Origin: Myxococcota bacterium
GTDB taxonomy: Bacteria; Myxococcota_A; UBA796; GCA-2862545
Length of the DNA: 64,000 bases
NCBI GenBank assembly: GCA_039208735.1
Contig: JBCCQY010000009.1
Location: 1-64,000 of the forward strand
Direction: 5' to 3'
Part shown: piece by piece, positions 1 to 64,000 of the stretch
Numbering within the stretch: the first letter of the stretch is position 1
Layout of the letters: each line of letters begins with the position of its first letter
Notes under the pieces: generated by a model
Told to the model about the DNA's origin: nothing
Seen by the model: the letters and a program-made list of their open reading frames with translations, nothing else
Database searches by the model: none
Translations under genes and position numbers: made by a program

Positions 1-2
1 CT

Positions 3-632
3 TGGGTCCGGGACCTGGGATCGACGGAAGGCACTCGGGTCAATGGCCAACCCATCGACGGGCGCACCGTGCTTGAGCCAAGCGATTTGGTGGGCATCGG
101 TCAACACCTGCTGCGCGTCCATTCCTCGGCTGACCGAACGGCTGCGCCCGGGCCCGCGCTTGCTGAAGCGCTCGCGCACTTGCCCGAGGACCTGGCCCAA
201 CGGCTCCGTGCAGAAGCCCTCGCCGATCGTTGGGAGGCCGATGCGTGGCGCAGCTTGGTGTCGGATCCCGGAGCGTGGCTCGATCACATCGACGACCGCG
301 AGGCCTTGCTGGCCTCGATCGAAGCGCAGCTCGAGGCGTGGGGCGTGGCAGACCAGTTGGGGACGATCGACGACGACTTTGCCGCACGCTCCCTTCCTTC
401 CAGCCTTGGTGCGGCCGTAAAACGACGGGTCCAGGCCCTCCAACGATGGGTGGGGCCTTTGCTCACCCGCGCGGTGCCCGTTCGCGACCTACGAACCGCA
501 ACCAAGCGGTTTCAACTCGGCCAGCTGGCTCGGGCGCTCGAAGCGACCGGGGGCAATCGAGCCCAAGCGGCCGAGCGCCTCGGTGTTTCCCGCCAGTTCA
601 TTTACCGGCTCCTCGACCACGAAGAGTCCTAG
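3..632 (+). CDS. FHA-domain protein with C-terminal Fis-type HTH (5' end truncated by the window edge)
   Basis: Frame is open from base 3: WVRDLGSTEGTRVNGQPIDG matches the FHA C-terminal motif DLGSTNGTxVNG. C-terminus ALEATGGNRAQAAERLGVSRQFIYRLL is HTH_8. Confidence 0.85.
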   Translation, partial: WVRDLGSTEGTRVNGQPIDGRTVLEPSDLVGIGQHLLRVHSSADRTAAPGPALAEALAHLPEDLAQRLRAEALADRWEADAWRSLVSDPGAWLDHIDDREALLASIEAQLEAWGVADQLGTIDDDFAARSLPSSLGAAVKRRVQALQRWVGPLLTRAVPVRDLRTATKRFQLGQLARALEATGGNRAQAAERLGVSRQFIYRLLDHEES

Positions 633-676
633 CGGGGCTCGCGCAGTTAAGGGGGCGGCGCCAATTGGAGGCCTGC

Positions 677-1147
677 GTGCTCGTTGTCCTTACCTCCCTT
701 GCCGCGTCCAACGCCTCCGCCACCGACATTGGAATCCGTCGTACGCTAGGCGTGGGGGCGATTGTCGGCACCACGACAGGGGCCACCGGTCGGGTGTACC
801 TCGGGGGCCCGCGTCCTTCGTTGGATTTCGCGTTTGGCTTGACGAGCGGGGCAGGGGTCTACGACGCCGTGTTTGGGCACGTCACCGTGAACTACCGCGT
901 CGCCTTGACCGATGTGGGCGACCAGTTCGCGTGGCGGGTGGGGCTGGGAACGTTCGTGACCACGCGCGATGCCGCTGAAGATGATGGGGCCGCGGCATTC
1001 GGCCTCCGGGTGCCCCTCGGCATCGATATTGACCATGCCAAGGTGCCCTTGCAGTTGAGCGTCGAAGTTTCGCCGGTGAGTGTGTCGGTCACGCCAACGA
1101 CGCGGTTCGGGCTCGATGCGGGCCTTGCCTTACGCTACTACCTGTGA
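677..1147 (+). CDS. Secreted or outer-membrane beta-rich hypothetical protein
   Basis: GGAG RBS then GTG at 677. Signal peptide ends in ASA, followed by amphipathic beta strands and a C-terminal ALRYYL, typical of small OM barrels. Confidence 0.65.
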   Translation: MLVVLTSLAASNASATDIGIRRTLGVGAIVGTTTGATGRVYLGGPRPSLDFAFGLTSGAGVYDAVFGHVTVNYRVALTDVGDQFAWRVGLGTFVTTRDAAEDDGAAAFGLRVPLGIDIDHAKVPLQLSVEVSPVSVSVTPTTRFGLDAGLALRYYL

Positions 1148-1169
1148 GCTTGCCAGGACGGACCACGCC

Positions 1170-2312
1170 ATGACCGATCATTCCGATCCCTTCGCGCCCT
1201 CCTCGGGGGTTCCCGTCAAGGCGGCCGCCAGTCCCGACTGGCTCGCGCTGCGCGATGAAGTCACCCAACGGTGGGAGTTGGCCGGCCACGAGGTGAAGGC
1301 GGCGCTCGAACAGACGCTTGTGGTGGCGTTCCTTGGTTCGGCGTCGTCGGGCAAGGACTCGGCCATCAAGGCGCTGTTTGGCATGGACTTTGGGCAGATC
1401 GATCCCATTCCTGGGTCCACCGACCGGGTTCGGGTGGCGCCGGTTGACGCGCAACGGCAGGTCCATGTGGTCAACGCACCCGGCTTTGGCGACCTGCGAA
1501 CCTCGGTCCAGCTCCAGGCCGAGAGCGTGCTTGAGCAGCTCGACATTGCGGTCTACGTGGTGAACGCAGATGGCGGCGCGACCATCGACGAAAAGAACGA
1601 CCTCGACCGCATTCGAGCGTTGAACCGCCCTACGCTGGTGTGTTTCAACAAGATCGATCTCATTCGGCCCGAGCAACGCGACGCTCACATCAAGGCGAGC
1701 CTCGTGCAGCTTGGGGTGAGTGACGACCAGGCCGTGGTCACGGCGTTCGACCCGATGCCGGCGCTGTCACCAGATCCCATTGGGGTCGAGGCGGTGATTC
1801 ACTGGATCCATCACCAGCTGAAGGACTCCGGTAAGGCGCTGTTGTTTGCGAAGAACCTTCGTAACAAAACAGCCGCCTGTGAACCCATCATCCAAGCGGC
1901 GGCCAAACGGGCCGCGTTGGCCGGTGCGTTGCCGATTCCGGGCGCCGACATGACGGCGGTCATGGCGGTTCAGGTGGGCATGATCACCGAGATTGCGGCC
2001 GTGTTCGACCGTCAGATTGACCAAGAGGTCATCCTCTTCGTCATCGCCGAGGCGTTGGCCGGATCGACCAAGGGCTTTGTGCGTTGGGCGGTGAATGCCG
2101 TGAAAGCAGCTGGGTTGTTGCCTGGAGGCCAGGTCGCGACGATGGCCACGAGCGCGTTGGGAGCGACGATTGCGGGCGCCACCACCTACGGAGTGGGCAA
2201 GGCCGCCATCGCCTTTCTCCAGAACGACGGCAAGCTCACGGGCGCCCAGCTTCGCGACGTGTTCGACTCGGAGGCGTTCAAGTACCACGAGCGGGTCGAC
2301 AAGTCGTCGTGA
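1170..2312 (+). CDS. Era/MMR_HSR1-like GTPase with C-terminal DUF697/YcjF-like hydrophobic domain
   Basis: G1 GSASSGKDS, G2 GST, G3 NAPG, G4 NKID. C-terminal ALPIPGAD...Q..MI..IA and Gly/Ala-rich helices. Confidence 0.85.
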   Translation: MTDHSDPFAPSSGVPVKAAASPDWLALRDEVTQRWELAGHEVKAALEQTLVVAFLGSASSGKDSAIKALFGMDFGQIDPIPGSTDRVRVAPVDAQRQVHVVNAPGFGDLRTSVQLQAESVLEQLDIAVYVVNADGGATIDEKNDLDRIRALNRPTLVCFNKIDLIRPEQRDAHIKASLVQLGVSDDQAVVTAFDPMPALSPDPIGVEAVIHWIHHQLKDSGKALLFAKNLRNKTAACEPIIQAAAKRAALAGALPIPGADMTAVMAVQVGMITEIAAVFDRQIDQEVILFVIAEALAGSTKGFVRWAVNAVKAAGLLPGGQVATMATSALGATIAGATTYGVGKAAIAFLQNDGKLTGAQLRDVFDSEAFKYHERVDKSS

Positions 2313-3433
2313 GCAGCGAGCTGACCGAACTCCTTCGCAAGTGCCATCGCGACGAGCTGTTGCCGTTGGCTGAAGCGATTGGCATCAAGCCCGAGGGCAT
2401 GACGGTTCGCCAGCTCGCCACGGCCATCGACGTACGGTTGCGCCATCGTGCGGCCAATGACCTTGAGAACCTGATCTTTCGTGGTGGGAACGGGCCCCCC
2501 TATGTGGACATGCTGCGTCGGGTGGGCCGTCGGCTGGGCCTCGATGTGGGCTACGATGCAGCACTCGCGGAACAAGCGATCGCTCGCGAACACACTCGCC
2601 AAACGTGGCATTTGCTGCCGGATCGGGAACGCGAAGCACGCTGGGAACAGTCGTTTAGCGACACCCCAGCGCCCGAGTTTGGCGACCAGGCCTTGGCCTT
2701 GCTCGAAAAGAAGTACCACCGCGGACTGGGCTGGCATCTCACCCAGTTGGCGACGAATCCGCCGATTCCCATGCCCGCGGGTTGCCTCATCGTCCCGTGG
2801 CTCATGCGGCCTCGCTACGACATTGTCGAGCCCGCCATCCTCGAGATTGCACGGTTGCGGCAGACTGTCCGGTATCGAGTCACGATCGGCATCGTAGGCT
2901 CGCCCTCGACGGGGAAGGACGCTGCCATCAACGCGTTGTTCGGCATCAACACGGGAAATGTGAGCCCGGTGGCCGGTTCGACGAAGCACGTTGAGATCCG
3001 ACGGCTCGAGGGGCCTACTGCGTTGTACCTCGTGAATACGCCAGGGATGGGCGACGTGATGGAGTCCGTGAGGGCCGAAGCCAAAGAGATCCTCGACCAC
3101 ATCGACATTTACCTCTACCTGGTGAACGCCCAAGGGGGCGTTCAGGCCCGAGAACTGGCGGATTACCAAGAGTGTGTGGCGACCGGGCGGCCGGTGCTTG
3201 CGGTGGTCAACAAGATCGACACGCTGCGGCAGGAAGACCGAGAGCGGTACCTCGCCGACGCGCGGACCAAACTCCGGGCCCCCGATGACAGCTTTGTCTC
3301 GGCCGCCTTTGACCCGTTGCCCCAGTTGGCTCCCGGTCCCTTGGGGTTGGCCAATGTTCGAGGTTGGATCACCGATCAGCTGGTTCAGCTCGGCAAGGAC
3401 CCGGCGGAATTGCCATGGGTCGACGCGGCGTAG
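2309..3433 (+). CDS. Paralogous GTPase with N-terminal YaaW-like helical domain and C-terminal G domain
   Basis: GTGA overlap with the upstream stop. G1 GSPSTGKDA, G3 NTPG, G4 NKID. N-terminal NLIFRGGNGPPYVDML and PRYDIVEPAILEIARLR resemble YaaW. Confidence 0.8.
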   Translation: MSSELTELLRKCHRDELLPLAEAIGIKPEGMTVRQLATAIDVRLRHRAANDLENLIFRGGNGPPYVDMLRRVGRRLGLDVGYDAALAEQAIAREHTRQTWHLLPDREREARWEQSFSDTPAPEFGDQALALLEKKYHRGLGWHLTQLATNPPIPMPAGCLIVPWLMRPRYDIVEPAILEIARLRQTVRYRVTIGIVGSPSTGKDAAINALFGINTGNVSPVAGSTKHVEIRRLEGPTALYLVNTPGMGDVMESVRAEAKEILDHIDIYLYLVNAQGGVQARELADYQECVATGRPVLAVVNKIDTLRQEDRERYLADARTKLRAPDDSFVSAAFDPLPQLAPGPLGLANVRGWITDQLVQLGKDPAELPWVDAA

Positions 3434-3473
3434 ATCGGATGGGTCCGATACCCTCCTGCCGGGAGGGCCATGC

Positions 3474-4559
3474 ATGAGGCGACTCGCGATGCTGCTCATC
3501 GGTGCATGCACGACCACGACCGAACCTGCCCTCGACCAGCCGCTGAGTGAGGGAGATCGGCAGGCCGCGGTGCAGTTCGGCACCACACTCACCCAACCCT
3601 CTCCCCCCGCCATTGTCTGTTCGACGCACCAAGGCTGGTTGACCCACCTGGCCGCCACGACCGACGATCCCGCTACTGCGGCGGCTGCGCTAACGGGGTT
3701 GGCCGAGTGTTCGACAACGTGGCACGAGCCCGATGTGCGGCGTGCCCTCGCTCGATGGTGGTCTCAGCCGACGCCCGTGTTGGCCAAAGGGCTGATCGCG
3801 GTGGCGGATCCGTTGGTCGCCACCTCGGAGCCAGATGATCCCGTCGTGCGAGGAATGGTGCGGTTGGCCTCCTTGCACCCCGAACTTGCAGTGAAGCTGG
3901 CCGCCCTGGAATCGCTGGACCGCCGGGCATGGGGTCGAGAGCCCGAGGTGGCCTCGGCATTCATCGATGCGATGCTGGCGGTTCGGCAGCCGGTGCTCAC
4001 CGCGACCGTCCTCCACTGGCTTCGGTTTGAGGCGTCTGAGGTTCACTTCCAGGTTCAGCCCCGGTTGCGGGCCGCGGCGACCCTGGCCCTTCGCGACATC
4101 GATCCCGGTGTGCGCGGTCGGGCTGCCCTCGCGTTGGCTAGGTTGGCGGGTGATGATCCACAGATTTTGGCCTTGGTGCGTGAACGGCTGGCCGATCCGC
4201 ACCCGTTCACCCGCGCCGCTGCGGCCAAGGCACTGGCCGATCTCGCCCAAGAGACCTTGGTGCACGATCTTGTGCCGCTGTTGGACGACCATGCCGCCAC
4301 GACGTGGCGCTCGCGGCCGTTCGCGCGGCTCGATGGAACGACGGACCGCATTCGGTTTGTCGCGTCTCCCCATGAACGGGTCGATGAAGCCGTATTGATC
4401 GGCCTGCAGCGACTAACGGCGGATCTTGCGCGACCGTATGTCATCCGTTCGATCGATCCGACCTATGCGGAGTTGGACCTTCTGTCGGCTACGCGTGACG
4501 CTAAAGCATGGTACCAGGCGGCGTACGGCGAGGAGTCGCCGCCGGAGGAGGGCGGTTGA
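3474..4559 (+). CDS. HEAT-repeat lipoprotein
   Basis: Lipobox-like LIGAC. HEAT motifs LRDIDPGVRGRAALAL and LADPHPFTRAAAAKAL. Confidence 0.8.
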   Translation: MRRLAMLLIGACTTTTEPALDQPLSEGDRQAAVQFGTTLTQPSPPAIVCSTHQGWLTHLAATTDDPATAAAALTGLAECSTTWHEPDVRRALARWWSQPTPVLAKGLIAVADPLVATSEPDDPVVRGMVRLASLHPELAVKLAALESLDRRAWGREPEVASAFIDAMLAVRQPVLTATVLHWLRFEASEVHFQVQPRLRAAATLALRDIDPGVRGRAALALARLAGDDPQILALVRERLADPHPFTRAAAAKALADLAQETLVHDLVPLLDDHAATTWRSRPFARLDGTTDRIRFVASPHERVDEAVLIGLQRLTADLARPYVIRSIDPTYAELDLLSATRDAKAWYQAAYGEESPPEEGG

Positions 4560-5959
4560 ACCGTCAGAGCGTGATCGTGACTGTCATCGCAGGCCTCGTT
4601 CTCCTGGGGCTCGCGTTGTTGTTGTACGGCGGTGGAGGGACAGACCAGCCCCAGCCGATTCCCAGCCAAGGCCCCCGCAGCGCGAAAGCGGCGAAGCGGC
4701 CCGATTCGGCCAAACGGATCGATGCGGCCAAGCTCATTCGCAAGCGTGCGATTCCCGACGATCGGCGCGCGGCCCCTGCAGGTGCGCCCAACGTCGTGTT
4801 CGTGGTGGCGTCGACCCAGCGCCGCGACCAGTGGACGGTCTACGGGGGGCCGGAAAACACGACACCGTTTCTCGCCGAGCGCGTGCGCGCAGCCGGGGTC
4901 TGGTTTGAGGATGCCCTGGCCGTCTCGGTTGACCCTCACCCCACGACCGCGGCCCTGCTCACCGGTCGCTATCCGCATGCACTCGGCGTGGTGGAGCTTC
5001 GCGAAAAGCTGAATGTGCGACGCACCCCCAACGCGGCCACGACATTGGCCGAGGTGTTTGCGGATTCAGGCTGGTTTACGATGGGACTGTCGGCCAACCA
5101 CCACGCCAATACGCGAGCGGGGCTTTCGCAGGGTTTCGATTGGTTCCGCAACAGCCAGCCCTTTTCGCTGAAGCTTGGCGCCCGCATCGATGCGCGCAAC
5201 CTCGTTCGCATCGCCCTCGACCGGTTGTCGCGGCGTAACGAGTCGGAAAAAGCGCGGCCTCTGTACCTACAGCTCGCCCTGGTGGATTCGCACAAGCCGT
5301 TTCGGGTGCCACCCGCCGAGTACAATGCGTTTGAGGCGCCGGAACACGATGTGGCGCCGTACCGGGCCACCGTGCGCCGACTCGATGACGCCCTGCGGTT
5401 CCTCGTGGACGGCCTCGGCAAGCAGGGTATCGATGAGTCGAACACCCTCTTTGTCGTGGTCGCGGACCATGGCGAGGGCCTGTCGATGCCTGAATCGCAC
5501 CGGTTCCAGCACGGTTTTGTGCTCTACGAATCTTCGGTGCGCATTCCGTGGGTGATGTGGGGCCATACGTTGCCCAAGGGCCGTGCCGTGCCCGGGCTGG
5601 CGTCTCAGATCGATGTCGTGCCGACCGTGCTGGATTGGCTCGGACTTGAGGTGCCAGCCGCCGTGGATGGGTCGAGCCACGCGAGCGCCGTGCGGGAGGG
5701 AACGACCCAGCGCGATCAGGCCTATGCCGACGCCACCTACCGAGGCATTCATCGTGCGTCGATCTGGACGACCGACCGACAGTGCCAGCGTGATTTTGGC
5801 AGTCTGCAGAACCTCGAAGATGACAGCTTTGTCGACGGGTGCTTCGATCGCAAGACCGACCCGGAATTCACGGCCTCATTCGTCGATGATGACCTGATGG
5901 CCAAACTCGATGAGCTGCACGAAACGTTGGCTGCCTTGGCCGACGCTCCAGCGAATTAG
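4556..5959 (+). CDS. Membrane-anchored sulfatase-like protein with degenerate active site
   Basis: TTGA overlap and N-terminal TM helix. Motifs PNVVFVV, LLTGRYP, ADHGE, LYES..RIP and DVVPT; no C/S-x-P-x-R motif. Confidence 0.85.
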   Translation: MNRQSVIVTVIAGLVLLGLALLLYGGGGTDQPQPIPSQGPRSAKAAKRPDSAKRIDAAKLIRKRAIPDDRRAAPAGAPNVVFVVASTQRRDQWTVYGGPENTTPFLAERVRAAGVWFEDALAVSVDPHPTTAALLTGRYPHALGVVELREKLNVRRTPNAATTLAEVFADSGWFTMGLSANHHANTRAGLSQGFDWFRNSQPFSLKLGARIDARNLVRIALDRLSRRNESEKARPLYLQLALVDSHKPFRVPPAEYNAFEAPEHDVAPYRATVRRLDDALRFLVDGLGKQGIDESNTLFVVVADHGEGLSMPESHRFQHGFVLYESSVRIPWVMWGHTLPKGRAVPGLASQIDVVPTVLDWLGLEVPAAVDGSSHASAVREGTTQRDQAYADATYRGIHRASIWTTDRQCQRDFGSLQNLEDDSFVDGCFDRKTDPEFTASFVDDDLMAKLDELHETLAALADAPAN

Positions 5960-5964
5960 GAAGT

Positions 5965-6597
5965 TTAGGGCTGGCGAACCAAGGTGAACCAATTGCCCAG
6001 GCTATTGCCGTACTTGGTCGCAAGCCCGATGACCACATCGTCTGAGACGCGACGGAGGTAGTCTCGGGTGTGGAAGTAGACGAGAAGCTGAAGTCCTAGC
6101 CAGTTGGGACGCAGCCACGGCCAGTGCTCGGGCACCGAGTCCGTGGGTCGCTGGTGGTAGTCGATGACCACCGAGCTGTGTTCGAATTCCTCGTCGTCGC
6201 ACGCCCGGGTAATGAAGTAGCCCGGCCCGATGAACGGCGTGAAGGGCGAGTCGTTGTAGCCGCCGATGCGGCCATCCGGCAGGCGAACCATGGGTTTGCG
6301 GAAACGGCGACCGAACCGAGGCAGCGGCAGGGTGTTGAATCCGTGCCAGATGACCGGTTCGCCCACCGGAACGTCACGCGGAACCAAGTCTTCCACCGTC
6401 AGTGGCGAATTGTCGGCGGCCTGTTCCCACATGCGTCGCTGGTCCGCCTTCGTGAGCGACTCGAGGAACTCCATCCGTTGGGGTAAACCCGCCGCGTTCA
6501 GGGCGGCCACGAGGCCCTCGCCATCGCCCGACACGAGAGGTTTCCAGGCCTCGGGTGCAGCGGGGACAAGCGGTTCGGCCAGGCTGGTTGGCGTCAT
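5965..6597 (-). CDS. Hypothetical protein
   Basis: Clean 210-aa ORF with GGAG RBS and globular composition (GPGYF, IDY motifs). Confidence 0.75.
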   Translation of the reverse strand: MTPTSLAEPLVPAAPEAWKPLVSGDGEGLVAALNAAGLPQRMEFLESLTKADQRRMWEQAADNSPLTVEDLVPRDVPVGEPVIWHGFNTLPLPRFGRRFRKPMVRLPDGRIGGYNDSPFTPFIGPGYFITRACDDEEFEHSSVVIDYHQRPTDSVPEHWPWLRPNWLGLQLLVYFHTRDYLRRVSDDVVIGLATKYGNSLGNWFTLVRQP

Positions 6598-6719
6598 GGC
6601 AACTCACTCCTGAGAAGAAGGTATCGCCCTCCGCGCGACGAAGTCGACACGCATTGTCGCGGCGTACCTCGAAATCCATCGGGTCATCGACAGACGATGT
6701 GTAGACGAATGTCCGTTCT

Positions 6720-7319
6720 TCAGAGCGAGGCCATGGCGAGCTGCAGGACCGCCTCGCCAACGCCGGCGGCGAAGGTGTCGGGATCGAACGACGGATCGAG
6801 CGCGTCGGCCCATTGGACGACCTGCACTGCGCCATGGGCCTGCGCCCAACCCAGCAGAGCGCGGCGACGGACTTCTTCGGGGGGTAGCGTGGGATTGGCG
6901 GCCGCGAAGGCGGCCATCAGGTTGCCGAAAGCGCGCATCGCCGTCTCTTTCAGCGGGACGGAGGCGACCTCGGGGACTTCCTCGGGTGACACGCGAAACA
7001 TCACCGCGTAGTGAGTGGGGTGCTCCAGCGCGAAGCGAACGTATACCGAGGCCATCTCGCGAAGCAGCGCGGCTCCGTCAGGCGCTTCGATGGTAGCCTG
7101 GGCGCGCATCAACGACTCGAAACCCTCGCACGCGACGGTCGCCAGCAACGTCGTCTTGTCCTGAAAGTGGTGGTAAGGGGCCGCGGCGGTGACTCCGGCC
7201 CGACGGGCTACCGCGCGGAGCGACAGTGCCTCGGGGGAGGTCTCAGCCACGAGGGCGAGGGCGGCGTCGAGCAACGCTCGTCGCAGGTCGCCATGGTGTT
7301 GTCCTCTTCGCCTTGCCAT
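6720..7319 (-). CDS. TetR/AcrR family regulator (WHG-type C-terminal domain)
   Basis: HHGDLRRALLDAA...SLRAVARRAGVTAAAPYHHF and WAQAHG. Confidence 0.92.
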   Translation of the reverse strand: MARRRGQHHGDLRRALLDAALALVAETSPEALSLRAVARRAGVTAAAPYHHFQDKTTLLATVACEGFESLMRAQATIEAPDGAALLREMASVYVRFALEHPTHYAVMFRVSPEEVPEVASVPLKETAMRAFGNLMAAFAAANPTLPPEEVRRRALLGWAQAHGAVQVVQWADALDPSFDPDTFAAGVGEAVLQLAMASL

Positions 7320-7329
7320 GCACCCTGTT

Positions 7330-7342
7330 TGAACACTGTTCG
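7330..7342. promoter_or_regulatory. Putative TetR operator (TGAAC-N3-GTTCG)
   Basis: Palindrome 10 nt upstream of the TetR start; related copies at 7790-7802 and 7808-7820. Confidence 0.6.
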
Positions 7343-7397
7343 ACGTAGAGATCAAGAGATGACCCGCCCCGAAGCTACGCGTTCGCCGGACTCCATC

Positions 7398-7718
7398 TCA
7401 CGATGCCAAGGTGACCGTATGGAGGGCGGCGATGGCGAGGTTGCAGAGGACCACGGGGTTCGTCGTCGTGCCGACCGTGAATGGCGTGGTCACCTTGTAG
7501 AAGATCTGGATGGCCAGCAATGCGGTCGTCATACGCAGATCACCGATGAACAACAGCGCTACCGACGCGACCAAGATGGCTGCGTAGATCGAAAGCAGGA
7601 TGCCGCGAGCGTGGGTCCGTGGGCCATACGCATCGGACACCCACGCGGCATTGGACAGAAGCGACGCACAAACCGGAATCAGCACGAGAATGTTGACGAC
7701 GAGCGAGACGATGTACAT
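7398..7718 (-). CDS. Small multi-pass membrane protein
   Basis: MYIVSLVVNILVLIPV..., about 4 hydrophobic segments. Confidence 0.75.
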   Translation of the reverse strand: MYIVSLVVNILVLIPVCASLLSNAAWVSDAYGPRTHARGILLSIYAAILVASVALLFIGDLRMTTALLAIQIFYKVTTPFTVGTTTNPVVLCNLAIAALHTVTLAS

Positions 7719-7789
7719 GTGCGCTCCTGCGCGTTGATGGGGTCGAGGCGCACTGAGGACGTACATCCGTGTCCGCGGGAGAGCCATGA

Positions 7790-7820
7790 TGAACGGTGTA
7801 AAAATAATAAACACTGTTCA
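7790..7820. promoter_or_regulatory. Tandem putative TetR operators in an AT-rich promoter
   Basis: TGAACGGTGTAAA and TAAACACTGTTCA, which together form an inverted repeat. Confidence 0.6.
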
Positions 7821-7904
7821 TTAGACCTTTCATCAATTTTGATGGAACGCTGAACGACCGGCGTCTGGGCTGTCCGATACGCGGAACCCAACTCGGAGTG
7901 CGCC

Positions 7905-8422
7905 ATGTCTCGTTCGTCCATCGCTTTGGCCATTGGTTTGTTCGTTCCCATCCTTCTTGCATGTGGTGGGTTCGGCGGCGGTTCATCCGGTGCGCCTATT
8001 GGCACCTCGTTGCAGGGCACGCTGTTCTTCAACCGGGCGGAGCCGCTTGAAAAGGTGCAGGTCGTCTCCCTTGAGCTTGGCCGTGCGCCTGTCGATCAAT
8101 GACGCCGAGGGGTTCGTCAACCCGGTGTCGGAGTGTCAGAAGCTCGATGTCATCACCCCTGACTTCTTCGCCCCCGCGTTGAGTCCTGACGGTTCTCGCG
8201 TTGCCGTCACCAATACGGCCATCCCAAGCCCGAAAGCTGCCGTTGGCCGGCGTGGCGTACGCTCCCAAGGGCAACCAGATTGCCTTCATCTCTGCCGATC
8301 CACTTGAAGAATCCTAACAAATCGAAGGTTCGGGCTATTCGATTTTCGTCTACGACGAGGGGCAGATCGAAGACATTCGGCTGCCCTTCATTCCTGGCGC
8401 GCCACTCGACTGGGCTCCGTAG
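7905..8422 (+). pseudogene. Disrupted TolB-like (PD40 repeat) lipoprotein
   Basis: Lipobox LLAC in the first frame, PALSPDGSRVAV in a second frame, then VAYAPKGNQIAFIS...LDWAP* after another shift, with an internal TAA at 8315-8317. Confidence 0.7.
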
Positions 8423-8462
8423 AGAAGGTGGCTTCCTGACCCAGCGGCGCATAGGCCCAGGC

Positions 8463-9197
8463 ATGGCTCACATCGTGATGTACGCTGCGACCTCGGCGAT
8501 TGCCGCAGCGGTCGCCCGTCGGTTGGCCGCGAGGGGCGACGCGCTCTATCTGATCGCGCGAGACCCGGCGAAGCTCGCTGTCTTGCAGGCTGAACTCGGT
8601 GAGGCAGTGCGGGGCGTCGACGCCGAGGCTGGCGTGGCCCCCTCCGAACGATGGGCCCGCGCCACGCAAGCGCTGGGAACCGTGGATGCGGTGTTGATGG
8701 CGCAGGGTCACCTGCCGGATCAGCTCGAGACGGAGCGTTCCGCGCTGGCGATGCGTGCGACCTTCGATGCGAACCTCACCGATGTCGTGGCTCAACTGCT
8801 TCCGGTCGCCGATGCCCTCGAGGCCCAAGGTCGAGGTACGCTCGCCGTCATCACCAGCGTTGCCGGCATGCGAGGGCGGCCGAGGAACTTCACCTATGGG
8901 GCAGCCAAGGCTGGACTCTCGACCTGGCTACGAGGACTGCGCTCTCGCCTATGGCCGTCGGGTGCACGGGTCGTTGACCTCCGGCCGGGGCCTGTCGTCA
9001 CCCCCATGACCGAGGGACACCCGCGTAATCCCCTATTTGCAACCCCCGAAGGCATCGCGGGCCCCATCGTGCGCGCCCTCGACCGAGGAGGGCCCAGAGT
9101 GGTCTACCTTCCTGCATACTGGGGGCCCATCATGGCCGTGATACGCCGTTTACCGGAGTGGCTCTTCCAACGGTTTGGATTTCTCGCGGGGCGTTGA
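8463..9197 (+). CDS. SDR oxidoreductase, DprE2-like
   Basis: ATSAIA Rossmann variant, SVAG.RGR..N..YGAAK (YxxxK) and PGPV.TPMT. Confidence 0.88.
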   Translation: MAHIVMYAATSAIAAAVARRLAARGDALYLIARDPAKLAVLQAELGEAVRGVDAEAGVAPSERWARATQALGTVDAVLMAQGHLPDQLETERSALAMRATFDANLTDVVAQLLPVADALEAQGRGTLAVITSVAGMRGRPRNFTYGAAKAGLSTWLRGLRSRLWPSGARVVDLRPGPVVTPMTEGHPRNPLFATPEGIAGPIVRALDRGGPRVVYLPAYWGPIMAVIRRLPEWLFQRFGFLAGR

Positions 9198-9302
9198 TGT
9201 CGATCATGACGGATGATGTGGCGTTTTGGCGAGTGCAGAAGCTGGATCTCGCCTGATCCTGAACCCATCCGGCTCTTCCCATAGGGTCATCTGGCTCAAA
9301 CA

Positions 9303-9328
9303 AGCGCCCGCCTTTGAAGGCGGACGCT
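9303..9328. terminator. GC-rich hairpin between convergent genes
   Basis: AGCGCCCGCCTT / AAGGCGGACGCT with one mismatch and no U-tract. Confidence 0.4.
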
Positions 9329-9342
9329 ATACCGGCTGAAGA

Positions 9343-9612
9343 CTAGCTACGGCCGAAAATGTCCGAAGCCTCGTAGGCGAGCTGGGCATTCGACTTGCCG
9401 ACCTTGGTTTCATGACGGCGATCGGCGGCCTGCTCGGCGGGAGCAGGCGCTTCGGCCTCTCGCTCCAGAATCACACGGGCGACCTCCGACAGCTCGACCA
9501 CGTATGCGGGGCCGAAGTGCAGCGCCGACGACTCGGGGTCCGGTCGCTCAGGCTGAGGGAGTGATGGGGGTGCGGTCGGTTCGACCGCGGTGAGTTCCAT
9601 GGTGACCTCCAT
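9343..9612 (-). CDS. Small hypothetical protein
   Basis: 89-aa ORF co-directional with the upstream gene; contains PAYVVELS. Confidence 0.55.
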   Translation of the reverse strand: MEVTMELTAVEPTAPPSLPQPERPDPESSALHFGPAYVVELSEVARVILEREAEAPAPAEQAADRRHETKVGKSNAQLAYEASDIFGRS

Positions 9613-9651
9613 GAAACCGGTCGTCGGATCGATGCGAGTCTTCTTGTAGGG

Positions 9652-11694
9652 TTAGCCGCCGACCTCGAAGGATGGCAGGCTCTGAGGCATAGACCAGAGT
9701 TTCGCAAGTCGACCGAACTCGGGGTTGCCCGTGCGTCGGAAGTACACAAACCATACGGCCCCGTGGATGGTCATGTTCACCTCGCGGAGCTGCGCTCGAA
9801 TGGCCTCGAGCGTCGGTTCGCGCTCCGTCCGCAAGAACGCGGCAAGTTTGGGGTGGGTCTCGGTCAGTTGCGGCAGGGCCTCCGCGGTGTCACGCCCTTC
9901 CTGTTCGTTGTGGAGGAAGTCGAGCACCTCACCCGGTCCATTGAGTCGCTCACCCTTGGGGGTGGCCCAGGCACGGTCGGCCTCGGTCGCACCGTCAGAG
10001 AGGGCCACGAACAGCTCGAGCCCTCCGCCACTGGCACTGGCGCTCCGCAAGCGTTCGAGGTCGCCGGCCACGAGGGCCACGTTGGCGAACAGGTTGGCCG
10101 AATCGGCGTTGGGCTCGTCCAACGCCAAGGCTTCGGTAAGCCGGGTCCATTCGGCCTCGAGCCCACTCGGATCGTCGTGCAACCGCAGCATGTCAGCCAT
10201 CGTGAACAGCGAGGGGTCGACGTCGGGCAACTGATCCGCAATGGCGGTGCCCGAATGCTTGCGATGCTTCAGGATGCACACGAACAGGTCGGCGCCCTCG
10301 GAGGCTAGCGTCTCGTCGAGTTCGAAGGCACGCCGGATGTGCTGCTCGGCCGATTCAAGATTGTCGCCACGCAGCAACTCGTCAAACGCCATGGCGTAGT
10401 GGGCCCTCGCGTAATCTGGATCGCGAGAAAGCGACTCTGCGAGCCAGCGGGTGGACACCTCACCCTCGGTGATGCGGCCCGCGAGGTACGCATCCATGGC
10501 GGAGTCGGGGTTCGCTTCGGCCCGGGCCACATACGCGTCCTGCACGGCCGTGTCTCGGCCTTGCGCATCTTGACAGAATCGATGTCGCTCGACCGTCTCG
10601 AAGGGGCCTGTGAGCCAGCTGGCACAGACGTCGGCGGGGGTCCGTTCGGGGGTGAGCACACCCATCGCAACCGAAAGGACCTGTCGGTCGGTCACCCCGT
10701 CGTAGGCCGCCGATACTGCGTACGCCATTGCGGCTTCCGGACCCGCGTTCTCGAAGAGGTAGACAATCAGTCGGCTCGGACTTTCCTCGGTGATGGCCGA
10801 CAAGTGCGAGTTGATGATCGTGTCGCCTTCGGACACCGACTTCGAATCGGGCGGTTCGCGGAACACGTAATCGACGCTTTCAACCTGATTCACTCGGCCA
10901 AAGAGGGGCTCGTCATCGGGCGGGGTCAGGGGGCCGTAGTTGATGTGGTCGATCACGAGAAGCTGGCGAGCACCCACATTGTAGATTGTGTCTTTCCAAG
11001 TGCCGGCGCCCAGGTCGAGCCGGACCTCTTCGAAGGGAGCCGATTCGCCTGGAAACGTTGCGGTGATGAGGGTCGACCGGGCGGCGAGGCGCACCTCTTG
11101 ATGGGTCTTCGGTTCGAGGGTCCACGAATGGTCGACCGTGTCGAGAACCACGGGCCTTGAAAACCCATTGTAAAACACCACATCAGCGCGTGTAGAGGAG
11201 TCGAAGAGGCCCCAGCCAATCGAACCCAACACCATTGTCGCTACGGCCCCCCACAAGAACAAGGGAATGCGCACCCAACCAGGATTCGGCGTCTTAGCCA
11301 GGAAGTACCAACCGTCGTCCTCGGACGGCGCGACCAGATAGGAACCCAAGGGAATCACGGGCAAGTACAGGAACGTGAACCACAACGTGCCGATGGAGGT
11401 GCCGTCTTCGCCCTTCTCGGCGCTTCCGTACAGGCGCGTGCCAATGCCGTTGAACGTGAACATGCTGGGGGCTTTGGTCAGGGGCGAGGTCCAAAGGCGC
11501 CGAAGGTCCAGGTAACGACGAATGCGCTTCTGACGGGCCGGATCGCGGACGGTCTTGAGGTGCTTTTTCAGCTCGGCGCGGGCACGCATGCCTTTGCCTT
11601 CTTGGTGAAGATTGACGACCCGCTCAGGAAACAGGTCGAGGTCGTCTTCCTCCACCATGATCGCCTGAAGCGTCGTCAGTTCTGCTTCTGACAT
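9652..11694 (-). CDS. Membrane protein with TPR-like C-terminal region
   Basis: NGIGTRLYG...WFTFLYLPVIPLGSY membrane motif, then a TM helix and TPR-like SLSRDPDYARAHYAMA. Confidence 0.8.
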   Translation of the reverse strand: MSEAELTTLQAIMVEEDDLDLFPERVVNLHQEGKGMRARAELKKHLKTVRDPARQKRIRRYLDLRRLWTSPLTKAPSMFTFNGIGTRLYGSAEKGEDGTSIGTLWFTFLYLPVIPLGSYLVAPSEDDGWYFLAKTPNPGWVRIPLFLWGAVATMVLGSIGWGLFDSSTRADVVFYNGFSRPVVLDTVDHSWTLEPKTHQEVRLAARSTLITATFPGESAPFEEVRLDLGAGTWKDTIYNVGARQLLVIDHINYGPLTPPDDEPLFGRVNQVESVDYVFREPPDSKSVSEGDTIINSHLSAITEESPSRLIVYLFENAGPEAAMAYAVSAAYDGVTDRQVLSVAMGVLTPERTPADVCASWLTGPFETVERHRFCQDAQGRDTAVQDAYVARAEANPDSAMDAYLAGRITEGEVSTRWLAESLSRDPDYARAHYAMAFDELLRGDNLESAEQHIRRAFELDETLASEGADLFVCILKHRKHSGTAIADQLPDVDPSLFTMADMLRLHDDPSGLEAEWTRLTEALALDEPNADSANLFANVALVAGDLERLRSASASGGGLELFVALSDGATEADRAWATPKGERLNGPGEVLDFLHNEQEGRDTAEALPQLTETHPKLAAFLRTEREPTLEAIRAQLREVNMTIHGAVWFVYFRRTGNPEFGRLAKLWSMPQSLPSFEVGG

Positions 11695-11796
11695 GTTGAA
11701 TGCTCTCCATTTCCCGTTGAGAAGCTCTTGTCTCGTTTGGTCATGGAGCACAACGTGCGCGGACGGATTTTGTCCGACTCTTGGGTTGTTTTGGAA

Positions 11797-12657
11797 TTAG
11801 CTTATTCGTTCGGGAGGCTCTCGCCACGGCACGGCCACCGGAGCCATTCGTTCATCAACCAACCGGCGGGCTTGTGCCAGTGTCGTGACGTCTTCCGCAG
11901 CGAGCCACCACGCCGCTTGCGCACTTCCTTGCGTCTCGGTGGCCACCGTGACCGTGAGGTGAGCCCCCGCGACCTCAAAGTGGTGGTTGGCCCCGTCGCG
12001 GGTCATCGAAAAGCGTTCCTGGAGCCGGTCGAGCACCGGCAACGGAAGGGTGGTGCGTGGATGCCGAAGCCAAATGCGGTTGGCATGGCGATGGACCGGG
12101 GCCCGCAGTCGGTCCGTCGGGGTCGCGTCGTAGGAGCGGAAGCGGAGTGGCGTCCAGTCGATTTGGTAGTACCTGGCAATCCAGTCGAAAACCATCTCGG
12201 AGAGGCTGTCATAGGCGCGAACCCATGCATCGTTGCCCGGGATCCAGAACAGTTCGGCATTGTCGACCCAAATCGTGGGGTCGGGGTCTGGCCCAACTTC
12301 GAAGGCGAGCAGGAAGTTGCCTTGATTTTCGTAGATGAGGGGCACCAAGGTGCGGCCTTCGGGCATCCCCCGGTAGCGCCCATGGCGTTCCCGGTCGCTT
12401 TCCGCGAGGGCTCGCAGGGATGAGACGGGCAATGGCACTTCGTCGTTGCTGTAGTTCGCCCAGAGGTCGGGCAGCGGAACGTCCCAGATCGACCCGTCGG
12501 GGAGGGGAACCGCGACTCGAGTTGTGTAGAGCGCCCGCACGGTGGTGGGCAACGTGAAGGGCAAGTCGGGACCGGTTTCGTCGAGAGCGTCAGGCTCGAC
12601 GCGCCCTTTGGCGCCCAGCAGGTGAAACACGTTCTCGAACGGCGACAGGCCCATCAT
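11797..12657 (-). CDS. SMI1/KNR4 (SUKH)-like putative immunity protein
   Basis: LPTTVRALY, ENQG....F, DPDPTIWV and SLSEMVFDW pattern. Confidence 0.6.
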   Translation of the reverse strand: MMGLSPFENVFHLLGAKGRVEPDALDETGPDLPFTLPTTVRALYTTRVAVPLPDGSIWDVPLPDLWANYSNDEVPLPVSSLRALAESDRERHGRYRGMPEGRTLVPLIYENQGNFLLAFEVGPDPDPTIWVDNAELFWIPGNDAWVRAYDSLSEMVFDWIARYYQIDWTPLRFRSYDATPTDRLRAPVHRHANRIWLRHPRTTLPLPVLDRLQERFSMTRDGANHHFEVAGAHLTVTVATETQGSAQAAWWLAAEDVTTLAQARRLVDERMAPVAVPWREPPERIS

Positions 12658-12667
12658 CCCCCTGTGT

Positions 12668-13159
12668 CTACCTAAGGAAGTCTGTCGGCGGTCGTCGGGG
12701 CTTTCGGAGGTGGAACTCCGCGACAAACCGCACGTCGTCGTCAAGCGAGCCACTCTGCAGCGTATTGATGACGGGGTCGACAAGAAAGGGTCGTTCGTGA
12801 ACGACGAAGAAGAAGTGCTCAAAGTCGGGCGCGTCGTCGAGTTTGAAGCTGTAGTCGAGCCAGTCCGCGGATTCGAGGGGGGCCGACTGGCTTTCGGAGT
12901 CGGAGGGCAGGTGCACGGTGATGAAGCCTCGACCGTCTTGCGAAAGGATGGCCCCGTAGGAGCCCTCGGTGACGCCAAGGTACCCGACTTGAATGAGGTC
13001 ACCGTGGTCGAGGCGGTCGCCATCACGAACCCGCAGAATGTCATCTTGCTGCTTTCGCACCATGCGTAAGGTGGGGCCCTTGCAAGGCGGGACGTCTCGT
13101 GGGCTGTGGCATCGGGGCACTCCCGCCAGTACGAAACTTAGGCCCGCGAACATGCGCAT
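12668..13159 (-). CDS. DUF4384/ActD-like domain protein
   Basis: GGAGGAG RBS; GDLIQVGY, ILSQDGRG.ITVHLP and SFKLDDAPDFEHFFFV. Confidence 0.65.
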   Translation of the reverse strand: MRMFAGLSFVLAGVPRCHSPRDVPPCKGPTLRMVRKQQDDILRVRDGDRLDHGDLIQVGYLGVTEGSYGAILSQDGRGFITVHLPSDSESQSAPLESADWLDYSFKLDDAPDFEHFFFVVHERPFLVDPVINTLQSGSLDDDVRFVAEFHLRKPRRPPTDFLR

Positions 13160-13208
13160 TGGTTGCTCCTCCGGTCCCTAGGACAACGGAGGCGCGCCGA
13201 GCCGTCAC

Positions 13209-14045
13209 TCAGTCGAAGAGGATGTGGAAGCGGGCAAGTGCAGCGCGGAGAAGGTCGTGTTGGCGTGGCTGGAGGCGATCGGCCTTCAACCATTGGGACG
13301 TGGTGAAGTAGCCAAGGATAAGGTTCGCCGTATCCATCACTTCATCCACGCCGTGAGGGGCCCAGCTTCTCCAGGAGGCGGGGTCGGCCAGGCCCTCGAC
13401 GATGAACCGGGTGACGTCGAAGCCGGCCGGTGCCCACCCCGCGTTGGGCCAATCCAGGATGACGGCGCGTCCAGGTTGGAAGATGATGTTTTCGGCATGA
13501 AAGTCGGCGTGGCAGAGGACGCCGGGTGCCGACTCGAGGCGATGGACTGCGGTGGCCGCGCGTTGAGGCAGGTCACGAACCATCTCCTCGGCCAACGGAA
13601 AATGACGTAGAAGATGGGGGAGCCCGGTCTCGATGCGGGCGCCCATCTCTTCAGCCTTTGGCAGGATGGTACGCAAGCCTTCTGGGGCGGAATCGCTCGG
13701 AACGACCCGGGCGATGGCTCGCAAGGCGTCGGCAACCGCGTCCGCACGCTCTGCACCCACTCCCACCACGCAATCTCCAGGGTCTCCGTCGATCCAGTCC
13801 ATCACCAACCACGCTCCGTCTCGCCGATGAAGCCGCGGCATGTGAACGCCTTCGCACTGGGGCGCCCATCGTGCGTAGAACGCCGCTTCACGGTCGGCGT
13901 CGCTCTCCCGATAGGCGTGTTTGACCACCCGATCACCGATGCGCCAGAGCTCGCTGGCCATGCCAAACTGCTCACCGATGCGAACCGCGTTGGGCCAGTC
14001 AAGATCGGCGAGGGAGTCGGGAGGATTCGGCCGCTTCAATGGCAC
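13209..14045 (-). CDS. Aminoglycoside phosphotransferase (APH)-family kinase
   Basis: VVKH, REAAFY, CHADFHAENI and ILDW. Start is approximate. Confidence 0.85.
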   Translation of the reverse strand: MPLKRPNPPDSLADLDWPNAVRIGEQFGMASELWRIGDRVVKHAYRESDADREAAFYARWAPQCEGVHMPRLHRRDGAWLVMDWIDGDPGDCVVGVGAERADAVADALRAIARVVPSDSAPEGLRTILPKAEEMGARIETGLPHLLRHFPLAEEMVRDLPQRAATAVHRLESAPGVLCHADFHAENIIFQPGRAVILDWPNAGWAPAGFDVTRFIVEGLADPASWRSWAPHGVDEVMDTANLILGYFTTSQWLKADRLQPRQHDLLRAALARFHILFD

Positions 14046-14281
14046 TCCAGATGGGTTTGGCCCAAACCTATCCAATTCTGGGTGCGCCGTGGGTGAAGCA
14101 AATGCGGCATCCACGATCCGATGCCTGGAGCCCTTGGAGAGCGGATTGTTGACAACAGAGATTCTGGTCCGAACCCCTTTGACGCCTGGAGCTGAACCGT
14201 GACGGTAATGGCACAGCCGTACCGTTGACCCTCGGGACATGCGCTGCGCAGCCTGTCTTCGGAAACGGAGGAAGAACCATC

Positions 14282-16222
14282 ATGAGTACGAAGTCGACCT
14301 GGCCCGTGAACCGCCGGGGCTTCCTACGCACGGCCCTGGCCGGAACCGCAGTGGCGGCGTTGCCCGTAGAGGCCCTCGCCGCCACGGCTGGGCCGAGTCC
14401 CTACGGGGGCCTGGCGGTGCGGGATGGCAGTGGTCTGCTGCTTCCCTCGGGATTCACGGCTCGCGTGGTGGCGGAGTCTGGGCAATCGGTATCTGGGACT
14501 TCGTTTGTCTGGCGAGGGGCTCCCGACGGCGCGGCGACGTTCCCCGATGGCTCAGGCGGTTGGTTCCACGCCGTCAACCACGAGCTGTCCAGCGGTGGCG
14601 GTGTCTCCGTCCTTCATTTCGACGGCTCGGCCAACGTCATTGATGCGTACTCGATCCTCGACAACACCCGGCGGAATTGTGGGGGCGGCCCAACGCCTTG
14701 GGGCACGTGGCTGTCCTGCGAAGAGGTTTCGGACGGCCTGGTCTATGAGTGTGACCCGAGCCAGCCCAGCCAAGGTGTGTCGCGTCCGGCACTGGGTCGC
14801 TTCAATCATGAAGCCGTGGCTGTCGACCCGATTGGTGAGCGGCTGTTTCTGACCGAAGACCGTTCGAACGGTCTGCTCTACCGCTTCACCCCGACGACCT
14901 ATCCCGACCTCACGAGTGGCGTATTGGAGGTCGCGTTCGTCGATAGCCAGGGCAATGTCTCGTGGACGGCGATTCCCGATCCCAGTGCCTCGACCCAGTC
15001 GACGCGTACTCAGTTGTCATCGAGCCTCGTGACGCGATTCAATGGCGGTGAAGGCATCTGGTACCAAGACAGCAAGGTCTGGTTTACGACCAAGGGCGAC
15101 GATGGCGTTTGGGAGTTCGATCTCGTGGCCAATCGCATCACCCGCATCTGGAATGGGGGCTCCCCACTCACCGGCGTGGACAACATTACCGTCGAGCAGG
15201 GAACGCAAGACATCTTCGTGGCCGAAGATGGCGGCAACATGGAGATTGTCATCATCGACAATCAGGGCCATGTTGCGCCATTTTTGCGTGTGCCGAACCA
15301 AGGCAGCTCGGAAATCACTGGGCCGGTGTTCAACCCAGCCGGTGACCGGATGTACTTCAGCTCTCAGCGAGGCACGAACGGCAACGGCATCACCTACGAG
15401 GTCACAGGGCCGTTTCGGGGAACCGGTGCGACGCCGCCCGCGCCGACGCCGACGCCGAGTACGTCCCGGTACGTGTTGCAGAACGTGCGGTACGGAAACT
15501 TCCTCACCGAGGTCTCGTCCAACCGCATTGAGCTCACTGCTTCGACGGGAGTGGACTCCGAGTGGGACCTCGTGGCTATCGGGACCAACCGCTTCCACCT
15601 CATCAACGTGGCTACCGGTCGGTGGCTCGATAGCGATGGGGGTGGAAATGTGGTGGGAACGTCGAGTTCGCCGGCCTCCGATGATGAATGGGAACTCGAT
15701 GACTTCGACCAAGGCCGGTACACCCTGCGCAACCTCTCGGCGAACCGCTACCTCGATGCAGATACCGACGATCGCGTGCGGCTGTGGAGCGACCAACAGA
15801 CCGATGCCCAGTGGCGCTTCTTGCCGGCAGGCCTGCGGCTTGGCGGGCGATTCGTCCTCCTCAACGTCCGCTATGGCAACTACCTCTCCGAAGTTTCGTC
15901 CAACCGGATCGAATTGGTGTCATCTGTCGAGAGTCGTGCGGTGTGGCAGGTGATCGAGATCGGAACCAACCGATACCACCTCGTCAATACCGTCACCGGT
16001 CGTTGGTTAGATAGCGACGGCGCGGGCAATGTGGTGGGAACCTCGAGTTCGCCCGGTTCGGACGACGAGTGGGAACTCGATGAGTTGGGCATTGGTGAGT
16101 ACTCGCTGCGCAACTTCTCGGCGAACCGCTACCTTGATGCCGATACCGACGATCGGGTCCGGCTGTGGAGCGACCAGCAGACCGATGCACGGTGGCGTTT
16201 CCTGCCCGTGGGCCTGACCTAA
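14282..16222 (+). CDS. phoX: Tat-exported PhoX-type alkaline phosphatase with two C-terminal ricin-B-like beta-trefoil domains
   Basis: Tat motif NRRGFLR; NHE, NCGGG.TPWGTWLSCEE, GRFNHEA, TED, DN and EITG; PT linker; duplicated QxW-type domains. Confidence 0.9.
   Translation: MSTKSTWPVNRRGFLRTALAGTAVAALPVEALAATAGPSPYGGLAVRDGSGLLLPSGFTARVVAESGQSVSGTSFVWRGAPDGAATFPDGSGGWFHAVNHELSSGGGVSVLHFDGSANVIDAYSILDNTRRNCGGGPTPWGTWLSCEEVSDGLVYECDPSQPSQGVSRPALGRFNHEAVAVDPIGERLFLTEDRSNGLLYRFTPTTYPDLTSGVLEVAFVDSQGNVSWTAIPDPSASTQSTRTQLSSSLVTRFNGGEGIWYQDSKVWFTTKGDDGVWEFDLVANRITRIWNGGSPLTGVDNITVEQGTQDIFVAEDGGNMEIVIIDNQGHVAPFLRVPNQGSSEITGPVFNPAGDRMYFSSQRGTNGNGITYEVTGPFRGTGATPPAPTPTPSTSRYVLQNVRYGNFLTEVSSNRIELTASTGVDSEWDLVAIGTNRFHLINVATGRWLDSDGGGNVVGTSSSPASDDEWELDDFDQGRYTLRNLSANRYLDADTDDRVRLWSDQQTDAQWRFLPAGLRLGGRFVLLNVRYGNYLSEVSSNRIELVSSVESRAVWQVIEIGTNRYHLVNTVTGRWLDSDGAGNVVGTSSSPGSDDEWELDELGIGEYSLRNFSANRYLDADTDDRVRLWSDQQTDARWRFLPVGLT
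15467..16216 (+). repeat. Intragenic tandem duplication, 381-nt period
   Basis: The two copies start at 15467 and 15848 and share SANRYLDADTDDRVRLWSDQQTDA identically. Confidence 0.9.
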
Positions 16223-16226
16223 TTCC

Positions 16227-18161
16227 TTAGCTTCGGGCCTTGATGAGGAACCAGACCCGAAGCACTTCGGCCACGGACCACGCTTGAGCGATGGCTCCTC
16301 GCGGACGCCGCGGGGGGTCTCCGTCGAAGATTTCGGAGATCGAGCCCACCGCGTGTTCAGCGAGGTGGTCGACAAAACCTTCGAGAAGGGCGGCAGCGCG
16401 GTCACGGTGACCATGGACCCGAAGGTGCGCCTCCACAAATGGGCCCATCAGCCAGGCCCAAACCGTGCCTTGGTGGTAGGCACCGTCACGTTCCTTGGGG
16501 TCGCCTTCGTACCGACCGATGTAGCGCGGATCGTCCGGAGCGAGCGAACGCAACCCCACTGGCGTCCACAAATGACGCTCGACCACGCCGACGACCGCCT
16601 TCTGCCTCTCGACCGACAGGGGGCTGTGGTGGAGGGAAACCGCGAAGATCTGGTTTGGGCGAACGGATGCGTCGACCTGAGCCCCGGGTGGGTCGAGGAC
16701 GTCGGCGCACCCTTCGTCGTCCGAGAGAAAGAACTTGGCGAAATGGGCTTGGACGTTGGCCGCGCGCGCCTGCCAAGGGGCGGCGTCGATACCCCGCGCC
16801 TTTGCAAACTCCGCCATGGTCATCAGCGCGTTGTACCAAAGGGCATTGACCTCAACGCACTTGCCCGTGCGGGGCGTGATGACGTGCGGGCCGACCTTGG
16901 CGTCCATCCAAGTGAGCTGAATGCCGGGTTCGCCCGAGCGCAAGAGCCCGTCCGCCGGATCCACGCCAATTCCAAACCGGGTGCCCGACTCATGGTGTTC
17001 GACGATCGATTCGAGCACGGGGAACAGGTCGTGGATGAGCTGCACATCGCCCGTTGCGGCAAACTGACGGCGAATCGCTTCGAAGTACCACAACGTGGCG
17101 TCGACGGTGTTGTACTCGGTGGGCTTGCCTTCATCGGGGAAGCGGTTGGGAAGCATGCCCTGGTCGACGTACGTGGCGTAGCGACGCAACACCTCGTCCG
17201 CGAGTTCCGGGCGCCCGACGACGGTGGTGAGCCCGTGAAGCGCGATCATGGTGTCGCGCCCCCAATCGCCAAACCAGGGGTAGCCGGCAATGATGGTGGG
17301 GGCGGAGCCGCGTACGACAAACTGGCTTGCCGCCCGGACAAGTTGCTGAATCCAATCGGGCAATGGCGTCGTGACGGTCTTTTGCGCCAAGCTCACACGC
17401 GATCGGTCGCGTTCGGCAACGTCCGCGAGGACCTGCTCCGGCGTCGTGTCGAGATCGGCGGGGTCCGCAGCCATGGCGAGACCCGCCGTGCCCCCGGGGT
17501 CGATCGTGGTCCGAAGGGTTCCTACGAGCTTGGCATCGCCGACGTGGTCGAGGCCTCGTTCGAGTTCGCGCGCGAGCATGTAGTCGCGGTACCACAGGTC
17601 TTGGGGAAAGAGCTTACCGCCAAATGCACGGACCGGAAGGAGCGTAGGATCTGGGTCGTAGCGGTTCCACTCGTAGCTTAGCGAATGAAAACCGCGTCGC
17701 TCGGCCAGCAGGCGCACGTCCAGGTAGACGGGCTCGGTCGCCTCGAGGACCCGCCACTGCACCACCGTGGCGTTGTGACCTTGACGCATCGCGATGCGTC
17801 GCTCGAGCACCAGGTCCTTGAGATGCCAACGCCAAACCGGAATACTGCCTTCGAGGCGGAACGAGTGGAGGAGTTGGTCCCCACGGGGCCGCACGATGCC
17901 CGAGGCCCAACGGTTCGTGGCGAGGTCCCAGGGTTGGCCACCGTAATAGACCACTTCATCGATGCGGGTCGCGAGCACGGTGCGTTGTCGGGGCGGCTCG
18001 AGGGCTGCGACAAGTAGGCCATGGTAGCGACGGGTGTGGTTGCCGGCCACGGTACCGCTGGCGAAGCCACCGATGCCGTTGGTGACCAACCACTCGAGAC
18101 GCTCGGCGCGCGCGAGTTCGCGAAGGGCGTCGTCCTGCCGAGTCCAGGAGAGCTTCGTCAA
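16227..18161 (-). CDS. Amylo-alpha-1,6-glucosidase (glycogen debranching enzyme)
   Basis: EWLVTNGIGGFASG, AGYPWFGDWGRDT, TWMDAK, YHQGTVW and AQAWSVAE; AAGGAGGA RBS before a TTG start. Confidence 0.93.
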   Translation of the reverse strand: MTKLSWTRQDDALRELARAERLEWLVTNGIGGFASGTVAGNHTRRYHGLLVAALEPPRQRTVLATRIDEVVYYGGQPWDLATNRWASGIVRPRGDQLLHSFRLEGSIPVWRWHLKDLVLERRIAMRQGHNATVVQWRVLEATEPVYLDVRLLAERRGFHSLSYEWNRYDPDPTLLPVRAFGGKLFPQDLWYRDYMLARELERGLDHVGDAKLVGTLRTTIDPGGTAGLAMAADPADLDTTPEQVLADVAERDRSRVSLAQKTVTTPLPDWIQQLVRAASQFVVRGSAPTIIAGYPWFGDWGRDTMIALHGLTTVVGRPELADEVLRRYATYVDQGMLPNRFPDEGKPTEYNTVDATLWYFEAIRRQFAATGDVQLIHDLFPVLESIVEHHESGTRFGIGVDPADGLLRSGEPGIQLTWMDAKVGPHVITPRTGKCVEVNALWYNALMTMAEFAKARGIDAAPWQARAANVQAHFAKFFLSDDEGCADVLDPPGAQVDASVRPNQIFAVSLHHSPLSVERQKAVVGVVERHLWTPVGLRSLAPDDPRYIGRYEGDPKERDGAYHQGTVWAWLMGPFVEAHLRVHGHRDRAAALLEGFVDHLAEHAVGSISEIFDGDPPRRPRGAIAQAWSVAEVLRVWFLIKARS

Positions 18162-18321
18162 GCCTCGATCCTCCTTGCGGTTGTGGAGGCTCCCTTCGGG
18201 GGCACTACGCAACATACGTCGGAGGCCCGGGTTGTCGAATTGGCGACAGCCGCGATCCCGGTTTGGGTTGACCCCCGTGGTCAACGCTTGCATGGTGAGG
18301 CCCGATTTCCGGAGCGCAGCC

Positions 18322-20949
18322 ATGACGACGATCGAGCACCAGCGCCTCGCGGTGAGCCAGGGCGACAGCGGATGGCGCCATTGGGGGCCGTACCTCGCCG
18401 AGCGTGCGTGGGGAACGGTTCGGGAGGACTACAGCGCCACCGGCGAGGCGTGGACCTATTTCCCCTTCGAGCACAGCCATCTGCGCGCGTACCGGTGGAA
18501 CGAAGATGGCCTGGCGGGACTGTGCGATGCAAAGCAACGCGTTTGTTTGGCGTTGGCGCTTTGGAACGGCCACGATCCGGTCCTCAAGGAACGCCTGTTC
18601 GGGCTGTCTGGCGTCCAGGGCAACCACGGTGAGGACGGAAAAGAACTGTACTACTTTCTCGATAGTACGCCGTCGCACTCCTACATGCACATGCGCTACA
18701 AGTACCCTCAGGAGCGGTTCCCCTACCAGGAGCTGATCGAAGGAAATGCGGCGCGGGGCAAGCACGAGCCCGAACTCGAACTCCTCGATGTGCTGGGTGA
18801 CGCCTTTCGGGACGGTCGCTATTTCGACGTGGATGTGGTGTACGCAAAGGCGGGCCCGGAAGACATCTGTTGTGTGATCACGGTCCACAACCGGGCGCCC
18901 GAGGCGGCCGTTCTGCATGTCCTGCCGCACTTATGGTTCCGCAACACCTGGTCCTGGGAGTCCGGTCGCGCCAGGCCCACCTTGCGACGGTCGGGGGATG
19001 GGGTTGAGGCGCGGGAGTCCCACCTGGGCACGCGCCACTGGTACGTCGAAGGGCCTGGCCGCCGCTTTTTGTTTACCGACAACGACACCAATCATGAGCG
19101 GCTCAATGGCGTCGCTCAGGCCTCGTTCACCAAAGATGGGATCGGTCGGGCCGTGATCGAGGGCGATGGGGCGGCGGTGGCGGAGGACGGACCCCACACC
19201 AAAGTGGCGGCGCACGTGAAGGTCGAGGTCCCGGCTGGAGGGTCGGTCACGGTCCGCTGGCGTTGGACGGATCGGGCCCTATCGGCGCCCTTTGCCGACC
19301 TCGCGTCCATCGTGGAACAGCGTCGCGCCGACGCCGATGACTTTTATCGTGCGGTCGCCCCCGAGGGCCTCACCGAGGCCGAGCGCCAGGTTCAGCGGCA
19401 GGCCTTCGCGGGATTGATGTGGACGAAACAGTTCTTCCATTTTGACGTTAATGACTGGCTCGACGGAGATCCCGCTCAGCCCGCGCCCCCTCCTCAGCGC
19501 CAGCAGGGTCGCAACCGTGAATGGCGACATCTCAACAACGCTGATGTCATCTCGATGCCAGACAGTTGGGAGTACCCTTGGTACGCGGTCTGGGATTTGG
19601 CCTTTCACTGTGTCCCTATCGCACAGATTGATCCGGCCTGGGCCAAGGAGCAGCTGATCCTCGTGATGCGCGAGTGGTACATGCACCCAAACGGGCAGAT
19701 TCCCGCCTATGAATGGGCCTTCGGTGATGTCAATCCGCCGGTTCATGCGTGGGCGGCATTGCAGGTCTACCGTATCGACCAGGCGATCACCGGCACGCCC
19801 GATGTGGCGTTTCTGGAACGGGTGCTCCACAAATTGATGCTCAACTTTACCTGGTGGGTCAATCGGAAAGACGACCAGGGCAACAACCTTTTTCAAGGTG
19901 GATTTCTAGGCCTCGACAACATCGGGGTGTTCGATCGAAGTCGGCCCCTGCCCACCGGCGGCATGCTGGAACAGGCCGATGGTACAGCTTGGATGGCCGC
20001 GTTTAGCCTTGATTTACTTGCGATCAGCCTCGAGGTGGCGTGCCATCGACCGGCCTACGAAGATGTTGCGACCAAGTTCTTTGAGCACTTCGTGTACATC
20101 GCCTCGGCCATGAGTCAGGCCCATGGTGGCCTATGGAGTGAGGCCGATGGCTTTTACTACGACGTGCTGCACCTGCCGGATGACTCCAAGGTACCGATGC
20201 GACTTCGCTCGTTCGTCGGTCTCATTCCCCTGTTTGCGGTGACGATGATCGATGAAGGGACGCTACAGAAGTTGCCGGAGTTCCGCGAGCGATTGATGTG
20301 GTTCGTCGAGCATCGTGCCGAGCTGGTCGAAGGAGTGCTCGTAGACCTTCCCGATCCTGAAGATGGCCGGTGCCTGCTGGCTGTGACGCCGCCGGACCGA
20401 CTGGCCCGCATCCTCGAGCGCGTCATGGACCCCGAACAATTCCTGGCGGAGCATGGGCTTCGCGCCATGTCCCGCGAACACCTGGAACACCCCTTCGAAC
20501 TGATGATGGGGGGACAACGGTACCGGGTGACTTACGAGCCAGGAGAATCCACGACGGGCTTGTTCGGTGGAAACTCGAACTGGCGTGGACCCATTTGGTT
20601 TCCCGTCAACTACTTGATGGTGGATTCCCTTCGGGAGTATCACCGGTTTTACGGCAATTCTCTCACGTTCAAGGTCCCGTGCTCCGACGACCCGATCACC
20701 TTGGAAGCCATGGCCGACGAGATTGGACGTCGTTTGATCACCTTGTTTCTGCCTGATGAAGAGGGCCGGCGCCCGGCGCACGGCGGGGATGCGCTGTACG
20801 CCACGTATCCCCACTTCCGTGACTTGGTGCTGTTCTACGAGTACTTCCACGGCGACAACGGACGGGGCATTGGGGCCAGTCACCAAACGGGGTGGACGGC
20901 CCTCGTGGCGTCGTTGTTGGATCCCCGAGTGTCTCGGGAGGACGGCTGA
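18322..20949 (+). CDS. GH63/MGH1-like glucosidase
   Basis: WGPYLAERAWGTVREDYS, SMPDSWEYPW, NSNWRGPIW and EYFHGDNGRGIGASHQTGWT. Confidence 0.93.
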   Translation: MTTIEHQRLAVSQGDSGWRHWGPYLAERAWGTVREDYSATGEAWTYFPFEHSHLRAYRWNEDGLAGLCDAKQRVCLALALWNGHDPVLKERLFGLSGVQGNHGEDGKELYYFLDSTPSHSYMHMRYKYPQERFPYQELIEGNAARGKHEPELELLDVLGDAFRDGRYFDVDVVYAKAGPEDICCVITVHNRAPEAAVLHVLPHLWFRNTWSWESGRARPTLRRSGDGVEARESHLGTRHWYVEGPGRRFLFTDNDTNHERLNGVAQASFTKDGIGRAVIEGDGAAVAEDGPHTKVAAHVKVEVPAGGSVTVRWRWTDRALSAPFADLASIVEQRRADADDFYRAVAPEGLTEAERQVQRQAFAGLMWTKQFFHFDVNDWLDGDPAQPAPPPQRQQGRNREWRHLNNADVISMPDSWEYPWYAVWDLAFHCVPIAQIDPAWAKEQLILVMREWYMHPNGQIPAYEWAFGDVNPPVHAWAALQVYRIDQAITGTPDVAFLERVLHKLMLNFTWWVNRKDDQGNNLFQGGFLGLDNIGVFDRSRPLPTGGMLEQADGTAWMAAFSLDLLAISLEVACHRPAYEDVATKFFEHFVYIASAMSQAHGGLWSEADGFYYDVLHLPDDSKVPMRLRSFVGLIPLFAVTMIDEGTLQKLPEFRERLMWFVEHRAELVEGVLVDLPDPEDGRCLLAVTPPDRLARILERVMDPEQFLAEHGLRAMSREHLEHPFELMMGGQRYRVTYEPGESTTGLFGGNSNWRGPIWFPVNYLMVDSLREYHRFYGNSLTFKVPCSDDPITLEAMADEIGRRLITLFLPDEEGRRPAHGGDALYATYPHFRDLVLFYEYFHGDNGRGIGASHQTGWTALVASLLDPRVSREDG

Positions 20950-21636
20950 TGGACCCGGGGTCTGAAACGCCCCTATGACGAGCGTTTGTCGGAACTCATG
21001 GTGCAGACCACCATCCATTTGGTCGAAGAGACGGGGGCCTGTATTGGCTATACCCAGTCCGACGAGATCAGTTTGGTACTCGAAAACCGCGAAGGGGAGT
21101 TGTATCTCCGGGGGCGGGTGCAAAAACTCACCTCGATCCTCGCCTCCATGGCCACGGCATTCTTCAATCTGAAGGTGCAGGCTTCGATTCCCGAGCGAGC
21201 CGAGCGACCGGCCCTCTTCGATTGCCGAGCGTTTGTGGTTCCCAGCCGGGAGGAGGCGGCAAACGTGCTGCTGTGGCGGGAACTCGATGCGACTAAGAAC
21301 TCGGTATCCATGGCGTCAAGACACCACTATGGCCATGGTGAGCTGATGAACAAGTCCCAATCCGAGATGCAGGATTTGCTGCACGAGGTGGGCGTGAATT
21401 GGAACGACTACCCATCGTTCTTCAAACGCGGCACGTTCGTACAACGCCGCAAGGTCTTGCGACCGTTTTCCGACGAAGAACGGGACCATCTTCCCGAAAA
21501 GCACGCCGCGCGCACCCAGCCCGACCTCGTGGTTGAGCGCACGACCATTGCACCCGTGGAGATGCCGCCATTTCGGCGGGTCACCAATCGGACCGCCGTC
21601 GTCTTCGAAGGGTCACAGCCGGTGGTTGGTCCGTGA
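20949..21636 (+). pseudogene. Thg1-like (tRNA-His guanylyltransferase family) gene with N-terminal deletion
   Basis: WTRGLKRPYD, YTQSDEISL, FDCR, WRELDATKNS and NWNDYP..FKRG are present. The N-terminal RxDG segment is absent and the RBS-preceded ATG at 20949 is out of frame. Confidence 0.8.
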
Positions 21637-21760
21637 TCTCTCACTCCAGCCGCTCGCGTCCCACGGGAGTGCGACGTCGTGCGAAGCGTCACCTTCCACC
21701 CAGTGGGCATTGGACGCAAGAACCATGGGGCGGGGAACGTAGGCGGCACAGGGGGCGGAA

Positions 21761-22636
21761 ATGCGCCAAGGTTGGTGGAACTTGCCACGCTTCGTGGTGG
21801 TCGACGTGTTGCAGTCCTGGCCACGAGATCGGGAAGCGGCACCCGAAGTATTTTCCTGGCTTGGGTGGGCCGCCTGGATTGCGCTGTGTGTCCTCGTAGG
21901 GCTTGGGGTGGACGTGGCGGTTGAGGCCGGACTGGGGGTGCAGCGGCCTCGCCTGGTCCCTTCGGCCGCGGTGGTCTTGTTCGCGGGCGTCGTCGCGGTT
22001 CGATTGCGGCGTCTCCTACGCTCGGCCGATGAGGTTCAAAGCGCCTTGCGGGGCAGCCTTCATGTTGTTGCGCTGGCTGCATTGGTCCTGGTGGTGTTGC
22101 ATGTGGGGGCGGTTGAGCTTCATGCGGCAATGCGCCCCACGGAAGTGCAAGGTGTCGCATCGCTCCTCGTCGACGGGTGGGCGAAGGGACTCATCGAGGG
22201 CTACGAAGGCTCGATTCCGTTGCCCACCTTGCGAACGCCGGTCGCGCAAGCCGCCGTGGGAGGCCTGCAGCTGGCCTGGGCGGTGACCCTGGTGGTGGCT
22301 TGGCTGGCATCGTCAAGGTTTGTGCTTGCGTTTTTCGAGGTGCTCATCCCCGGGTTGCTCGGCGGGGTGGCCCTTGAAGCCACCATGTTGCTCGGTTCCG
22401 TCGGCGGGCAGATCGCAGGGTGGTTCGTGAGTTGGGTGGTGCCAAGCTCCTGGTTCGGTCTGGTGGATGCGGTTGAAATTGGAGCCGAGCTTCTCGTCAT
22501 CTGGGTGCAGGTGTCGTGGGTCGCAGCGGTGGGGTGGCTCCTCGCCAGCGACATCGTGCCTCGGGCCCTCCTGCAGGACCGATGGCCCTTTCTCGACACG
22601 GTCCGCGGCCTGTGGGCTTGGTTCTTCACTCGATGA
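21761..22636 (+). CDS. Multi-pass membrane hypothetical protein
   Basis: About 6-7 hydrophobic segments. Confidence 0.65.
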   Translation: MRQGWWNLPRFVVVDVLQSWPRDREAAPEVFSWLGWAAWIALCVLVGLGVDVAVEAGLGVQRPRLVPSAAVVLFAGVVAVRLRRLLRSADEVQSALRGSLHVVALAALVLVVLHVGAVELHAAMRPTEVQGVASLLVDGWAKGLIEGYEGSIPLPTLRTPVAQAAVGGLQLAWAVTLVVAWLASSRFVLAFFEVLIPGLLGGVALEATMLLGSVGGQIAGWFVSWVVPSSWFGLVDAVEIGAELLVIWVQVSWVAAVGWLLASDIVPRALLQDRWPFLDTVRGLWAWFFTR

Positions 22637-23711
22637 ATCGGTCCCACAGCCACGCCTCGAAGGGGCTGCTCACCTGCAGGTGCACGGTGGTTGAGCCCAG
22701 GTCCTCGAACACCTGGTTGCCCAATTCGCCGGTTTCGCCAGTGGTGGGTGGGGCAAGGTCCGGCCAACCTGCTTCGATGACGCGGCCGGTTGCGCCGCCG
22801 CCTCCTCCGCTATCGGTGACGAACAACCGTCCGTCCGCCGTGAGTTCGACTCCACGCAAGAACGTGAAGGGGCCTACGTCATCGCCCGGTGCAAGGTCTG
22901 CGACGTAGGTGGGAGCCATCGTGGGGTCCGAGGTGACGGCGAGCCCCACGCTGCCCTGGTTGGTGGCGATTCCTTCGGTGTGTGCCCAGAGCAGCCACCA
23001 CTGCCCATCGACCTCTCGTAGGATGGGGCAGTGGGGGACGCCGACCGAACCGGTGGCGGGGAAGCGCCAGACGAAGGTGGGGTCATCGGGCGTAGTGATG
23101 TCCCACATCGTAATGCGACCGCTGGCCGGTCGATGGGACACGACGACATAGGTGCGGCCGTTGTAATCGAGTCGTTCGGCACCGTTTGGATTGTCGATAA
23201 ACTCCGCGTTGTCCGACCCAAGGGTGCGCAACGGTGCATCTGAGCCGCCATCGCCCGCGATCCAGGTGAGCTGATGCGCGAGCGTCTCTACGACAAACAC
23301 GCTGTTATCAGCTGGATCGCGAATCACGTCATGGGGAAACGCGAAGCCATCGAGGCGGAAGTCGAGGTTCCCGTCGAGATCGACACGTGCGATGCCGCCG
23401 GAGCGTCCCCCAGGCCCTCCGCCGCCACCGGTCGTGAACGACAACAGCAAGCCGTTCCCATCAGGACTGGAGCCCTCGGCGCCGCAGGATGCGCAGTTGC
23501 CGACGAGTTCAGTCCACGTATGGGACGCGACGGTGGCACCGTCGAGACCGAGGAACGTCACGCCGTTGGCATGGGGAACGACAAGCACGTCTCCTTCGCC
23601 TGACCCAGCGGTTGGCGCGACCATCGGGGAGCCCGAGTCGCCCCCCATGCCCTGTGAATCGCTCCCTGCAGAGCATCCCACGACGAACAACAAACTCACG
23701 AAATGGCGCAT
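22626..23711 (-). CDS. Lipoprotein, probable beta-propeller
   Basis: Lipobox VVGC; NHL-like FPHDV, NPNGA and DGRLFVTDS motifs. Confidence 0.75.
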   Translation of the reverse strand: MRHFVSLLFVVGCSAGSDSQGMGGDSGSPMVAPTAGSGEGDVLVVPHANGVTFLGLDGATVASHTWTELVGNCASCGAEGSSPDGNGLLLSFTTGGGGGPGGRSGGIARVDLDGNLDFRLDGFAFPHDVIRDPADNSVFVVETLAHQLTWIAGDGGSDAPLRTLGSDNAEFIDNPNGAERLDYNGRTYVVVSHRPASGRITMWDITTPDDPTFVWRFPATGSVGVPHCPILREVDGQWWLLWAHTEGIATNQGSVGLAVTSDPTMAPTYVADLAPGDDVGPFTFLRGVELTADGRLFVTDSGGGGGATGRVIEAGWPDLAPPTTGETGELGNQVFEDLGSTTVHLQVSSPFEAWLWDRFIE

Positions 23712-23795
23712 CGAGTGGTCTCCCAACCTGACTTTGTCAGCGGGAAGCTTACGTGCCGTCGGAGTTTGGGTATGCGTTCGTCAGCGTTTGTCAGC

Positions 23796-24434
23796 TCAGC
23801 CGACAGCCTCGGTGAGTCGGGTCCACAGTCGCTTGGCAAACGGCGGACGGAGCTGACGGCGTACGAAGGTTTCACCCAGACGACGTTGGTGGCGGACCGA
23901 GCGTTCCCGCCACGCTTCGGGCAGGTACTTCACGGCACTAATGTCGCTCGTGGTGATGGGGTGGAAACCACAAAATTGCAGCGTTCCCCGCACCACCGAC
24001 CGGTGGGCCGAATCTCGGTAGAGCAAGGAGTAGATGGGGCGAGGGGAGTCCATCGTGACGATGACGTGAGCAGACCGGCCGCGCAGCAGCTTTTCCGGCA
24101 GTGGCCACACGTCGGGAAAACGAAACGCGAACCCAGGCAAGAAGGTTCGGTCGAGAAAGCCCTTGAGAAGTGCCGGAGCGGCGCCCCACCACACTGGAAA
24201 GGCCAACACGAGATGGTCCGCCCATAGCAGGGCCTTTTGTGCCTCGATCAGGTCGGGTTCGAGGGGCTGGATTTCCGCGTAGCCCTTCCGCAACACTGGA
24301 TCGAACGTCAGCTCGGACAAGTCGACGACCCGAACGTCCGCGCCCGCCGCCGCAGCGCCTTCGAGGTACGCGTCTGCGAGCGCCCGATTGAAAGCCTCGG
24401 GGTTGGGATGGCCGTGGATGAGCAGCACCTTCAT
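23796..24434 (-). CDS. Flavodoxin-fold NAD(P)H dehydrogenase (quinone)
   Basis: MKVLLIHGHP and FPVWWGAAPALLKGFLDR. Confidence 0.92.
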   Translation of the reverse strand: MKVLLIHGHPNPEAFNRALADAYLEGAAAAGADVRVVDLSELTFDPVLRKGYAEIQPLEPDLIEAQKALLWADHLVLAFPVWWGAAPALLKGFLDRTFLPGFAFRFPDVWPLPEKLLRGRSAHVIVTMDSPRPIYSLLYRDSAHRSVVRGTLQFCGFHPITTSDISAVKYLPEAWRERSVRHQRRLGETFVRRQLRPPFAKRLWTRLTEAVG

Positions 24435-24510
24435 GGGATCCTCACGTCGCGCAGCGTATCGATCGATCCCCACATCTGACGTCGCTTGCCAAACCAGGTA
24501 CCGTACGCCG

Positions 24511-25161
24511 ATGGGCAATCCAACGAAAGCTGAACTCATTTCGGCGCCACCGGGCTCCGTCGACACCCAGGCCCTCCGGTTCGAGGGCCTTCGCGGTGAC
24601 CCCAGCCGCCACCTCGATCGCGCCGAACTCCTCCGCCGATTGGACGCCTTGCCCGCTGCGCCTCGGGACGAGGGTACGCTCGATCGGTTGCTCGCTCGAG
24701 GTCCTGACGGATCCCGCAAGCCCTTGAACTCAGCCATGCTCACCGTGGAAGGAGGGCTTCCGGGAGACCGCTGGGCCGACTCGCCAAAGTACGGGCCGGA
24801 TTATCAGCTTGCGACCATTCGAACGGATTATGCACGCGTGGTTGCCAATGGCCAAGATTTGGCGCTGCACGGTGACAATCTCTTTGTGTCGCTCGATCTG
24901 TCGGCCGACAATCTCCCGATTGGCTCGCAGCTGGCGTTGGGGGATGCTCGGTTGGAGGTGACGCCGGTCGCCCACAACGGTTGCAAGAAATGGGTGCAGC
25001 GGTTCGGCTTGGCTGCGATGCAGCTTCACTTGGAGGCCGCGATGCGCCCTCGCAACCTTCGAGGGATCTACTTGCGGGTTGTGGTCGAAGGCGAAGTGAA
25101 GGTTGGCGATGGGGTACGGGTGTTGCGTCGAGGCTTTGGACCAACGGGAGAGATCGGATGA
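24511..25161 (+). CDS. MOSC domain protein
   Basis: GLPGDRW, GDNL, HNGCKKW and RGIYLRVV.EG.V.VGD. Confidence 0.85.
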   Translation: MGNPTKAELISAPPGSVDTQALRFEGLRGDPSRHLDRAELLRRLDALPAAPRDEGTLDRLLARGPDGSRKPLNSAMLTVEGGLPGDRWADSPKYGPDYQLATIRTDYARVVANGQDLALHGDNLFVSLDLSADNLPIGSQLALGDARLEVTPVAHNGCKKWVQRFGLAAMQLHLEAAMRPRNLRGIYLRVVVEGEVKVGDGVRVLRRGFGPTGEIG

Positions 25162-25538
25162 CCACGGGGTCGTGTCTTTGTGGAGCGGTGCGCTTCGCCA
25201 TCGACATTGAGCTTCGGCCGGCGGTGGCCTGCCACTGCTCGCAGTGCCGAAAGCAGTCGGGTCACTTCTGGGTGTCGACCGAGGTCGAACGCGATCGGCT
25301 CACCATCGAAGGGGAGGACCAGCTCACGTGGTACCGAGCGAGCGCCAAAGTCCGTCGCGGATTTTGTAAGGTCTGCGGCTCGTTTTTGTTCTGGGAACCG
25401 CTTCGGGGCAAACGCGTTGCGGTGGCCATGGGGGCCTTGGATTCACCAACGGAAACCCAGCTTGCCCAGCACATCTTTACGGCCGATAAGGGCGACTATT
25501 ACGAAATTCATGATGGGTTGCCCCAAAACCGCCAGTGA
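25158..25538 (+). CDS. GFA/CENP-V family zinc protein
   Basis: GSCLCG, CHCSQCRK and FCKVCGS; ATGA overlap. Confidence 0.92.
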   Translation: MTTGSCLCGAVRFAIDIELRPAVACHCSQCRKQSGHFWVSTEVERDRLTIEGEDQLTWYRASAKVRRGFCKVCGSFLFWEPLRGKRVAVAMGALDSPTETQLAQHIFTADKGDYYEIHDGLPQNRQ

Positions 25539-28500
25539 ACGAAGGCCCCGCTTCGATTAGGTGCGAGCTGTCCAAGGGGGCCGTCTTGCCATCTTCACCG
25601 TGGCGCTTGGGTTTCGTCTTGCTGGTTCTTGGCTGTGAGGGCACGCCGCGGCTCGATGGGCTGGACCGAGCCGCCGCTCACCTTTCGCAAAGCGGGCTTG
25701 TCGTTGAGCTGCAGCTCGAGGATCGAAGTGGCGCCGTCACGATCGTCGATACGACGCCGGCTGGGTTGACCCAGCCGCGGGACCCCCAGAATCCGGCCCC
25801 CGCGGGGGGCGGAAAGGTGGATGTGACCGATGCAAATGGCAACGTGACGGGAGGTCTGTGGCCGGGCTACGCCGGCGTGGGCTACCTCGACATGGGCAGC
25901 GACATTGGTGATGCCATCGCGTTTGACGTCGATGCACCCGTGGCGGGATCGCACCGCTTCACCTTTCGGTTTGCCAATGGCTCGAGTGCGAATCGCCCCA
26001 TGGCGCTAACGGTGCAAGACGGTCCGTCTGTGCGGCTGGATTTTCCGTCGACGGGAAGCTGGGGCACTTGGCAAGACGCCGAGATCAGCCTTGACTTGAC
26101 CGAGGGAACGAGCACCCTTCGCCTGGCCAATACGGTGGCCAATGGTCCGAACCTCGACCAGGTGACCGTCACGGGTCCGCCTCCCCCGCTGCCGGATGTC
26201 GAGGTGCAGTTCGAAGACCGTACCGGGGTGGTGGTCATCGACGATGTCACCCCCGGAAGCCCCACGCGGCCGCTCGACCCCCAAACTCCTGCGGCCAGTG
26301 GGGGAGGCCGTGAGGACGTGGTCGACGCCAATGGCAACGTGATCGGAGGCTTGTGGGGCGGCTACACGGGCGTCGGCTATCTCGACATGGGCGGTGATCC
26401 GGGAGACGCCGTCGAGGCTTTCGTCGGCTTCCAGCCTGGCCCCGCGACCCTTGTGGTGCGGTTTGCCAATGGCAGCGCGTCGAATCGACCGATGGATGTG
26501 GCGGTCGACGATGGGACGGCGCAGCGCTTGGACTTCCCTCCGACCGGGCGCTGGGACACCTGGCAAGAGGTCGCGCTGGACGTTGACCTCGGGGCCAACA
26601 CGGCGGTCGTGCGAATGGCCAACCATCTTGGGGGAGGCCCAAATCTGGATCGGCTCGTGGTCACCGCGTTCGTCGATGGAGACGGGGATGGATTGTCGGA
26701 CGCCGTGGAGTTGCTCACCGAGGGAACCGACCCGAGCTTGGTCGACACCGACGGCGACGGCATTGGGGATGGTCAGGAGGTAACGGCGGGCACCGATCCC
26801 ACCGACCCGGCGGATCCCATGCCATCCGCTATGGCCCCGCGACCCAACATCGTGTTGATCTTGGCCGACGACTTGGGATGGTCGGACATTGGTGCCTACG
26901 GCAGTGAAATCCGAACGCCCCATCTCGACAGCCTCGCCGACCAAGGGCTCCGCTTCACGACCTTCCTCAACACGGCCAAGTGCTTCCCCACGCGCAGTGC
27001 CTTGCTCACCGGCGTGTACGCGCAGCAAACGGGGACCGACCGTTCGGCCAACTCGTCGATCTCGAACGCCGTGACCCTGGGTGAGGTGCTGGACGACGCC
27101 CAATACACCACGCTGATGTCGGGCAAACACCACGGCCTCGACAATCCCTACGATCGAGGTTTCGACCGCAGCTACGGCTTGCGCGACGGGGCCATCAATT
27201 ACTTCAATCCAGGGTTGCAGCGGACCGGTGAGCCCGACCCCGCTCGCAAGCGCAATACCCGGTACTGGATGATTGACGATCAGGTGTTCCTGACCCGGGA
27301 TGCGACCCGACAGTCGACGTTTCCCTCCGATTTCTACATCACCGATGCGTTCACGGACCAAGCCCTCGCGTATCTCGACGACTACGGCCAAGGGCCAGAC
27401 CCGTTCTTCCTCTACCTGGCCTACACGGCTCCTCACGACCCCTTGCACGCGCCCGCAGCCGATATCGCCCGGTACGATGGGGTCTACGATGTGGGCTACC
27501 AGGTCATCCCTGATGCGCGGTACGCGCGGCAGCTTGCCGATGGGCTGCTGACGGCGAGCCAGTTTCCGTTGAGCGCTCCGACCCACCGGGATTGGGGCAC
27601 GTTGTCGGCCAACGAGCGAGACATCGAGGCGACACGCATGGAGGTGTATGCCGCGATGGTGGACCGCATGGACCAAAACATCGGGCGAATCATCACGAAG
27701 CTCCAACAGCTTGGTGTGTACGACAACACCCTCATTCTGTTTGCGTCCGACAACGGGGCTTCAGACGAGGTCGTCGACATTGGGACGGATCCGATCGGAA
27801 CCATCGGACGTTGGGCCTCACTGCGCGGCGACTGGGCCAACGTGGCTAACACGCCGTTTCGTCGATTCAAGAACCGAACGACGATGGGCGGCATTGCGAG
27901 TCCCCTCATTGCCCACTGGCCGAACGGCATTCAAAGCCCCGGTCGAGTGGTGCACGATCCGGTGCACATCGTAGACGTGATGCCCACGTTCCTCGACCTT
28001 AGCGGGGCCACCTACCCTCGTCGGTTTGGCAACGAGGACGTCGTTCCGATGCAAGGGGCGAGTTTTGTGCCGCTGTTGCGGAACGAAGCAGGCCGAGTCG
28101 CATTGCCTTACTTCTTCGAGTGGCGCAACGACGTCGCCATTGTCAACGGGAACGACAAGCTCGTGCGGAGCGGCAACGGGGCCTGGCAGCTGTATGCCCT
28201 GGACCAAGACGCCACCGAAACGACGAACCGAGCCACGCAGGAGCCCCTTCTTCGCGACGAGTTGGCCGACGCATGGACTGCATGGACGACGTGGGCAACG
28301 GCAACCCCGCCCGACGCGATCGACGACGCGGTGGTGGCCACGGTGGGCGGCACCACGGTGATCGATGTGCTGGCCAATGATGTGGCTCCGGGAGCGCCCC
28401 TCGACGTGGAATCGGTAGCGGTTCATGTCCGACCCGGGGCGGGTGACGTCACCGTGAACCCCGATGGACGCCTGACCTACACGTCGACGGCGACGGCCCC

Positions 28501-28585
28501 TCTCATCGATCGGCTGTCCTACACGGTTCGCGACCAGGATGGCGCGGTCTCGCATCGCGCGACGGTCACCCTGAACGTGCAGTAG
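25535..28585 (+). CDS. Modular arylsulfatase lipoprotein: 2x CBM6/35-like, Ca-binding repeats, sulfatase, Ig-like domain
   Basis: ILADDLG, CFPTR (formylglycine motif), GKHH, YTAPH and SDNG; two GY.G.GY...RFANG..W domains; DGDGDGLSD; C-terminal DAIDD...DVLAND. Start is uncertain. Confidence 0.9.
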   Translation: MNEGPASIRCELSKGAVLPSSPWRLGFVLLVLGCEGTPRLDGLDRAAAHLSQSGLVVELQLEDRSGAVTIVDTTPAGLTQPRDPQNPAPAGGGKVDVTDANGNVTGGLWPGYAGVGYLDMGSDIGDAIAFDVDAPVAGSHRFTFRFANGSSANRPMALTVQDGPSVRLDFPSTGSWGTWQDAEISLDLTEGTSTLRLANTVANGPNLDQVTVTGPPPPLPDVEVQFEDRTGVVVIDDVTPGSPTRPLDPQTPAASGGGREDVVDANGNVIGGLWGGYTGVGYLDMGGDPGDAVEAFVGFQPGPATLVVRFANGSASNRPMDVAVDDGTAQRLDFPPTGRWDTWQEVALDVDLGANTAVVRMANHLGGGPNLDRLVVTAFVDGDGDGLSDAVELLTEGTDPSLVDTDGDGIGDGQEVTAGTDPTDPADPMPSAMAPRPNIVLILADDLGWSDIGAYGSEIRTPHLDSLADQGLRFTTFLNTAKCFPTRSALLTGVYAQQTGTDRSANSSISNAVTLGEVLDDAQYTTLMSGKHHGLDNPYDRGFDRSYGLRDGAINYFNPGLQRTGEPDPARKRNTRYWMIDDQVFLTRDATRQSTFPSDFYITDAFTDQALAYLDDYGQGPDPFFLYLAYTAPHDPLHAPAADIARYDGVYDVGYQVIPDARYARQLADGLLTASQFPLSAPTHRDWGTLSANERDIEATRMEVYAAMVDRMDQNIGRIITKLQQLGVYDNTLILFASDNGASDEVVDIGTDPIGTIGRWASLRGDWANVANTPFRRFKNRTTMGGIASPLIAHWPNGIQSPGRVVHDPVHIVDVMPTFLDLSGATYPRRFGNEDVVPMQGASFVPLLRNEAGRVALPYFFEWRNDVAIVNGNDKLVRSGNGAWQLYALDQDATETTNRATQEPLLRDELADAWTAWTTWATATPPDAIDDAVVATVGGTTVIDVLANDVAPGAPLDVESVAVHVRPGAGDVTVNPDGRLTYTSTATAPLIDRLSYTVRDQDGAVSHRATVTLNVQ
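25712..26670 (+). repeat. Intragenic duplication of the CBM-like module, 495-nt period
   Basis: QLEDRSG at 25712 and QFEDRTG at 26207, both followed by DANGNV.GGLW.GY.GVGYLDMG. Confidence 0.85.
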
Positions 28586-28588
28586 CGG

Positions 28589-29578
28589 TCAGAGTCGGAA
28601 CGCGGCGATGGCGAACGATAAGCCGCCGCCGCTGGCCACGAAGAAGACCAAGTCGCCCGGCTCGGGTTGACCAGACTGCACCAGATCGTCAAAGGCCATG
28701 GGAATGCACGCCGAGCCTGTGTAGCCGTAGCGGTCCATCACGGTGTGCGCGCGCTCTCGGGGGACCCCCAGTTGGTCCAGGGTCTCGCGGATGCTGTTGA
28801 TGTTGAGCTGGGTGAACACGTAATGATCGACGTCCATCGGGGTAATGCCGAGCGCTTCGCACTGTTCCCGGATCATGACATCCCAGGTCTGCGGGTTGAT
28901 CTCCTTGGGGAACTTGTGCACGAAACGGAGCTGGTGGGCACCTTCGGCCAGCACTTCCGCGTCGACCGGTCGGCGCGTGCCTCCGGCGTAGATGCCCATC
29001 CAGTCATGGTAGCGGCCCTCGGTGCGCAGTCGGCCGCCCAAGTGCCCCCGACCAGCCTCCTCACTGCCTCGCAGCAGGATCGCGCCCGCCCCATCTGCGA
29101 ACAGGGTCACCGTCTTTTTGTCCATGGGATCGAGATGACGTGACATCGTGTAGCCCCCGAGCACCAAGACGTTTTGGTACTGCGGGTCGACCGCGATGTA
29201 CTTCGCAGCCATGTCGAGGCCGATCACGAACGCCGAGCAGGCCGCGTTCACATCGAACGTGCCAGCGTTCGTGGCCTCGAGCCGATGCTGAACCACGGAT
29301 GCGGTCGAGGGCGACAGATAGTCGGGCGTGTCGGTGGCGAGCACGATGAGATCGAGGTCGGCCGCCGTGAGTCCTCCGCGCTCCAAGGCGACCTGGGCCG
29401 CGTGTACGCACAGGTCACTCGTCGCCTGGTCGGGTGCGGCCCAGTAGCGTTGGCGAATCGTGAGGTTTTGGACCAGCCAATCGTCAACGCCAGCCCCAAA
29501 TCGCTCATCGAAGAACGCGTTGGGAACCAGATGCTCAGGGTGGTAGGCGCCAGTCGCGGCGATGATGGCGTTGCGCAC
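28589..29578 (-). CDS. KAS III (FabH)-like protein with atypical catalytic residues
   Basis: AACSAF, LFADGAGA and GGGL; HQAN is replaced by TQLN and GNT by GYT. Confidence 0.9.
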   Translation of the reverse strand: MRNAIIAATGAYHPEHLVPNAFFDERFGAGVDDWLVQNLTIRQRYWAAPDQATSDLCVHAAQVALERGGLTAADLDLIVLATDTPDYLSPSTASVVQHRLEATNAGTFDVNAACSAFVIGLDMAAKYIAVDPQYQNVLVLGGYTMSRHLDPMDKKTVTLFADGAGAILLRGSEEAGRGHLGGRLRTEGRYHDWMGIYAGGTRRPVDAEVLAEGAHQLRFVHKFPKEINPQTWDVMIREQCEALGITPMDVDHYVFTQLNINSIRETLDQLGVPRERAHTVMDRYGYTGSACIPMAFDDLVQSGQPEPGDLVFFVASGGGLSFAIAAFRL

Positions 29579-29706
29579 GGGGTCCTCCCGGGTCCGGGGC
29601 TGCGGTCGCGGCCCAGCCCATGGTACCGGAGTAATGTGACGCCTGAATCACCTTTTGATAAAACCTGACTCACTCGTCAACTTTCGCCGCGATCGCTGGT
29701 GCGAAT

Positions 29707-30969
29707 CTACCCTGCGACCTTGGCTTCCAGCTCCTTGATGCGGGCCTGGGCGCGACGTAGCCGCTGCCGCATCTCTTTGACCTTGGCTTCCCGCTGTGCG
29801 AGGTCTTCGGTGGTCGGCAGTGCGGCGATCTGCGTTTTGAGTTCGCTGACTTGTGCGGTGGCTTGTTCGAGGTCGCGGCGTAGCGAGGTGCCTTGACCCT
29901 GGGCTTGCTCGAGTTTGGCCAGACGGTTGCGCGCCTCACGAAGCGCCGTTCGCGACCTGGTGAGTTCGGCCTGGGTTCGTTCTGCATTCGCCTGAGCCTG
30001 GGTCAGCTCGTCACGCAGCCGCTGCACGCGATTGCGGAGCCGGGTCAGTTCTTCGGCTGGATTCTGCGCTTCTAGCGCCTGGATGCGGGCCTGTGCCCGC
30101 TCGAGATCGCGGCACGCCTGGTCGTAGTCGGCCTGGAGCTTGGTGAGCTGGTTGCGCAACCGGGTGCGCGTGTTGGTCAGCTCACTCTGTGAGGCCGTTG
30201 CCGTAGCCTGGGCTTGGGAGAGCTGTTCGCGAAGACGCTGCACGCGGTTGCGGAGTCGGGCGACCTCGTCGGCGGAATTTTGGCCTTCGAGGGTTTGAAT
30301 ACGAGCCTGCGCCCGCTCGAGATCGAGGCACGCCTGGTCGTAATCGGCCTGAAGCTTGGCGAGCTGGTCGCGCAGCCGGGTGTTCTGCACTTCGAGGTCC
30401 CGGCTGGCGCGCTTGATCTGCTGGAGGCGGTCTTGGGTCCGAGCCAGCTGCCGAGCCACCTCGTCGGCGTGCTGTTGAGCGGCCACGGCGTCGGCCCGGA
30501 AGGTTTCTCGCTGGGCCTCCGCTTCGGCGAGTCGCTGACGGAGGTTTCGAGCACGGTTTCGGGCGCGTTCGAGATCGTCAAGCAGGGCCGGCGAGGCCCC
30601 CGCTGCGGCGTGCGCTGACTGCAACTCGGTTTCCAGGACTTGAACCCGTCGTTCGGCGCGCTGAAGGTCTTCGATTGAGGGGGCCTGGTTCAACGCCCGT
30701 TCGAGTTCGAGATTACGGCGGCGCAACCGTCGGAGTTCCTCGGGGCTGGCTGCCTGCGACAGCAGCTGCTGCTCTAGGTCTTCGGCCCGCGTGAGCGCTC
30801 GTTCGTATTCCCCGACGGTGGGGCGGCGCTGTAGTTGGGCGACTTGCCGTTCCAGTTCTGCAATGCGGGCTTGGTTGGGTCCTGGCGGGCTCGATGCCGC
30901 CTCGGGGACGGTGTGAACGCACCCCGCCAGGCCGAGCCCCAATCCGAACACCACCATCCAACGAGCCAT
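29707..30969 (-). CDS. Long coiled-coil lipoprotein
   Basis: GGAGG RBS, lipobox LAGC, Q/E/R/L/A heptads and a 72-aa internal duplication. Confidence 0.85.
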   Translation of the reverse strand: MARWMVVFGLGLGLAGCVHTVPEAASSPPGPNQARIAELERQVAQLQRRPTVGEYERALTRAEDLEQQLLSQAASPEELRRLRRRNLELERALNQAPSIEDLQRAERRVQVLETELQSAHAAAGASPALLDDLERARNRARNLRQRLAEAEAQRETFRADAVAAQQHADEVARQLARTQDRLQQIKRASRDLEVQNTRLRDQLAKLQADYDQACLDLERAQARIQTLEGQNSADEVARLRNRVQRLREQLSQAQATATASQSELTNTRTRLRNQLTKLQADYDQACRDLERAQARIQALEAQNPAEELTRLRNRVQRLRDELTQAQANAERTQAELTRSRTALREARNRLAKLEQAQGQGTSLRRDLEQATAQVSELKTQIAALPTTEDLAQREAKVKEMRQRLRRAQARIKELEAKVAG

Positions 30970-31110
30970 CCCGACCTCCATTGCGCGGTGGACGGTCGAC
31001 TGGGCGGGTCCATTCAACCACGCCCAACACCGGTGGTTCACGTCTTCAGAGCGGGGGTCCGTGGTAGGCTTTGCCAAAGCACCACGGGGTGTTCCGCGGT
31101 TTGATGCTTA

Positions 31111-31905
31111 CTACTGAAAGAAGAGCAGCTCGTACCCCAGGAAGGAGTAGAAACCGTCGGCGATACCTGGGTTCTGGAAGACCTCGTTGAGGAGGATGGG
31201 CACGGCCAAGTTTTCGTCATCCACCACAACGTTGCCGTCGGCGTCGGTGCGCGAGGCAAAGGTGGCGATGGCGTTGACGTTGGCGCCAGGCCAGCGGTCC
31301 GACAGCTGAACCACCCCGCCGATCACTTCGGCTTCCTCGTACTCAACGCCTGCCGCGTCTAGCCAATCGAAGGTGCCGCCAATGGGCTCCTCGACGATGA
31401 CGGCGAATTCAGCGGGCGACCCATCCCGGTTGGTGGTCATGAACTCGACGACCTCGCCATCGTAGAAGTCCCAGATGGGCTCGAACCCAGGCTGGTCGCA
31501 GCTGGTGGTCACGTTCTTCGTGTCGACCTCGAGCGTCACGCCCCAGAACTGGTCCTCTTCGAGGTCGGTGATGAGGCGTGCCCCGTCCGGTACGATGGGC
31601 ACGATCACCAAACAAGCGCTGCCCTGGACACCGTTGTATTGGTCGTCGCCGACCACGATTTGGATGGCCGACAAGCCCTCATCGCCATCGTCGAACCACG
31701 GTCCGGGGAGCCCAGTGGCCGCGTTGTAGCGGAATCCCGCCACGATCTGGACGCGCGACTCGCTGATGCCGCGCTCGAACACCGGACCGGTCCCTGAATC
31801 CGTGGGCTCGTCGGTCTCTTCGGTCGTCATGGTGGGGTCCGGATCGTCCCCTCCGCCCAACAGAAAACAGCCGGTGAGGGACATCCACAACAACGAACTC
31901 AGCAT
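31111..31905 (-). CDS. Acidic lipoprotein, hypothetical
   Basis: Lipobox LTGC followed by an acidic linker. Confidence 0.75.
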   Translation of the reverse strand: MLSSLLWMSLTGCFLLGGGDDPDPTMTTEETDEPTDSGTGPVFERGISESRVQIVAGFRYNAATGLPGPWFDDGDEGLSAIQIVVGDDQYNGVQGSACLVIVPIVPDGARLITDLEEDQFWGVTLEVDTKNVTTSCDQPGFEPIWDFYDGEVVEFMTTNRDGSPAEFAVIVEEPIGGTFDWLDAAGVEYEEAEVIGGVVQLSDRWPGANVNAIATFASRTDADGNVVVDDENLAVPILLNEVFQNPGIADGFYSFLGYELLFFQ

Positions 31906-32028
31906 GCGTGCTCCACAGGGTTCACCCGCCTTCGTGCACCTGCCGATGGGAGGTGCCAAAGGTCTGGCGGGGAGTGTACAACGCGTCGAGGCGGTCGGCC
32001 TCGACGAATCGTCAGCGGTTGGCGAAGA

Positions 32029-32270
32029 TCACGCCGACCGGAGGCGAGCCCACATCACAAAGAAGGAGAGGCCGCCGAAGAACAGGTTGGTGGGGAGCAT
32101 GAAAAGTTCACCATGAACTGCATGATCCACCGTCCCGACGAGCATGAACAAGGTGAGCCCGGCTGCGGCAATTCCCACTAAGCGCGGGGCATACCGGGTC
32201 AACGGTGGGAGCAGCAAGGCGACGGACGCGAGCAACTCAGCCACGGCAAGGAAGGCCACGAGACCCAGAC
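32029..32270 (-). pseudogene. C-terminal half of a DoxX-family membrane protein
   Basis: GLVAFLAVAELLA..LLLP...PRL..AAAGL..M....H..HGE...P.NL. The N-terminal DoxX helix is missing and the fragment overlaps the TIR ORF out of frame. Confidence 0.65.
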
Positions 32271-32768
32271 GCCAGCCACCACGGCCGGCGACCCCAAGCT
32301 CGGTGCGGCACGGGGTCCGAGGGTGCGACGAATCGAGCGGATCAAGTCCTCTACGTCGGCGTCGAACGTTGCGTGTTCGAGCTTGAGTCCGTGTCGCCTG
32401 GACAACGGAGCGAGTGAGGGCGGCAGTTCATCCTCTGAAGGCACCGAAACGCCCCCGATGAGCACGGGAATGACGAGCATGTTTCGCTCAAGCGCCGATT
32501 CGATTTCGAGCCGCACGAAGTCGTTGGGCTGCTCGATGCGGCGTGCGTCCTCGGGACCTGCCCAGCGAGGGCCGATCAACACGATGAGGACGTCGGCAGT
32601 GGACATGGCCTTGTCGATTCGCTCGGCGAAGTCGGTGCCGTAGTCGATGTCGTCGACGTCCATGAACACCGAAGCCGGCCCAAACCACTGGGCCAGCCGG
32701 TCGTAGAGCCGGCCCGCGGCGAACTCGGCATCTTCACGACGGTAGTTGAGGAAAATCCGGATGCCCAT
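32199..32768 (-). CDS. TIR domain protein, C-terminus probably truncated
   Basis: IFLNYRREDA, VFMDVDDI..G.DF, DFVRLEIESAL (catalytic Glu) and VIPVL. Confidence 0.88.
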   Translation of the reverse strand: MGIRIFLNYRREDAEFAAGRLYDRLAQWFGPASVFMDVDDIDYGTDFAERIDKAMSTADVLIVLIGPRWAGPEDARRIEQPNDFVRLEIESALERNMLVIPVLIGGVSVPSEDELPPSLAPLSRRHGLKLEHATFDADVEDLIRSIRRTLGPRAAPSLGSPAVVAGVWVSWPSLPWLSCSRPSPCCSHR

Positions 32769-32800
32769 CGCTTCGGTCCTTCGCGATGGGCATCATGCCA

Positions 32801-34114
32801 TTACGGCTGGCTAAGGTCGATGGTCTCGGTCGCCGTGGTACCGAAGTCCGTCTCATCGGCGCCCGTGAACTTGATCATGCTTCGCAGCAGGTTCGAGTGG
32901 GGGGTGCCCGAGGGGAAGTGCAGCGGTCGGCCTTGCACGACACCACCGGCTTCGCCGCCCACGAGCACGAACGGAACCGGCCATGCGGAGTGGTAGGACG
33001 GGTCGGTGAACTCCGAGTTCAACACCAGCAGGGTCTTCGAGAGCAGATCGTCGTCGTTTTCGCCCACCGGGATCTCGGCGAGGCGGTCGGCAAGGCCCGC
33101 GAATACCCCGACATGCCAACGCTGGATCGTCATGAGGTCTCGGATGGAGGGGCTCTGCCCGCCGGGCACGAATTCGTGCGACAGCGTGTGGTGATTGCCC
33201 GTGATGCCGAGGAAGGGGTAGGTGGCCTGGCCACTGGTGGGGCTCGAAAGGAAGGTGATGACCCGCGTGAGGTCACACTGAAGCGCCACCACCATCAGTT
33301 CGACAAAGGCTTGAATGCTGTTTTCAAGGTCGAGCTGACCGCCGGGGGCCTCGGGCACGGGACAGGTGTTTTCCTCGAGCTGATCGATGCGGCGCTCGAG
33401 TTCACGGACCGAGGTGGTGTACTGGTCGAGCTTGAGGCGGTCCGGCGCGTTCAGCTTGGTCTCGAGCGAAGAGACGCTGCTGAGCATGCCATCGAGCACG
33501 CTACGCTTGAGACGGGCCCGACGGTCGATCTGTTCTTGGGTCGCGCCAGGGTCGACGCCCGCGAACATTTGATCGAACAGCTGGCGTGGCTGCTCGATGG
33601 GGGGCAGCGGCGTGGTTTCTGACGCCCAAGACATACGGGTTGCGTAGACGTAGCCGTTCGGCGTGATGGGCTGGAACGGTGTGGAGATGGCGAGCTGCAT
33701 CGACGGAAACGGCGTGTCCTGACCGATCTGGGCTGCCGCCACCTGGTCACAGGAGATGCCGCAGTCGTAGGGCAGCGAGTTCATCCGTGACACTTCGACG
33801 TCGGTGAGCAGGCACGGCAAGGAGTACTCGTGGTCCTGGCTCCGGGCCATGGGGACCATGCGCAGGCCCGTGATCACAGAACCTCGGTCCTGCAGATGGG
33901 CCAGCGGGCTTAGGACCCCCCGCGGATCAGGGTTGTCCGGATCCTCATCGAGCCCGACGTTGAGCCCATTGGCGATCGTGTAGACGAGCAGCCGGTTGGG
34001 CTCCGTCCGCATGGCCGCGCGAGCTTTCGACGACCACATCGAGGGCAGGAAGGGCAGGGCCAAACTTGCACCAGCGGCCTGCAAGATACGACGACGATGG
34101 AGTCTTTGGCTCAC
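32801..34114 (-). CDS. DUF1552 family Tat-exported protein
   Basis: LHRRRIL..GASLALPFLPSM, S.DQVAA, SVLD, D..KLDQY..SVRELE and ALQCDLTRV. Confidence 0.9.
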   Translation of the reverse strand: MSQRLHRRRILQAAGASLALPFLPSMWSSKARAAMRTEPNRLLVYTIANGLNVGLDEDPDNPDPRGVLSPLAHLQDRGSVITGLRMVPMARSQDHEYSLPCLLTDVEVSRMNSLPYDCGISCDQVAAAQIGQDTPFPSMQLAISTPFQPITPNGYVYATRMSWASETTPLPPIEQPRQLFDQMFAGVDPGATQEQIDRRARLKRSVLDGMLSSVSSLETKLNAPDRLKLDQYTTSVRELERRIDQLEENTCPVPEAPGGQLDLENSIQAFVELMVVALQCDLTRVITFLSSPTSGQATYPFLGITGNHHTLSHEFVPGGQSPSIRDLMTIQRWHVGVFAGLADRLAEIPVGENDDDLLSKTLLVLNSEFTDPSYHSAWPVPFVLVGGEAGGVVQGRPLHFPSGTPHSNLLRSMIKFTGADETDFGTTATETIDLSQP

Positions 34115-36144
34115 TTGGCCTCCGGCGCGCTGCGATTGAGGAAGGGACGGCTCGTCACAATGGCCCGAGCCAGGGGCTTAAAGCGCAGTCCGCCTTCGAC
34201 GAACTGGCGGGTGATGTCGGCGAGGGCCTCTTCGTCTTCCTCGACCGGGGTGCGACCCATTGCGTAGCTGAACACCTTCTCGGCGAAGCATTCGGGCAGC
34301 CGGTCGTCGTTGGCCACGTATTCGGCCAGCTCGGCCATGCGCGACATCGTTTTGCCTTCAAAGACCGCTTCGGTGTCGATAGGGAAGCCCAGCTCATCTT
34401 CGCTGCGCACCATGCCGATGCCATCGAACTCGCCCGCGATGAACCCAATCGGGTCGAGGAACTGGTGGCAGCCTTGGCACGTGCCTGGCGAGCGTTGCGC
34501 TTCTTCCTGCTCGCGAACCGATGAACCCGGCTGGGGCTCAATGGGGGTGGTGTCGATGTCGTCAGGCGGTCCTGGAGGAGCTGAGCAAAGCAGGCGTTCC
34601 AACACCCAAAGGCCACGGGTTACCGTGTTGGGGCTGTCGGGATTCGAGGTGGCGGTCATCCATGCGGCCGACCCTAAGAAGCCGGGACGCGCGTTGGGAA
34701 CCGTGGTCCGAACCCAGCCATCATCGCCGCCCGGCCATTCCACGCGGTAGTGCGCGGCAAGCGTTTCGTTGACCCAGCGTTCTTCGCTGCGCAGCATGTC
34801 GGTGAAGGTGATGCGGTCGGCAAAGAAGTCTTGGGTGAGGAGGCGCAGCTCTTGGCTCATCGAGCTCCGAAGCGCTTCGTTGAACTCGGGGTAGACCACG
34901 ACCGACGGTTGAACCCGTTGAAGCAAGCGTAGATCAAGCCACTGGCCCGCGAAGTTGTTGATGAGGGCGTCGACCCGCACGTCGTCCAGCATGCGATCGG
35001 CCTCGGTCAACACGCCATCGTCGGTAGCCAGCGCGTCTTCGCTGGCGGCCACCAAGAGGTCATCGTCCGGAATGGTTGACCACAAGAAGAACGACAGGCG
35101 GGAGGCGAGCTCGTAGCTCGTGAGACGGCCGAAGAGGCCGCCGGGGTCTTGCTCAGCGCGGTACAGGAAGTTCGGGTTGAGCAGGATGACTTTAAAGGCA
35201 TGCTGCATCGCCTGGGTCCATTCCAGACCTTCAGCGTCCGCTGTTTCAAACGCGGCCTTCACAAAGGCCACATCCTCTTCGTCGAGTGCCCGGCGCCAGG
35301 CCCGGGTGGCGAACGATGAAAGGATGTCGTCGGTGCACGTCGCGCGCGTCTCCGGGGTGCAATCAAACAACTGCGAGTAGGCCACGGTGGGCCCTGTGCG
35401 CGGGCTCGTGGGCCCCTGAATCCAATAGAGGAGCCAGCCGACATCGGCTTCTTCAGGGTTGGTCAGTCGCCACACGAAGCGGTGGGGGCCAGGCTCGAGC
35501 GTCACTTCCGTGAACACTTCGGGGGGGGCGTCCGCGTTTGTCGAGGTGACCTCGATGGTGTCCACCACCATGCCGTCGACCAGCAATTCAACCATCGCGG
35601 GGGTCGAAGACAACGAATACAGACGGCTGTCGATAATAAAGTTGCCGTCGTACAATGTCGATTGGGTGACTTCGACCGAGCCTTCTTGAATAATGTAAGC
35701 CCGGTTGATCCGGTTTTGCACGTCGGGATCGGGCTCGTAGTAATAGTCGGGTGGCCCGTTGGGATCGACGTCTTGGTAGCCTTCGCCGAAGTAGGTGACC
35801 CCGGCGTCGGTGCCGTGAACCACGTCGTACTTCACCGTTTCTTCAAGGTCTCGACCGAAGTATTCGTCAAGCGCCGTATCGACCGCAATCTCGAGGCCGG
35901 CCAGGTGGGAGACGGTAACCGAGAGCGCATCGGCAATATTGTCGAGACCGTCGGTTGATTCATCCGTCGGAAGGGCCGAGGACGGCCTTGACTCGACGGT
36001 CGCAAGTAGATCGCGGAACGCATTGTCCAGTTCCGCGCGATTGAGACGATGGAGCGCCTTGGCCGGAACGGGCCCTGGCTCCTCTATGACTGGCCCTTCG
36101 TCTTTGGAGCCTGAACACGCGAGCACGAAACTCAAGAGCACCAT
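34111..36144 (-). CDS. DUF1592/DUF1588 family lipoprotein with a c-type heme motif
   Basis: LHRLNRAE, YELASRLSFFLWST.PD, FAGQWL, RG.WV...LC and CQGCH. Confidence 0.9.
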   Translation of the reverse strand: MVLLSFVLACSGSKDEGPVIEEPGPVPAKALHRLNRAELDNAFRDLLATVESRPSSALPTDESTDGLDNIADALSVTVSHLAGLEIAVDTALDEYFGRDLEETVKYDVVHGTDAGVTYFGEGYQDVDPNGPPDYYYEPDPDVQNRINRAYIIQEGSVEVTQSTLYDGNFIIDSRLYSLSSTPAMVELLVDGMVVDTIEVTSTNADAPPEVFTEVTLEPGPHRFVWRLTNPEEADVGWLLYWIQGPTSPRTGPTVAYSQLFDCTPETRATCTDDILSSFATRAWRRALDEEDVAFVKAAFETADAEGLEWTQAMQHAFKVILLNPNFLYRAEQDPGGLFGRLTSYELASRLSFFLWSTIPDDDLLVAASEDALATDDGVLTEADRMLDDVRVDALINNFAGQWLDLRLLQRVQPSVVVYPEFNEALRSSMSQELRLLTQDFFADRITFTDMLRSEERWVNETLAAHYRVEWPGGDDGWVRTTVPNARPGFLGSAAWMTATSNPDSPNTVTRGLWVLERLLCSAPPGPPDDIDTTPIEPQPGSSVREQEEAQRSPGTCQGCHQFLDPIGFIAGEFDGIGMVRSEDELGFPIDTEAVFEGKTMSRMAELAEYVANDDRLPECFAEKVFSYAMGRTPVEEDEEALADITRQFVEGGLRFKPLARAIVTSRPFLNRSAPEAK

Positions 36145-36342
36145 CACTCGACCTCCGTGCAACGCATTGAAACGAATGGGACCCTGACCTGCCAGGAAAT
36201 TCCGGTCAAGAAGCGGTGCGTAAGGGGGTTCCAGCCGTCGGAGGCCGAACCTCGGCCCGTGACAAGTGGGCCTACCATTTGAGGCAATTCTGTGCTTCCA
36301 TGGCAACAATGTTGTCCCCGAGGGGGGATCTTGGAGTGGCGG

Positions 36343-36909
36343 ATGTTGCTTTTGTGGGCGGGAATCCTGACGGCTGCGGCGGACCCAGGCTGGGTGATCG
36401 AGCCTTTGGCACCCGCAGCGGGGATCCGGCTGGCGCCGCAAGGCCAGGTCCAGTTTGACGTTTTGCTGCAGCCGCGATTCCGAAGGCAGACCAGTCGCTT
36501 CGAGGCCAACGGAACGGATGAATCTGTCGACACCACCGAACTCAACTTGGGCGGAGAGATTGCCGGTACCCTCCGCCTCGGTCTGCGCCCAACGCGGGGC
36601 CGGCCCACGCTGTCGTTAGGGGGAAGTGCGGGGTTGCGCCGAATCATTTTGTCTAGTGCGAGTGACCTTGTTGCGGCGCCGGATCCGTACACCACGTTCG
36701 ATGCCCGGGCCTGGGTGGGTGCGGGGGCGATTCATCCGATCACCAAGCGGTGGTCCGTAGGGTTCGACATCGAGTTGGCCGGTTTGGAATGGCGTAGTTC
36801 CAACCAGCTCCGCTCGAGTTCCGCCCTGACCGTGATCTCAAACCCAAGTCGCACCATCGACCTAAACCTGCTTTCAGGGGCGCATCTCTTTCTTTCCGTC
36901 CAACCCTGA
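36343..36909 (+). CDS. Secreted or outer-membrane beta-rich hypothetical protein
   Basis: GGAG RBS, signal peptide and amphipathic strands. Confidence 0.6.
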   Translation: MLLLWAGILTAAADPGWVIEPLAPAAGIRLAPQGQVQFDVLLQPRFRRQTSRFEANGTDESVDTTELNLGGEIAGTLRLGLRPTRGRPTLSLGGSAGLRRIILSSASDLVAAPDPYTTFDARAWVGAGAIHPITKRWSVGFDIELAGLEWRSSNQLRSSSALTVISNPSRTIDLNLLSGAHLFLSVQP

Positions 36910-36915
36910 CGAGAC

Positions 36916-37193
36916 CTACGCCAGCCCCAGCCCGTTGCGCTTCCGAGCGAAGCCCTCGGCGGTGCACAGCGTGTGGATGAAGGTTCCCGGGGCACGCTCA
37001 TACGAAAGAAGTCCCCCACTATCGTCGAAGACCACGATGTGGATGGGATCGTAGCCCTCTACGTGGTGGACGATCGCGGGACGGTTCGCCAATTCTTCAG
37101 CCGGATCGATGTTGCACGTTGCCTGTAGCGACCGGGGCAGTTTCGAATGGGGATCCAATCGCCACGTTGGAAAAGCTCATCGAACGTCGACAT
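36916..37193 (-). pseudogene. Frameshifted small hypothetical protein (WxPIxNCPGRY type)
   Basis: ATG at 37193 gives MSTFDELFQRGDWIPIRNCPGRY; the continuation GGLLSYE...FIHTL...GF.RK is in another frame. Confidence 0.6.
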
Positions 37194-37271
37194 GGTGAAT
37201 CCGTATCGTCGTTCGCTACCTGACCAGTCGGGGCGTCTCGACGGTTATGGACCCTGCCCAAGGGGATCCAA

Positions 37272-40200
37272 ATGTCGCAACTGCCGCATTATCGCTCGAA
37301 ACATCAGATCCGCGTGGTCACTGCAGCGTCGCTGTTCGATGGACATGACGCTGCGATCAATGTGATGCGCCGGATCCTCCAGTCCTCCGGGGCAGAGGTC
37401 ATTCACCTCGGCCACAACCGCGCCGCCCTCGAAGTCGTCGAAGCCGCGATTCACGAGGACGCCCAGGCCATCGCGATCTCGTCGTACCAGGGGGGCCACA
37501 TGGAGTACTTCCGCTACATGCGCACGCTCCTCGATGAACGAGGAGCCAAGCATGTGCGGATCTTCGGCGGAGGCGGCGGTGTCATCGTTCCGGACGAGAT
37601 CCGGACCCTGCAGGACGAAGGAGCGGTCGATCGCATCTATTCGCCTGAAGACGGCCGGCGCATGGGGCTGCAAGGCTTGATCGACGACTTGCTTCAACGC
37701 AGCGACTTCGATCCGGTCGAGCGTGCACCGGCGACCCTCGAAGCGGTCGAGCAAGGCGACCTTGGAGCGCTGGCGCGGTTCGTGACCCGTGCCGAAGCCG
37801 ATGTGGCCGACCCGGGTAAGCACCTCGAGGAGATTCACCGGGAAACCCTGGCTCGCTGGGGTTCCAAAGCCGTTCCGGTCTTGGGCATCACGGGCACGGG
37901 AGGGGCCGGGAAGTCGTCGCTCACCGATGAGTTGCTGCGTCGATTCTTGCTTGACCGGGATGCGATTCGAATCGCGATCCTCTCCATCGATCCCACCCGC
38001 AAGCGCACCGGTGGGGCCTTGCTCGGCGACCGCATCCGCATGAACGCCATCAAGGATGGACGCATCTTCATGCGGTCGTTGGCCACTCGAAGTCAACGGG
38101 GTGAGCTTTCGGCCGCGACCGAACCTGTGGTGGCGCTGTGCAAAGGCGCTGGCTTCGACCTGATCATCGTCGAAACCTCGGGCATTGGCCAGGGAGATGC
38201 TGGCATCGTTGAGACCAGCGACGTGTCGATGTACGTGATGACCCCCGAGTACGGAGCCCCGAGCCAGCTCGAGAAAATCGATATGCTCGACTACGCCGAT
38301 CTGGTTGCCATCAACAAATTCGAGAAACGAGGCGCCGAAGATGCGCTGCGCGACGTTCGCAAGCAGGTCCGGCGAAACCGAGGCCTGTGGGACGCCGAAG
38401 ATGTTGAGCTGCCGGTGTACGGCACCATTGCATCGCGGTTTGCCGACGACGGGGTGGATGCGCTCTACGTCGCGCTGGTCGGAGCGCTCGCCCGGGTGAC
38501 GGACCAGCCCTGGCCCACGCAGGTCTCGGTCGATGACAACACCCGCGCGTCGTCGGCATCACGAGCGCTCATCCCCGGTCCTCGTCAGCGCTACCTCGCG
38601 GAAATCGTCGAGACAGGGCAGCGCTATCGTGCACAGTCTTTTGCCCAGGTGGAGGCGGTCCGGAAGGTTCAGCACCTCGAGACGGCACGAGCGGAACTTG
38701 CCGACACCGAGGCGGCGCCGCTGGTCGAGTCCAAGCTCGACGAAGCCCGGAGCAAGGTTGAACCTGCCGTCGCCGACTATGTTGCGAAGTGGCCTAAGAC
38801 CGTGGCCGCGTTCGCCGGTGACACCTACACCTACACGGTGCGGGGCCGAGAGATTTCACAGCCCGCAAGCCACACCTCGTTGTCGCATCAGCGGATTCCG
38901 CGCATCGCCTTGCCGACCACCCAAGACCATGGCGAGATCGTTCGCTACGGCAGGCTCGAGGGCGTGCCTGGGTCCTTCCCGTTTACCGCCGGGGTATTCG
39001 CTTTGAAGCGGCTCGACGAAGAACCCAAACGCATGTTCGCGGGGGAAGGCGGACCCGCCAAGACCAACGCGCGCTTCCACTACCTGTGCCAGGACGAACC
39101 TGTCTCTCGACTTTCGACCGCCTTCGACTCGGTGACGTTGTACGGCGAAGATCCAGACGAACGGCCCGACATCTTCGGCAAGGTGGGCGAATCGGGCGTG
39201 AGCGTGCCGCACCTCGATGACATGAAGATCTTGTACTCGGGGTTCGACCTTTGCGCGCCCACCACCTCGGTTTCGATGACCATCAACGGTCCCGCTCCCA
39301 TTCTGCTCGCCCTGTTCTTCAACACGGCCATCGATCAACAGGTCGAGAAGTTCGTCGCTGCCCATCAGCGGTCCCCCTCCGAAGAGGAACACCGCGACAT
39401 CGCCGCTCGGGCCGTTCAGTCGGTTCGCGGCACCGTCCAAGCCGACATCCTCAAGGAAGATCAGGCGCAGAACACCTGCATCTTCTCAACCGAGTTTGCC
39501 CTGCGCATGATGGGCGACATTCAAGCGTGGTTCGTCGATCATAAGGTTCGCAACTTCTATTCGGTGAGTATTAGCGGCTACCATATCGCGGAGGCCGGCG
39601 CGAACCCCATCACTCAGCTCGCGTTTACGCTGGCCAATGGCTTTACGCTCGTTGAGTACTACCTGGCCCGCGGCATGGACATCGACGCCTTTGCGCCAAA
39701 CCTCTCGTTCTTCTTCAGCAACGGGTTGGACCCCGAGTACACGGTCATCGGGCGCGTGGCGCGGCGAATTTGGTCGGTCGCCATGCGGGAACGCTACGGC
39801 GCCTCGGAGCGCAGTCAGAAGCTGAAGTACCACATCCAGACGAGCGGCCGGTCGCTGCACGCACGTGAGATTCAGTTCAACGACATCCGCACCACCCTGC
39901 AGGCCCTCCTCGCCATCTCGGACCACTGCAACAGCCTGCACACCAACGCCTACGATGAAGCCATCACCACGCCTACCGAGGAGTCGGTCCGCCGTGCCAT
40001 GGCGATTCAGATGATCATCAACCGCGAACTTGGGCTTGCGAAGAACGAAAATCCACTTCAAGGCAGCTACTTCGTCGAGTACTTGACCGACATGGTGGAA
40101 GCAGCGGTTTGGGCCGAGTTCGATCGGCTATCCGACCGGGGTGGCGTGCTGGGGGCGATGGAACTTCAATACCAGCGGTCGCAAATCCAGGAGGAGTCGC

Positions 40201-40535
40201 TGTATTACGAGCGTCTCAAGCACGACGGCACGCTGCCCATCATCGGGGTCAACACCTACCTCGATCCGGCAACCACGTCGGACGACTGGGAGCCGCCCGA
40301 GGTCGAATTGCGTCGGTCCACGAACGACGAGAAGGTCGCCCAAATCGAGTCGGTGCGCGCCTTCCAGAGCAAACACGCCGAGACGGCGCCCGAGGCCCTG
40401 AAGCGTCTGCAGCACGTCGCGTTGTCGGGCGGCAACATCTTTGGCGAACTGATGCAGACCGTTCGGGTGGCGACCCTTGGACAGATCAGCCGAGCGCTGT
40501 ATGCGGTCGGTGGAGAGTATCGAAGGAACCTGTAA
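37272..40535 (+). CDS. icmF: Fused isobutyryl-CoA mutase / MeaB-type GTPase
   Basis: 1087 aa. B12 domain FDGHDAAIN, GTPase GTGGAGKSS and NKFE, mutase RMFAGEG, GTVQADILKE and SISGYH. Confidence 0.96.
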   Translation: MSQLPHYRSKHQIRVVTAASLFDGHDAAINVMRRILQSSGAEVIHLGHNRAALEVVEAAIHEDAQAIAISSYQGGHMEYFRYMRTLLDERGAKHVRIFGGGGGVIVPDEIRTLQDEGAVDRIYSPEDGRRMGLQGLIDDLLQRSDFDPVERAPATLEAVEQGDLGALARFVTRAEADVADPGKHLEEIHRETLARWGSKAVPVLGITGTGGAGKSSLTDELLRRFLLDRDAIRIAILSIDPTRKRTGGALLGDRIRMNAIKDGRIFMRSLATRSQRGELSAATEPVVALCKGAGFDLIIVETSGIGQGDAGIVETSDVSMYVMTPEYGAPSQLEKIDMLDYADLVAINKFEKRGAEDALRDVRKQVRRNRGLWDAEDVELPVYGTIASRFADDGVDALYVALVGALARVTDQPWPTQVSVDDNTRASSASRALIPGPRQRYLAEIVETGQRYRAQSFAQVEAVRKVQHLETARAELADTEAAPLVESKLDEARSKVEPAVADYVAKWPKTVAAFAGDTYTYTVRGREISQPASHTSLSHQRIPRIALPTTQDHGEIVRYGRLEGVPGSFPFTAGVFALKRLDEEPKRMFAGEGGPAKTNARFHYLCQDEPVSRLSTAFDSVTLYGEDPDERPDIFGKVGESGVSVPHLDDMKILYSGFDLCAPTTSVSMTINGPAPILLALFFNTAIDQQVEKFVAAHQRSPSEEEHRDIAARAVQSVRGTVQADILKEDQAQNTCIFSTEFALRMMGDIQAWFVDHKVRNFYSVSISGYHIAEAGANPITQLAFTLANGFTLVEYYLARGMDIDAFAPNLSFFFSNGLDPEYTVIGRVARRIWSVAMRERYGASERSQKLKYHIQTSGRSLHAREIQFNDIRTTLQALLAISDHCNSLHTNAYDEAITTPTEESVRRAMAIQMIINRELGLAKNENPLQGSYFVEYLTDMVEAAVWAEFDRLSDRGGVLGAMELQYQRSQIQEESLYYERLKHDGTLPIIGVNTYLDPATTSDDWEPPEVELRRSTNDEKVAQIESVRAFQSKHAETAPEALKRLQHVALSGGNIFGELMQTVRVATLGQISRALYAVGGEYRRNL

Positions 40536-41173
40536 TGCTTCGGCTGAAACGCTCCACGCGCGCAGGATGGGTTCAGGCGGTGCAGGCCGACCTACCCACC
40601 CTGGTGCTGGATCACGCTCACTGTGAAAAAAAGGCCGCTTCGACGGCCCTGAACTTGATCTTCCGCTATCAAGACCATCCGCATCTCATGGTTCCGCTGT
40701 CGGAGGTGGCTCGGGAGGAGCTGGAGCACTTTGAGCTGGTGCTCGGGTTGCTGTCGGAGCGTGAGTGGCCCTTTGTGCCCCTTGAACCAAGCCCCTATGC
40801 GGGTCTGCTCTATCGGAACGTGCGCAAGGCCGAGCCGCATCGTCTGCTCGACACGTTGCTGGCTTGCGCGCTCATCGAGGCGCGGAGCTGCGAGCGCATG
40901 AAGCGACTGGCCACCGAACTCGAGGATGCTGAACTACGTGCACTGTACGGAAGTTTGCTCGAGAGCGAGGCTCGCCATCATGCGCTGTACGTCGATCTCG
41001 CGCTGCACGACTTCGATCGGCAAACCGTGATGACCCGGCTCGACGAACTTGCCAACGCCGAGGTTGAAGCGCTTTCGGCGACGCCCTTTCAATTTCGTGT
41101 CCATTCGCTTGCCGAACCCGAGCGGATGCGTTCCCCGGACGCCAACGACATGGGAGAGCGCCGTGCGCCGTGA
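40535..41173 (+). CDS. miaE: tRNA-(ms2io6A37) hydroxylase
   Basis: DHAHCEKKAA, EELEHF, IEARSCER and ESEARH di-iron motifs; TAATG overlap. Confidence 0.93.
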   Translation: MLRLKRSTRAGWVQAVQADLPTLVLDHAHCEKKAASTALNLIFRYQDHPHLMVPLSEVAREELEHFELVLGLLSEREWPFVPLEPSPYAGLLYRNVRKAEPHRLLDTLLACALIEARSCERMKRLATELEDAELRALYGSLLESEARHHALYVDLALHDFDRQTVMTRLDELANAEVEALSATPFQFRVHSLAEPERMRSPDANDMGERRAP

Positions 41174-41795
41174 CCTCACCGACATCACCTTGGTCGTCGA
41201 TCGTAGCGGGTCCATGCAGGCGATTCGCGACGATGCGCAGGGCGGAATCAACGCCCTCATCGCGGACCAAGCCAAGGAACCTGGACAAGCGATCATCACG
41301 CTTGTCGACTTCGACACCGAGTATCGGTTTGTGCATCGGGGGGTTCCGGCCGGCGACATTCCCCCCTACGAACTGGTTCCGCGAGGCTCTACCGCGCTTC
41401 TCGACGCCGTGGGTCGGGCGATCAACGAAACCGGAGCGCGGTTGGCGGAGATGCCCGAGGACGAACGACCCGGTCTTGTGATTTTCGTGGTCTCAACCGA
41501 CGGACACGAGAACTCGAGCCGGGAGTTCGACAAGGACCAGGTGCGCGAGATGATCGAACACCAGCAGTCCGTCTACAATTGGCAGTTCACGTTCTTAGGT
41601 GCGGATGCTGAGGCGTTCGCCGAGGCTGGTGCGATGGGCATCGATCGGACCGGGGTGGCGCAGTACGACCCAAAGAAGGTGGGTTCGGCGTACGTGGGTA
41701 CGAGCGCCAAACTGTCGCGAATGCGGAAGCAGGCGGCGTCAGGCGAAGCCGTTTCCAACGCCTTTACCGCCGAAGAACTCGATGAGATGAACTAA
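41163..41795 (+). CDS. Stand-alone VWA domain protein
   Basis: MIDAS DRSGSM, G.TALLDA and TDG.EN.S. Confidence 0.9.
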   Translation: MRRDLTDITLVVDRSGSMQAIRDDAQGGINALIADQAKEPGQAIITLVDFDTEYRFVHRGVPAGDIPPYELVPRGSTALLDAVGRAINETGARLAEMPEDERPGLVIFVVSTDGHENSSREFDKDQVREMIEHQQSVYNWQFTFLGADAEAFAEAGAMGIDRTGVAQYDPKKVGSAYVGTSAKLSRMRKQAASGEAVSNAFTAEELDEMN

Positions 41796-41797
41796 GC

Positions 41798-42616
41798 CTA
41801 CAGTTCAAAGCAGTCGGCAATGCCGTTCATGTTGAGATCGACGGTGTTGTCGAGTTTGGGGCAGACGTCGCAGTCATCCGGGATGTCATCGAGGTCCCGA
41901 TCCAATCGGTCGTCGGCGCCGGGGCAGACGTCGCAGGCGTCGGGAACGCTGTCCTGGTCTGAATCCAGGAAATTGGGACCGGACGAGCAGACGTCACAGC
42001 CGTCGGGGATGCCGTCAGCGTCGATATCGATCGCATCGTCGGCGTTCGGGCAAGCGTCGCAGTCGTCCGGCACACCATCTGCGTCGCTGTCGACCGTATC
42101 GTCCCCCAGCAGGCAGAGGTCGCAGGCGTCAGGCACGCCATCGCCATCTGCGTCGCTGTCGACGGTAGACGCCTCGCAGACCACTTGGGCCTCCAAGGTC
42201 ACCTCGAACGACGTTCCCTCGGCGCCCTGAACGTTGACCACATCGGTGTACACGCCATAGGTCGGGTCGCGGAGTTCGACCGTCACCGCGATTCGTTCGC
42301 CGGCGGCAAGCTCCAACGGGTTTTCGGGCGAAACGTCCGCATCCACCACGAAGGGGCCAGGGACGGCCGACGTCAGCGCGAGCTGAGTCACCCCCGTTTC
42401 GTTGGCGCAGCGATTCGTGAGGAAGATCGTGTCGCTGATCGGTCCCTCAGCCTCCAGGACCGCGAGGGGCCATTCGCCGAAGTCTACTGACTCTGGCATC
42501 ACTTCGAGGCATTGGACCTCCGGATCTGGGGAGGTCACGGCTGCAGTTTCTGTGGGTTCCTCCTGCACAACACAACCGATGCTGCCTATGAGAAACCAGG
42601 GCACAAACTTGGACAT
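41798..42616 (-). CDS. Lipoprotein with Ig-like domain and thrombospondin type-3 repeats
   Basis: SIGC lipobox and about six DxDxDGxPDxCDxC units. Confidence 0.85.
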   Translation of the reverse strand: MSKFVPWFLIGSIGCVVQEEPTETAAVTSPDPEVQCLEVMPESVDFGEWPLAVLEAEGPISDTIFLTNRCANETGVTQLALTSAVPGPFVVDADVSPENPLELAAGERIAVTVELRDPTYGVYTDVVNVQGAEGTSFEVTLEAQVVCEASTVDSDADGDGVPDACDLCLLGDDTVDSDADGVPDDCDACPNADDAIDIDADGIPDGCDVCSSGPNFLDSDQDSVPDACDVCPGADDRLDRDLDDIPDDCDVCPKLDNTVDLNMNGIADCFEL

Positions 42617-42669
42617 AGGGGATCCTCCGCGATCTTGGCAAATCGCATCGTACCACTTGGTCGCGGAGG

Positions 42670-42688
42670 GTCTGCGGTATCCGCAGAC
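42670..42688. promoter_or_regulatory. Perfect inverted repeat in a divergent promoter
   Basis: GTCTGCGG-TAT-CCGCAGAC. Confidence 0.45.
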
Positions 42689-42724
42689 GGAGTGGGTGGG
42701 TCTATGAGGTCCCGAGGAGTCGAC

Positions 42725-44596
42725 GTGACCGACGACAACCCACTCCACCAAGTCGTGCAACGAGCCCAGAAAGGCGATCTCGCCGCGTTCGATGAACTCG
42801 TTCGTGCCTCCCGCACCCGCGCCACCGCGGTTGCGTGGGCGCGGCTGGGTTCGGAAGAGCGCGCCGAAGAGGCCGTTCAAGAGGCTTTCATCGATGCGTG
42901 GCGCCTGCTGCCTACGCTCCGGGAACCCCGGGCGTTTCGAGCCTGGCTGAAGTCGATCGTTCGTAAGCATGCGGACCGTCGAACGCGCCGGGCTCGGCTC
43001 GAGACTGTCCCCCTCGACGAAGGACGGGCGGGACTCGAACCGGGTGAACCGGACGAGGTTGCCACGGTCGTTCGCCAGGCGGTGGCGCAGCTGCCCCCCC
43101 ACCAGCGCAATGTCGTCGAACCCTTCTACCTCCACGGGATGTCCACCAAGGCCATTGCGCAGTCGCTCGGCTGCTCGGTGGCTGCCGTCAAGAAGCGCCT
43201 GTTCGATGCGCGTCGACGGTTGCACCCCCATCTGGAGTCTTGGATGACCGATACCCTTCCCCACGTGGTTCGCGCGTTCGTTGCAGCGCGCACGGGCGAT
43301 TCCGCTCACCTCGCGCAAGCCCTCACCGCCCACCCGGAACTCACGGAGGCCACGGATCCTCCGGACGAGGCTCGCGTCGTCGAACACTACCTGCCGGGCC
43401 ACCCGACGGCCACGCTGCTCCTCACCGCGGTCATCCACGGCCATACGGGCATTGTGGACCAGGTGTTGGCGAGCGGCGCCGACGTCAATGGTGGGCGGCC
43501 GGCGGGAGCGCAAACGCCGCTGATGCTGGCGGTCCTCCAGTCGCGAGGGGAGATGGTCGAACGTCTTCTCGCGGCCGGAGCCGACGTCCATCGAGTGGCG
43601 AATCGGGGCTTCACGGCCTTGCACTTCGCTGCCCTGCGGGCCGATCGAGCCCTGATGGATCGACTCACGGTGGCGGGCGCCAACGTCGAGGCGCGGTCGG
43701 CCAATGGTTGGACGGCGGCGGATTGGCTCGCCCATGCCGAAGCGGTTCCTCGACCTCGTCCCGAGGGGGCGCTGCGGATCGTCGACCCGCACGGCAACGC
43801 GCTCGATGGTGGGCCTCCCTTGGTTACGCCCGAACGGCAGCCGCGGGCGCCAGGTCCCATCGTCGAGACCGGCATTAAGCCCATCGACCTGTGGGCTCCT
43901 CTCGCGAACGGGCGGGTCACGCGCGTCGTCGGGGGACCGTTTGTCGGCAAGACGGTGCTCCTCGCCGAGGTGATGCAGCGCTTCGCGCCGCCCGTACTCG
44001 CGACGTTCCTCGACCGCAGTTGGTCGGTGAAGGACTTCGAGCATGTGCTGCGCGAATGCAACGTTCATCCTGGAGCCCGAATCTTGATTGCCAGCGACCC
44101 GAGCGGGGCCGCTACTTTGGCCCGGAGCGCGCTTGCACATGCCGAAGCACGGGGCTCGATCGTGGTGGCGGATGACCGGCTGATCGAGGAGCTTCGCGCC
44201 GCGAGACCCGGCGTTCCTGTTCTCGCATTCTCCCCGAACGCTCATGAAGTGGACCCGGTGCTCACGGCCGACGCACAGTGGGTGTTGTCGCCCGAACTCG
44301 CCAAGGCTGGCCGATGGCCCGCCATCGACCCTCGCGCGAGTCGTCTTGCCTGGTCGAGGCCACCCGAAGAGAAAGCACTGGTTGAGGCGGCTCGGGCCTT
44401 GTGGGCCGAGTCGGGCCCCCGCGCGGACCGACTCCACGCCTACCTGACCCAGCCCTTTTGGGTAGGGGAGTCCTATACGGGGCTTCCCGGCGTGACCGTG
44501 CCCTGGACGGCGACGCGAGCCGATGTGGCACGGATCGTATCGGGAGCCGTGGATGACCGGCCGGTCGACGAGCTGCGTTATCGCGCGTCGCTCTGA
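42725..44596 (+). CDS. ECF sigma factor fused to ankyrin repeats and an F1-ATPase beta-like domain
   Basis: GAGGAG RBS then GTG. Sigma2 AEEAVQEAF..FRAWL, sigma4 IAQSLGCSVAAVKKRL..AR, ANK TPLMLA and TALHFA, F1-beta ETGIKPIDL, GGPFVGKT, WPAIDP and YLTQPFWVGESYTG. Confidence 0.9.
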   Translation: MTDDNPLHQVVQRAQKGDLAAFDELVRASRTRATAVAWARLGSEERAEEAVQEAFIDAWRLLPTLREPRAFRAWLKSIVRKHADRRTRRARLETVPLDEGRAGLEPGEPDEVATVVRQAVAQLPPHQRNVVEPFYLHGMSTKAIAQSLGCSVAAVKKRLFDARRRLHPHLESWMTDTLPHVVRAFVAARTGDSAHLAQALTAHPELTEATDPPDEARVVEHYLPGHPTATLLLTAVIHGHTGIVDQVLASGADVNGGRPAGAQTPLMLAVLQSRGEMVERLLAAGADVHRVANRGFTALHFAALRADRALMDRLTVAGANVEARSANGWTAADWLAHAEAVPRPRPEGALRIVDPHGNALDGGPPLVTPERQPRAPGPIVETGIKPIDLWAPLANGRVTRVVGGPFVGKTVLLAEVMQRFAPPVLATFLDRSWSVKDFEHVLRECNVHPGARILIASDPSGAATLARSALAHAEARGSIVVADDRLIEELRAARPGVPVLAFSPNAHEVDPVLTADAQWVLSPELAKAGRWPAIDPRASRLAWSRPPEEKALVEAARALWAESGPRADRLHAYLTQPFWVGESYTGLPGVTVPWTATRADVARIVSGAVDDRPVDELRYRASL

Positions 44597-45078
44597 CGGG
44601 TGAGCCGGAGCACGTTCCAGGTGTTTGCACCATGATTGTGGAGGTGCAGCACCAGCGGGGCTCCGACCGCCGCGGCCTGCGGCACGGTGATCAACTCAGC
44701 GTAGGCGGCCGCCACTGACGGAATGGGGACGGTGAGGTCGAGCCACAGCACGCCGTCGACGCTGAAGGCCACATGGGCCTCGGCCTCTTCGAGGGCGGCG
44801 AGATCGTTGTGCCAAAACACGATCTCAACTTCGTCGCCGGCCTCGACCGGGGCCTGCAGCGGTTGCTCGAGCACGACGTAGTTGCAGATGCCGGTATCGA
44901 TCTCAATGGTGGAGCCTTCCACCAAGACGCCTCCAAGTGGGCACTCGGTGGCGTCTTTTCGATGGTCGGGGAATGGGTCGTCCGCCACGGCGGCTTGCCG
45001 CCAACCGTCCATCGTTGCGAGTTCCATCGCCGGACGCCCTTCGCCCGCACAGCCGACCCACCCCAACAGCAAGATCAT
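44578..45078 (-). CDS. Hypothetical lipoprotein
   Basis: WVGC lipobox and C-terminal HLHNHG; ATGA-coupled to the upstream gene. Confidence 0.75.
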   Translation of the reverse strand: MILLLGWVGCAGEGRPAMELATMDGWRQAAVADDPFPDHRKDATECPLGGVLVEGSTIEIDTGICNYVVLEQPLQAPVEAGDEVEIVFWHNDLAALEEAEAHVAFSVDGVLWLDLTVPIPSVAAAYAELITVPQAAAVGAPLVLHLHNHGANTWNVLRLTRQSDAR

Positions 45079-45494
45079 CGGGGCTTTACCAGAACGCTCT
45101 CGGCTCCGTTGAGCAAGATCGCCCGATCTTCACGTCGGTCCCCCGGCATTTGGGTCCAAAGCAAGATGGCCGCCCCGCCGGTTGCGGCGGCTTGGACCGC
45201 CAGCGGAACGGCGAAAAAGTTGCCTCGGTTCGCGAGTCGCACGGTGCCCCACACCTCAAGTGCCGTCAGGCCAGCGAAGCTGAAACGCAGCACATTTCGA
45301 CCTAACCTACGACCCCGCACTCGCCTGCGGGCGTCACTCTTTGCCGCCAACGATCGGATCTCCCTCCAATCGATGGGTTGGCCGTTGGCGTCTTCGTACC
45401 GAGGGTGATCAACCTCATCAAGCGGAGGCACGAGCGGGTCGGAAGGGACCGGGGGAGCCGCCAGGGCCGCCACCGCAAGCAGGGCAGTGATCAC
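45075..45494 (-). CDS. Hypothetical membrane protein
   Basis: Signal peptide plus 2 hydrophobic segments; GTGA-coupled. Confidence 0.7.
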   Translation of the reverse strand: MITALLAVAALAAPPVPSDPLVPPLDEVDHPRYEDANGQPIDWREIRSLAAKSDARRRVRGRRLGRNVLRFSFAGLTALEVWGTVRLANRGNFFAVPLAVQAAATGGAAILLWTQMPGDRREDRAILLNGAESVLVKPR

Positions 45495-46225
45495 CGGCGA
45501 CGGACGCGCCGGGCCGCGGCCACCGCAAACAGGGCCAGCACACCGAACGCCGAGCCCGCGGGCGCCGTGCTGCAGCTGCTGGCGAACACCCGGTAGTAGT
45601 CGGAGGTCAGGTTGTATTGGGCGTCAAACAAGAGATCTGCCGTAGCTTCACCGCCCAAGCCCATCATGGTCAGCGACACGATGTAGGTGCCTTCGTCGGG
45701 AACCTGGAAGTCAGGCTGCCAGTTCTCCGAGGAGAAGACTGGGTTACGGGCGCCCTGGCGCCTCACCGTCCACTCCATGGCCCGCAGGCACCGGGGTTGG
45801 TCCACCGCAGAGCGATTCGAAATTTCGTAGTTGAGTCCACCCTTGTCAACGATGTCGAATTCAGGGCGGGGCGCTCCGCAGATCGTGTAGAACCCAGAGA
45901 GTCGGGTCTTGTTGAGGGGCTCGTCGATTTCGATGTCGCCATCAGGACCTTGGACCACCAGGTCCTTCAATTCGACCGAGATGGTGTAGAGACCTTCGTC
46001 GGCATAGGTGTAGTCGATGGCATCGCCCGTCAGCACGGTGCCATCGCCCATCAACCACTGGGTTTCGGTCCACGCACCGATGGGGTCACCACCAGAGGTG
46101 GCAATCTCCACTTCGCAGGCCACCGTGATGGGGCCGACGTCGGCCGTGGGGCCTTCTGGCGTGCACGTCACATCGAAAAACGGGCTCGTTTGCGCAAGGG
46201 CGGAGGAAACGAGGAGCGGCCACAC
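45491..46225 (-). CDS. PKD-domain surface protein with MYXO-CTERM-like tail
   Basis: W.MGDG...YTY...G.YTIS (PKD); tail SSCSTAP + hydrophobic stretch + RRVRRR. Confidence 0.8.
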   Translation of the reverse strand: MWPLLVSSALAQTSPFFDVTCTPEGPTADVGPITVACEVEIATSGGDPIGAWTETQWLMGDGTVLTGDAIDYTYADEGLYTISVELKDLVVQGPDGDIEIDEPLNKTRLSGFYTICGAPRPEFDIVDKGGLNYEISNRSAVDQPRCLRAMEWTVRRQGARNPVFSSENWQPDFQVPDEGTYIVSLTMMGLGGEATADLLFDAQYNLTSDYYRVFASSCSTAPAGSAFGVLALFAVAAARRVRRR

Positions 46226-46324
46226 GGTCCACCTCAGGGAGTGGGGATCTGTGGGTGCGGTGCACCCGATGTCGAGCGAGTTAACATCGCCACCGCGGAC
46301 AACCGCGGAGGGTAGAGTCGCTCT

Positions 46325-47149
46325 ATGATACCCGACGAAGCCCTCGTCGACCGGATTCCGGTCCGCACGCCCACCTTGCCCCCCGCCACCCATACCAACG
46401 TGTGGTGTTTGGGCGATCGCGCGATCACCGTGATCGATCCCGCAAGTCCCTACGAAGAAGAACAAACCTTGCTCTTCGAAGGACTGCAGGCTCGCATGGA
46501 CCAAGGGGCGCGGATCGAGCGCATCGTGCTCACCCACCATCACCCTGACCATGTCGGGGGGGTGGTCGCCCTCCGGGATCGCCTAGCCGCGATGGGGCAA
46601 GTCGTGCCTATTCTGGCGCACGACGCGACCACCGCCCTCGTGGATTTCGACGTCGATGCCTCGCTCTCCGATGGCGATGCGATCGATGTGAGCGGGGTTC
46701 AGTGGGTGGCCCGGCACACCCCGGGCCACGCCCCCGGCCACCTGGTGCTGCATCAGCCTGAAACGGGGGTCATCGTCGCCGGCGATCTTGTGGCGGGCGT
46801 CTCCACGATCATCATCGATCCGCGCGAGGGCAACCTCGGCCACTACCTTGCGAGCCTTGAGGCGGCGCGGGCCTGGAACCCGACGGTCCTGCTGCCTGCC
46901 CACGGCGATCCGCTTCCACCGCAGATCTTGACCGACTACATCGACCATCGACACGCTCGTACCGATCAGATCCGAGCGGTCCTGGCGCCCCGACCCGGCT
47001 CGGCGCCGCTCGACTTGGTGCCCGAGATCTACCCCGAGCTGCCAGAAATGATGCATGGCTTCGCGGCGATTCAGGTGCTGGCCCACCTGCTGTGGCTGCA
47101 GGAACAGGGCGAAGCGGTCACGACCGAAGGTCAATGGGCGATGGCCTAA
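46325..47149 (+). CDS. MBL-fold metallo-hydrolase (LACTB2-like)
   Basis: THHHPDH, TPGHAPGH, AGD and PAHG. Confidence 0.92.
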   Translation: MIPDEALVDRIPVRTPTLPPATHTNVWCLGDRAITVIDPASPYEEEQTLLFEGLQARMDQGARIERIVLTHHHPDHVGGVVALRDRLAAMGQVVPILAHDATTALVDFDVDASLSDGDAIDVSGVQWVARHTPGHAPGHLVLHQPETGVIVAGDLVAGVSTIIIDPREGNLGHYLASLEAARAWNPTVLLPAHGDPLPPQILTDYIDHRHARTDQIRAVLAPRPGSAPLDLVPEIYPELPEMMHGFAAIQVLAHLLWLQEQGEAVTTEGQWAMA

Positions 47150-47219
47150 GAACCTTGGTTTTCGATGGTTGGCCCTTCGTTTGGAGGGCATCGCGGGTGA
47201 CCTGTGGTACGGTGTCGGG

Positions 47220-47435
47220 ATGGGTCCACTTGATCGATACGCGTTTCGTGTCGTGGTCTCGCTCGCCCTGCACGGCACCCTCGCGGTGGTCGCAGTGGTC
47301 GGGGCCGCGGTTCTCGCCTTCCCTCACCCGCTCGTGGCATCGTTGCTAGGCCTTGTGGCAGCGGCCAACGGGTTGCTTGGGCTCCGCGCCCATTATCGCC
47401 TCATGAGTCACCTACAGGCCCGCCAGGTCCGCTAA
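47220..47435 (+). CDS. Small 2-TM protein
   Basis: Two hydrophobic segments in a 71-aa ORF. Confidence 0.5.
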   Translation: MGPLDRYAFRVVVSLALHGTLAVVAVVGAAVLAFPHPLVASLLGLVAAANGLLGLRAHYRLMSHLQARQVR

Positions 47436-48108
47436 CGTCGGCCCGTTCGATGAGGCGTCGCGCGGCCAGGAGTTGAAACCCGGGCGTTCCAACGCCACGG
47501 AGCAGATTGTCGAGAATGGCGTCGGCATTCGGGCGAATCGGTTCAGGGAGCGTTTGAGCGGCGATGAGGCTCGTCCACCACCAGGCCAAGGTGGGATTGG
47601 GGTCGAGGGGTTCGATCATTTGTGCGTCGATGGCGGCGCGGAGCCGTGTCAACATGGCCTGCACCATTGGACCGGCGCGCTCGCCAAGCCAAGCCCCGTC
47701 CTCGTCACTGGGGGGATGCGCCCAAAGGTGAACCAAGAGTCCATGATGGACCGGGTCGGTGCTGGCGAAGCGCAGGCCCATTTGCAGGGCCACCACCACG
47801 TGGGCGAGCGCACGAACCGCTTCGTCGGCTGGAGGGCGGTCTACCCGGCGCCAACGGTTGTCCACCCGCCGCCACAGTCGGTCGATGGCGCGGCCTTGAA
47901 GTTCAGTAACCATCCGATCTTTGGAGGGGAATGTCCGATATAGCCCTCCGACCGCGACACCAAGGGCCTTCGCCAGCCGTGGCATCGTGAGGCGCTCAAG
48001 GCCCTCATCTTCGACCATTCCAAACGCGGCATCGAGGATGGCGCGGTGTTTTCGCTCTTGTTGCTCAAGACGGCGGATTTGCTTGAGGTCGAGCTCATCG
48101 TCGGACAT
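47401..48108 (-). CDS. TetR/AcrR family regulator
   Basis: ILDAA...GLERLTMPRLAKALGVAVGGLYRTFPSK. Confidence 0.88.
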   Translation of the reverse strand: MSDDELDLKQIRRLEQQERKHRAILDAAFGMVEDEGLERLTMPRLAKALGVAVGGLYRTFPSKDRMVTELQGRAIDRLWRRVDNRWRRVDRPPADEAVRALAHVVVALQMGLRFASTDPVHHGLLVHLWAHPPSDEDGAWLGERAGPMVQAMLTRLRAAIDAQMIEPLDPNPTLAWWWTSLIAAQTLPEPIRPNADAILDNLLRGVGTPGFQLLAARRLIERADVSGPGGPVGDS

Positions 48109-48320
48109 GCGCGGATTCTATGTCAGCGACCTCCGAAATTTCGAGGCCTGCGCATTTTCCACGGCAGCCTTGCCTCTCGGTGAGAGCGACGCTGACAAGT
48201 TGATCTTGGTCCATGCATCCTGTCGGGGCGGCGAAATCCGAAGAGGGACGGCTCCCAACAAGTCGGCTCCTGACCGGGCCTTTGAGGGATGACAGGTTAC
48301 GGCAGCCCGCTGGAGGGCGC

Positions 48321-50549
48321 ATGGCAACCGACGTTCGCGGAGGTACCGTCGCGAAGGACCGGCTCTCGGCTCTGATGAGCCCGGTTTGGACAGGTTTGGT
48401 CGCCGAGCGGGGACCTGGTGCGGCACGCGCGGCATTGACGACGCTGCTCAACGCGGGGGCGCTGGATGGTTGGTGTGGACACACCACGCACGGCGACCGG
48501 GCTGTGGGAGCCGTGGCGGGGGTGGATGCCCCGGCGGCGTTGCGCCGACAGCTTGCGTCGGTCGTGGTGGGGCGACGTGCGCTGTGGCCTGACGATCGCC
48601 GCATGCTCGAAGCGGATGCGCTCACCGGAGACGACGACCCGCGCGTGGAGCCTGGATGCGCGGATCTGGACGGCCCGCGCGCGGGGTGGTGGGGGGTTCG
48701 CTTGCTGGTCGAAGCGCCTCCCGTTTCGAGGTCGGAGCTGGCCACCCGGCTCGCCGCGTTGCCTCGGGCGTCGGTGCGCGCCGCATTGCGCCACATCCTG
48801 GAGACCGCTCCCGTTCCCGACCCAGTCGTTGACTTGGTGATCGCCGCATTCGAGATCGTCGGAGGCCCGGGTCGGGAGGCCGCAGCGCTGGCTCGGCTCG
48901 CTGCCGACGAACACCTGCCCACCCAACTGCGCGAAGTGGCGTGGCGCGTCCTCATGGACCACGACGGCGTCGATCTCGAAAAGGTGTTCGACGAGGTTGG
49001 AGCCTCTCGCATCACGGAGCTTTCGCAATTGGGATTCGCGGTCGGGGTTCGACGGCTGGGCGGTTCCACCGAATTGTCGCGTGACCTGGTGGACCAGGTG
49101 CGGGCCCTCGATCCCACCCGTCGAAGGGACTTGCTTGAGATGATCGAGGACGCCCGTCGCATGGAGGGCATTCCCGCCGCTGCGCTCTACAGCCCTTTGT
49201 TGGTGGCTCGAATTGCCCCTGAACTCGACGAAGCGCTGGTGCGGTCCTTGGTCGAGGACGGGGGACGGTTGGCCGAGGATGCCATTCGGCGCACGCTGGA
49301 TGAAGAACCGGATTCCGTGGCGCAGGCCCGCCTTCGTCGAGCGCTCCTCCTCATGCGGACGCGTCGCATCGAGCCGCCTGTTGACCGGGGAGACGGGGCG
49401 CGTGCGTGGGTGGGCCTTTGTGATGGGCGAGGGGACTTTCCGGTCGTGCTCGCGACGCCAAATCCTCGGGGGCAGCATCGGGTGGTTTCGCTATCCGTTC
49501 GGGCGGGCGGCGAAGTACGCGATGGGTTTGTGCTCGATGATTTGCCCACTGCACGGTTGAAGCTGATGCTCGAGCAATACGGTGCCACTGCCCAATTGTT
49601 CGAGGTTCGCCCCGCCGAAGCGGCGGCTTGGGTAGCGGTTGGCGTTCGCCAAACCCAAGGTGGATTGGCGGGGTTGCCGGGCTCGTTGCAGCGAGCGAGT
49701 GACGAGATGCTGCGTCACCTGCATCACCGGGTTGTGCATGAGGATGGGCCCGAAGGGGCTCGCATCACGCTGGCTGCGTGTCGCGCGCTGTTTCGCCGTC
49801 CTCGGCTCCAAGGGTGGTGCCTCGACGCCAGCGACCGCGAGGCCTGCGACATCGGGGAGGCTCCTCGGCTGGCGAGTGCCTTCGCCATTTGGGCCCGTGA
49901 AGGGGCGCGTAAGGTCAGTCAGACCAGACGAATCCGTCAGCGACTGGCGGGCATGACGCGACACCTTGCAGAAGTGTTGCAGACGGTCGAAGACCCAGAA
50001 GCGCCCTTGGCTCTTGGAATTGCCCGAGCCCTCGCCTCGGGTCGAGGGGAGACGTTTTTGCGAGTGGTTCTCGAACACACCGCCTTTCATGCGCTCCCAC
50101 CCGATGAGCCGATGCCCCTTCGGTTTGGGGACGAAGGACAGCGCGAGGACCTTCGGCGGATCTTGTCACCACGGGTGCCCTCGCACCTCGACCTTGCGAC
50201 CCTCGACGTCATTGACTGTGTGCTGTCGTCAGAGCCGTTGTTGGTCCAAAATGAGGGGGAACTCGCCGACCTACGGCCCGATCTTCGGCGTTCTGTGCTG
50301 TTCGAAGCGGGTCGCGCCATGGTCGAAGTGTTGCGCACGTCGGACGCCGACTTGGCCACCGTGGAGGACGCCCTCGCGCGGGGGGGCCTTTCGGAAGCGT
50401 CGGCCGCCCGTGCGGCCCAACGTCTGGTGAGGTTGGGCCAACAGTTCCGTGCCGAAGTCTGTGCGGAGTGTCCGGTTGCGTGTTGGCGGACCCCGAATCG
50501 GCCCGCGGGGGGGCGCTGGAGAGGGCCGGGACATCCCGCCTATCGGTAG
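48321..50549 (+). CDS. Large helical hypothetical protein with C-terminal CxxCPxxC
   Basis: GGAGGG RBS, long open frame and CAECPVAC. Start is uncertain. Confidence 0.7.
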   Translation: MATDVRGGTVAKDRLSALMSPVWTGLVAERGPGAARAALTTLLNAGALDGWCGHTTHGDRAVGAVAGVDAPAALRRQLASVVVGRRALWPDDRRMLEADALTGDDDPRVEPGCADLDGPRAGWWGVRLLVEAPPVSRSELATRLAALPRASVRAALRHILETAPVPDPVVDLVIAAFEIVGGPGREAAALARLAADEHLPTQLREVAWRVLMDHDGVDLEKVFDEVGASRITELSQLGFAVGVRRLGGSTELSRDLVDQVRALDPTRRRDLLEMIEDARRMEGIPAAALYSPLLVARIAPELDEALVRSLVEDGGRLAEDAIRRTLDEEPDSVAQARLRRALLLMRTRRIEPPVDRGDGARAWVGLCDGRGDFPVVLATPNPRGQHRVVSLSVRAGGEVRDGFVLDDLPTARLKLMLEQYGATAQLFEVRPAEAAAWVAVGVRQTQGGLAGLPGSLQRASDEMLRHLHHRVVHEDGPEGARITLAACRALFRRPRLQGWCLDASDREACDIGEAPRLASAFAIWAREGARKVSQTRRIRQRLAGMTRHLAEVLQTVEDPEAPLALGIARALASGRGETFLRVVLEHTAFHALPPDEPMPLRFGDEGQREDLRRILSPRVPSHLDLATLDVIDCVLSSEPLLVQNEGELADLRPDLRRSVLFEAGRAMVEVLRTSDADLATVEDALARGGLSEASAARAAQRLVRLGQQFRAEVCAECPVACWRTPNRPAGGRWRGPGHPAYR

Positions 50550-52336
50550 AACGTCCAGTCGTCCTTGGCCTTCACCAACCGATCGATCGCGGTTTCGATT
50601 TCGACGGGTAGGGGGGCTGCTTCGGAGCGGTCCTCAAGGGCGCGTACGAAGCTTGCGGCGCTTGCGGCTCGCGTTTCGGGCGACGCACTCGAGAAGACCT
50701 CCCAGCGTCGTGCGAGGTCGCGATCGTCCATCACCAAGGGAGCCACGGTCGCTTCTTCGGCTTCAACGGCAACGATGAACGCTTGGTCCGCGCGATCGTC
50801 TTGGGTCGAGAAGAACCAATAGCCGGTCACCGCAAGGGTGGTGATCAGGAGGCCAAACAGGGTGCCGCCGAGGATGACCCGTGCCACCTGGCCAAAGGTC
50901 GCGCCACCCCCTTCGTCACGGATGTGAGTGCGGCTACTGGGGCGAATGATGTTTTGCGCGGGTTCCATGGCCTGAGCAGCCGCAAATCCCGGGGACGGAA
51001 GAGCCAGGTCATCGGGCTCATCGAAGTATTGGACGCCCATGAAGGACTCGCCCCCTGAGGGGGCACTGGGCGGCGGCGCGTAGGTGGCGGGCGCGGTGGA
51101 TGGCGGCGGTTGCGGCGTCATGTGGGGAGGAGGCGCTGGCGTCGAGTAGACGGGGATGGGCATGCCACCAGGGCCCGTATTGCGGGTGGGTCCACTGTTG
51201 CCGGTGTGATGCTGGGGCCCGCGATTGCCAGTGTGGTGCCGCGGACCTCGATTGCCGGTGTGGTGCCCTACGAGGGGACCACTGTTTCGGCTGGCCGACG
51301 GGGGCGTGGCCGAAGGACTTCCCGTGCGGGGAGCAAACGTCGGCGTCGACGTTCCCGGCGGCACCGTCGCGTCATCGTGAAAGCTCGAGGAAGAGGGCTG
51401 GGAGGGAGGGTCCGGCGGGCCGAAGACCTCGCGCGGCTGGGGCGTATCGAGGTGCGGTGCGATCTCGGTCAGGATCGCGTCCATGCCGTCGTACTGGCTG
51501 CGATCTGGAAAATCCTGGGTGGACTCCAGCCAAGGCGCTGACCCCTGGGCCGGCGGGAAGTTGCCCTGCGCCTGCCGCAGCGCATCGTAGAGGCTCGACG
51601 TGGTGTAGCGCTCGGTGGGGGCAAACGCGCAGGCTCGATGCAACAACGGTCGCAGGGAGCGCGGAATCGCGGAGAGTAGACCCTCGTATGCCTCGGCATA
51701 AAAGAGGTCAGCCGAAGGTTTCCCGGCGAGCAACATGTAGAGCAACGCCCCGAGGGCGTAGACGTCAGTCGTGGCGTCGGGTTGCCACGCCTGTCGGAGT
51801 TCAGGGGCGAGGTGCGCCCAGTCTGCGCCAGCTCGCGTCTCGGGGGTGTCGCGGAGGACGGCGCGTTGCCCGAACGATGTGAGAACGGCCGAGCCGTCCT
51901 CTGAGAACTGGACCACATCGGGACGAGGGTGCCCGTGGACGATGCCGCGGGGGTGAGCCCAGGCGAGGCCTTCGGCGCATCGTGTGACGACTTGCAAAGC
52001 CCATTCTGGTGCCACCCCACCCCGACGGCGGAGGTGGTCGCTCACCGAGCCTACGAGCCGATCCCGAACCACGTAAACTACGGTTCCATCCGTGCCGACG
52101 TCGATCACGCGTTCAAGGGCCGGATGCTCGAGCTTCGCGGCCCACTGGGCGACCGCAAGCATGCGACGGCTGGCTGCCTCGTCGCCAGGACGGGCCACCC
52201 GAATGGATCGCCATCGCTTGAGACGGGTGTCCCAGGCCAACAACGATGCGGTGTTCGCATCGGTCGCCTGGGTGCGCATAAGTTCGTACCGACCTGCAAG
52301 CTTCAGCGGAACCGGGGCATGAAATGAACGTGGCAT
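50540..52336 (-). CDS. Membrane-anchored Ser/Thr kinase-like protein (pseudokinase)
   Basis: LAGRYEL, LEHP, HLAPE and TDVYALG are retained while the catalytic motifs are degenerate. Pro-rich linker and one TM helix. Confidence 0.85.
   Translation of the reverse strand: MPRSFHAPVPLKLAGRYELMRTQATDANTASLLAWDTRLKRWRSIRVARPGDEAASRRMLAVAQWAAKLEHPALERVIDVGTDGTVVYVVRDRLVGSVSDHLRRRGGVAPEWALQVVTRCAEGLAWAHPRGIVHGHPRPDVVQFSEDGSAVLTSFGQRAVLRDTPETRAGADWAHLAPELRQAWQPDATTDVYALGALLYMLLAGKPSADLFYAEAYEGLLSAIPRSLRPLLHRACAFAPTERYTTSSLYDALRQAQGNFPPAQGSAPWLESTQDFPDRSQYDGMDAILTEIAPHLDTPQPREVFGPPDPPSQPSSSSFHDDATVPPGTSTPTFAPRTGSPSATPPSASRNSGPLVGHHTGNRGPRHHTGNRGPQHHTGNSGPTRNTGPGGMPIPVYSTPAPPPHMTPQPPPSTAPATYAPPPSAPSGGESFMGVQYFDEPDDLALPSPGFAAAQAMEPAQNIIRPSSRTHIRDEGGGATFGQVARVILGGTLFGLLITTLAVTGYWFFSTQDDRADQAFIVAVEAEEATVAPLVMDDRDLARRWEVFSSASPETRAASAASFVRALEDRSEAAPLPVEIETAIDRLVKAKDDWTFYR
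51185..51265 (-). repeat. Three 27-nt coding tandem repeats (HHTGNxGPx)
   Basis: HHTGNRGPR HHTGNRGPQ HHTGNSGPT. Confidence 0.85.
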
Positions 52337-52415
52337 GGCTATCCGAGCAGCGCGTTCATCCTATCGGACGCCGCGCGCCACGCGACGTAGCATGTTCATC
52401 GCCTTTTTGCGGACG

Positions 52416-52847
52416 CTAGGGCGTTTCGGGAGATTTCGTGTCGTTCTCAGGCGCGTTCGCGTCGCGTTCTTGCAGGACCACTGCACCATCTTCGGTCCGT
52501 CGCTGCGGGGATTTGCCGATGACCTGAATACCGGTGGTTGCGGCCACGACGACCTTCTCTGCCTTGGACAGGTCGAGCGTCAAGAGATCGGTCTTCTCTT
52601 CGGGCACCGCGATCTTCGTCGTGATCTTGAACGGATCTTGGCTGCCGGTGACTTCGAACGTGTGAACGCCTTCGATCAGCGCCGTCTCAACAGGCAGCTT
52701 GCCCAGTCGCCAGCCGTCGACGCGCACCGTGTCACCTTCACGGCCTGGAAGTTCAATTTTCACCTTGACTTCACGGTACTCCGTCTTCACGATCTCGACC
52801 TCTGGGGTCGGGTCCGCCACGGCGGTCAGGGTCCACATCCACCACAT
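52416..52847 (-). CDS. Secreted protein with PEGA-like domain
   Basis: GGAGGG RBS and VRVDG..LGKLP....L.EG.HTFEV. Confidence 0.65.
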   Translation of the reverse strand: MWWMWTLTAVADPTPEVEIVKTEYREVKVKIELPGREGDTVRVDGWRLGKLPVETALIEGVHTFEVTGSQDPFKITTKIAVPEEKTDLLTLDLSKAEKVVVAATTGIQVIGKSPQRRTEDGAVVLQERDANAPENDTKSPETP

Positions 52848-53086
52848 TTCACATCCCTCCAGCGCGCCGCTTCTTAGCGTCTGGACGGGCAGTTTGCCTC
52901 CGCCTTCAGCGCGTCCGCTCGATAAGGCCCGTATCAACGTCGCTGGCACAGGGAAGTGCTGCTGTGACCAAGACGATCCCATTGTCTCATAGGCACCTGC
53001 GCACGACTTCGATGGTGGGAACGGTTCTCCTCAACGGCCAGCAGTACCATTCGTGTCCTGAAGGAGGTTTCGCTATCTTGGGGCAG

Positions 53087-53656
53087 TCAGTAGCTCACGG
53101 TGAAGTCAACGTTGGAGGTGCTCATCGTACCTTCGATTTCGAACAGCATCGTGTCGCCATCGCCACAGTCGGTGTCCTCGAATTCTCCTGAGAACTCAAA
53201 TGCAATGCAAGACTCGGACGCGGCCGTGAAGGTGAGACCACCACTGACCCCTGCGAACCCGTCGCTCTCTTTCGAGCTGCACCGTCGCATGGGGTTGTAC
53301 TCGGCGAAGATGGCCACATCCGCCGCGTCGCCACCGAACGACCCGGGAATTGGAAAGAACGCCCCTGGCTCGATGGTCCGGTCCACACTGGTCGCAAACG
53401 ACGTGAAGAGCCTTGCGTTTACCGTTCCCTCCGTAGGCCCGGGAAGGCGAGCGTCGTACTGGAAGAATGAGACTCCCTTGCCATAAGGAACGGTGAGCGA
53501 ACCCTCGGTGTTGGGCAAGAGGAACGCTTCACCTTCGAGAACAAAGGAGCCCTCGTCGAGGCAGTTACCATTGGCCGCTCCGCCGCCGCCTCCTCCACCT
53601 GCCGCATCACATGCTCCCAAGATGCTAGCTGAGACCACGATCATTCCAAGTCGCAT
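53087..53656 (-). CDS. Hypothetical lipoprotein
   Basis: GGAGG RBS, LGAC lipobox and poly-Gly linker. Confidence 0.75.
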   Translation of the reverse strand: MRLGMIVVSASILGACDAAGGGGGGGAANGNCLDEGSFVLEGEAFLLPNTEGSLTVPYGKGVSFFQYDARLPGPTEGTVNARLFTSFATSVDRTIEPGAFFPIPGSFGGDAADVAIFAEYNPMRRCSSKESDGFAGVSGGLTFTAASESCIAFEFSGEFEDTDCGDGDTMLFEIEGTMSTSNVDFTVSY

Positions 53657-53780
53657 GCTGCCTCCTCCGACCTCGTGCGGTCGAGCGAGGGCACTGTGCC
53701 ACAATCCGGTGAGTCGCGACGTCATCAGGTTGGCGTGTGGTTCACACGCCGTGTCCATGGAGTGCCAAACGGTCGCGAAA

Positions 53781-54806
53781 CTACCAGTAGACGATGGCCA
53801 GTCCGTTGTCTTCGAGCACCGAAACCGACATCAAGCGGCCGGTTGCATCAAGGGTGAAGGCGGTCCGGGGAGAGGTGGGGAGGTCACAAACCCCTGCGAC
53901 CGCTTGCCAAGGCCCATCCCCCTCTCGTCGCAGGATGCGGGGAACGTCGCCGGACAACAGTTCGACGTCCCCTTGCGACACCGTGACGTGCCCGTCGGTC
54001 CAGGCGGGGCGGATGGAGAACCACAACGCATCGTTCGGCTTTTCCCCTTCGTCTGGCGGCGGAGGAGGCTCGCGGGGCACGACGCTGGGCGGAGGGCCTT
54101 CGGTGACCCTCCCCTGGCGTGTGTCGAGCCAAAGGCGCCGTTCGGTACTCTCGCCAATATCGACGACGACCTCGATTCGATCGCCGTCATGGCTCGTCAG
54201 CGTGAGGCGCTCATACGGGACGGGGTTGCGAAGGCCAGGGACGTTGAGATCGACGCGATCGACCTCGAAGGGCTTGACCGGCTCGAGTCCGGTGTACACG
54301 GCGGATGCCACCCAGGTGAGCGCGTCATCCCCAACGTCGCCACAGGGGGCCGAGGCCACCGCCTCCACCAGCGCGGGCTCGAGGCTGCAGGTCCATGCGA
54401 AAGCCTCGCGCGCTTCGTTGCCGCGGTAGTCCTCGACGGTGCTTGGGTCGAAAGGAAAGACGGCATCGGGCGGTGGACCGTCGAGCACTTGCAGGTCCCA
54501 GGCGTGGCACATCTCGTGTCGGAGGGTGGTGACTTGCCAGTCTGCGTCGTCCTCAGTGATGCGAACGTCGCGCAGCACGGCCCGGTAACGCCCTCCAAAA
54601 CGCGCAGGATTTTCGCGGACCCGAATCCGACCTACACACACCCTGGCCGGAGCTACGGCTTCGGTAAAGTCGGCCCATACGGCCTGGAGGCGTTCGACGA
54701 CGGGGTCATCGGCGTCGCGTCCGCCGATGCGCAACCCTTCGTCGTCGGCCGTACACACGCCGCGGCACCCCGCGAGCCATCCCACACCAAGGAGGCCCCA
54801 CCACAT
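53781..54806 (-). CDS. Lipoprotein with HExxH zincin motif
   Basis: LAGC lipobox, TLRHEMCHAWD and downstream EAREAFA. Confidence 0.7.
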   Translation of the reverse strand: MWWGLLGVGWLAGCRGVCTADDEGLRIGGRDADDPVVERLQAVWADFTEAVAPARVCVGRIRVRENPARFGGRYRAVLRDVRITEDDADWQVTTLRHEMCHAWDLQVLDGPPPDAVFPFDPSTVEDYRGNEAREAFAWTCSLEPALVEAVASAPCGDVGDDALTWVASAVYTGLEPVKPFEVDRVDLNVPGLRNPVPYERLTLTSHDGDRIEVVVDIGESTERRLWLDTRQGRVTEGPPPSVVPREPPPPPDEGEKPNDALWFSIRPAWTDGHVTVSQGDVELLSGDVPRILRREGDGPWQAVAGVCDLPTSPRTAFTLDATGRLMSVSVLEDNGLAIVYW

Positions 54807-54808
54807 CG

Positions 54809-55945
54809 CTACGTCTCGCGCGGCTTCAAGGGGAGCTGTTCACGCAACTCGGCCACCCGACGGTGAACGCTGCGGGCCTCCTGCCCGCTGTAGTGCTCGA
54901 GGCCCTCGTGGAGCCGTGAGTCGGCCAGCCAGTGGCTCGAACGTGTGATCGTAGGCTCAAATCCTCGACGGTACTTGTGACCGCCCCCGTGCCCGGGTTC
55001 GAACACCTTCAAGCCTCGCCGAATGCACTCTTCAATCGCCTGGTAATAGCAGACCTCGAAGTGCAGGAAGGGGACGTGGTCGTCCGACCCCCAGTACCGA
55101 CCATAGAGACGGTCGCCCTTGATCACATTGAAGGCGCCAGCGACAATTCGATCCCCATCGCGGGCGGTGACCAGGTGAAGCCGGTCTCCCCAGTGTTCAC
55201 CGAGAAACGCGAACATCTCACGCGACAGGTAGACCCGACCCCACGGGCCAAACTGCCGGCAGGTGTTCTGGTAGAACCGGTGCATCGCCATCAGTCGGTC
55301 CATGGACGGATTCACGGTGGCTTCAAGGGTGACGCCGCGAAGGTCTTTGCGCTCTCGACGGATTTTGTTCCGTTTCTTGCTCACGAACCGAGCTAGCCAG
55401 TCTTCAAACGTCTCGTAGCCTTCGTTGTTCCAATGAAACTGGAACTGCAGACGCTCGAAGAGGCCTTGCTCGGCCAGCCAGTCGGCTTCGTCCTTGGTGT
55501 CGAAAAGGACGTGGATGCCGTGGCAATCCTCGGCCGCCGCGCGCAGGCCTTGAAGCAAGCCCAACCGGACGGTTTCAGGGTCGTTGACCTCAGGGTCGAC
55601 GAGCAAACGTTGTCCGGTCGCCGGCGTGAAGGGGATGCCGACGACGAGCTTCGGGTAGTACTCGAGCCCGGCTCGATGCGCGGCGTCCGCCCATCCGTGA
55701 TCGTAGACGAATTCCCCCATCGAATGCGCAGTCGCCCAGGCTGGAGCGGCGCCGATGAGATTGTCATCATCGTCGTGGACGGTAACGGGCCGCGCCGCCC
55801 ACCCGGTGTCGGGCACGGCACAGCCGAGGTCCTCGAGACCCGACAGAAAGATGTGTTCGAGGAACGGTGAACCCTCGGGCCCGACCAACCGGTCCCATGC
55901 GGCCCCATCGACGGTGTCGTAGCCGCTGTGCACGATGACCTTCAT
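54809..55945 (-). CDS. GNAT/FemAB-like (DUF482) protein
   Basis: HSMGEFVYD..WA, YYPKL...PFTP.TG, LYGRYWG and LHFEVCYYQ. Confidence 0.92.
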   Translation of the reverse strand: MKVIVHSGYDTVDGAAWDRLVGPEGSPFLEHIFLSGLEDLGCAVPDTGWAARPVTVHDDDDNLIGAAPAWATAHSMGEFVYDHGWADAAHRAGLEYYPKLVVGIPFTPATGQRLLVDPEVNDPETVRLGLLQGLRAAAEDCHGIHVLFDTKDEADWLAEQGLFERLQFQFHWNNEGYETFEDWLARFVSKKRNKIRRERKDLRGVTLEATVNPSMDRLMAMHRFYQNTCRQFGPWGRVYLSREMFAFLGEHWGDRLHLVTARDGDRIVAGAFNVIKGDRLYGRYWGSDDHVPFLHFEVCYYQAIEECIRRGLKVFEPGHGGGHKYRRGFEPTITRSSHWLADSRLHEGLEHYSGQEARSVHRRVAELREQLPLKPRET

Positions 55946-55964
55946 GGTCACGTTCGTACCATCC

Positions 55965-57240
55965 TCAGGGCGCAACCGAGACCGTGAATCGCTGGGTCTC
56001 GATGGCGCGTGGGTAATCACCGAGCCCATGGTACTCGGCGTTGGCTTTGCTGATGCGGTGCGTGCTCGCCACGATCTCAGCGTTGACGGCCCCCGAGGGC
56101 ACAGGCCACGTCCAGGTTCGGGACTCTCGAGGCTTGAGGCGGTTGTCGCCGACCTTGACCGGAGGAGTCGACCACTGCCAGGTCTGGCCAAACCGCTGCG
56201 CCTCCGCCCCGAGTCCGGCGCCCGAAGCATCCCGGAACGTCGCCGTGACCTGGACCCACCGTTCGGGATCGCCCGAGGGCAGCCAATGGCCTGCGTTCGC
56301 GTTGGTCGCCGTCACCTCGAGTCCGTCGGCACCGCGTTGAGCCTCGACTTCGAGTCCAGGCCCCGGCAGAGTTTCCGGACCCCAGGGGCGATCCGCGAAC
56401 TTTGGAATGCCCGATCCCTTGAACCAGTGACGCCCGACCTCCCGAACCGGACCGCCCACCGCGGCAGGACGCTTCACCCGGGGTTGATGGCAGTGCCCGC
56501 AGGCTTTGCCTTCGTCGTCGTACGGTCCCGCGCGCCACTCCGCTCCCGTCTGGAACGTACAAACGAAGGACTTGCCCTCATAGACCAGCTCCGCCTGATG
56601 GCAGTCGAGGCACATGGGGTCGTCCGCATCGGAGCGGAACCGTGCATCGACGATGACGCCGTGCGGAGCCTGGCTGTTTTCGAGCCCCGGACCGTGAATG
56701 CCGTCCTCACGGACGTGGCAGCCGGCGCAGTTCAGTCCCTCGTCGCGAAGTGCGGCATCGAAGCGTTCATTCTTCACCCAACGGGGTTGCTCGACATCCC
56801 CATCGACGATCGCCACAGGAAGGCGATCTTGCTGGATCAACAGGGGCGTATGGCAGTTCACGCAGAGCCAGCGGTTGTCCGATTTTGCAAGCTCGCCTTG
56901 GAACTGTGGGTCGATCCAGGCTTGCGCGTGGATCGACTGGCGCCATTCGGCGGCGATCGTGGGATGACACCCTTCACACGCCTCCACCGACATTGATCCA
57001 ATGCCGGGGACGCTCTCGAGCCCGGTGACCCGAAGTGGACGTTCGACGCGCGGTCGCGTGTCCATGAAGGCGTTGGTGGCGGCCACGTCGGCCAAAAAGC
57101 CCTGCGAAGGCACGTACTGGCCTCCGTTGGAGACCGTGTGGGGCTCGGGCGCGTCCTGCACCGTTGGACGAACCGGTGATCCACAAGCCACAAGGATGGC
57201 CGTCAAGGCGAACGTGGCTCGGCGAAGCGTCCGTTTGAGT
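55965..57240 (-). CDS. Pentaheme c-type cytochrome lipoprotein (c554-like N-terminus); start uncertain
   Basis: CEGCH, CVNCH, CAGCH, CLDCH and CGHCH; EW..S.HA; LVAC lipobox; AGHWLPSG. Confidence 0.85.
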
Positions 57241-57288
57241 CCACCGCGGTCGATGCTAGGGTGCCGGTCTACCTTACGGAGTGAGTCG

Positions 57289-58494
57289 ATGTACGGGGAA
57301 CAGACCGAAACCGCCCTCGCGGGCGAGCTCGAAGCGATGAGGGAGGCGGGAACGTTCAAGAACGAACGCATCATCGTCTCTCCCCAGCGGGCCAATATCC
57401 GTGTCGATTCCGGCAACGAGGTCCTCAACTTCTGCGCCAACAACTACCTGGGGCTCGCCGATGACCCCCAGCTCGTGGAAGCCGCCAAACGAGCGTTGGA
57501 TACCTATGGTCTCGGTCTGGCCTCGGTTCGTTTCATCTGCGGCACGCTAGACATCCACCGTCAACTCGAAGCTCGCATTTCCGAGTTCCTCCAGACCGAA
57601 GCGACGATCTTGTATTCGTCGTGCTTCGACGCCAACGCGGGCCTCTTCGAGACGATCCTGACCGCCGAAGATGCGGTGGTTTCGGACTCGCTCAACCATG
57701 CCTCGATCATCGATGGCATCCGGCTGTGCAAGGCCAAGCGCTTTGTGTTCGCCCACGACGACATGGACGACCTCAACAAGCAGCTTGAGGCCGCCAAAGC
57801 GGCGGGCGCGCGGCGCATCCTCATCGCGACCGATGGGGTCTTCAGCATGGACGGGGACATTGCGCGGCTCGACCGCATCTGCGATCTCGCGGAAGCGCAC
57901 GGCGCCATGGTGATGGCCGACGACTGCCATGCCACGGGGTTCGTGGGCAAGACGGGGCGCGGCTCGATCGAACACTGCGATGTGATGGGGCGGGTCGACA
58001 TCATCACGAGCACCCTCGGCAAGGCGCTGGGGGGCGCATCTGGAGGCTTCACCACGGGTCGCGCCGAGATCATCGGCCTGCTCCGTCAGCGTTCGCGGCC
58101 CTACCTGTTCTCGAACACGCTGGCGCCCGCCCTGGTGGGCGCGGCCTTGGCGGCGTTCGACCGCCTCTCGAGCAGCACCGATCTGCGGGATCGGCTCGCC
58201 GAGAACACCACCTACTTCCGCGAGAAAATGACGGCGGCGGGCTTTAAGATTCGCCCTGGAAGTCATCCCATCGTGCCCATCATGTTGGGAGACGCGGCCC
58301 TGTCGATGACGATGGCCGATGCGATGCTCCAACGCGGCATCTACGTCATCGGCTTTGCCTACCCTGTGGTTCCCAAGGGCCAAGCCCGTATTCGTGTGCA
58401 GATCAGCGCCGCCCACACGCGCGACCACCTCGATCAGGCGATCGAGGCGTTCACCGAAGTTGGGGAGCAGCTGGGCGTGGTTTCGCCACGTTAA
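57289..58494 (+). CDS. kbl: Glycine C-acetyltransferase (2-amino-3-ketobutyrate CoA ligase)
   Basis: [26 protein letters not shown] (PLP Lys) and RSRPYLFSN. Confidence 0.96.
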
Positions 58495-59333
58495 GCATCG
58501 GGCTTCGCGAAAATTCCGAAGTCTTCGCCGCCTTTGCCGGCGGCAATCAGCTCGTCCATCTTGGCGGCGATCGCCGGCAGAAGGAGGAGGTTGTTGGCAC
58601 CCGCGGCTTCGATCATCAGCCGGACGTCTTTGCGCCCCATGGTCAGTTCGAAGCTCGGGGGGCGAGTTCCCGCGGCGAGGACGCGGCGTCCCATCCCGAC
58701 CGGTGTAGGCGAGAAGGTCTCGAAGAGGGCCATCACCTCGTCGGGGGACATGCCGTTGGCCTTGCCGATGGCGAACAGATCCCCCATGGCCCCCGAAAGC
58801 ATGACGAGCAGCCCGTTCCCGGTCAGCTTCACGGTCGCGGCGCGTGTGGGGTCGTCGCCAAGGTTTAGGACCTTGCCGGTCATCGTTGACAATTCAGGCT
58901 CCAGGCTCGTAATTTCGTCTTGTGGACCGCTGATGAGCATGAGCCCGGTGGCGTCGCGTGAGTTCGAAGGTCCCATGAATACGGGAGCATGAAGGTACCG
59001 AATGCCCTTCTCACGAAGGCGGGCAAAGCGTTCCCGGACGCCTTCGGGCAAGTTGGTGCTGTGATCGAGGATGAACACTCCCTCGCCAAGACCAGGCTCG
59101 AGCTTGGCAATGACGTCGTCGACCACCGCGTCATCGGTGAGCACGAGGTGCACGCGCTCCGCCCCTCGGACCGTGTCAGCCGGATCGGTGCCGGCAATCC
59201 CGCCGGCTTCGACCACTGGCGCCGTCTTTGACGCCGTCCGGTTCCAAACCCGCACGGGATGGCCCTTCTTGAGACGGTTCTCGGCAAATCCACGCCCGAG
59301 CAACCCCATTCCCAACACCGCAATCGTCGACAT
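58491..59333 (-). CDS. Beta-hydroxyacid dehydrogenase family NAD(P)-dependent oxidoreductase
   Basis: GMGLLG, WNRT, DHST, KLTGN and KDVRL. Confidence 0.88.
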
Positions 59334-59396
59334 CGTGACCTCGCATGCTCCCGCACGAGCGGGTGTGGGTTCGTAATGAGCCCACCTCGCGAGGGG

Positions 59397-60683
59397 TCAG
59401 GACGGACCGGTGAGGCCGCGTAGCGGGACCACGTCGGGCAGGATCCAAGCAGGATCCACGCCCGCCATGGCGATGATGCCGGCCACGAACTGGTCGTAGC
59501 GCAGGGGCGCTCCGTTGGGGTCGAGGAGGCCGCGCTCCACGTCGACGGGTCGTCCGACCAGTTCGTCGTCGGTCGCCCCGATGAGGTGCGGGCCTTCGAT
59601 GTCCGCCCCCACCAGCAACGCCGAGGTGTAAGGCCAGTGCTCGGTGCCGTCCTCCTGGTTCCGCCAACCGGTACGGCCCATTTCAGACAGCACCACCACG
59701 AGCGTCTCGTCGAGCAGGCCTTGGGCGTGGAGTCCGCTCACAAGCTGGCCGATCGATGAAAACAGGGATTGGTGCCAGCCATGCTGACGGCCATGGTCGG
59801 CGTGGGTGTCCCAGCTGTGTCCGGAGTCGACGAGGATGGTCCGCGCGATGCGGTGTTGCAACAGCGCGATGGCCAGGTCGATCTGGCCTCCCAAGGCGCC
59901 TTGGGTCCCCGAAAGCGAAGGCGACCAGTTGGGGACTTCGGCGAGCAAAGACGCAGCTCGCGTGCGGGCCTCGGTGCGTCCATCGAGGGCCTGGAGCCAG
60001 CTTCGGCCTAGGTCTCTTCGTGGATCTTGGCGTGCCTGTGTCGAAAGCCACTCGTCGATTGCGGGATCGTCGCCCGGCTGGCGAAGCAAGGAGGGACGGG
60101 AGGAACCGTCGCCCATCGCCATGCGACGGTGCGGCAGCAGGAGCTGCCCGAGCTGTCCACGACGGCCGGCTCGCAGGGAGGTCGCGGATGCATCGCCGAA
60201 ACGGGCGTGGCCGGACAGATCGACAATGCCGAGAGGCCGGTCGTCTCGGCGCTCGGCCCCCACCTGGGTGATCCAGTCGGTGGCCTGTCGATCGTCGCGG
60301 CCGGTCAGGATGCGTCGCCGGCCGATCCAATGGCTAACCGAGCCGACCCACAGCCCTCGGACCACCGTGGTTCGAGGGGCCCATCGGTCGAAGAAGGTGG
60401 TCACGGCGGGGCGGCGCGCTGGATTGACCGCGATTTCAAGGGGGCCCCATCGTCCCGTGTCTTCCCGATCGTCCGTAGATTGAGGGGATTCCGCGGTGGG
60501 GCCTACGACGCCGGCAATACCGAGCTTTGGATCGAGGGCAAAGGTGGGATCCCATCCACCGTCCACCATGACGACCACGACATTGCGGGCTGGTCCCACG
60601 ACGACAGGGTCGGGACCTCGTCCACAGCCGAGCGCCCCCAGCAGTCCGCCGCTCCAAAGCAGTTCGCGCCTCGACCAGCTCAT
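59397..60683 (-). CDS. DUF1501 family Tat lipoprotein
   Basis: SRRELL, GGWDP, WDTH, SEMGRT and GTEHW. Confidence 0.88.
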   Translation of the reverse strand: MSWSRRELLWSGGLLGALGCGRGPDPVVVGPARNVVVVMVDGGWDPTFALDPKLGIAGVVGPTAESPQSTDDREDTGRWGPLEIAVNPARRPAVTTFFDRWAPRTTVVRGLWVGSVSHWIGRRRILTGRDDRQATDWITQVGAERRDDRPLGIVDLSGHARFGDASATSLRAGRRGQLGQLLLPHRRMAMGDGSSRPSLLRQPGDDPAIDEWLSTQARQDPRRDLGRSWLQALDGRTEARTRAASLLAEVPNWSPSLSGTQGALGGQIDLAIALLQHRIARTILVDSGHSWDTHADHGRQHGWHQSLFSSIGQLVSGLHAQGLLDETLVVVLSEMGRTGWRNQEDGTEHWPYTSALLVGADIEGPHLIGATDDELVGRPVDVERGLLDPNGAPLRYDQFVAGIIAMAGVDPAWILPDVVPLRGLTGPS

Positions 60684-62287
60684 TGCACCACCAATCGCGG
60701 ATGTTGGAGGAACGCCGATAACAGCCATGCCCAGGCGGTTTCGGGGGCTCGGTCGTGGGCCAGGGTCTCGAGCAACGCCAGATCCGCATCGATCTGGGGG
60801 TCGTCGGGCTCCACCACCTCGGCCAGGATGCGGAGATGCCAGTCCACCAACTGGGCGCGGGCCGAAGCTCCCGATGTGTCGAAGCCCTGCGCGAACCAGC
60901 TTCGAGGACCTTCGAACTCCCGTCTGAGTACGGTCGCCGCGGCCTCCTCGGCGAGCCAGCGCCATCCAAGCTCGCGACTGGGCAGGGGCCCTCGATCCGG
61001 AGGGACGAGCCGCCACCCTTCGACGCCTCCCATGCCTTGGTTGAGCCCAAAGCGATCGGTGGTCACCAGGTCCACCGTGCCAAACCCCGGGTTGGGCAGC
61101 GCGGTGAACGGGACCTGAACCAGATGATCAAGGGTGCGCACCCACTGGCGCGGACGCAGCAGGCTCGGGGGGGCGTGAGGGGACTCGGGAGCGAAGGCTT
61201 CATGAGTCGCGATGGCCAGCAACAGGGCTTTGGCATCGTGGCCACGGGTCCGGAAGTCCTCGGCAAGGTCTTGCACGAAGTCGCCTTGCACGTCTGCCCA
61301 GTCGAGCCCGACGAGGTAGCCGAAGAAGCGCTGCACCATGCACGTGGCAAATCGAGGATCTTGGGCGATCGCTTCACCGAGAGACCCGAGCCCGGAAGTG
61401 CCTCGCCCGTAGTAGCCCGGAGCCGGCAACACGCCGTCGGGCAGCGTCAGCGCTGGGTCGTACAGCTCGAGGGGATAGCAAAACCCTTCACGACAGTCGG
61501 TCCGGTAGCCGTCCCGCACCTCACCATCGAGAATGTAGCGCCGAAACCCTTCGAAGTTGGCCGCCAGGGGATCGAGCGACGCATGGCACGATTGGCAGGC
61601 GGGATCGTTCTGCAGGGCGTCGTCCTGCTGCGTGGGTTGAACGGTGCCCGCTTCGGGTCGCTGGCTGAAGTCGTCACACAGGAAGGCCTCGGCGACGATG
61701 GCCGCGCGGCTCCGTTGATGGTTGGTCGGCGCGATGGGATGCCGTTGCATCAAACTGCTGCTTGAGAGTACCCCGGCCGCGGGTCGACCATCCGTCCAGC
61801 GGCTGACTTGCCAGCCAGGGTCCGACTCGTTGACGGGCGGACCGAACGCCCGGCTCACCACCCGATCCGCGAGCACCTCGGGGGTGGTCACGATGGCGGT
61901 GAAGGGCTGCTCCGTCTGGACGATATGGGCGATAAGCCGGAGTGGAGCGTCGTCGAGGCGCTCGATGACGGTCGCCGGAGGCACCGATGCCAAAGGACCC
62001 AGCGAAGGAACGTGCGTCTTCGCGTCGTGACGCACGCCCAACGCCTCTCCCATCAAGTCCGCCACGACCTCTGCCAACGCTGGATCGGGACGCCACGCCC
62101 GCACCTCGGCCCTCCAATCCGCCCCGTCATGGACCCGGCGTACTTCCTCGGGAGTCGGCGGATGCTCGCGCAACGCCAGCGACGCCCGCATCAAACGCTG
62201 TAGCGGAGTGGCCGCGCCCACGACCTCAGGAACGTTCGGGGGTTCCACCACAGGGGGTTCCGAACACGCAAGCAGGAAGAACAGCAT
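60680..62287 (-). CDS. DUF1585/DUF1588-like lipoprotein with a c-type heme motif
   Basis: LLAC lipobox, RASL.LR..P, RA.....FLC, CQSCH and DPRFATC; ATGA-coupled to the DUF1501 gene. Confidence 0.82.
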   Translation of the reverse strand: MLFFLLACSEPPVVEPPNVPEVVGAATPLQRLMRASLALREHPPTPEEVRRVHDGADWRAEVRAWRPDPALAEVVADLMGEALGVRHDAKTHVPSLGPLASVPPATVIERLDDAPLRLIAHIVQTEQPFTAIVTTPEVLADRVVSRAFGPPVNESDPGWQVSRWTDGRPAAGVLSSSSLMQRHPIAPTNHQRSRAAIVAEAFLCDDFSQRPEAGTVQPTQQDDALQNDPACQSCHASLDPLAANFEGFRRYILDGEVRDGYRTDCREGFCYPLELYDPALTLPDGVLPAPGYYGRGTSGLGSLGEAIAQDPRFATCMVQRFFGYLVGLDWADVQGDFVQDLAEDFRTRGHDAKALLLAIATHEAFAPESPHAPPSLLRPRQWVRTLDHLVQVPFTALPNPGFGTVDLVTTDRFGLNQGMGGVEGWRLVPPDRGPLPSRELGWRWLAEEAAATVLRREFEGPRSWFAQGFDTSGASARAQLVDWHLRILAEVVEPDDPQIDADLALLETLAHDRAPETAWAWLLSAFLQHPRLVVQ

Positions 62288-62325
62288 CGTCCTCCGTTGT
62301 AGCGCCTCCGTTCGCGACCCGCTGG

Positions 62326-62895
62326 TTGCGCTGGATCCGCGGGGCGGCCGCGTGGGCGGTCGGACTTTGGTTCGCGTCGGCGCTGGCCCTGGATCGCTAC
62401 GGTGCGACCTCGGTTCCGCGTGGGACCTACGATGCTGTGGTCGTCGCTGGAGCAGGGGTTCGGCCAGGAGGGGTGCCGTCGGCCACGCTGGTGCGGCGAA
62501 CGCACAAGGGGGCTGGCCTTGTGCTTGCCGACGTGGCGCCCAGGCTTGCGTTGACCGGGGGGGTTGGGGATTGGGGGCCTGCCGAGGCCATCGTGGCCGC
62601 TGAACTGGCGCGGAACTTTGGGGTTTCGCCTGACCGCATCGTGATGGAGACTCGATCTCGGAACACCGAAGGCAACGCCTTTGCGATTCGCGAGGTGCTC
62701 GGCGAAGCTCGGGTCCTCGTTGTGACCGACCATTACCATGCCTTTCGCTGTCGGCGGGTGTTCGCTCGCTACTTCGCCGATGTCGATGTGGTCGGGGTTC
62801 GCGGCGCCTTGGTGCCTCGCGTGTGGGGAGCGTTGCGCGAGGTGGCGGCGGTGGGTTGGTACGGTTGGACCGGCCGATTGGGCCCGAGGTCCTAG
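62326..62895 (+). CDS. YdcF/DUF218 family protein
   Basis: VVAGA, TGG, EA, E..SRNTEGNA, VTDHYH..R and RE. Start is approximate. Confidence 0.88.
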   Translation: MRWIRGAAAWAVGLWFASALALDRYGATSVPRGTYDAVVVAGAGVRPGGVPSATLVRRTHKGAGLVLADVAPRLALTGGVGDWGPAEAIVAAELARNFGVSPDRIVMETRSRNTEGNAFAIREVLGEARVLVVTDHYHAFRCRRVFARYFADVDVVGVRGALVPRVWGALREVAAVGWYGWTGRLGPRS

Positions 62896-62962
62896 CCGGG
62901 TCACGACACGATCCACAAGCGCTCGCAAAGCTCCGAAACGAAGGACATCCCACGGAGCAACG

Positions 62963-63382
62963 ATGATCTTCACGAGTCTTTTGGCCCCGCTCGCCTTCGC
63001 GAACCCGCCGACGCAGGCCCGGAACTTCGCCCCGCTGCTGCAGCGCCTGGACGTGTGTTCGACCTCGTGGCGAGAGGTTGTTCAGCGGCAGCTGAAAGCC
63101 TGGCATGGCGGAAATTCTGGCGACAAGGTCGAGTATGTGACGGGCTGGGTCTCGAAGGGCTCCCGCACCGTCCGGGTCACGCTGTGGGACTGGCAGACCG
63201 ACGATGCCATCGGCATGGCGATTGCCGACCATCGCGGCCTGTGGGGGGTCAAGGGGGAGCTGGTGGACGTCGAGCCCGTCACCCTCGTGGACGACTGTGA
63301 CCAGCCCACTTCCGACCCCATCTTTGCCTTGTTTGTGACCACAGTCGAGAATCCGAAGGGGTTTCTAAGCGTCATTCGTTGA
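62963..63382 (+). CDS. Secreted hypothetical protein
   Basis: GGAG RBS and a signal peptide ending in AFA. Confidence 0.6.
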   Translation: MIFTSLLAPLAFANPPTQARNFAPLLQRLDVCSTSWREVVQRQLKAWHGGNSGDKVEYVTGWVSKGSRTVRVTLWDWQTDDAIGMAIADHRGLWGVKGELVDVEPVTLVDDCDQPTSDPIFALFVTTVENPKGFLSVIR

Positions 63383-63421
63383 GCCAGGTGCAGCTGGGAT
63401 GAGGACGGGTGAAAGGGGAGC

Positions 63422-63982
63422 ATGGCTGACCCCGATCACATTCCGCAGATGGATGCCTTCGACCGCCTCACCGTGGGCCTGTACCGGGCTGGACTTTTGG
63501 GGCAGGCCTTGGGCCTGTTCGTTATCTCGGCGACCGAAATCGGATGGGCGGCCCGGGACGTCGGGCCATTGGCGATGCTGACCGCGGTCGCCCTTTCGGT
63601 GGGCAACCTCCATCTGTACGACAAGCGAATCCGTTGGTTGATCAGCACGTCGGGGTGGCTTGGGGCGGTGTTGGTCGTCGCCGCAGCCACGTTGCCGGAA
63701 AGCGCCTGGGTCGAGGCGCTCCTGCACTATGCAGGGCTTGGGTTCCTCTTTGTTGTGACCTCGGCGCTTGCTCTTAAAGAGCGCTTTTGTTTCCGATTGC
63801 CGGGGCTCCAAGCCGTCCCGGTCGCGTTGGCGGGGGGGGTGGCCACCGGACTGTTCGGCTTTGGAACCTTGACCGCGGTGGCCTTGGGGCTCAGCGGTTT
63901 GGTCGTGGCCTTGCTCGCCGTCGCGAAGCTCCGCATGCCAGTTCACGTCGACATTGGCAATAAGGACGCCTACCAAGTCTGA
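63422..63982 (+). CDS. DUF2301-like integral membrane protein
   Basis: LHLY, KERFCF and DIGNK..Y. Confidence 0.8.
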   Translation: MADPDHIPQMDAFDRLTVGLYRAGLLGQALGLFVISATEIGWAARDVGPLAMLTAVALSVGNLHLYDKRIRWLISTSGWLGAVLVVAAATLPESAWVEALLHYAGLGFLFVVTSALALKERFCFRLPGLQAVPVALAGGVATGLFGFGTLTAVALGLSGLVVALLAVAKLRMPVHVDIGNKDAYQV

Positions 63983-64000
63983 TCGTATCCCTTGTGTTCC

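Follow-up and report, generated by a model that had tools for sequence, protein, structure and literature searches.

Organization of the two-gene locus

The stretch of DNA analyzed here (the window, 64,000 nucleotides) comes from an uncultured Myxococcota bacterium. It carries two sister GTPase genes, which lie on the same (+) strand and overlap. The searches recovered 349 homologues of gene 1 and 394 homologues of gene 2 (E <= 0.001), and the conservation of each motif was counted in the best 120 homologues of each gene. The features are as follows.

1170..2312, + strand: gene 1, ATG at 1170 and TGA at 2310-2312; 380 aa; G domain and DUF697
1335..1361, + strand: gene 1 G1/Walker A GSASSGKDS, Asp63 at K+1; D in 120/120 homologues
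1413..1421, + strand: gene 1 G2 region GST, Thr84; G, S and T each in 120/120 homologues
1473..1484, + strand: gene 1 G3 NAPG, Asn102 replacing the Walker B Asp, then FGD; N in 120/120 homologues
1647..1658, + strand: gene 1 G4 NKID; 120/120 homologues
1743..1784, + strand: gene 1 G5 region AFDPMPALSPDPIG, AFDPxPxLxPxPxG; A, F, D and P each in 120/120 homologues
1863..2231, + strand: gene 1 DUF697, residues 232-354, helical, moderately hydrophobic; Pfam E 1.2e-10
2309..2312, + strand: GTGA overlap, start GTG of gene 2 and stop TGA of gene 1
2309..3433, + strand: gene 2, GTG at 2309 and TAG at 3431-3433; 374 aa; JukA/YaaW-like domain and G domain
2309..2866, + strand: gene 2 N-domain, residues 1-186, putative divergent JukA/YaaW (Cbp3-like) domain, predicted all-alpha; from hhalign, PADLOC and AF2
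2897..2923, + strand: gene 2 G1/Walker A GSPSTGKDA, Asp204 at K+1; D in 120/120 homologues
2975..2983, + strand: gene 2 G2 region GST, Thr225; 120/120 homologues
3035..3046, + strand: gene 2 G3 NTPG, Asn243, then MGD; N in 119/120 homologues
3209..3220, + strand: gene 2 G4 NKID; N, K and D each in 120/120 homologues
3305..3346, + strand: gene 2 G5 region AFDPLPQLAPGPLG, AFDPxPxLxPxPxG; A, D and P in 120/120 and F in 119/120 homologues

The G domains of the two proteins shared 40% identity over 183 residues (E 1e-42). Together with the 4-base GTGA overlap, this agrees with the original prediction that the two genes are translationally coupled paralogues.

Altered catalytic motifs of the G domains

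Both G domains matched the Pfam family MMR_HSR1 (PF01926), with 33.7 bits for gene 1 and 47.1 bits for gene 2 (gathering cut-off 21.9). The phmmer alignments to solved Era and Der structures matched the D of GKD in both proteins with the S of GKS, and the Asn of NxPG with the Asp of DTPG; the Gly is retained. The canonical G1 motif of GTPases (GxxxxGK[S/T]) is therefore replaced by GKD in both proteins, and the canonical G3 motif (DxxG) has Asn for Asp in NAPG of gene 1 and NTPG of gene 2. The G2 Thr and the G4 NKxD of TRAFAC GTPases are present in both and are invariant in 120/120 homologues of each gene. The residue after the G3 Gly is hydrophobic (F/M/L), not Gln, in both families, and the GD behind it is invariant in the homologues of both, like the G2 Thr and the G3 Gly. 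Thus, the exchanged GKD and NxPG motifs, the retained G2 Thr and G4 NKID and the common AFDP at G5 are found in both proteins just as originally predicted.

In P-loop NTPases, a hydrogen bond joins the [Ser/Thr]K+1 to the Walker B Asp, and the conservation of both residues is nearly universal (Kozlova et al. 2022, PMC9599734). According to the same study, Walker B Asp-to-Asn mutants bind NTP and are universally incompetent in activated hydrolysis, and replacement of the Ser/Thr at K+1 abolished activity in model enzymes (PMC9599734). Since this Asp-to-Asn mutation leaves other NTPases without catalytic activity, it is possible that the two proteins do not hydrolyze GTP at all. They would then be GTP-locked pseudo-GTPases, in which the swap has abolished catalysis and the nucleotide is a structural cofactor. 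The exchange is present in both partners, and so neither site is canonical; the hydrophobic residue after the G3 Gly points the same way. In addition, the pair has Ser at a P-loop position where distant canonical relatives keep Asn, and this P-loop Asn is typical of cation-dependent Era-type GTPases. However, the gamma-phosphate sensors (the G2 Thr and the G3 Gly) and the following GD are invariant across hundreds of homologues, as would be expected of a working switch rather than of a nucleotide bound as a fixed cofactor. Furthermore, the Asp at K+1 could itself be a proton acceptor, so that catalysis may have moved and not vanished. We regard complete loss of hydrolysis as possible, though not as the likelier outcome.

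The GKD P-loop is known mainly from kinases such as PPK2 and PhnN. The K+1 Ser/Thr is also missing in nucleotide monophosphate kinases, in which futile hydrolysis is suppressed in this way (PMC9599734). These likenesses would suit a changed chemistry, either another metal or nucleotide preference or phosphotransfer instead of hydrolysis. Nevertheless, the G4 NKxD, like the switch residues at G2 and G3, is that of a TRAFAC GTPase specific for guanine, and the predicted (AF2) models show neither an evident lid nor a domain for a second substrate. We consider this explanation quite improbable.

Co-variation of the two substitutions

We examined the two positions in 124 distant relatives in which both were aligned, including the two proteins of the window. 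The combination D+N was found in 54 of them and S/T+D in 64, and neither D+D nor S/T+N occurred. The remaining six relatives had D+T (two), E+T, G+D, E+D and D+P (one each), and the D+P row is a fragment. Of 182 profile columns, only the K+1 and G3 columns separated 48 GKD rows from 40 canonical rows perfectly. The mutual information with this grouping was 0.99 for these two columns, and the next best column had 0.81. This result, with conservation in 120 of 120 (gene 1) and 119-120 of 120 (gene 2) homologues, upholds the proposal that GKD and NxPG mark a distinct subfamily.

The phylogenetic tree contained one well-supported independent contrast between GKD and canonical proteins, and the best tree contained three. 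A single clade of all GKD rows was not rejected (p-AU 0.317). Thus, the co-variation of D and N may stem from a single event. The original prediction also described the exchange as a compensatory charge swap. The co-occurrence stands, since no mixed rows were present among the 124 relatives, but compensation does not follow from one well-supported contrast when a single origin is not rejected. One G-DUF697 protein with GKD/N (P0244) was grouped with canonical relatives; a metagenome scan for its genomic context found no relative.

Accessory domains of the two proteins

The DUF697 region of gene 1 (PF05128, residues 232-354) scored 41.7 bits against a gathering cut-off of 27.7, and DUF697 was matched in 125/125 members of the gene 1 family. 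Weak EcsC matches were found in the same region in 21 of these 125 members. In the AF2 model of gene 1 (pLDDT 87.6), a beta/alpha G domain is predicted to be followed by helices from 233 to 379. The highest hydropathy (best 19-residue Kyte-Doolittle window) was 1.72, at residues 261-279. The predicted arrangement of a G domain and a DUF697-like region is thus confirmed by Pfam, and this hydropathy peak gives moderate support to a hydrophobic tail.

The N-domain of gene 2 is more difficult to assign. No Pfam family matched residues 1-186 at E <= 1, and none of the 29 N-domains examined in the gene 2 family matched DUF3944 (PF13099) at this threshold. The protein search with the N-domain found only its own family. 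In profile comparison, it aligned with standalone DUF3944 + Ubiq_cyt_C_chap (PF03981) proteins (hhalign probability 98.8%, E 8e-17, 191 columns), and the PADLOC JukA model matched residues 33-111 with E 1.9e-5, covering 79 of 245 model positions. The standalone relatives carry Pfam matches to PF03981 (Cbp3-like), and one of them (L130) matched DUF3944 at E 1.5e-17. The AF2 model of gene 2 (pLDDT 88.9) predicts 11 helices in the N-domain, with strand 1 of the G domain following immediately. A Foldseek search of the PDB with the N-domain model found no match at E <= 0.001, and in a broader structure comparison the best hits (SAP-like helices of PIAS1 and FAN1; Rho_N) reached Z 5.6, which is within noise for helical models. 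These results support the view, originally put forward as a YaaW-like domain, that the N-domain is a very divergent homologue of JukA/YaaW, at a distance that does not reach membership of the curated families.

Conservation, inheritance and surroundings of the pair

Gene 2 immediately followed gene 1, in the same orientation, in 71 of 80 loci in one sample and in 25 of 30 loci in another, and all loci with the pair were from uncultured Myxococcota. Of 25 adjacent pairs in other genomes, 14 had the identical 4-base overlap with the start codon of gene 2 in it, and the rest had gaps of a few bases. The trees of the two genes had common sub-clades and followed the taxonomic families (4 and 6 label changes, minimum 3). 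Inheritance of the pair, which is single-copy, looks mostly vertical. In addition, one natural fusion (P0393, 805 aa) contains gene 1 and then gene 2, with GKD/N in both. The gene order, the overlap, the congruent trees and the fusion bear out the expectation that the pair is conserved.

Gene 1 occurred without an adjacent gene 2 in one lineage (genus g28; loci L051, L054, L066, L068, L069 and L073). In genome G217, the two genes were on different contigs and both kept GKD/N. A second apparent fusion (P0394, 852 aa) was rejected: it contains one G domain only, and residues 1-470 seem to come from a wrongly called frame. Similarly, the long tail of P0302 was discarded as low-complexity read-through.

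Gene 1 is the only conserved neighbour of gene 2. A conserved third gene was rejected, for the six neighbours in the window recurred in 0-1 of 109 loci. Among the 88 flanking ORFs were genes for secreted FG-GAP/MopE proteins, PAS response regulators and metabolic enzymes, and families for restriction, nucleases or other functions typical of defence were not found. The search of plasmid sequences gave no match to gene 2. These surroundings and the mostly vertical inheritance weaken the case for a defence setting of this pair. A sigma-54 promoter before gene 1 was also rejected: TGGCAC-N5-TTGC with <=2 mismatches had 74 matches (68 +/- 8 expected), none of them on the + strand at 632-1170.

Such a chromosomal gene pair could serve in housekeeping. 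A Cbp3-like chaperone domain would then be tethered through the G domains to a DUF697 membrane protein, for membrane-protein assembly or quality control and with no role in immunity. The single-copy state, the mostly vertical inheritance and the ordinary chromosomal neighbours suit this explanation, as do the homology of JukA/YaaW domains to the cytochrome b chaperone Cbp3 (PF03981; 10.1101/2022.09.17.508391) and the PF03981 matches of the standalone relatives. Within one order, the pair was present in 12/20, 11/12, 5/8 and 3/12 genomes sampled from four families. However, it is missing from about half of the genomes sampled in this order, including the one genome of the same genus, which is unusual for a core function, and its neighbourhood is not conserved. 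Furthermore, the nearest sister clade adjoins defence and mobile genes, and the only tested bacterial function of the JukA family is phage sensing and defence, against nucleus-forming jumbo phages (10.1101/2022.09.17.508391). We give the housekeeping explanation a minor share of the probability.

Solitary JukA-GTPases form a sister clade

The sister clade consists of solitary JukA-GTPases and matched the PADLOC JukA model at E 2e-46. GKD/N was present in 45/45 of their loci with both motifs visible, and 45 of 46 loci had no second related G gene within 4 kb. In 7/7 tested loci, a sigma-54 activator adjoins the solitary JukA-GTPase gene, which is behind the activator. Defence or mobile genes are often close by: the neighbours include GmrSD, dynamin-like, IS66 and TnsA-like genes, and one locus is beside a set of helicase, MZB and PLD genes and an integrase. 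The plasmid matches to the sister-clade protein were standalone DUF3944/Cbp3-family genes only. A protein of ~121 aa with a Gly zipper, encoded ahead of the solitary JukA-GTPases, was tried as a DUF697 relative and rejected (hhalign probability 0.4%).

Because the solitary JukA-GTPases carry the same swap, the swap does not require a paralogous partner, and these data count against a link between swap and pairing. They also lend weight to the idea that the G domains of the pair do not associate, each protein acting or homodimerizing alone, and that adjacency reflects co-regulation after tandem duplication. The lineage that keeps both genes unlinked fits this idea as well. Nevertheless, it does not sit easily with the fixed order of gene 1 and gene 2, the start-stop overlap, the congruent gene trees and the fused form, and canonical locus L115 is likewise tandem (G-DUF697 and G-ankyrin). 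Thus, we consider independent action of the two proteins unlikely.

Proposed mechanism and significance

We give about an even chance to the reading that the locus is a self-contained, conserved two-gene module, belonging to a single order of uncultured Myxococcota, in which the paired G proteins form a nucleotide-dependent membrane switch, possibly in phage defence. In the active site, the Asp carboxylate would take the place of the Ser/Thr hydroxyl on Mg2+, and the Asn amide would hydrogen-bond that Asp. The [Ser/Thr]-Asp contact would then be preserved with reversed polarity and the same net charge. GTP binding is probably kept, because the G2 Thr, the G3 Gly and the G4 NKxD are invariant. 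Hydrolysis would be altered, and most likely slowed, giving a long-lived GTP state. It is a more doubtful step that the S/T-Asp dyad has been inverted to Asp-Asn in a clade of working GTPases (JukA-fused sensors and the DUF697 partner), with the Mg-bound Asp as proton acceptor.

The example of JukA suggests that the N-domain of gene 2 may sense a trigger, such as ejected phage factors. The signal could pass to the G domain of gene 2, because no linker separates the N-domain from strand 1 and the P-loop. Pairing of this G domain with that of gene 1 would then set the helical DUF697 module to work at the membrane. The two products may form a heterodimer, as genomic linkage, co-phylogeny and the one fusion suggest. 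A joint role of the two as a nucleotide-dependent membrane switch is likely. Phage defence would be the likeliest biological setting, yet it is the weakest step of the model.

A clade of hundreds of proteins has exchanged both near-universal catalytic residues and has kept the exchange under strong selection. Two architectures and a solitary sister group share the exchange, and this provides a natural test of the roles of K+1 and Walker B. If these proteins are working Asp-Asn GTPases, nature would have put the proton-relay model of P-loop catalysis to the test in a family with links to anti-phage sensing. In addition, an uncharacterized G-DUF697 family is now tied to the JukA sensor family, and GKD, NxPG and AFDP at G5 give a simple sequence marker for finding such modules.

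Comparison with known systems

The preprint on the Juk anti-jumbo-phage system presents JukA (YaaW) as a sensor of infection (Li et al., 10.1101/2022.09.17.508391). It also mentions proteins in which JukA is fused to a 'Ras-like GTPase', as well as operons that encode EcsC-like proteins. Its main text uses the word 'GTPase' twice and 'P-loop' never, and does not describe the GKD/NxxG motifs. Titles and abstracts of the literature on JukA/DUF3944/UPF0174 gave nothing on GTPase fusions beyond this preprint, and searches on DUF697 GTPases and on GKD P-loop/Walker A found nothing relevant. JukA-GTPase fusions have thus been mentioned before. For the motif swap and the DUF697 partner, we found no description in this literature.

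The Juk system resembles the pair: the N-domain of gene 2 is probably homologous to JukA-type proteins, and the EcsC-like operon partners in the preprint have a parallel in the gene 1 family, with DUF697 and weak EcsC matches. However, the N-domain of gene 2 has no detected DUF3944 piece and is far more divergent than the sister clade, its partner is a second G protein with DUF697, and the pair is in a chromosomal context, not in a defence island.

Among solved structures, small GTPases of the Era, Der (EngA) and HydF type matched best (E 1e-11 for gene 2 and 2e-6 for gene 1), and the same held in NCBIfam. They share with the pair G domains of ~180 residues, the G2 Thr, the G3 Gly, the G4 NKxD and the hydrophobic residue after the G3 Gly. 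Nevertheless, the pair has Asp for Ser/Thr at K+1 and Asn for Asp at G3, and scores 37-49 bits against NCBIfam equivalog cut-offs of 116-631. It also has no KH or other RNA-binding domain, and its accessory domains are DUF697 and the JukA-like domain.

The IRG proteins (Irga6/IIGP1, Irgb6), mitofusin, BDLP and IniA have a G domain and a helical bundle, as predicted for gene 1, whose model matched them in Foldseek with E 4e-7 to 2e-5 and TM 0.30-0.45. Proteins of the IRG and dynamin families are membrane-associated and activated by G-domain dimerization, and some IRG members with a non-canonical GMS P-loop regulate GKS members. However, the rmsd over whole chains was 11-27 A (for BDLP, TM 0.32 and 24-27 A), and so the match is architectural. 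Furthermore, Dynamin_N (PF00350) reached 18.5 and 19.4 bits, short of its cut-off of 27, and the IIGP Pfam family was also below its cut-off. The proteins of the pair (380 and 374 aa) have no dynamin-size insertions in the G domain, and none of the IRG and dynamin superfamily proteins in the alignments made had GKD/NxxG. The suggested analogy to paired bacterial dynamin-like proteins therefore holds for the modelled architecture but not for the sequence, in which the G domain is closest to Era/Der.

The canonical G-DUF697 proteins (P0242, P0253 and L115) have full-length homology to gene 1, with 40-43% identity and the same domain order, and the PGFGD and AFDPLP motifs are common to both. They differ in having GKT and DAPG. 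At L115, a second G-domain gene follows in tandem as in the pair, whereas the partner there consists of a G domain and ankyrin repeats instead of a JukA-like domain and a G domain.

Two adjacent G proteins with an inverted Mg site

We found that two overlapping genes encode co-inherited paralogous G proteins in which the residue pair at the Mg site is inverted, with Asp in place of Ser/Thr after the P-loop lysine (K+1, in G1) and Asn in place of Asp at G3, the Walker B position. The genes and their motifs are as follows.

1170-2312, + strand: gene 1, ATG at 1170 to TGA at 2310-2312, 380 aa
1335-1361, + strand: gene 1 G1, GSASSGKDS
from 1473, + strand: gene 1 G3, NAPG
from 2309, + strand: GTGA overlap, formed by the gene 2 start and the gene 1 stop
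2309-3433, + strand: gene 2, GTG at 2309, 374 aa
2897-2923, + strand: gene 2 G1, GSPSTGKDA
from 3035, + strand: gene 2 G3, NTPG

The motif positions of the original prediction were exact in the sequence of both genes. In addition, NKID and AFDPxPxLxPxPxG are present in both. Each protein passed the Pfam cut-off of MMR_HSR1, and gene 1 also passed that of DUF697. When the proteins were aligned to solved Era and Der chains with phmmer, the D of GKD took the position of the Mg-binding Ser in GKS, and the N of NxPG that of the Asp in DTPG. The two G domains are paralogues, because they share 40% identity over 183 residues (E 1e-42).

According to a previous study, the Ser/Thr at K+1 and the Walker B Asp are hydrogen-bonded and almost strictly conserved; the known exceptions are nucleotide monophosphate kinases, which have Gly at K+1, and the replacement of the Walker B Asp by Glu (Kozlova et al. 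2022, PMC9599734).

Conservation and co-variation of the motifs

At E <= 0.001, gene 2 had 394 homologues and gene 1 had 349, and the motifs were counted in the best 120 of each. Asp followed GK in 120/120 homologues of either gene, and Asn occupied G3 in 120/120 for gene 1 and 119/120 for gene 2. The G2 Thr, the G3 Pro-Gly, the next G-D and the G4 N, K and D were invariant in both sets. Furthermore, an exhaustive HMMER search with gene 1 against 1.84 billion cluster representatives gave 902 matches at E <= 0.001, the best 150 of which were aligned to the G-domain profile. Both positions were present in 124 rows, including two from the window itself: 54 had D+N, 64 had S/T+D and none had D+D or S/T+N, while the other six had D+T (2), E+T (1), G+D (1), E+D (1) and D+P (1, a fragment). 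K+1 and G3 were the only two of 182 profile columns that cleanly separated 48 GKD rows from 40 canonical rows, with a mutual information of 0.99 against 0.81 for the next column. The GKD/NxPG observation is real and robust, and the proposal of a distinct subfamily is supported by both the near-invariance and the clean split.

However, the co-variation is weaker than the raw counts suggest. In a tree of 93 G domains, built with the K+1 and G3 columns left out, each trait needed three changes on the best tree, and the well-supported branches carried only one independent contrast for the swap. Moreover, the AU test did not reject a single clade of all 50 GKD rows (p 0.317). The two residues travel together and both states have long been kept, and the joint change may have happened only once. 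Therefore, the word compensatory is a reasonable inference from structure, with co-evolution not demonstrated.

Inheritance of the pair

Gene 2 was detected at E <= 1e-20 in 33 of 401 sampled genomes of the phylum, nearly all in four families of the window's own order (12/20, 3/12, 5/8 and 11/12 genomes). At this threshold it had no match in G202, the sole other sampled genome of the window's genus (95% complete, 830 contigs). At 25/30 loci, gene 1 immediately preceded gene 2 on the same strand, and the start codon lay within the same 4-base overlap in 14 of these 25 pairs. The remaining five loci comprised one cut by a contig end, one partial locus and three from one genus with gene 1 on another contig. 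Meanwhile, a GKD/N G-domain gene directly followed gene 1 at 71 of 80 loci of species-representative genomes. All 80 come from MAGs of uncultured organisms, which carry the label Myxococcota or Deltaproteobacteria, in some cases clearly in error. The other nine were two at a contig edge, six without an adjacent partner and one, L115, that is itself a canonical GKT/DAPG relative. The gene 1 and gene 2 trees have common sub-clades and track taxonomic families. These adjacency counts, the recurring overlap and the congruent trees confirm that the pair is conserved.

At L115 (2971-6498), a canonical G-DUF697 gene (GTASSGKTS / VDAPGFGD) is followed by a gene for a canonical G domain plus ankyrin repeats, and then by another ankyrin-repeat gene. 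Since this canonical locus also has a second G-domain gene behind the first, the tandem of a G-DUF697 protein and a second G protein seems older than the swap.

Some loci depart from the common arrangement. In one lineage the two genes are unlinked and both keep GKD/N (G217:C19, locus L132; G217:C85, locus L133); the same group also covers loci L051, L054, L066, L068, L069 and L073. At L132, L066, L068 and L073, an ORF of ~750-775 aa comes after gene 1, and two of these ORFs gave weak sulfatase or phosphodiesterase-type matches. In G097 (locus L019), a genome of family f1, the pair is placed inside the clade of family f6 in both gene trees, which may reflect joint transfer of both genes or an error in binning. 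Protein P0393 (805 aa, from an 83.7-kb metagenome contig in ENA) joins gene 1 and gene 2 in a single ORF with GKD and NxPG in both halves; this single record may be a true fusion, or an indel or assembly slip at the 4-base overlap.

Domains and predicted structures

A helical DUF697 module accompanies the G domain of one protein, and a JukA-like domain accompanies that of the other. Gene 1 consists of a G domain (~residues 44-222) and DUF697 (residues 232-354), and in its AF2 model (pLDDT 87.6, pTM 0.85) the beta/alpha G domain leads into a helical bundle. Its hydrophobicity is moderate (maximum 1.72). In its build, the whole model is similar to immunity-related GTPases (IRG), mitofusin and BDLP (Foldseek E 4e-7, TM 0.40-0.45, large rmsd), and the dynamin and IIGP Pfam models were below cut-off. 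The likeness is architectural only, and the dynamin comparison does not go beyond analogy.

Residues 1-186 of gene 2 had no Pfam match. Nevertheless, in a distant clade of ~420-aa proteins the GKD/N G domain is C-terminal; these proteins align to gene 2 orthologues over the whole length, and their N-terminal half retrieves standalone proteins with DUF3944 and Ubiq_cyt_C_chap (Pfam), the YaaW architecture. A profile of 29 gene 2 N-domains matched these standalone proteins by hhalign (probability 98.8%, E 8e-17, 191 columns). The PADLOC JukA model scored E 1.9e-5 for gene 2, 2e-46 for the ~420-aa clade and 2e-67 for the standalone protein. As predicted, therefore, gene 1 carries DUF697 and the N-domain of gene 2 is YaaW-like. 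This domain, which continues into strand 1 and the P-loop with no intervening linker, was modelled confidently as all-alpha (pLDDT 88.9), and no solved structural relative was found for the model. Its first helices (residues 4-63, window 2318-2500) align weakly to SAP-type helix pairs in PIAS1, FAN1 and the Rho N-terminal domain (Z 4.6-5.6), a level that lies in the noise for helical models.

Genomic context of the pair and of the solitary sister clade

The following features lie beside the pair in the window, and a TetR regulator is also among its neighbours.

3-632, + strand: C-terminal part of an FHA + Fis-type HTH_8 regulator, truncated by the contig start
~680-1147, + strand: small ORF with a signal-peptide-like start and alternating beta-strand-like sequence, without Pfam match
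3474-4559, + strand: HEAT-repeat protein with a lipoprotein-like N-terminus
4508-5959, + strand: sulfatase, its frame overlapping the HEAT-repeat frame by ~50 bases

The present part of the regulator has no sigma-54 AAA+ domain, and no sigma-54-type site was found upstream of gene 1 in the window. The small ORF ends 22 bases ahead of gene 1 and stands beside the pair in 0/109 other loci; the window's own neighbours in general recur beside the pair at 0-1 of 109 loci. The 88 flanking ORFs of other pair loci encode secreted FG-GAP/MopE proteins, PAS response regulators, reductases, peptidases and metabolic enzymes, and no typical defence families were seen among them. Because the neighbours rarely recur and the flanking genes are mixed and without defence families, the pair forms a self-contained module within ordinary chromosomal surroundings.

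The context of the ~420-aa sister clade looks different from that of the pair. Its G gene had no other related G gene within 4 kb in 45/46 metagenome loci with a G-domain match, and it read GKD/N (GDGSxGKD / NYPGFND) in all 45 loci with both motifs in view. Directly upstream is a ~121-aa protein with a C-terminal glycine zipper, and a divergent sigma-54 activator is found upstream as well (7/7 tested). The activator, the glycine-zipper protein and the JukA-GTPase make up a conserved three-gene module at GC 0.31-0.66.

L139-L185 (e.g. L143:1762-5242) and L131:4886-8336: three-gene JukA-GTPase module

Neighbours of the sister clade include GmrSD, dynamin-like, IS66 and TnsA-like genes, and one genome locus adjoins helicase, MZB and PLD genes and an integrase. 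The pair may be a housekeeping Cbp3-like assembly factor and not an immune module, in line with its vertical inheritance and plain neighbours; its patchy presence and the defence links of the sister clade are evidence to the contrary.

Proposed mechanism and comparison with known systems

We propose that the Asp at K+1 would bind Mg2+ directly and that the Asn at the Walker B position would donate a hydrogen bond to it, so that net charge and contact would be kept with reversed polarity. Given the invariance of the G2 Thr, the G3 Gly and NKxD, the proteins probably still bind GTP and undergo switch movements. Hydrolysis would be changed, and slowed more likely than abolished. Walker B Asp-to-Asn mutants are described, in passages of the same study, as keeping NTP binding and losing activated hydrolysis (Kozlova et al. 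2022, PMC9599734). The proteins may also be GTP-locked pseudo-GTPases, or the nucleotide site of the G domains may have changed its chemistry. In the mechanism with slowed hydrolysis, the JukA-like domain would sense a trigger, and G-domain pairing would couple it to the DUF697 protein at the membrane. However, the two proteins may make no contact with each other, since the solitary clade carries the swap without a partner.

Neither the motif swap nor the paired form was described in the literature that we searched on DUF697 GTPases, GKD P-loops, JukA and DUF3944/UPF0174. The main text of the Juk preprint mentions 'GTPase' twice and 'P-loop' never (10.1101/2022.09.17.508391). According to that text, JukA, previously named YaaW, detects infection by phiKZ-like jumbo phages at an early stage and recruits JukB; its homologues are Cbp3-like, and JukA is also known as a fusion with a 'Ras-like GTPase' and from operons that encode EcsC-like proteins (Li et al. 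2022, 10.1101/2022.09.17.508391). The pair belongs with these already known JukA-GTPase fusions, and its active-site inversion, which we found described nowhere, would be of interest to workers on P-loop catalysis. In 21 of 125 gene 1 family members, the DUF697 region gave weak EcsC matches.

Follow-up and report, generated by a model that had tools for sequence, protein, structure and literature searches.

The gene at 42725–44596 on the forward strand raises the question of what a relative of the F1 ATP synthase beta subunit does at the end of an ECF sigma factor. It lies in a 64,000-nucleotide stretch of a Myxococcota contig (JBCCQY010000009.1), referred to here as the window. The initial annotation, made from the letters alone, proposed a sigma–ankyrin–beta fusion that senses adenine nucleotides and couples transcription to energy charge.

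Domain architecture and genomic context

The gene is a single unbroken frame with a GTG start, in agreement with the original reading. Its features are as follows.

42714..42719, +, RBS GAGGAG ahead of the GTG start (sequence)
42725..44596, +, gene for an ECF sigma–ankyrin–F1-beta-like putative pseudo-ATPase, 623 aa
42797..42997, +, sigma2, residues 25–91 (Pfam PF04542 Sigma70_r2, E 5e-10)
43070..43222, +, sigma4, residues 116–166 (Pfam PF08281 Sigma70_r4_2, E 3e-14)
43253..43744, +, ankyrin module, residues about 177–340 (Pfam Ank and model helix pattern)
43760..44593, +, putative F1-beta-derived pseudo-ATPase domain, residues 346–623 (profile, PDB-sequence, Foldseek, tree and alignment)
43931..43954, +, P-loop GGPFVGKT, residues 403–410 (alignment)
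44012..44014, +, Asp430, replacing the catalytic Glu at the beta E188 position (aligned with AtpD of the same genome)
44309..44332, +, motif of the adenine pocket, with W531 matching beta Y345 (alignment)
44447..44482, +, loop of the adenine lid, with F578 and Y584 matching beta F418 and F424 (alignment; also predicted ankyrin interface)

The Pfam search that the annotation had proposed matched all four expected families (sigma2, sigma4, Ank and ATP-synt_ab). Sigma2 and sigma4 are present and sigma3 and sigma1 are absent, which is the domain content of an ECF (group IV) sigma factor, and the NCBIfam profile TIGR02937 matches with 68.3 bits (cut-off 42.9). The Ank families match residues 227–333 (best E 8e-12) and, together with the helix pattern, bear out three repeats plus caps: a degenerate N-terminal repeat, three canonical repeats and a C-terminal half repeat. 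ATP-synt_ab matches residues 383–439 at 29.8 bits against a cut-off of 29.5, and the beta-like sequence blocks quoted previously, including the P-loop at 43931–43954, were all found.

The gene is flanked by a divergent gene (41798–42616, −) and a convergent gene (44578–45078, −). Neither an atp gene nor an anti-sigma gene adjoins it, as had been noted, and the genome's own atp operon lies on contig C164. The window neighbours matched none of 10 related loci, and the neighbourhoods differ. The orientation of the next gene is mixed.

Authenticity and distribution of the fusion

The fusion is real and not a chimeric assembly, because homologues from other records share 67–71% identity, one genome of the same genus carries a homologue at 53% identity and contigs assembled from another study's run bridge both fusion junctions. 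The annotation had itself named a chimera as grounds for rejection; the independent genomes and the bridged junctions answer this. The search for the architecture across genomes returned at least 41 three-part homologues (sigma, ankyrin and beta all present in 41 of the 119 homologues listed), spread over several phyla, with Myxococcota, Chloroflexota, Gemmatimonadota and Pseudomonadota MAGs as hosts. The distribution is patchy (the gene occurs in one of 40 relatives), and all eight fusion-bearing genomes checked keep their own atpA and atpD. Sigma–beta fusions that lack ankyrins also exist (four among the 119 listed homologues and seven more), so some members of the family do without an ankyrin relay. 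A phylum search at E 1e-60, with two candidates scored per genome, also catches ordinary AtpD, which makes its tally of 314/401 uninformative; seven of its matches are at fusion level (the own genome and six others). The ESM Atlas holds two clusters of 67 and 56 members with a feature score of 0.98 and no name attached. The annotator knew of no characterised protein with this architecture, and our literature search likewise found no description; the type was not found in the available portion of the extension listings of PMC7826278, whose tables may list others.

A degenerate F1-beta domain with a conserved adenine pocket

The C-terminal 284 residues have F1 beta as their top match among PDB sequences (E 2e-14, against only 1.5e-4 for FliI), match NCBIfam atpD at E 4e-15 (alpha at 0.05) and, as a predicted structure, find F1 entries exclusively as best Foldseek matches (E 3e-13). 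In a quick tree with AtpD, AtpA and FliI, as the annotation had suggested, a branch with SH-aLRT 94 sets 39 fused beta domains apart; they stand beside AtpD, with FliI and AtpA far away. These comparisons indicate that the last domain is descended from beta (AtpD) and not from alpha, FliI or Rho. The kinship with beta that had been recognized thus holds, but calling the domain collinear with beta passes over large deletions. The domain is 26% identical to the genome's own AtpD. It is without the N-terminal barrel, its sleeve segment is shrunk from 34 to 6 residues and the DELSEED helix-turn-helix from 20 to none; in an alignment of 51 members the rotor-contact segments are lost. This member has Asp in place of the catalytic Glu and lacks R260, and it keeps GKT (K409 and T410), R431 and the Walker-B residue D483.

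The same alignment (336 aligned columns, median conservation 0.16) has only 26 columns with a conservation of at least 0.8. Near-invariant among these are G161 (51/51), V164 (48/51), an aromatic residue at 345 (50/51) and P346 (51/51), followed by A347 (48/51), Q416 (50/51), F418 (42/51) and an aromatic residue at 424 (43/51). In the P-loop, G408 and V411 are invariant in the family and K409 and T410 are variable. The P-loop Lys is kept in 27 of the 51 members and absent in 24, the Thr is kept in five, the catalytic Glu in 16 and R260 in none; Lys and Thr occur together in two members, and Lys, Thr, catalytic Glu and Walker-B Asp together in none. The GKT motif singled out earlier is therefore present in this protein but atypical of its family. 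According to the available portions of PMC11845608 and PMC3603450, adenine is held in F1 by Y345 and F424, the beta-phosphate is contacted by P-loop backbone amides, and the gamma-phosphate and Mg are held by the Lys, Thr, Glu, R190, R260 and the alpha Arg finger. What decays in the family is this gamma-phosphate/Mg set, with the adenine pocket and the P-loop backbone near-invariant. The pattern indicates that the domain is a pseudo-ATPase that has kept the adenine pocket and lost the catalytic and rotor-contact parts.

The adenine pocket is the best-kept part of this domain, which makes nucleotide binding plausible. The conserved columns may nevertheless reflect something other than ligand binding, since many of the top columns (ETGIK, Gly and Pro) clearly serve the structure and the lid loop doubles as a predicted ankyrin contact. 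The aromatic residues at 345 and 424 are kept in four and three, respectively, of the four ankyrin-less members of the alignment, so the pocket is not kept solely for ankyrin binding.

Predicted packing of the ankyrin module

Complex prediction of residues 1–341 with residues 346–623 gave a score of 0.70 (best of three controls 0.00), against a mark reached by 116 of 157 solved pairs and two of 215 mismatched pairs; both chains come from a single polypeptide, split in two, and their alignments are paired, a setting that tends to give a pass. The runs share at least 36% of their contacts and the partner pLDDT is at least 85. In the prediction, the ankyrin groove covers the face of the beta domain that bears the nucleotide site, including P-loop residues 405 and 410, the helix after the catalytic position and the adenine-lid loop, and is predicted to sit roughly where alpha sits in F1. 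Conserved ankyrin-side residues are R189 (R/K in 37/42), R305 (33/42) and W334 (39/42), of which R189 appears in the interface list together with the P-loop residues. In the model, the last sigma4 helix continues without a break as far as residue 190 (H152–190), so that one continuous helix is predicted to tie sigma4 to the ankyrin cap, consistent with the earlier view of the ankyrins as the link between the parts. The confident interface contains no sigma residue (1–176), and the proposed path to sigma therefore depends on this one predicted helix.

Predicted promoter, possible internal start and search for target genes

Three further features bear on expression.

42676..42703, +, predicted autoregulatory ECF promoter, PWM match extending to 42706 (held-out PWM)
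42670..42688, strand not assigned, mismatch-free 8-bp inverted repeat whose loop is spanned by the −35 element (sequence)
43234..43246, +, RBS GGAG within the gene, with an in-frame ATG (Met174), where sigma meets the extension (in excess of synonymous expectation across the clade)

The predicted promoter consists of a −35 element GGTATCC (42676–42682), a 15-nt spacer and a −10 element GGGTCT (42698–42703). It scores 12.3 bits with a PWM built from 32 of 40 other clade loci, the window being left out; when the upstream region was shuffled 1000 times, the 99th percentile was 8.7 and the maximum 12.4. The motif, with its spacing unchanged, is found in the window, in locus G002 and in five of six further held-out loci (clade motif GGTAWCC-N15-GGSWCT), and such a bipartite motif upstream of the gene is what is expected of an autoregulated ECF factor. 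Generic sigma70 promoter and terminator scans returned 0 and 0. No RNA dataset was listed as containing the gene, which is neutral as to its expression.

Met174 may act as a second start that yields just the extension. An internal Met is present in 34 of 40 clade genes, and the internal RBS averages −5.96 kcal/mol against a synonymous expectation of −4.40 (26 of 32 genes; no simulated mean as low in 200). For this gene the value is −5.9 kcal/mol, and 19% of synonymous shuffles are equally strong.

Scanned with the PWM, the own genome shows 91 sites above 13 bits without a convincing upstream set, and the gene's own promoter is not among the 45 sites listed. Exact-pattern counts show no excess over reversed-pattern controls in five genomes (96 versus 111) or in five more (7 versus 12). 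Target genes were thus not found in the own genome or in ten others, and the sole promoter found is the gene's own.

A sigma lineage with many cargoes

ECF264 comprises Paenibacillaceae ECFs with a DUF1835 extension and the promoter GTAACCTT / GGCACATT (PMC7826278). In a quick tree of sigma cores, six sigma-DUF1835 Paenibacillus proteins, used as stand-ins for ECF264, nest (SH-aLRT 99) within a wider clade (SH-aLRT 92) that holds the present protein outside the six. By these stand-ins, the sigma core probably belongs to the ECF264 lineage. Both share the promoter type and spacing, with a variant motif here, and lack an anti-sigma; ECF264 differs in its DUF1835 extension and Firmicutes host, in place of ankyrin and F1 beta in other phyla.

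An extension is present in 146 of the best 150 clade representatives. Its cargoes include the PheRS alpha core, SecA, UvrA, FliG, FliM, PilM, citrate synthase, the RNA-binding part of Rho or its ATPase part with an altered P-loop, and a His-kinase without its His. SecA and UvrA retain their Walker motifs, several cargoes look intact and several non-beta cargoes recur in clusters. In the quick sigma tree, the basal positions are taken by a paraphyletic set of beta carriers. Dozens of unrelated cargoes on one sigma lineage open decoy and generic-graft readings, and a core that tolerates them does not need a specific allosteric path in every fusion. What appears to be new here is that a sigma core probably of the ECF264 lineage comes with that lineage's predicted autoregulatory promoter and an internal RBS and ATG, and that the lineage is fused to dozens of cargoes.

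Proposed mechanism and alternatives

A conserved C-terminal extension with no adjacent anti-sigma gene is the arrangement of a one-component ECF, and both were found. The reading that we favour, with confidence a little short of even, is a one-component, self-inducing ECF gated by non-catalytic binding of adenine nucleotide to the F1-beta-derived domain. A monomeric pseudo-ATPase would bind the nucleotide without turnover, the family-invariant residues being those that would hold Mg-free ADP in F1; as K409, T410, R431 and D483 are kept, this member may also take Mg-ATP/ADP. With the ankyrin groove clamping the nucleotide-site face, as modelled, occupancy would open or close the beta cleft and shift the ankyrin module and the sigma4 helix, which would allow sigma to engage core RNA polymerase and to drive its own promoter along with a very small regulon. 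Of the nucleotide-sensing sigma factor first proposed, the one-component ECF, the F1-beta extension and plausible binding find support; coupling to energy charge, with the ATP/ADP ratio as signal, stays hypothetical, and no target genes were found.

It is unlikely that the ankyrin-beta part is a ligand-free, dead-enzyme scaffold that holds sigma off or on until a partner protein or proteolysis releases it, with the extension from the internal start titrating sigma in trans as an anti-sigma. Phosphate-binding residues are dispensable in about half of the family, the internal Met and stronger-than-expected RBS would supply the free extension, and the available part of PMC8999054 proposes protein-interaction and proteolysis modes for ECF42/57 and ECF48/52/53. 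Against this, the pocket aromatics, which face the solvent, persist at an overall identity of about 30%, even in members without ankyrins, and no confident sigma contact is predicted for the beta domain.

We consider it unlikely that the beta copy is bait for an attacker of F1 (an inhibitor, toxin or phage protein) whose binding frees sigma to make more bait, partly from the internal start, with the other cargoes baiting attackers of other machines. The near-universal extensions copying many machines, the self-directed promoter and the patchy distribution fit this, but a bait should track the host AtpD, to which the domain is only 26% identical. Moreover, the subclade lacks the C-terminal helices that face rotor and inhibitor, ankyrins are predicted over the nucleotide face, cargoes such as SecA and UvrA look intact and no defence genes were found adjoining this or related loci. 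Aurovertin was considered as the attacker and rejected: of the hot-spot positions on F1 beta given in the available part of PMC9615146, Q411 is not among the six commonest residues and R412 is kept in 11 of 51 members.

A slow but active ATPase, with Asp for Glu and an ankyrin Arg as finger, whose hydrolysis times sigma activity, is improbable: this member retains GKT, R431 and D483, R189 is placed with P-loop residues and E190D slows F1 rather than killing it (available part of PMC11845608), but no member has the four catalytic residues together, only two keep Lys and Thr, and R260 is deleted in all. That a sigma gene fortuitously landed before an atpD fragment, or was joined to it by assembly, is very improbable and largely refuted for sigma–ankyrin–beta, since the single origin of the fused domain, its several phyla and strongly patterned conservation, the intact atp genes and the bridged junctions outweigh the four of seven three-part loci split over frames in one set, the junction RBS and ATG as a possible capture relic, and the capture of downstream genes by duplicated minimal ECFs proposed for Planctomycetes (available part of PMC7671368), which would account for origin and not for retention.

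Comparison with known systems

In ECF41 (SnoaL), ECF42 (TPR), ECF57 (WD40) and ECF238 (CorE) a fused C-terminal domain likewise replaces the anti-sigma, and the proximal ECF42 extension is predicted to touch sigma4 (available part of PMC8999054), like the long helix here. Here, the 450-residue extension is unrelated, has two modules and a housekeeping-enzyme origin, and the promoter is different. AtpD shares the fold, adenine pocket and P-loop backbone, whereas the fused domain lacks the barrel, sleeve, DELSEED, catalytic Glu and R260, has no alpha or gamma genes nearby and is predicted to carry ankyrins on its nucleotide face. Planctomycetes ECFs, as far as the available part of PMC7671368 describes them, likewise attach many unrelated extensions to a single sigma lineage and show no conserved context; those captures are recent, lineage-confined and possibly random, whereas the beta fusion appears old, cross-phylum and selected.

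Plant NLRs with integrated domains join a constant signalling core to copies of diverse host proteins, some of them degenerate. The resemblance to the present lineage lies in this grafting; the output here is transcription initiation, and any tie to attackers or defence would be hypothetical. A broader generalization, which we regard as unlikely, is that the ECF264 lineage is an 'integrated-domain' platform in which a self-inducing sigma core grafts copies of the cell's own machines as sensors or baits, with sigma–ankyrin–beta as its oldest form and an output that is mainly itself, including free cargo from the internal start; here, a dead F1 beta would read adenylate status or attack on ATP synthase into transcription.

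If the nucleotide reading is true, a pocket derived from ATP synthase would be linked directly to transcription initiation, and the protein would be an F1 beta that is naturally monomeric, capped by ankyrins and has nucleotide binding uncoupled from rotary catalysis. In a wider view, ECF264, a published group known only from Paenibacillus, is probably just the exposed part of a large lineage, most of it in uncultured phyla, with one shared predicted promoter and dozens of grafted domains; a single reporter promoter would make all of these testable and could become a modular biosensor chassis.

Domain organization and genomic context

The fusion gene has 623 open codons, with a GTG start five bases 3' of a GAGGAG. 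All of the blocks quoted in the initial annotation are present in it, and the proposed sigma2, sigma4, ankyrin and ATP-synthase assignments hold, with all four types matched by Pfam.

42725-44596, forward strand: fusion ORF
residues 25-91: sigma2 (Pfam)
residues 116-166: sigma4 (Pfam)
residues 227-333: ankyrin repeats (Pfam)
residues 383-439: ATP-synt_ab (Pfam, barely above the cut-off)

Among PDB sequences, F1 beta is matched by the C-terminal 284 residues, in three pieces that keep its order (E = 2e-14; FliI, 1.5e-4), and among NCBIfam models the match is to atpD (4e-15; alpha, 0.05). The AlphaFold2 model (pLDDT 86.8, pTM 0.78; 42-row alignment) returns F1 entries in Foldseek; the Atlas model is weaker (pTM 0.56). 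The sigma, ankyrin and beta parts are similar in GC and GC3. One flank is a divergent gene with TSP3-like repeats; the other is a convergent gene, with no family match, that overlaps the stop by 19 bases. Elsewhere in the window are an ordinary B12-binding/MeaB/methylmalonyl-CoA-mutase fused gene followed by miaE (37272-41173) and a 778-aa ORF with no Pfam match at E 1 (48213-50549).

Distribution and origin

A homologue search of 8000 candidates gave 755 proteins at E 0.001; 120 of them, including the query, were listed. Among the 119 other matches listed, 41 carry sigma, ankyrin and beta parts, 24 sigma and ankyrin, four sigma and beta, one ankyrin and beta, and 49 ankyrins only; the HMMs used were built partly from many of these rows, and the precomputed PF00006 column concurs for most. 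The members with a name come from MAGs of Myxococcota, Chloroflexota and Gemmatimonadota. Of 80 GTDB loci, three hold the fusion in a single frame (Aggregatilineales, Pseudomonadales and a proteobacterium) and four split over frames. Near the host it is patchy, occurring in one of 40 relatives and in six of 400 genomes of the phylum (two candidates scored per genome only). Contigs from sequencing run X3, which belongs to a different study from X1, the likely source run, span both the sigma/ankyrin (43179-43297) and ankyrin/beta (43477-43796) junctions. With independent genomes and spanning contigs both found, the fusion is a family and not an assembly chimera.

Separate alpha and beta genes with full scores are present in all eight of the fusion-bearing genomes that were examined; in the source genome the atp operon sits on contig C164. 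Another genome has an additional atp-like cluster (G044:C4:189435-208382), in which a single beta gene is whole and several alpha-like pieces are broken over frames. In a quick IQ-TREE tree with AtpD, AtpA and FliI, a branch with SH-aLRT 94 separates 39 fused beta domains from the rest and joins among AtpD, while a long branch sets FliI and AtpA apart; because of long branches the exact attachment is unsure. The accessible text of PMC7671368 proposes that Planctomycetes ECF extensions were fortuitous captures, by analogy a fair model for the origin of this fusion.

The beta domain

We aligned 51 fused beta domains to the AtpD of the source genome, with bovine residue numbers set by motif and cross-checked against the two F1 papers cited below (PMC11845608, PMC3603450). 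Positions kept are G161 (51/51), V164 (48/51), an aromatic at 345 (50/51), P346 (51/51), A347 (48/51), D349 (46/51), Q416 (50/51), F418 (42/51) and an aromatic at 424 (43/51). Others have decayed: K162 is retained in 27, T163 in five, E188 in 16, R189 in 26, the Walker-B Asp in 31 and R260 in none. Lys and Thr are jointly kept only in the query and the homologue P0005, and Lys, Thr, Glu and Asp together in no domain. Across 336 columns the median conservation is 0.16, with 26 columns at 0.8 or above. The 34-residue sleeve segment is cut to 4-16 residues in all 51, and the DELSEED helix-turn-helix is missing from the query's subclade; the claimed collinearity with beta therefore stands for the three matched pieces but not for these elements.

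In F1, according to the accessible text of PMC11845608, adenine stacks on Y345/F424 and P-loop backbone amides bind the beta-phosphate, while the gamma-phosphate requires the P-loop Lys, R190, R260 and the alpha Arg finger. Y345/F424 hold Mg-free ADP after the Mg ligands move away (PMC3603450, available part). The aurovertin site was taken from the available part of PMC9615146. By sequence, the fused family keeps the adenine/beta-phosphate set and sheds the gamma-phosphate set; the domain is probably a pseudo-ATPase that retains the adenine pocket but no longer works as F1 beta. Several of the kept residues are structural, and the conservation of the adenine-lid loop may have a second cause, as this loop also lies in the predicted ankyrin interface.

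Predicted contacts between the parts

Residues 1-341 and 346-623 of the query were folded as two chains, with three controls. The score was 0.70 (best control, 0.00), against a mark that 116 of 157 solved complexes and two of 215 mismatched pairs attain; since the chains are halves of one polypeptide and the paired alignment was our own, a pass is easier. Runs share at least 36% of contacts, with partner pLDDT of at least 85. The predicted interface comprises, on the ankyrin side, the groove (268-274, 292-305, 325-337), an insert loop (218-224) and the end of a long helix (186-190) and, on the beta side, P-loop residues 405/410, 427-448, Walker-B 483, 504-506 and the lid loop 582-589. R189, R305 and W334 on the former and R443, E444 and G446 on the latter (query numbering) are well kept. 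Residues 1-176 are absent from the interface list, which is no evidence against contact. In the monomer model the recognition helix of sigma4 and the ankyrin cap are connected by a single helix (152-190). In these models the ankyrins would take the place of alpha over the nucleotide site and could pass its state on to sigma4. Ankyrin-less sigma-beta fusions exist, so such a relay would not be universal.

Predicted promoter and possible internal start

Genes of the clade, the sigma-core lineage around the query that appears to include ECF264 (Paenibacillaceae ECFs with a DUF1835 extension), share the upstream motif GGTAACC-N15-GGG(A/T)CTT; the ECF264 promoter is given as GTAACCTT / GGCACATT in the accessible text of PMC7826278. 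With 32 of 40 loci as training set, the seed pattern picked after viewing the loci and the window left out, a matrix scores 12.3 bits at 42676-42706 (shuffle 99th percentile 8.7, maximum 12.4) and 13.5 in the genome G002. Six further loci were scored: five reach 9.5-23.6, and in the remaining one the spacer is 16 nt long. An inverted repeat (42670-42688) overlaps the predicted -35 in the window, and one of different sequence lies over the predicted -10 5' of the G002 homologue (L084). No regulon emerged from a motif search of the source and other genomes, so targets other than the gene itself would be few or looser in motif.

A Met lies within 14 residues after sigma4 in 34 of 40 clade genes. 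A ribosome-binding site of -5 kcal/mol or better precedes 30 of these 34 Mets versus 32 of 132 other internal Mets, and the junction mean is -5.96 versus -4.40 expected (32 genes, best-of-several bias removed; not one of 200 simulated means was this low). In the window, GGAG stands at 43234 and ATG at 43244, which is not significant for the query alone. The junction signal may mark a second start, or it may be left over from gene capture.

The wider sigma lineage

A profile built from 40 sigma cores was run against 1.84 billion representatives. Of the best 150 matches, 146 extend more than 50 residues past the core; of the 150, six carry beta, 27 carry ankyrins only and 117 fall in neither class, some being contig-end fragments. 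We grouped 228 extensions into 62 clusters and named cargoes by Pfam on 92 picked proteins, many of which had no Pfam match except sigma. The cargoes so named are FliG, FliM, PilM, SecA, UvrA, PheRS core, Rho RNA-binding domain, bifunctional nuclease, citrate synthase, radical SAM, GNAT, APH, methyltransferase, nucleotidyltransferase, HisKA-HATPase, receiver, TPR, HEAT, DUF1835 and DUF6178.

In-frame fusions to near-complete SecA (L010:337-3243), UvrA (L028:2056-6267), citrate synthase (P0184) and the Rho ATPase domain (P0168) were each seen once. Walker motifs are retained in the SecA and UvrA cargoes; the citrate synthase appears intact, judged by motif. In P0168 an Arg follows the P-loop Lys, and in P0153 a Lys occupies the H-box His position. 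Recurrent cargoes include a bifunctional nuclease, in two copies in some (P0188/P0167/P0178 cluster, 14), a FliG C-terminal-like domain (P0289/P0214, 9) and a 350-aa cargo with no Pfam/NCBIfam match among those shown (P0256, 17). In Poribacteria, two or three long-extension ECF genes stand in tandem (L011:5980-11604, L023:50-5676, L049:2233-6739), one with many ankyrin repeats and the others with an unnamed ~300-aa extension. Separately, the source genome has two adjoining full-length UvrA-like matches (G000:C146:15425-21034), which could be genes in tandem or a single doubled UvrA, and two Chloroflexia genomes have short Rho-like ATPases without the RNA-binding domain (L102, L130, L135), one of the copies being split between frames.

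A quick tree of sigma cores has 33 of 73 inner branches open and rows chosen by two different searches; in it, a branch with SH-aLRT 92 sets the 62 clade rows apart from the rest. Because six DUF1835 proteins (SH-aLRT 99) nest among beta carriers and one inner group (93) takes in most other cargoes, the tree suggests that sigma-ankyrin-beta is the old form of the lineage.

Functional interpretation

Literature searches, with subscription papers poorly covered, returned no description of the sigma-ankyrin-beta architecture. The accessible text of PMC7826278 mentions neither "ankyrin" nor an ATP-synthase extension, that of PMC8999054 neither "ankyrin" nor "decoy", and that of PMC8195603 does not cover the architecture. 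As a putative one-component ECF the query would resemble ECF41 and ECF42; its lineage appears to include ECF264, yet it lies outside ECF264 as defined.

That an adenine nucleotide is the signal is a real possibility, if a slightly doubtful one; that the signal is specifically energy charge, as initially proposed, is rather unlikely. That the beta domain is a decoy is more improbable still. Taking together a non-catalytic adenine-nucleotide switch, a ligand-free tethered regulator and an integrated decoy or sponge, it is likely that the dead beta domain regulates the sigma factor to which it is fused.
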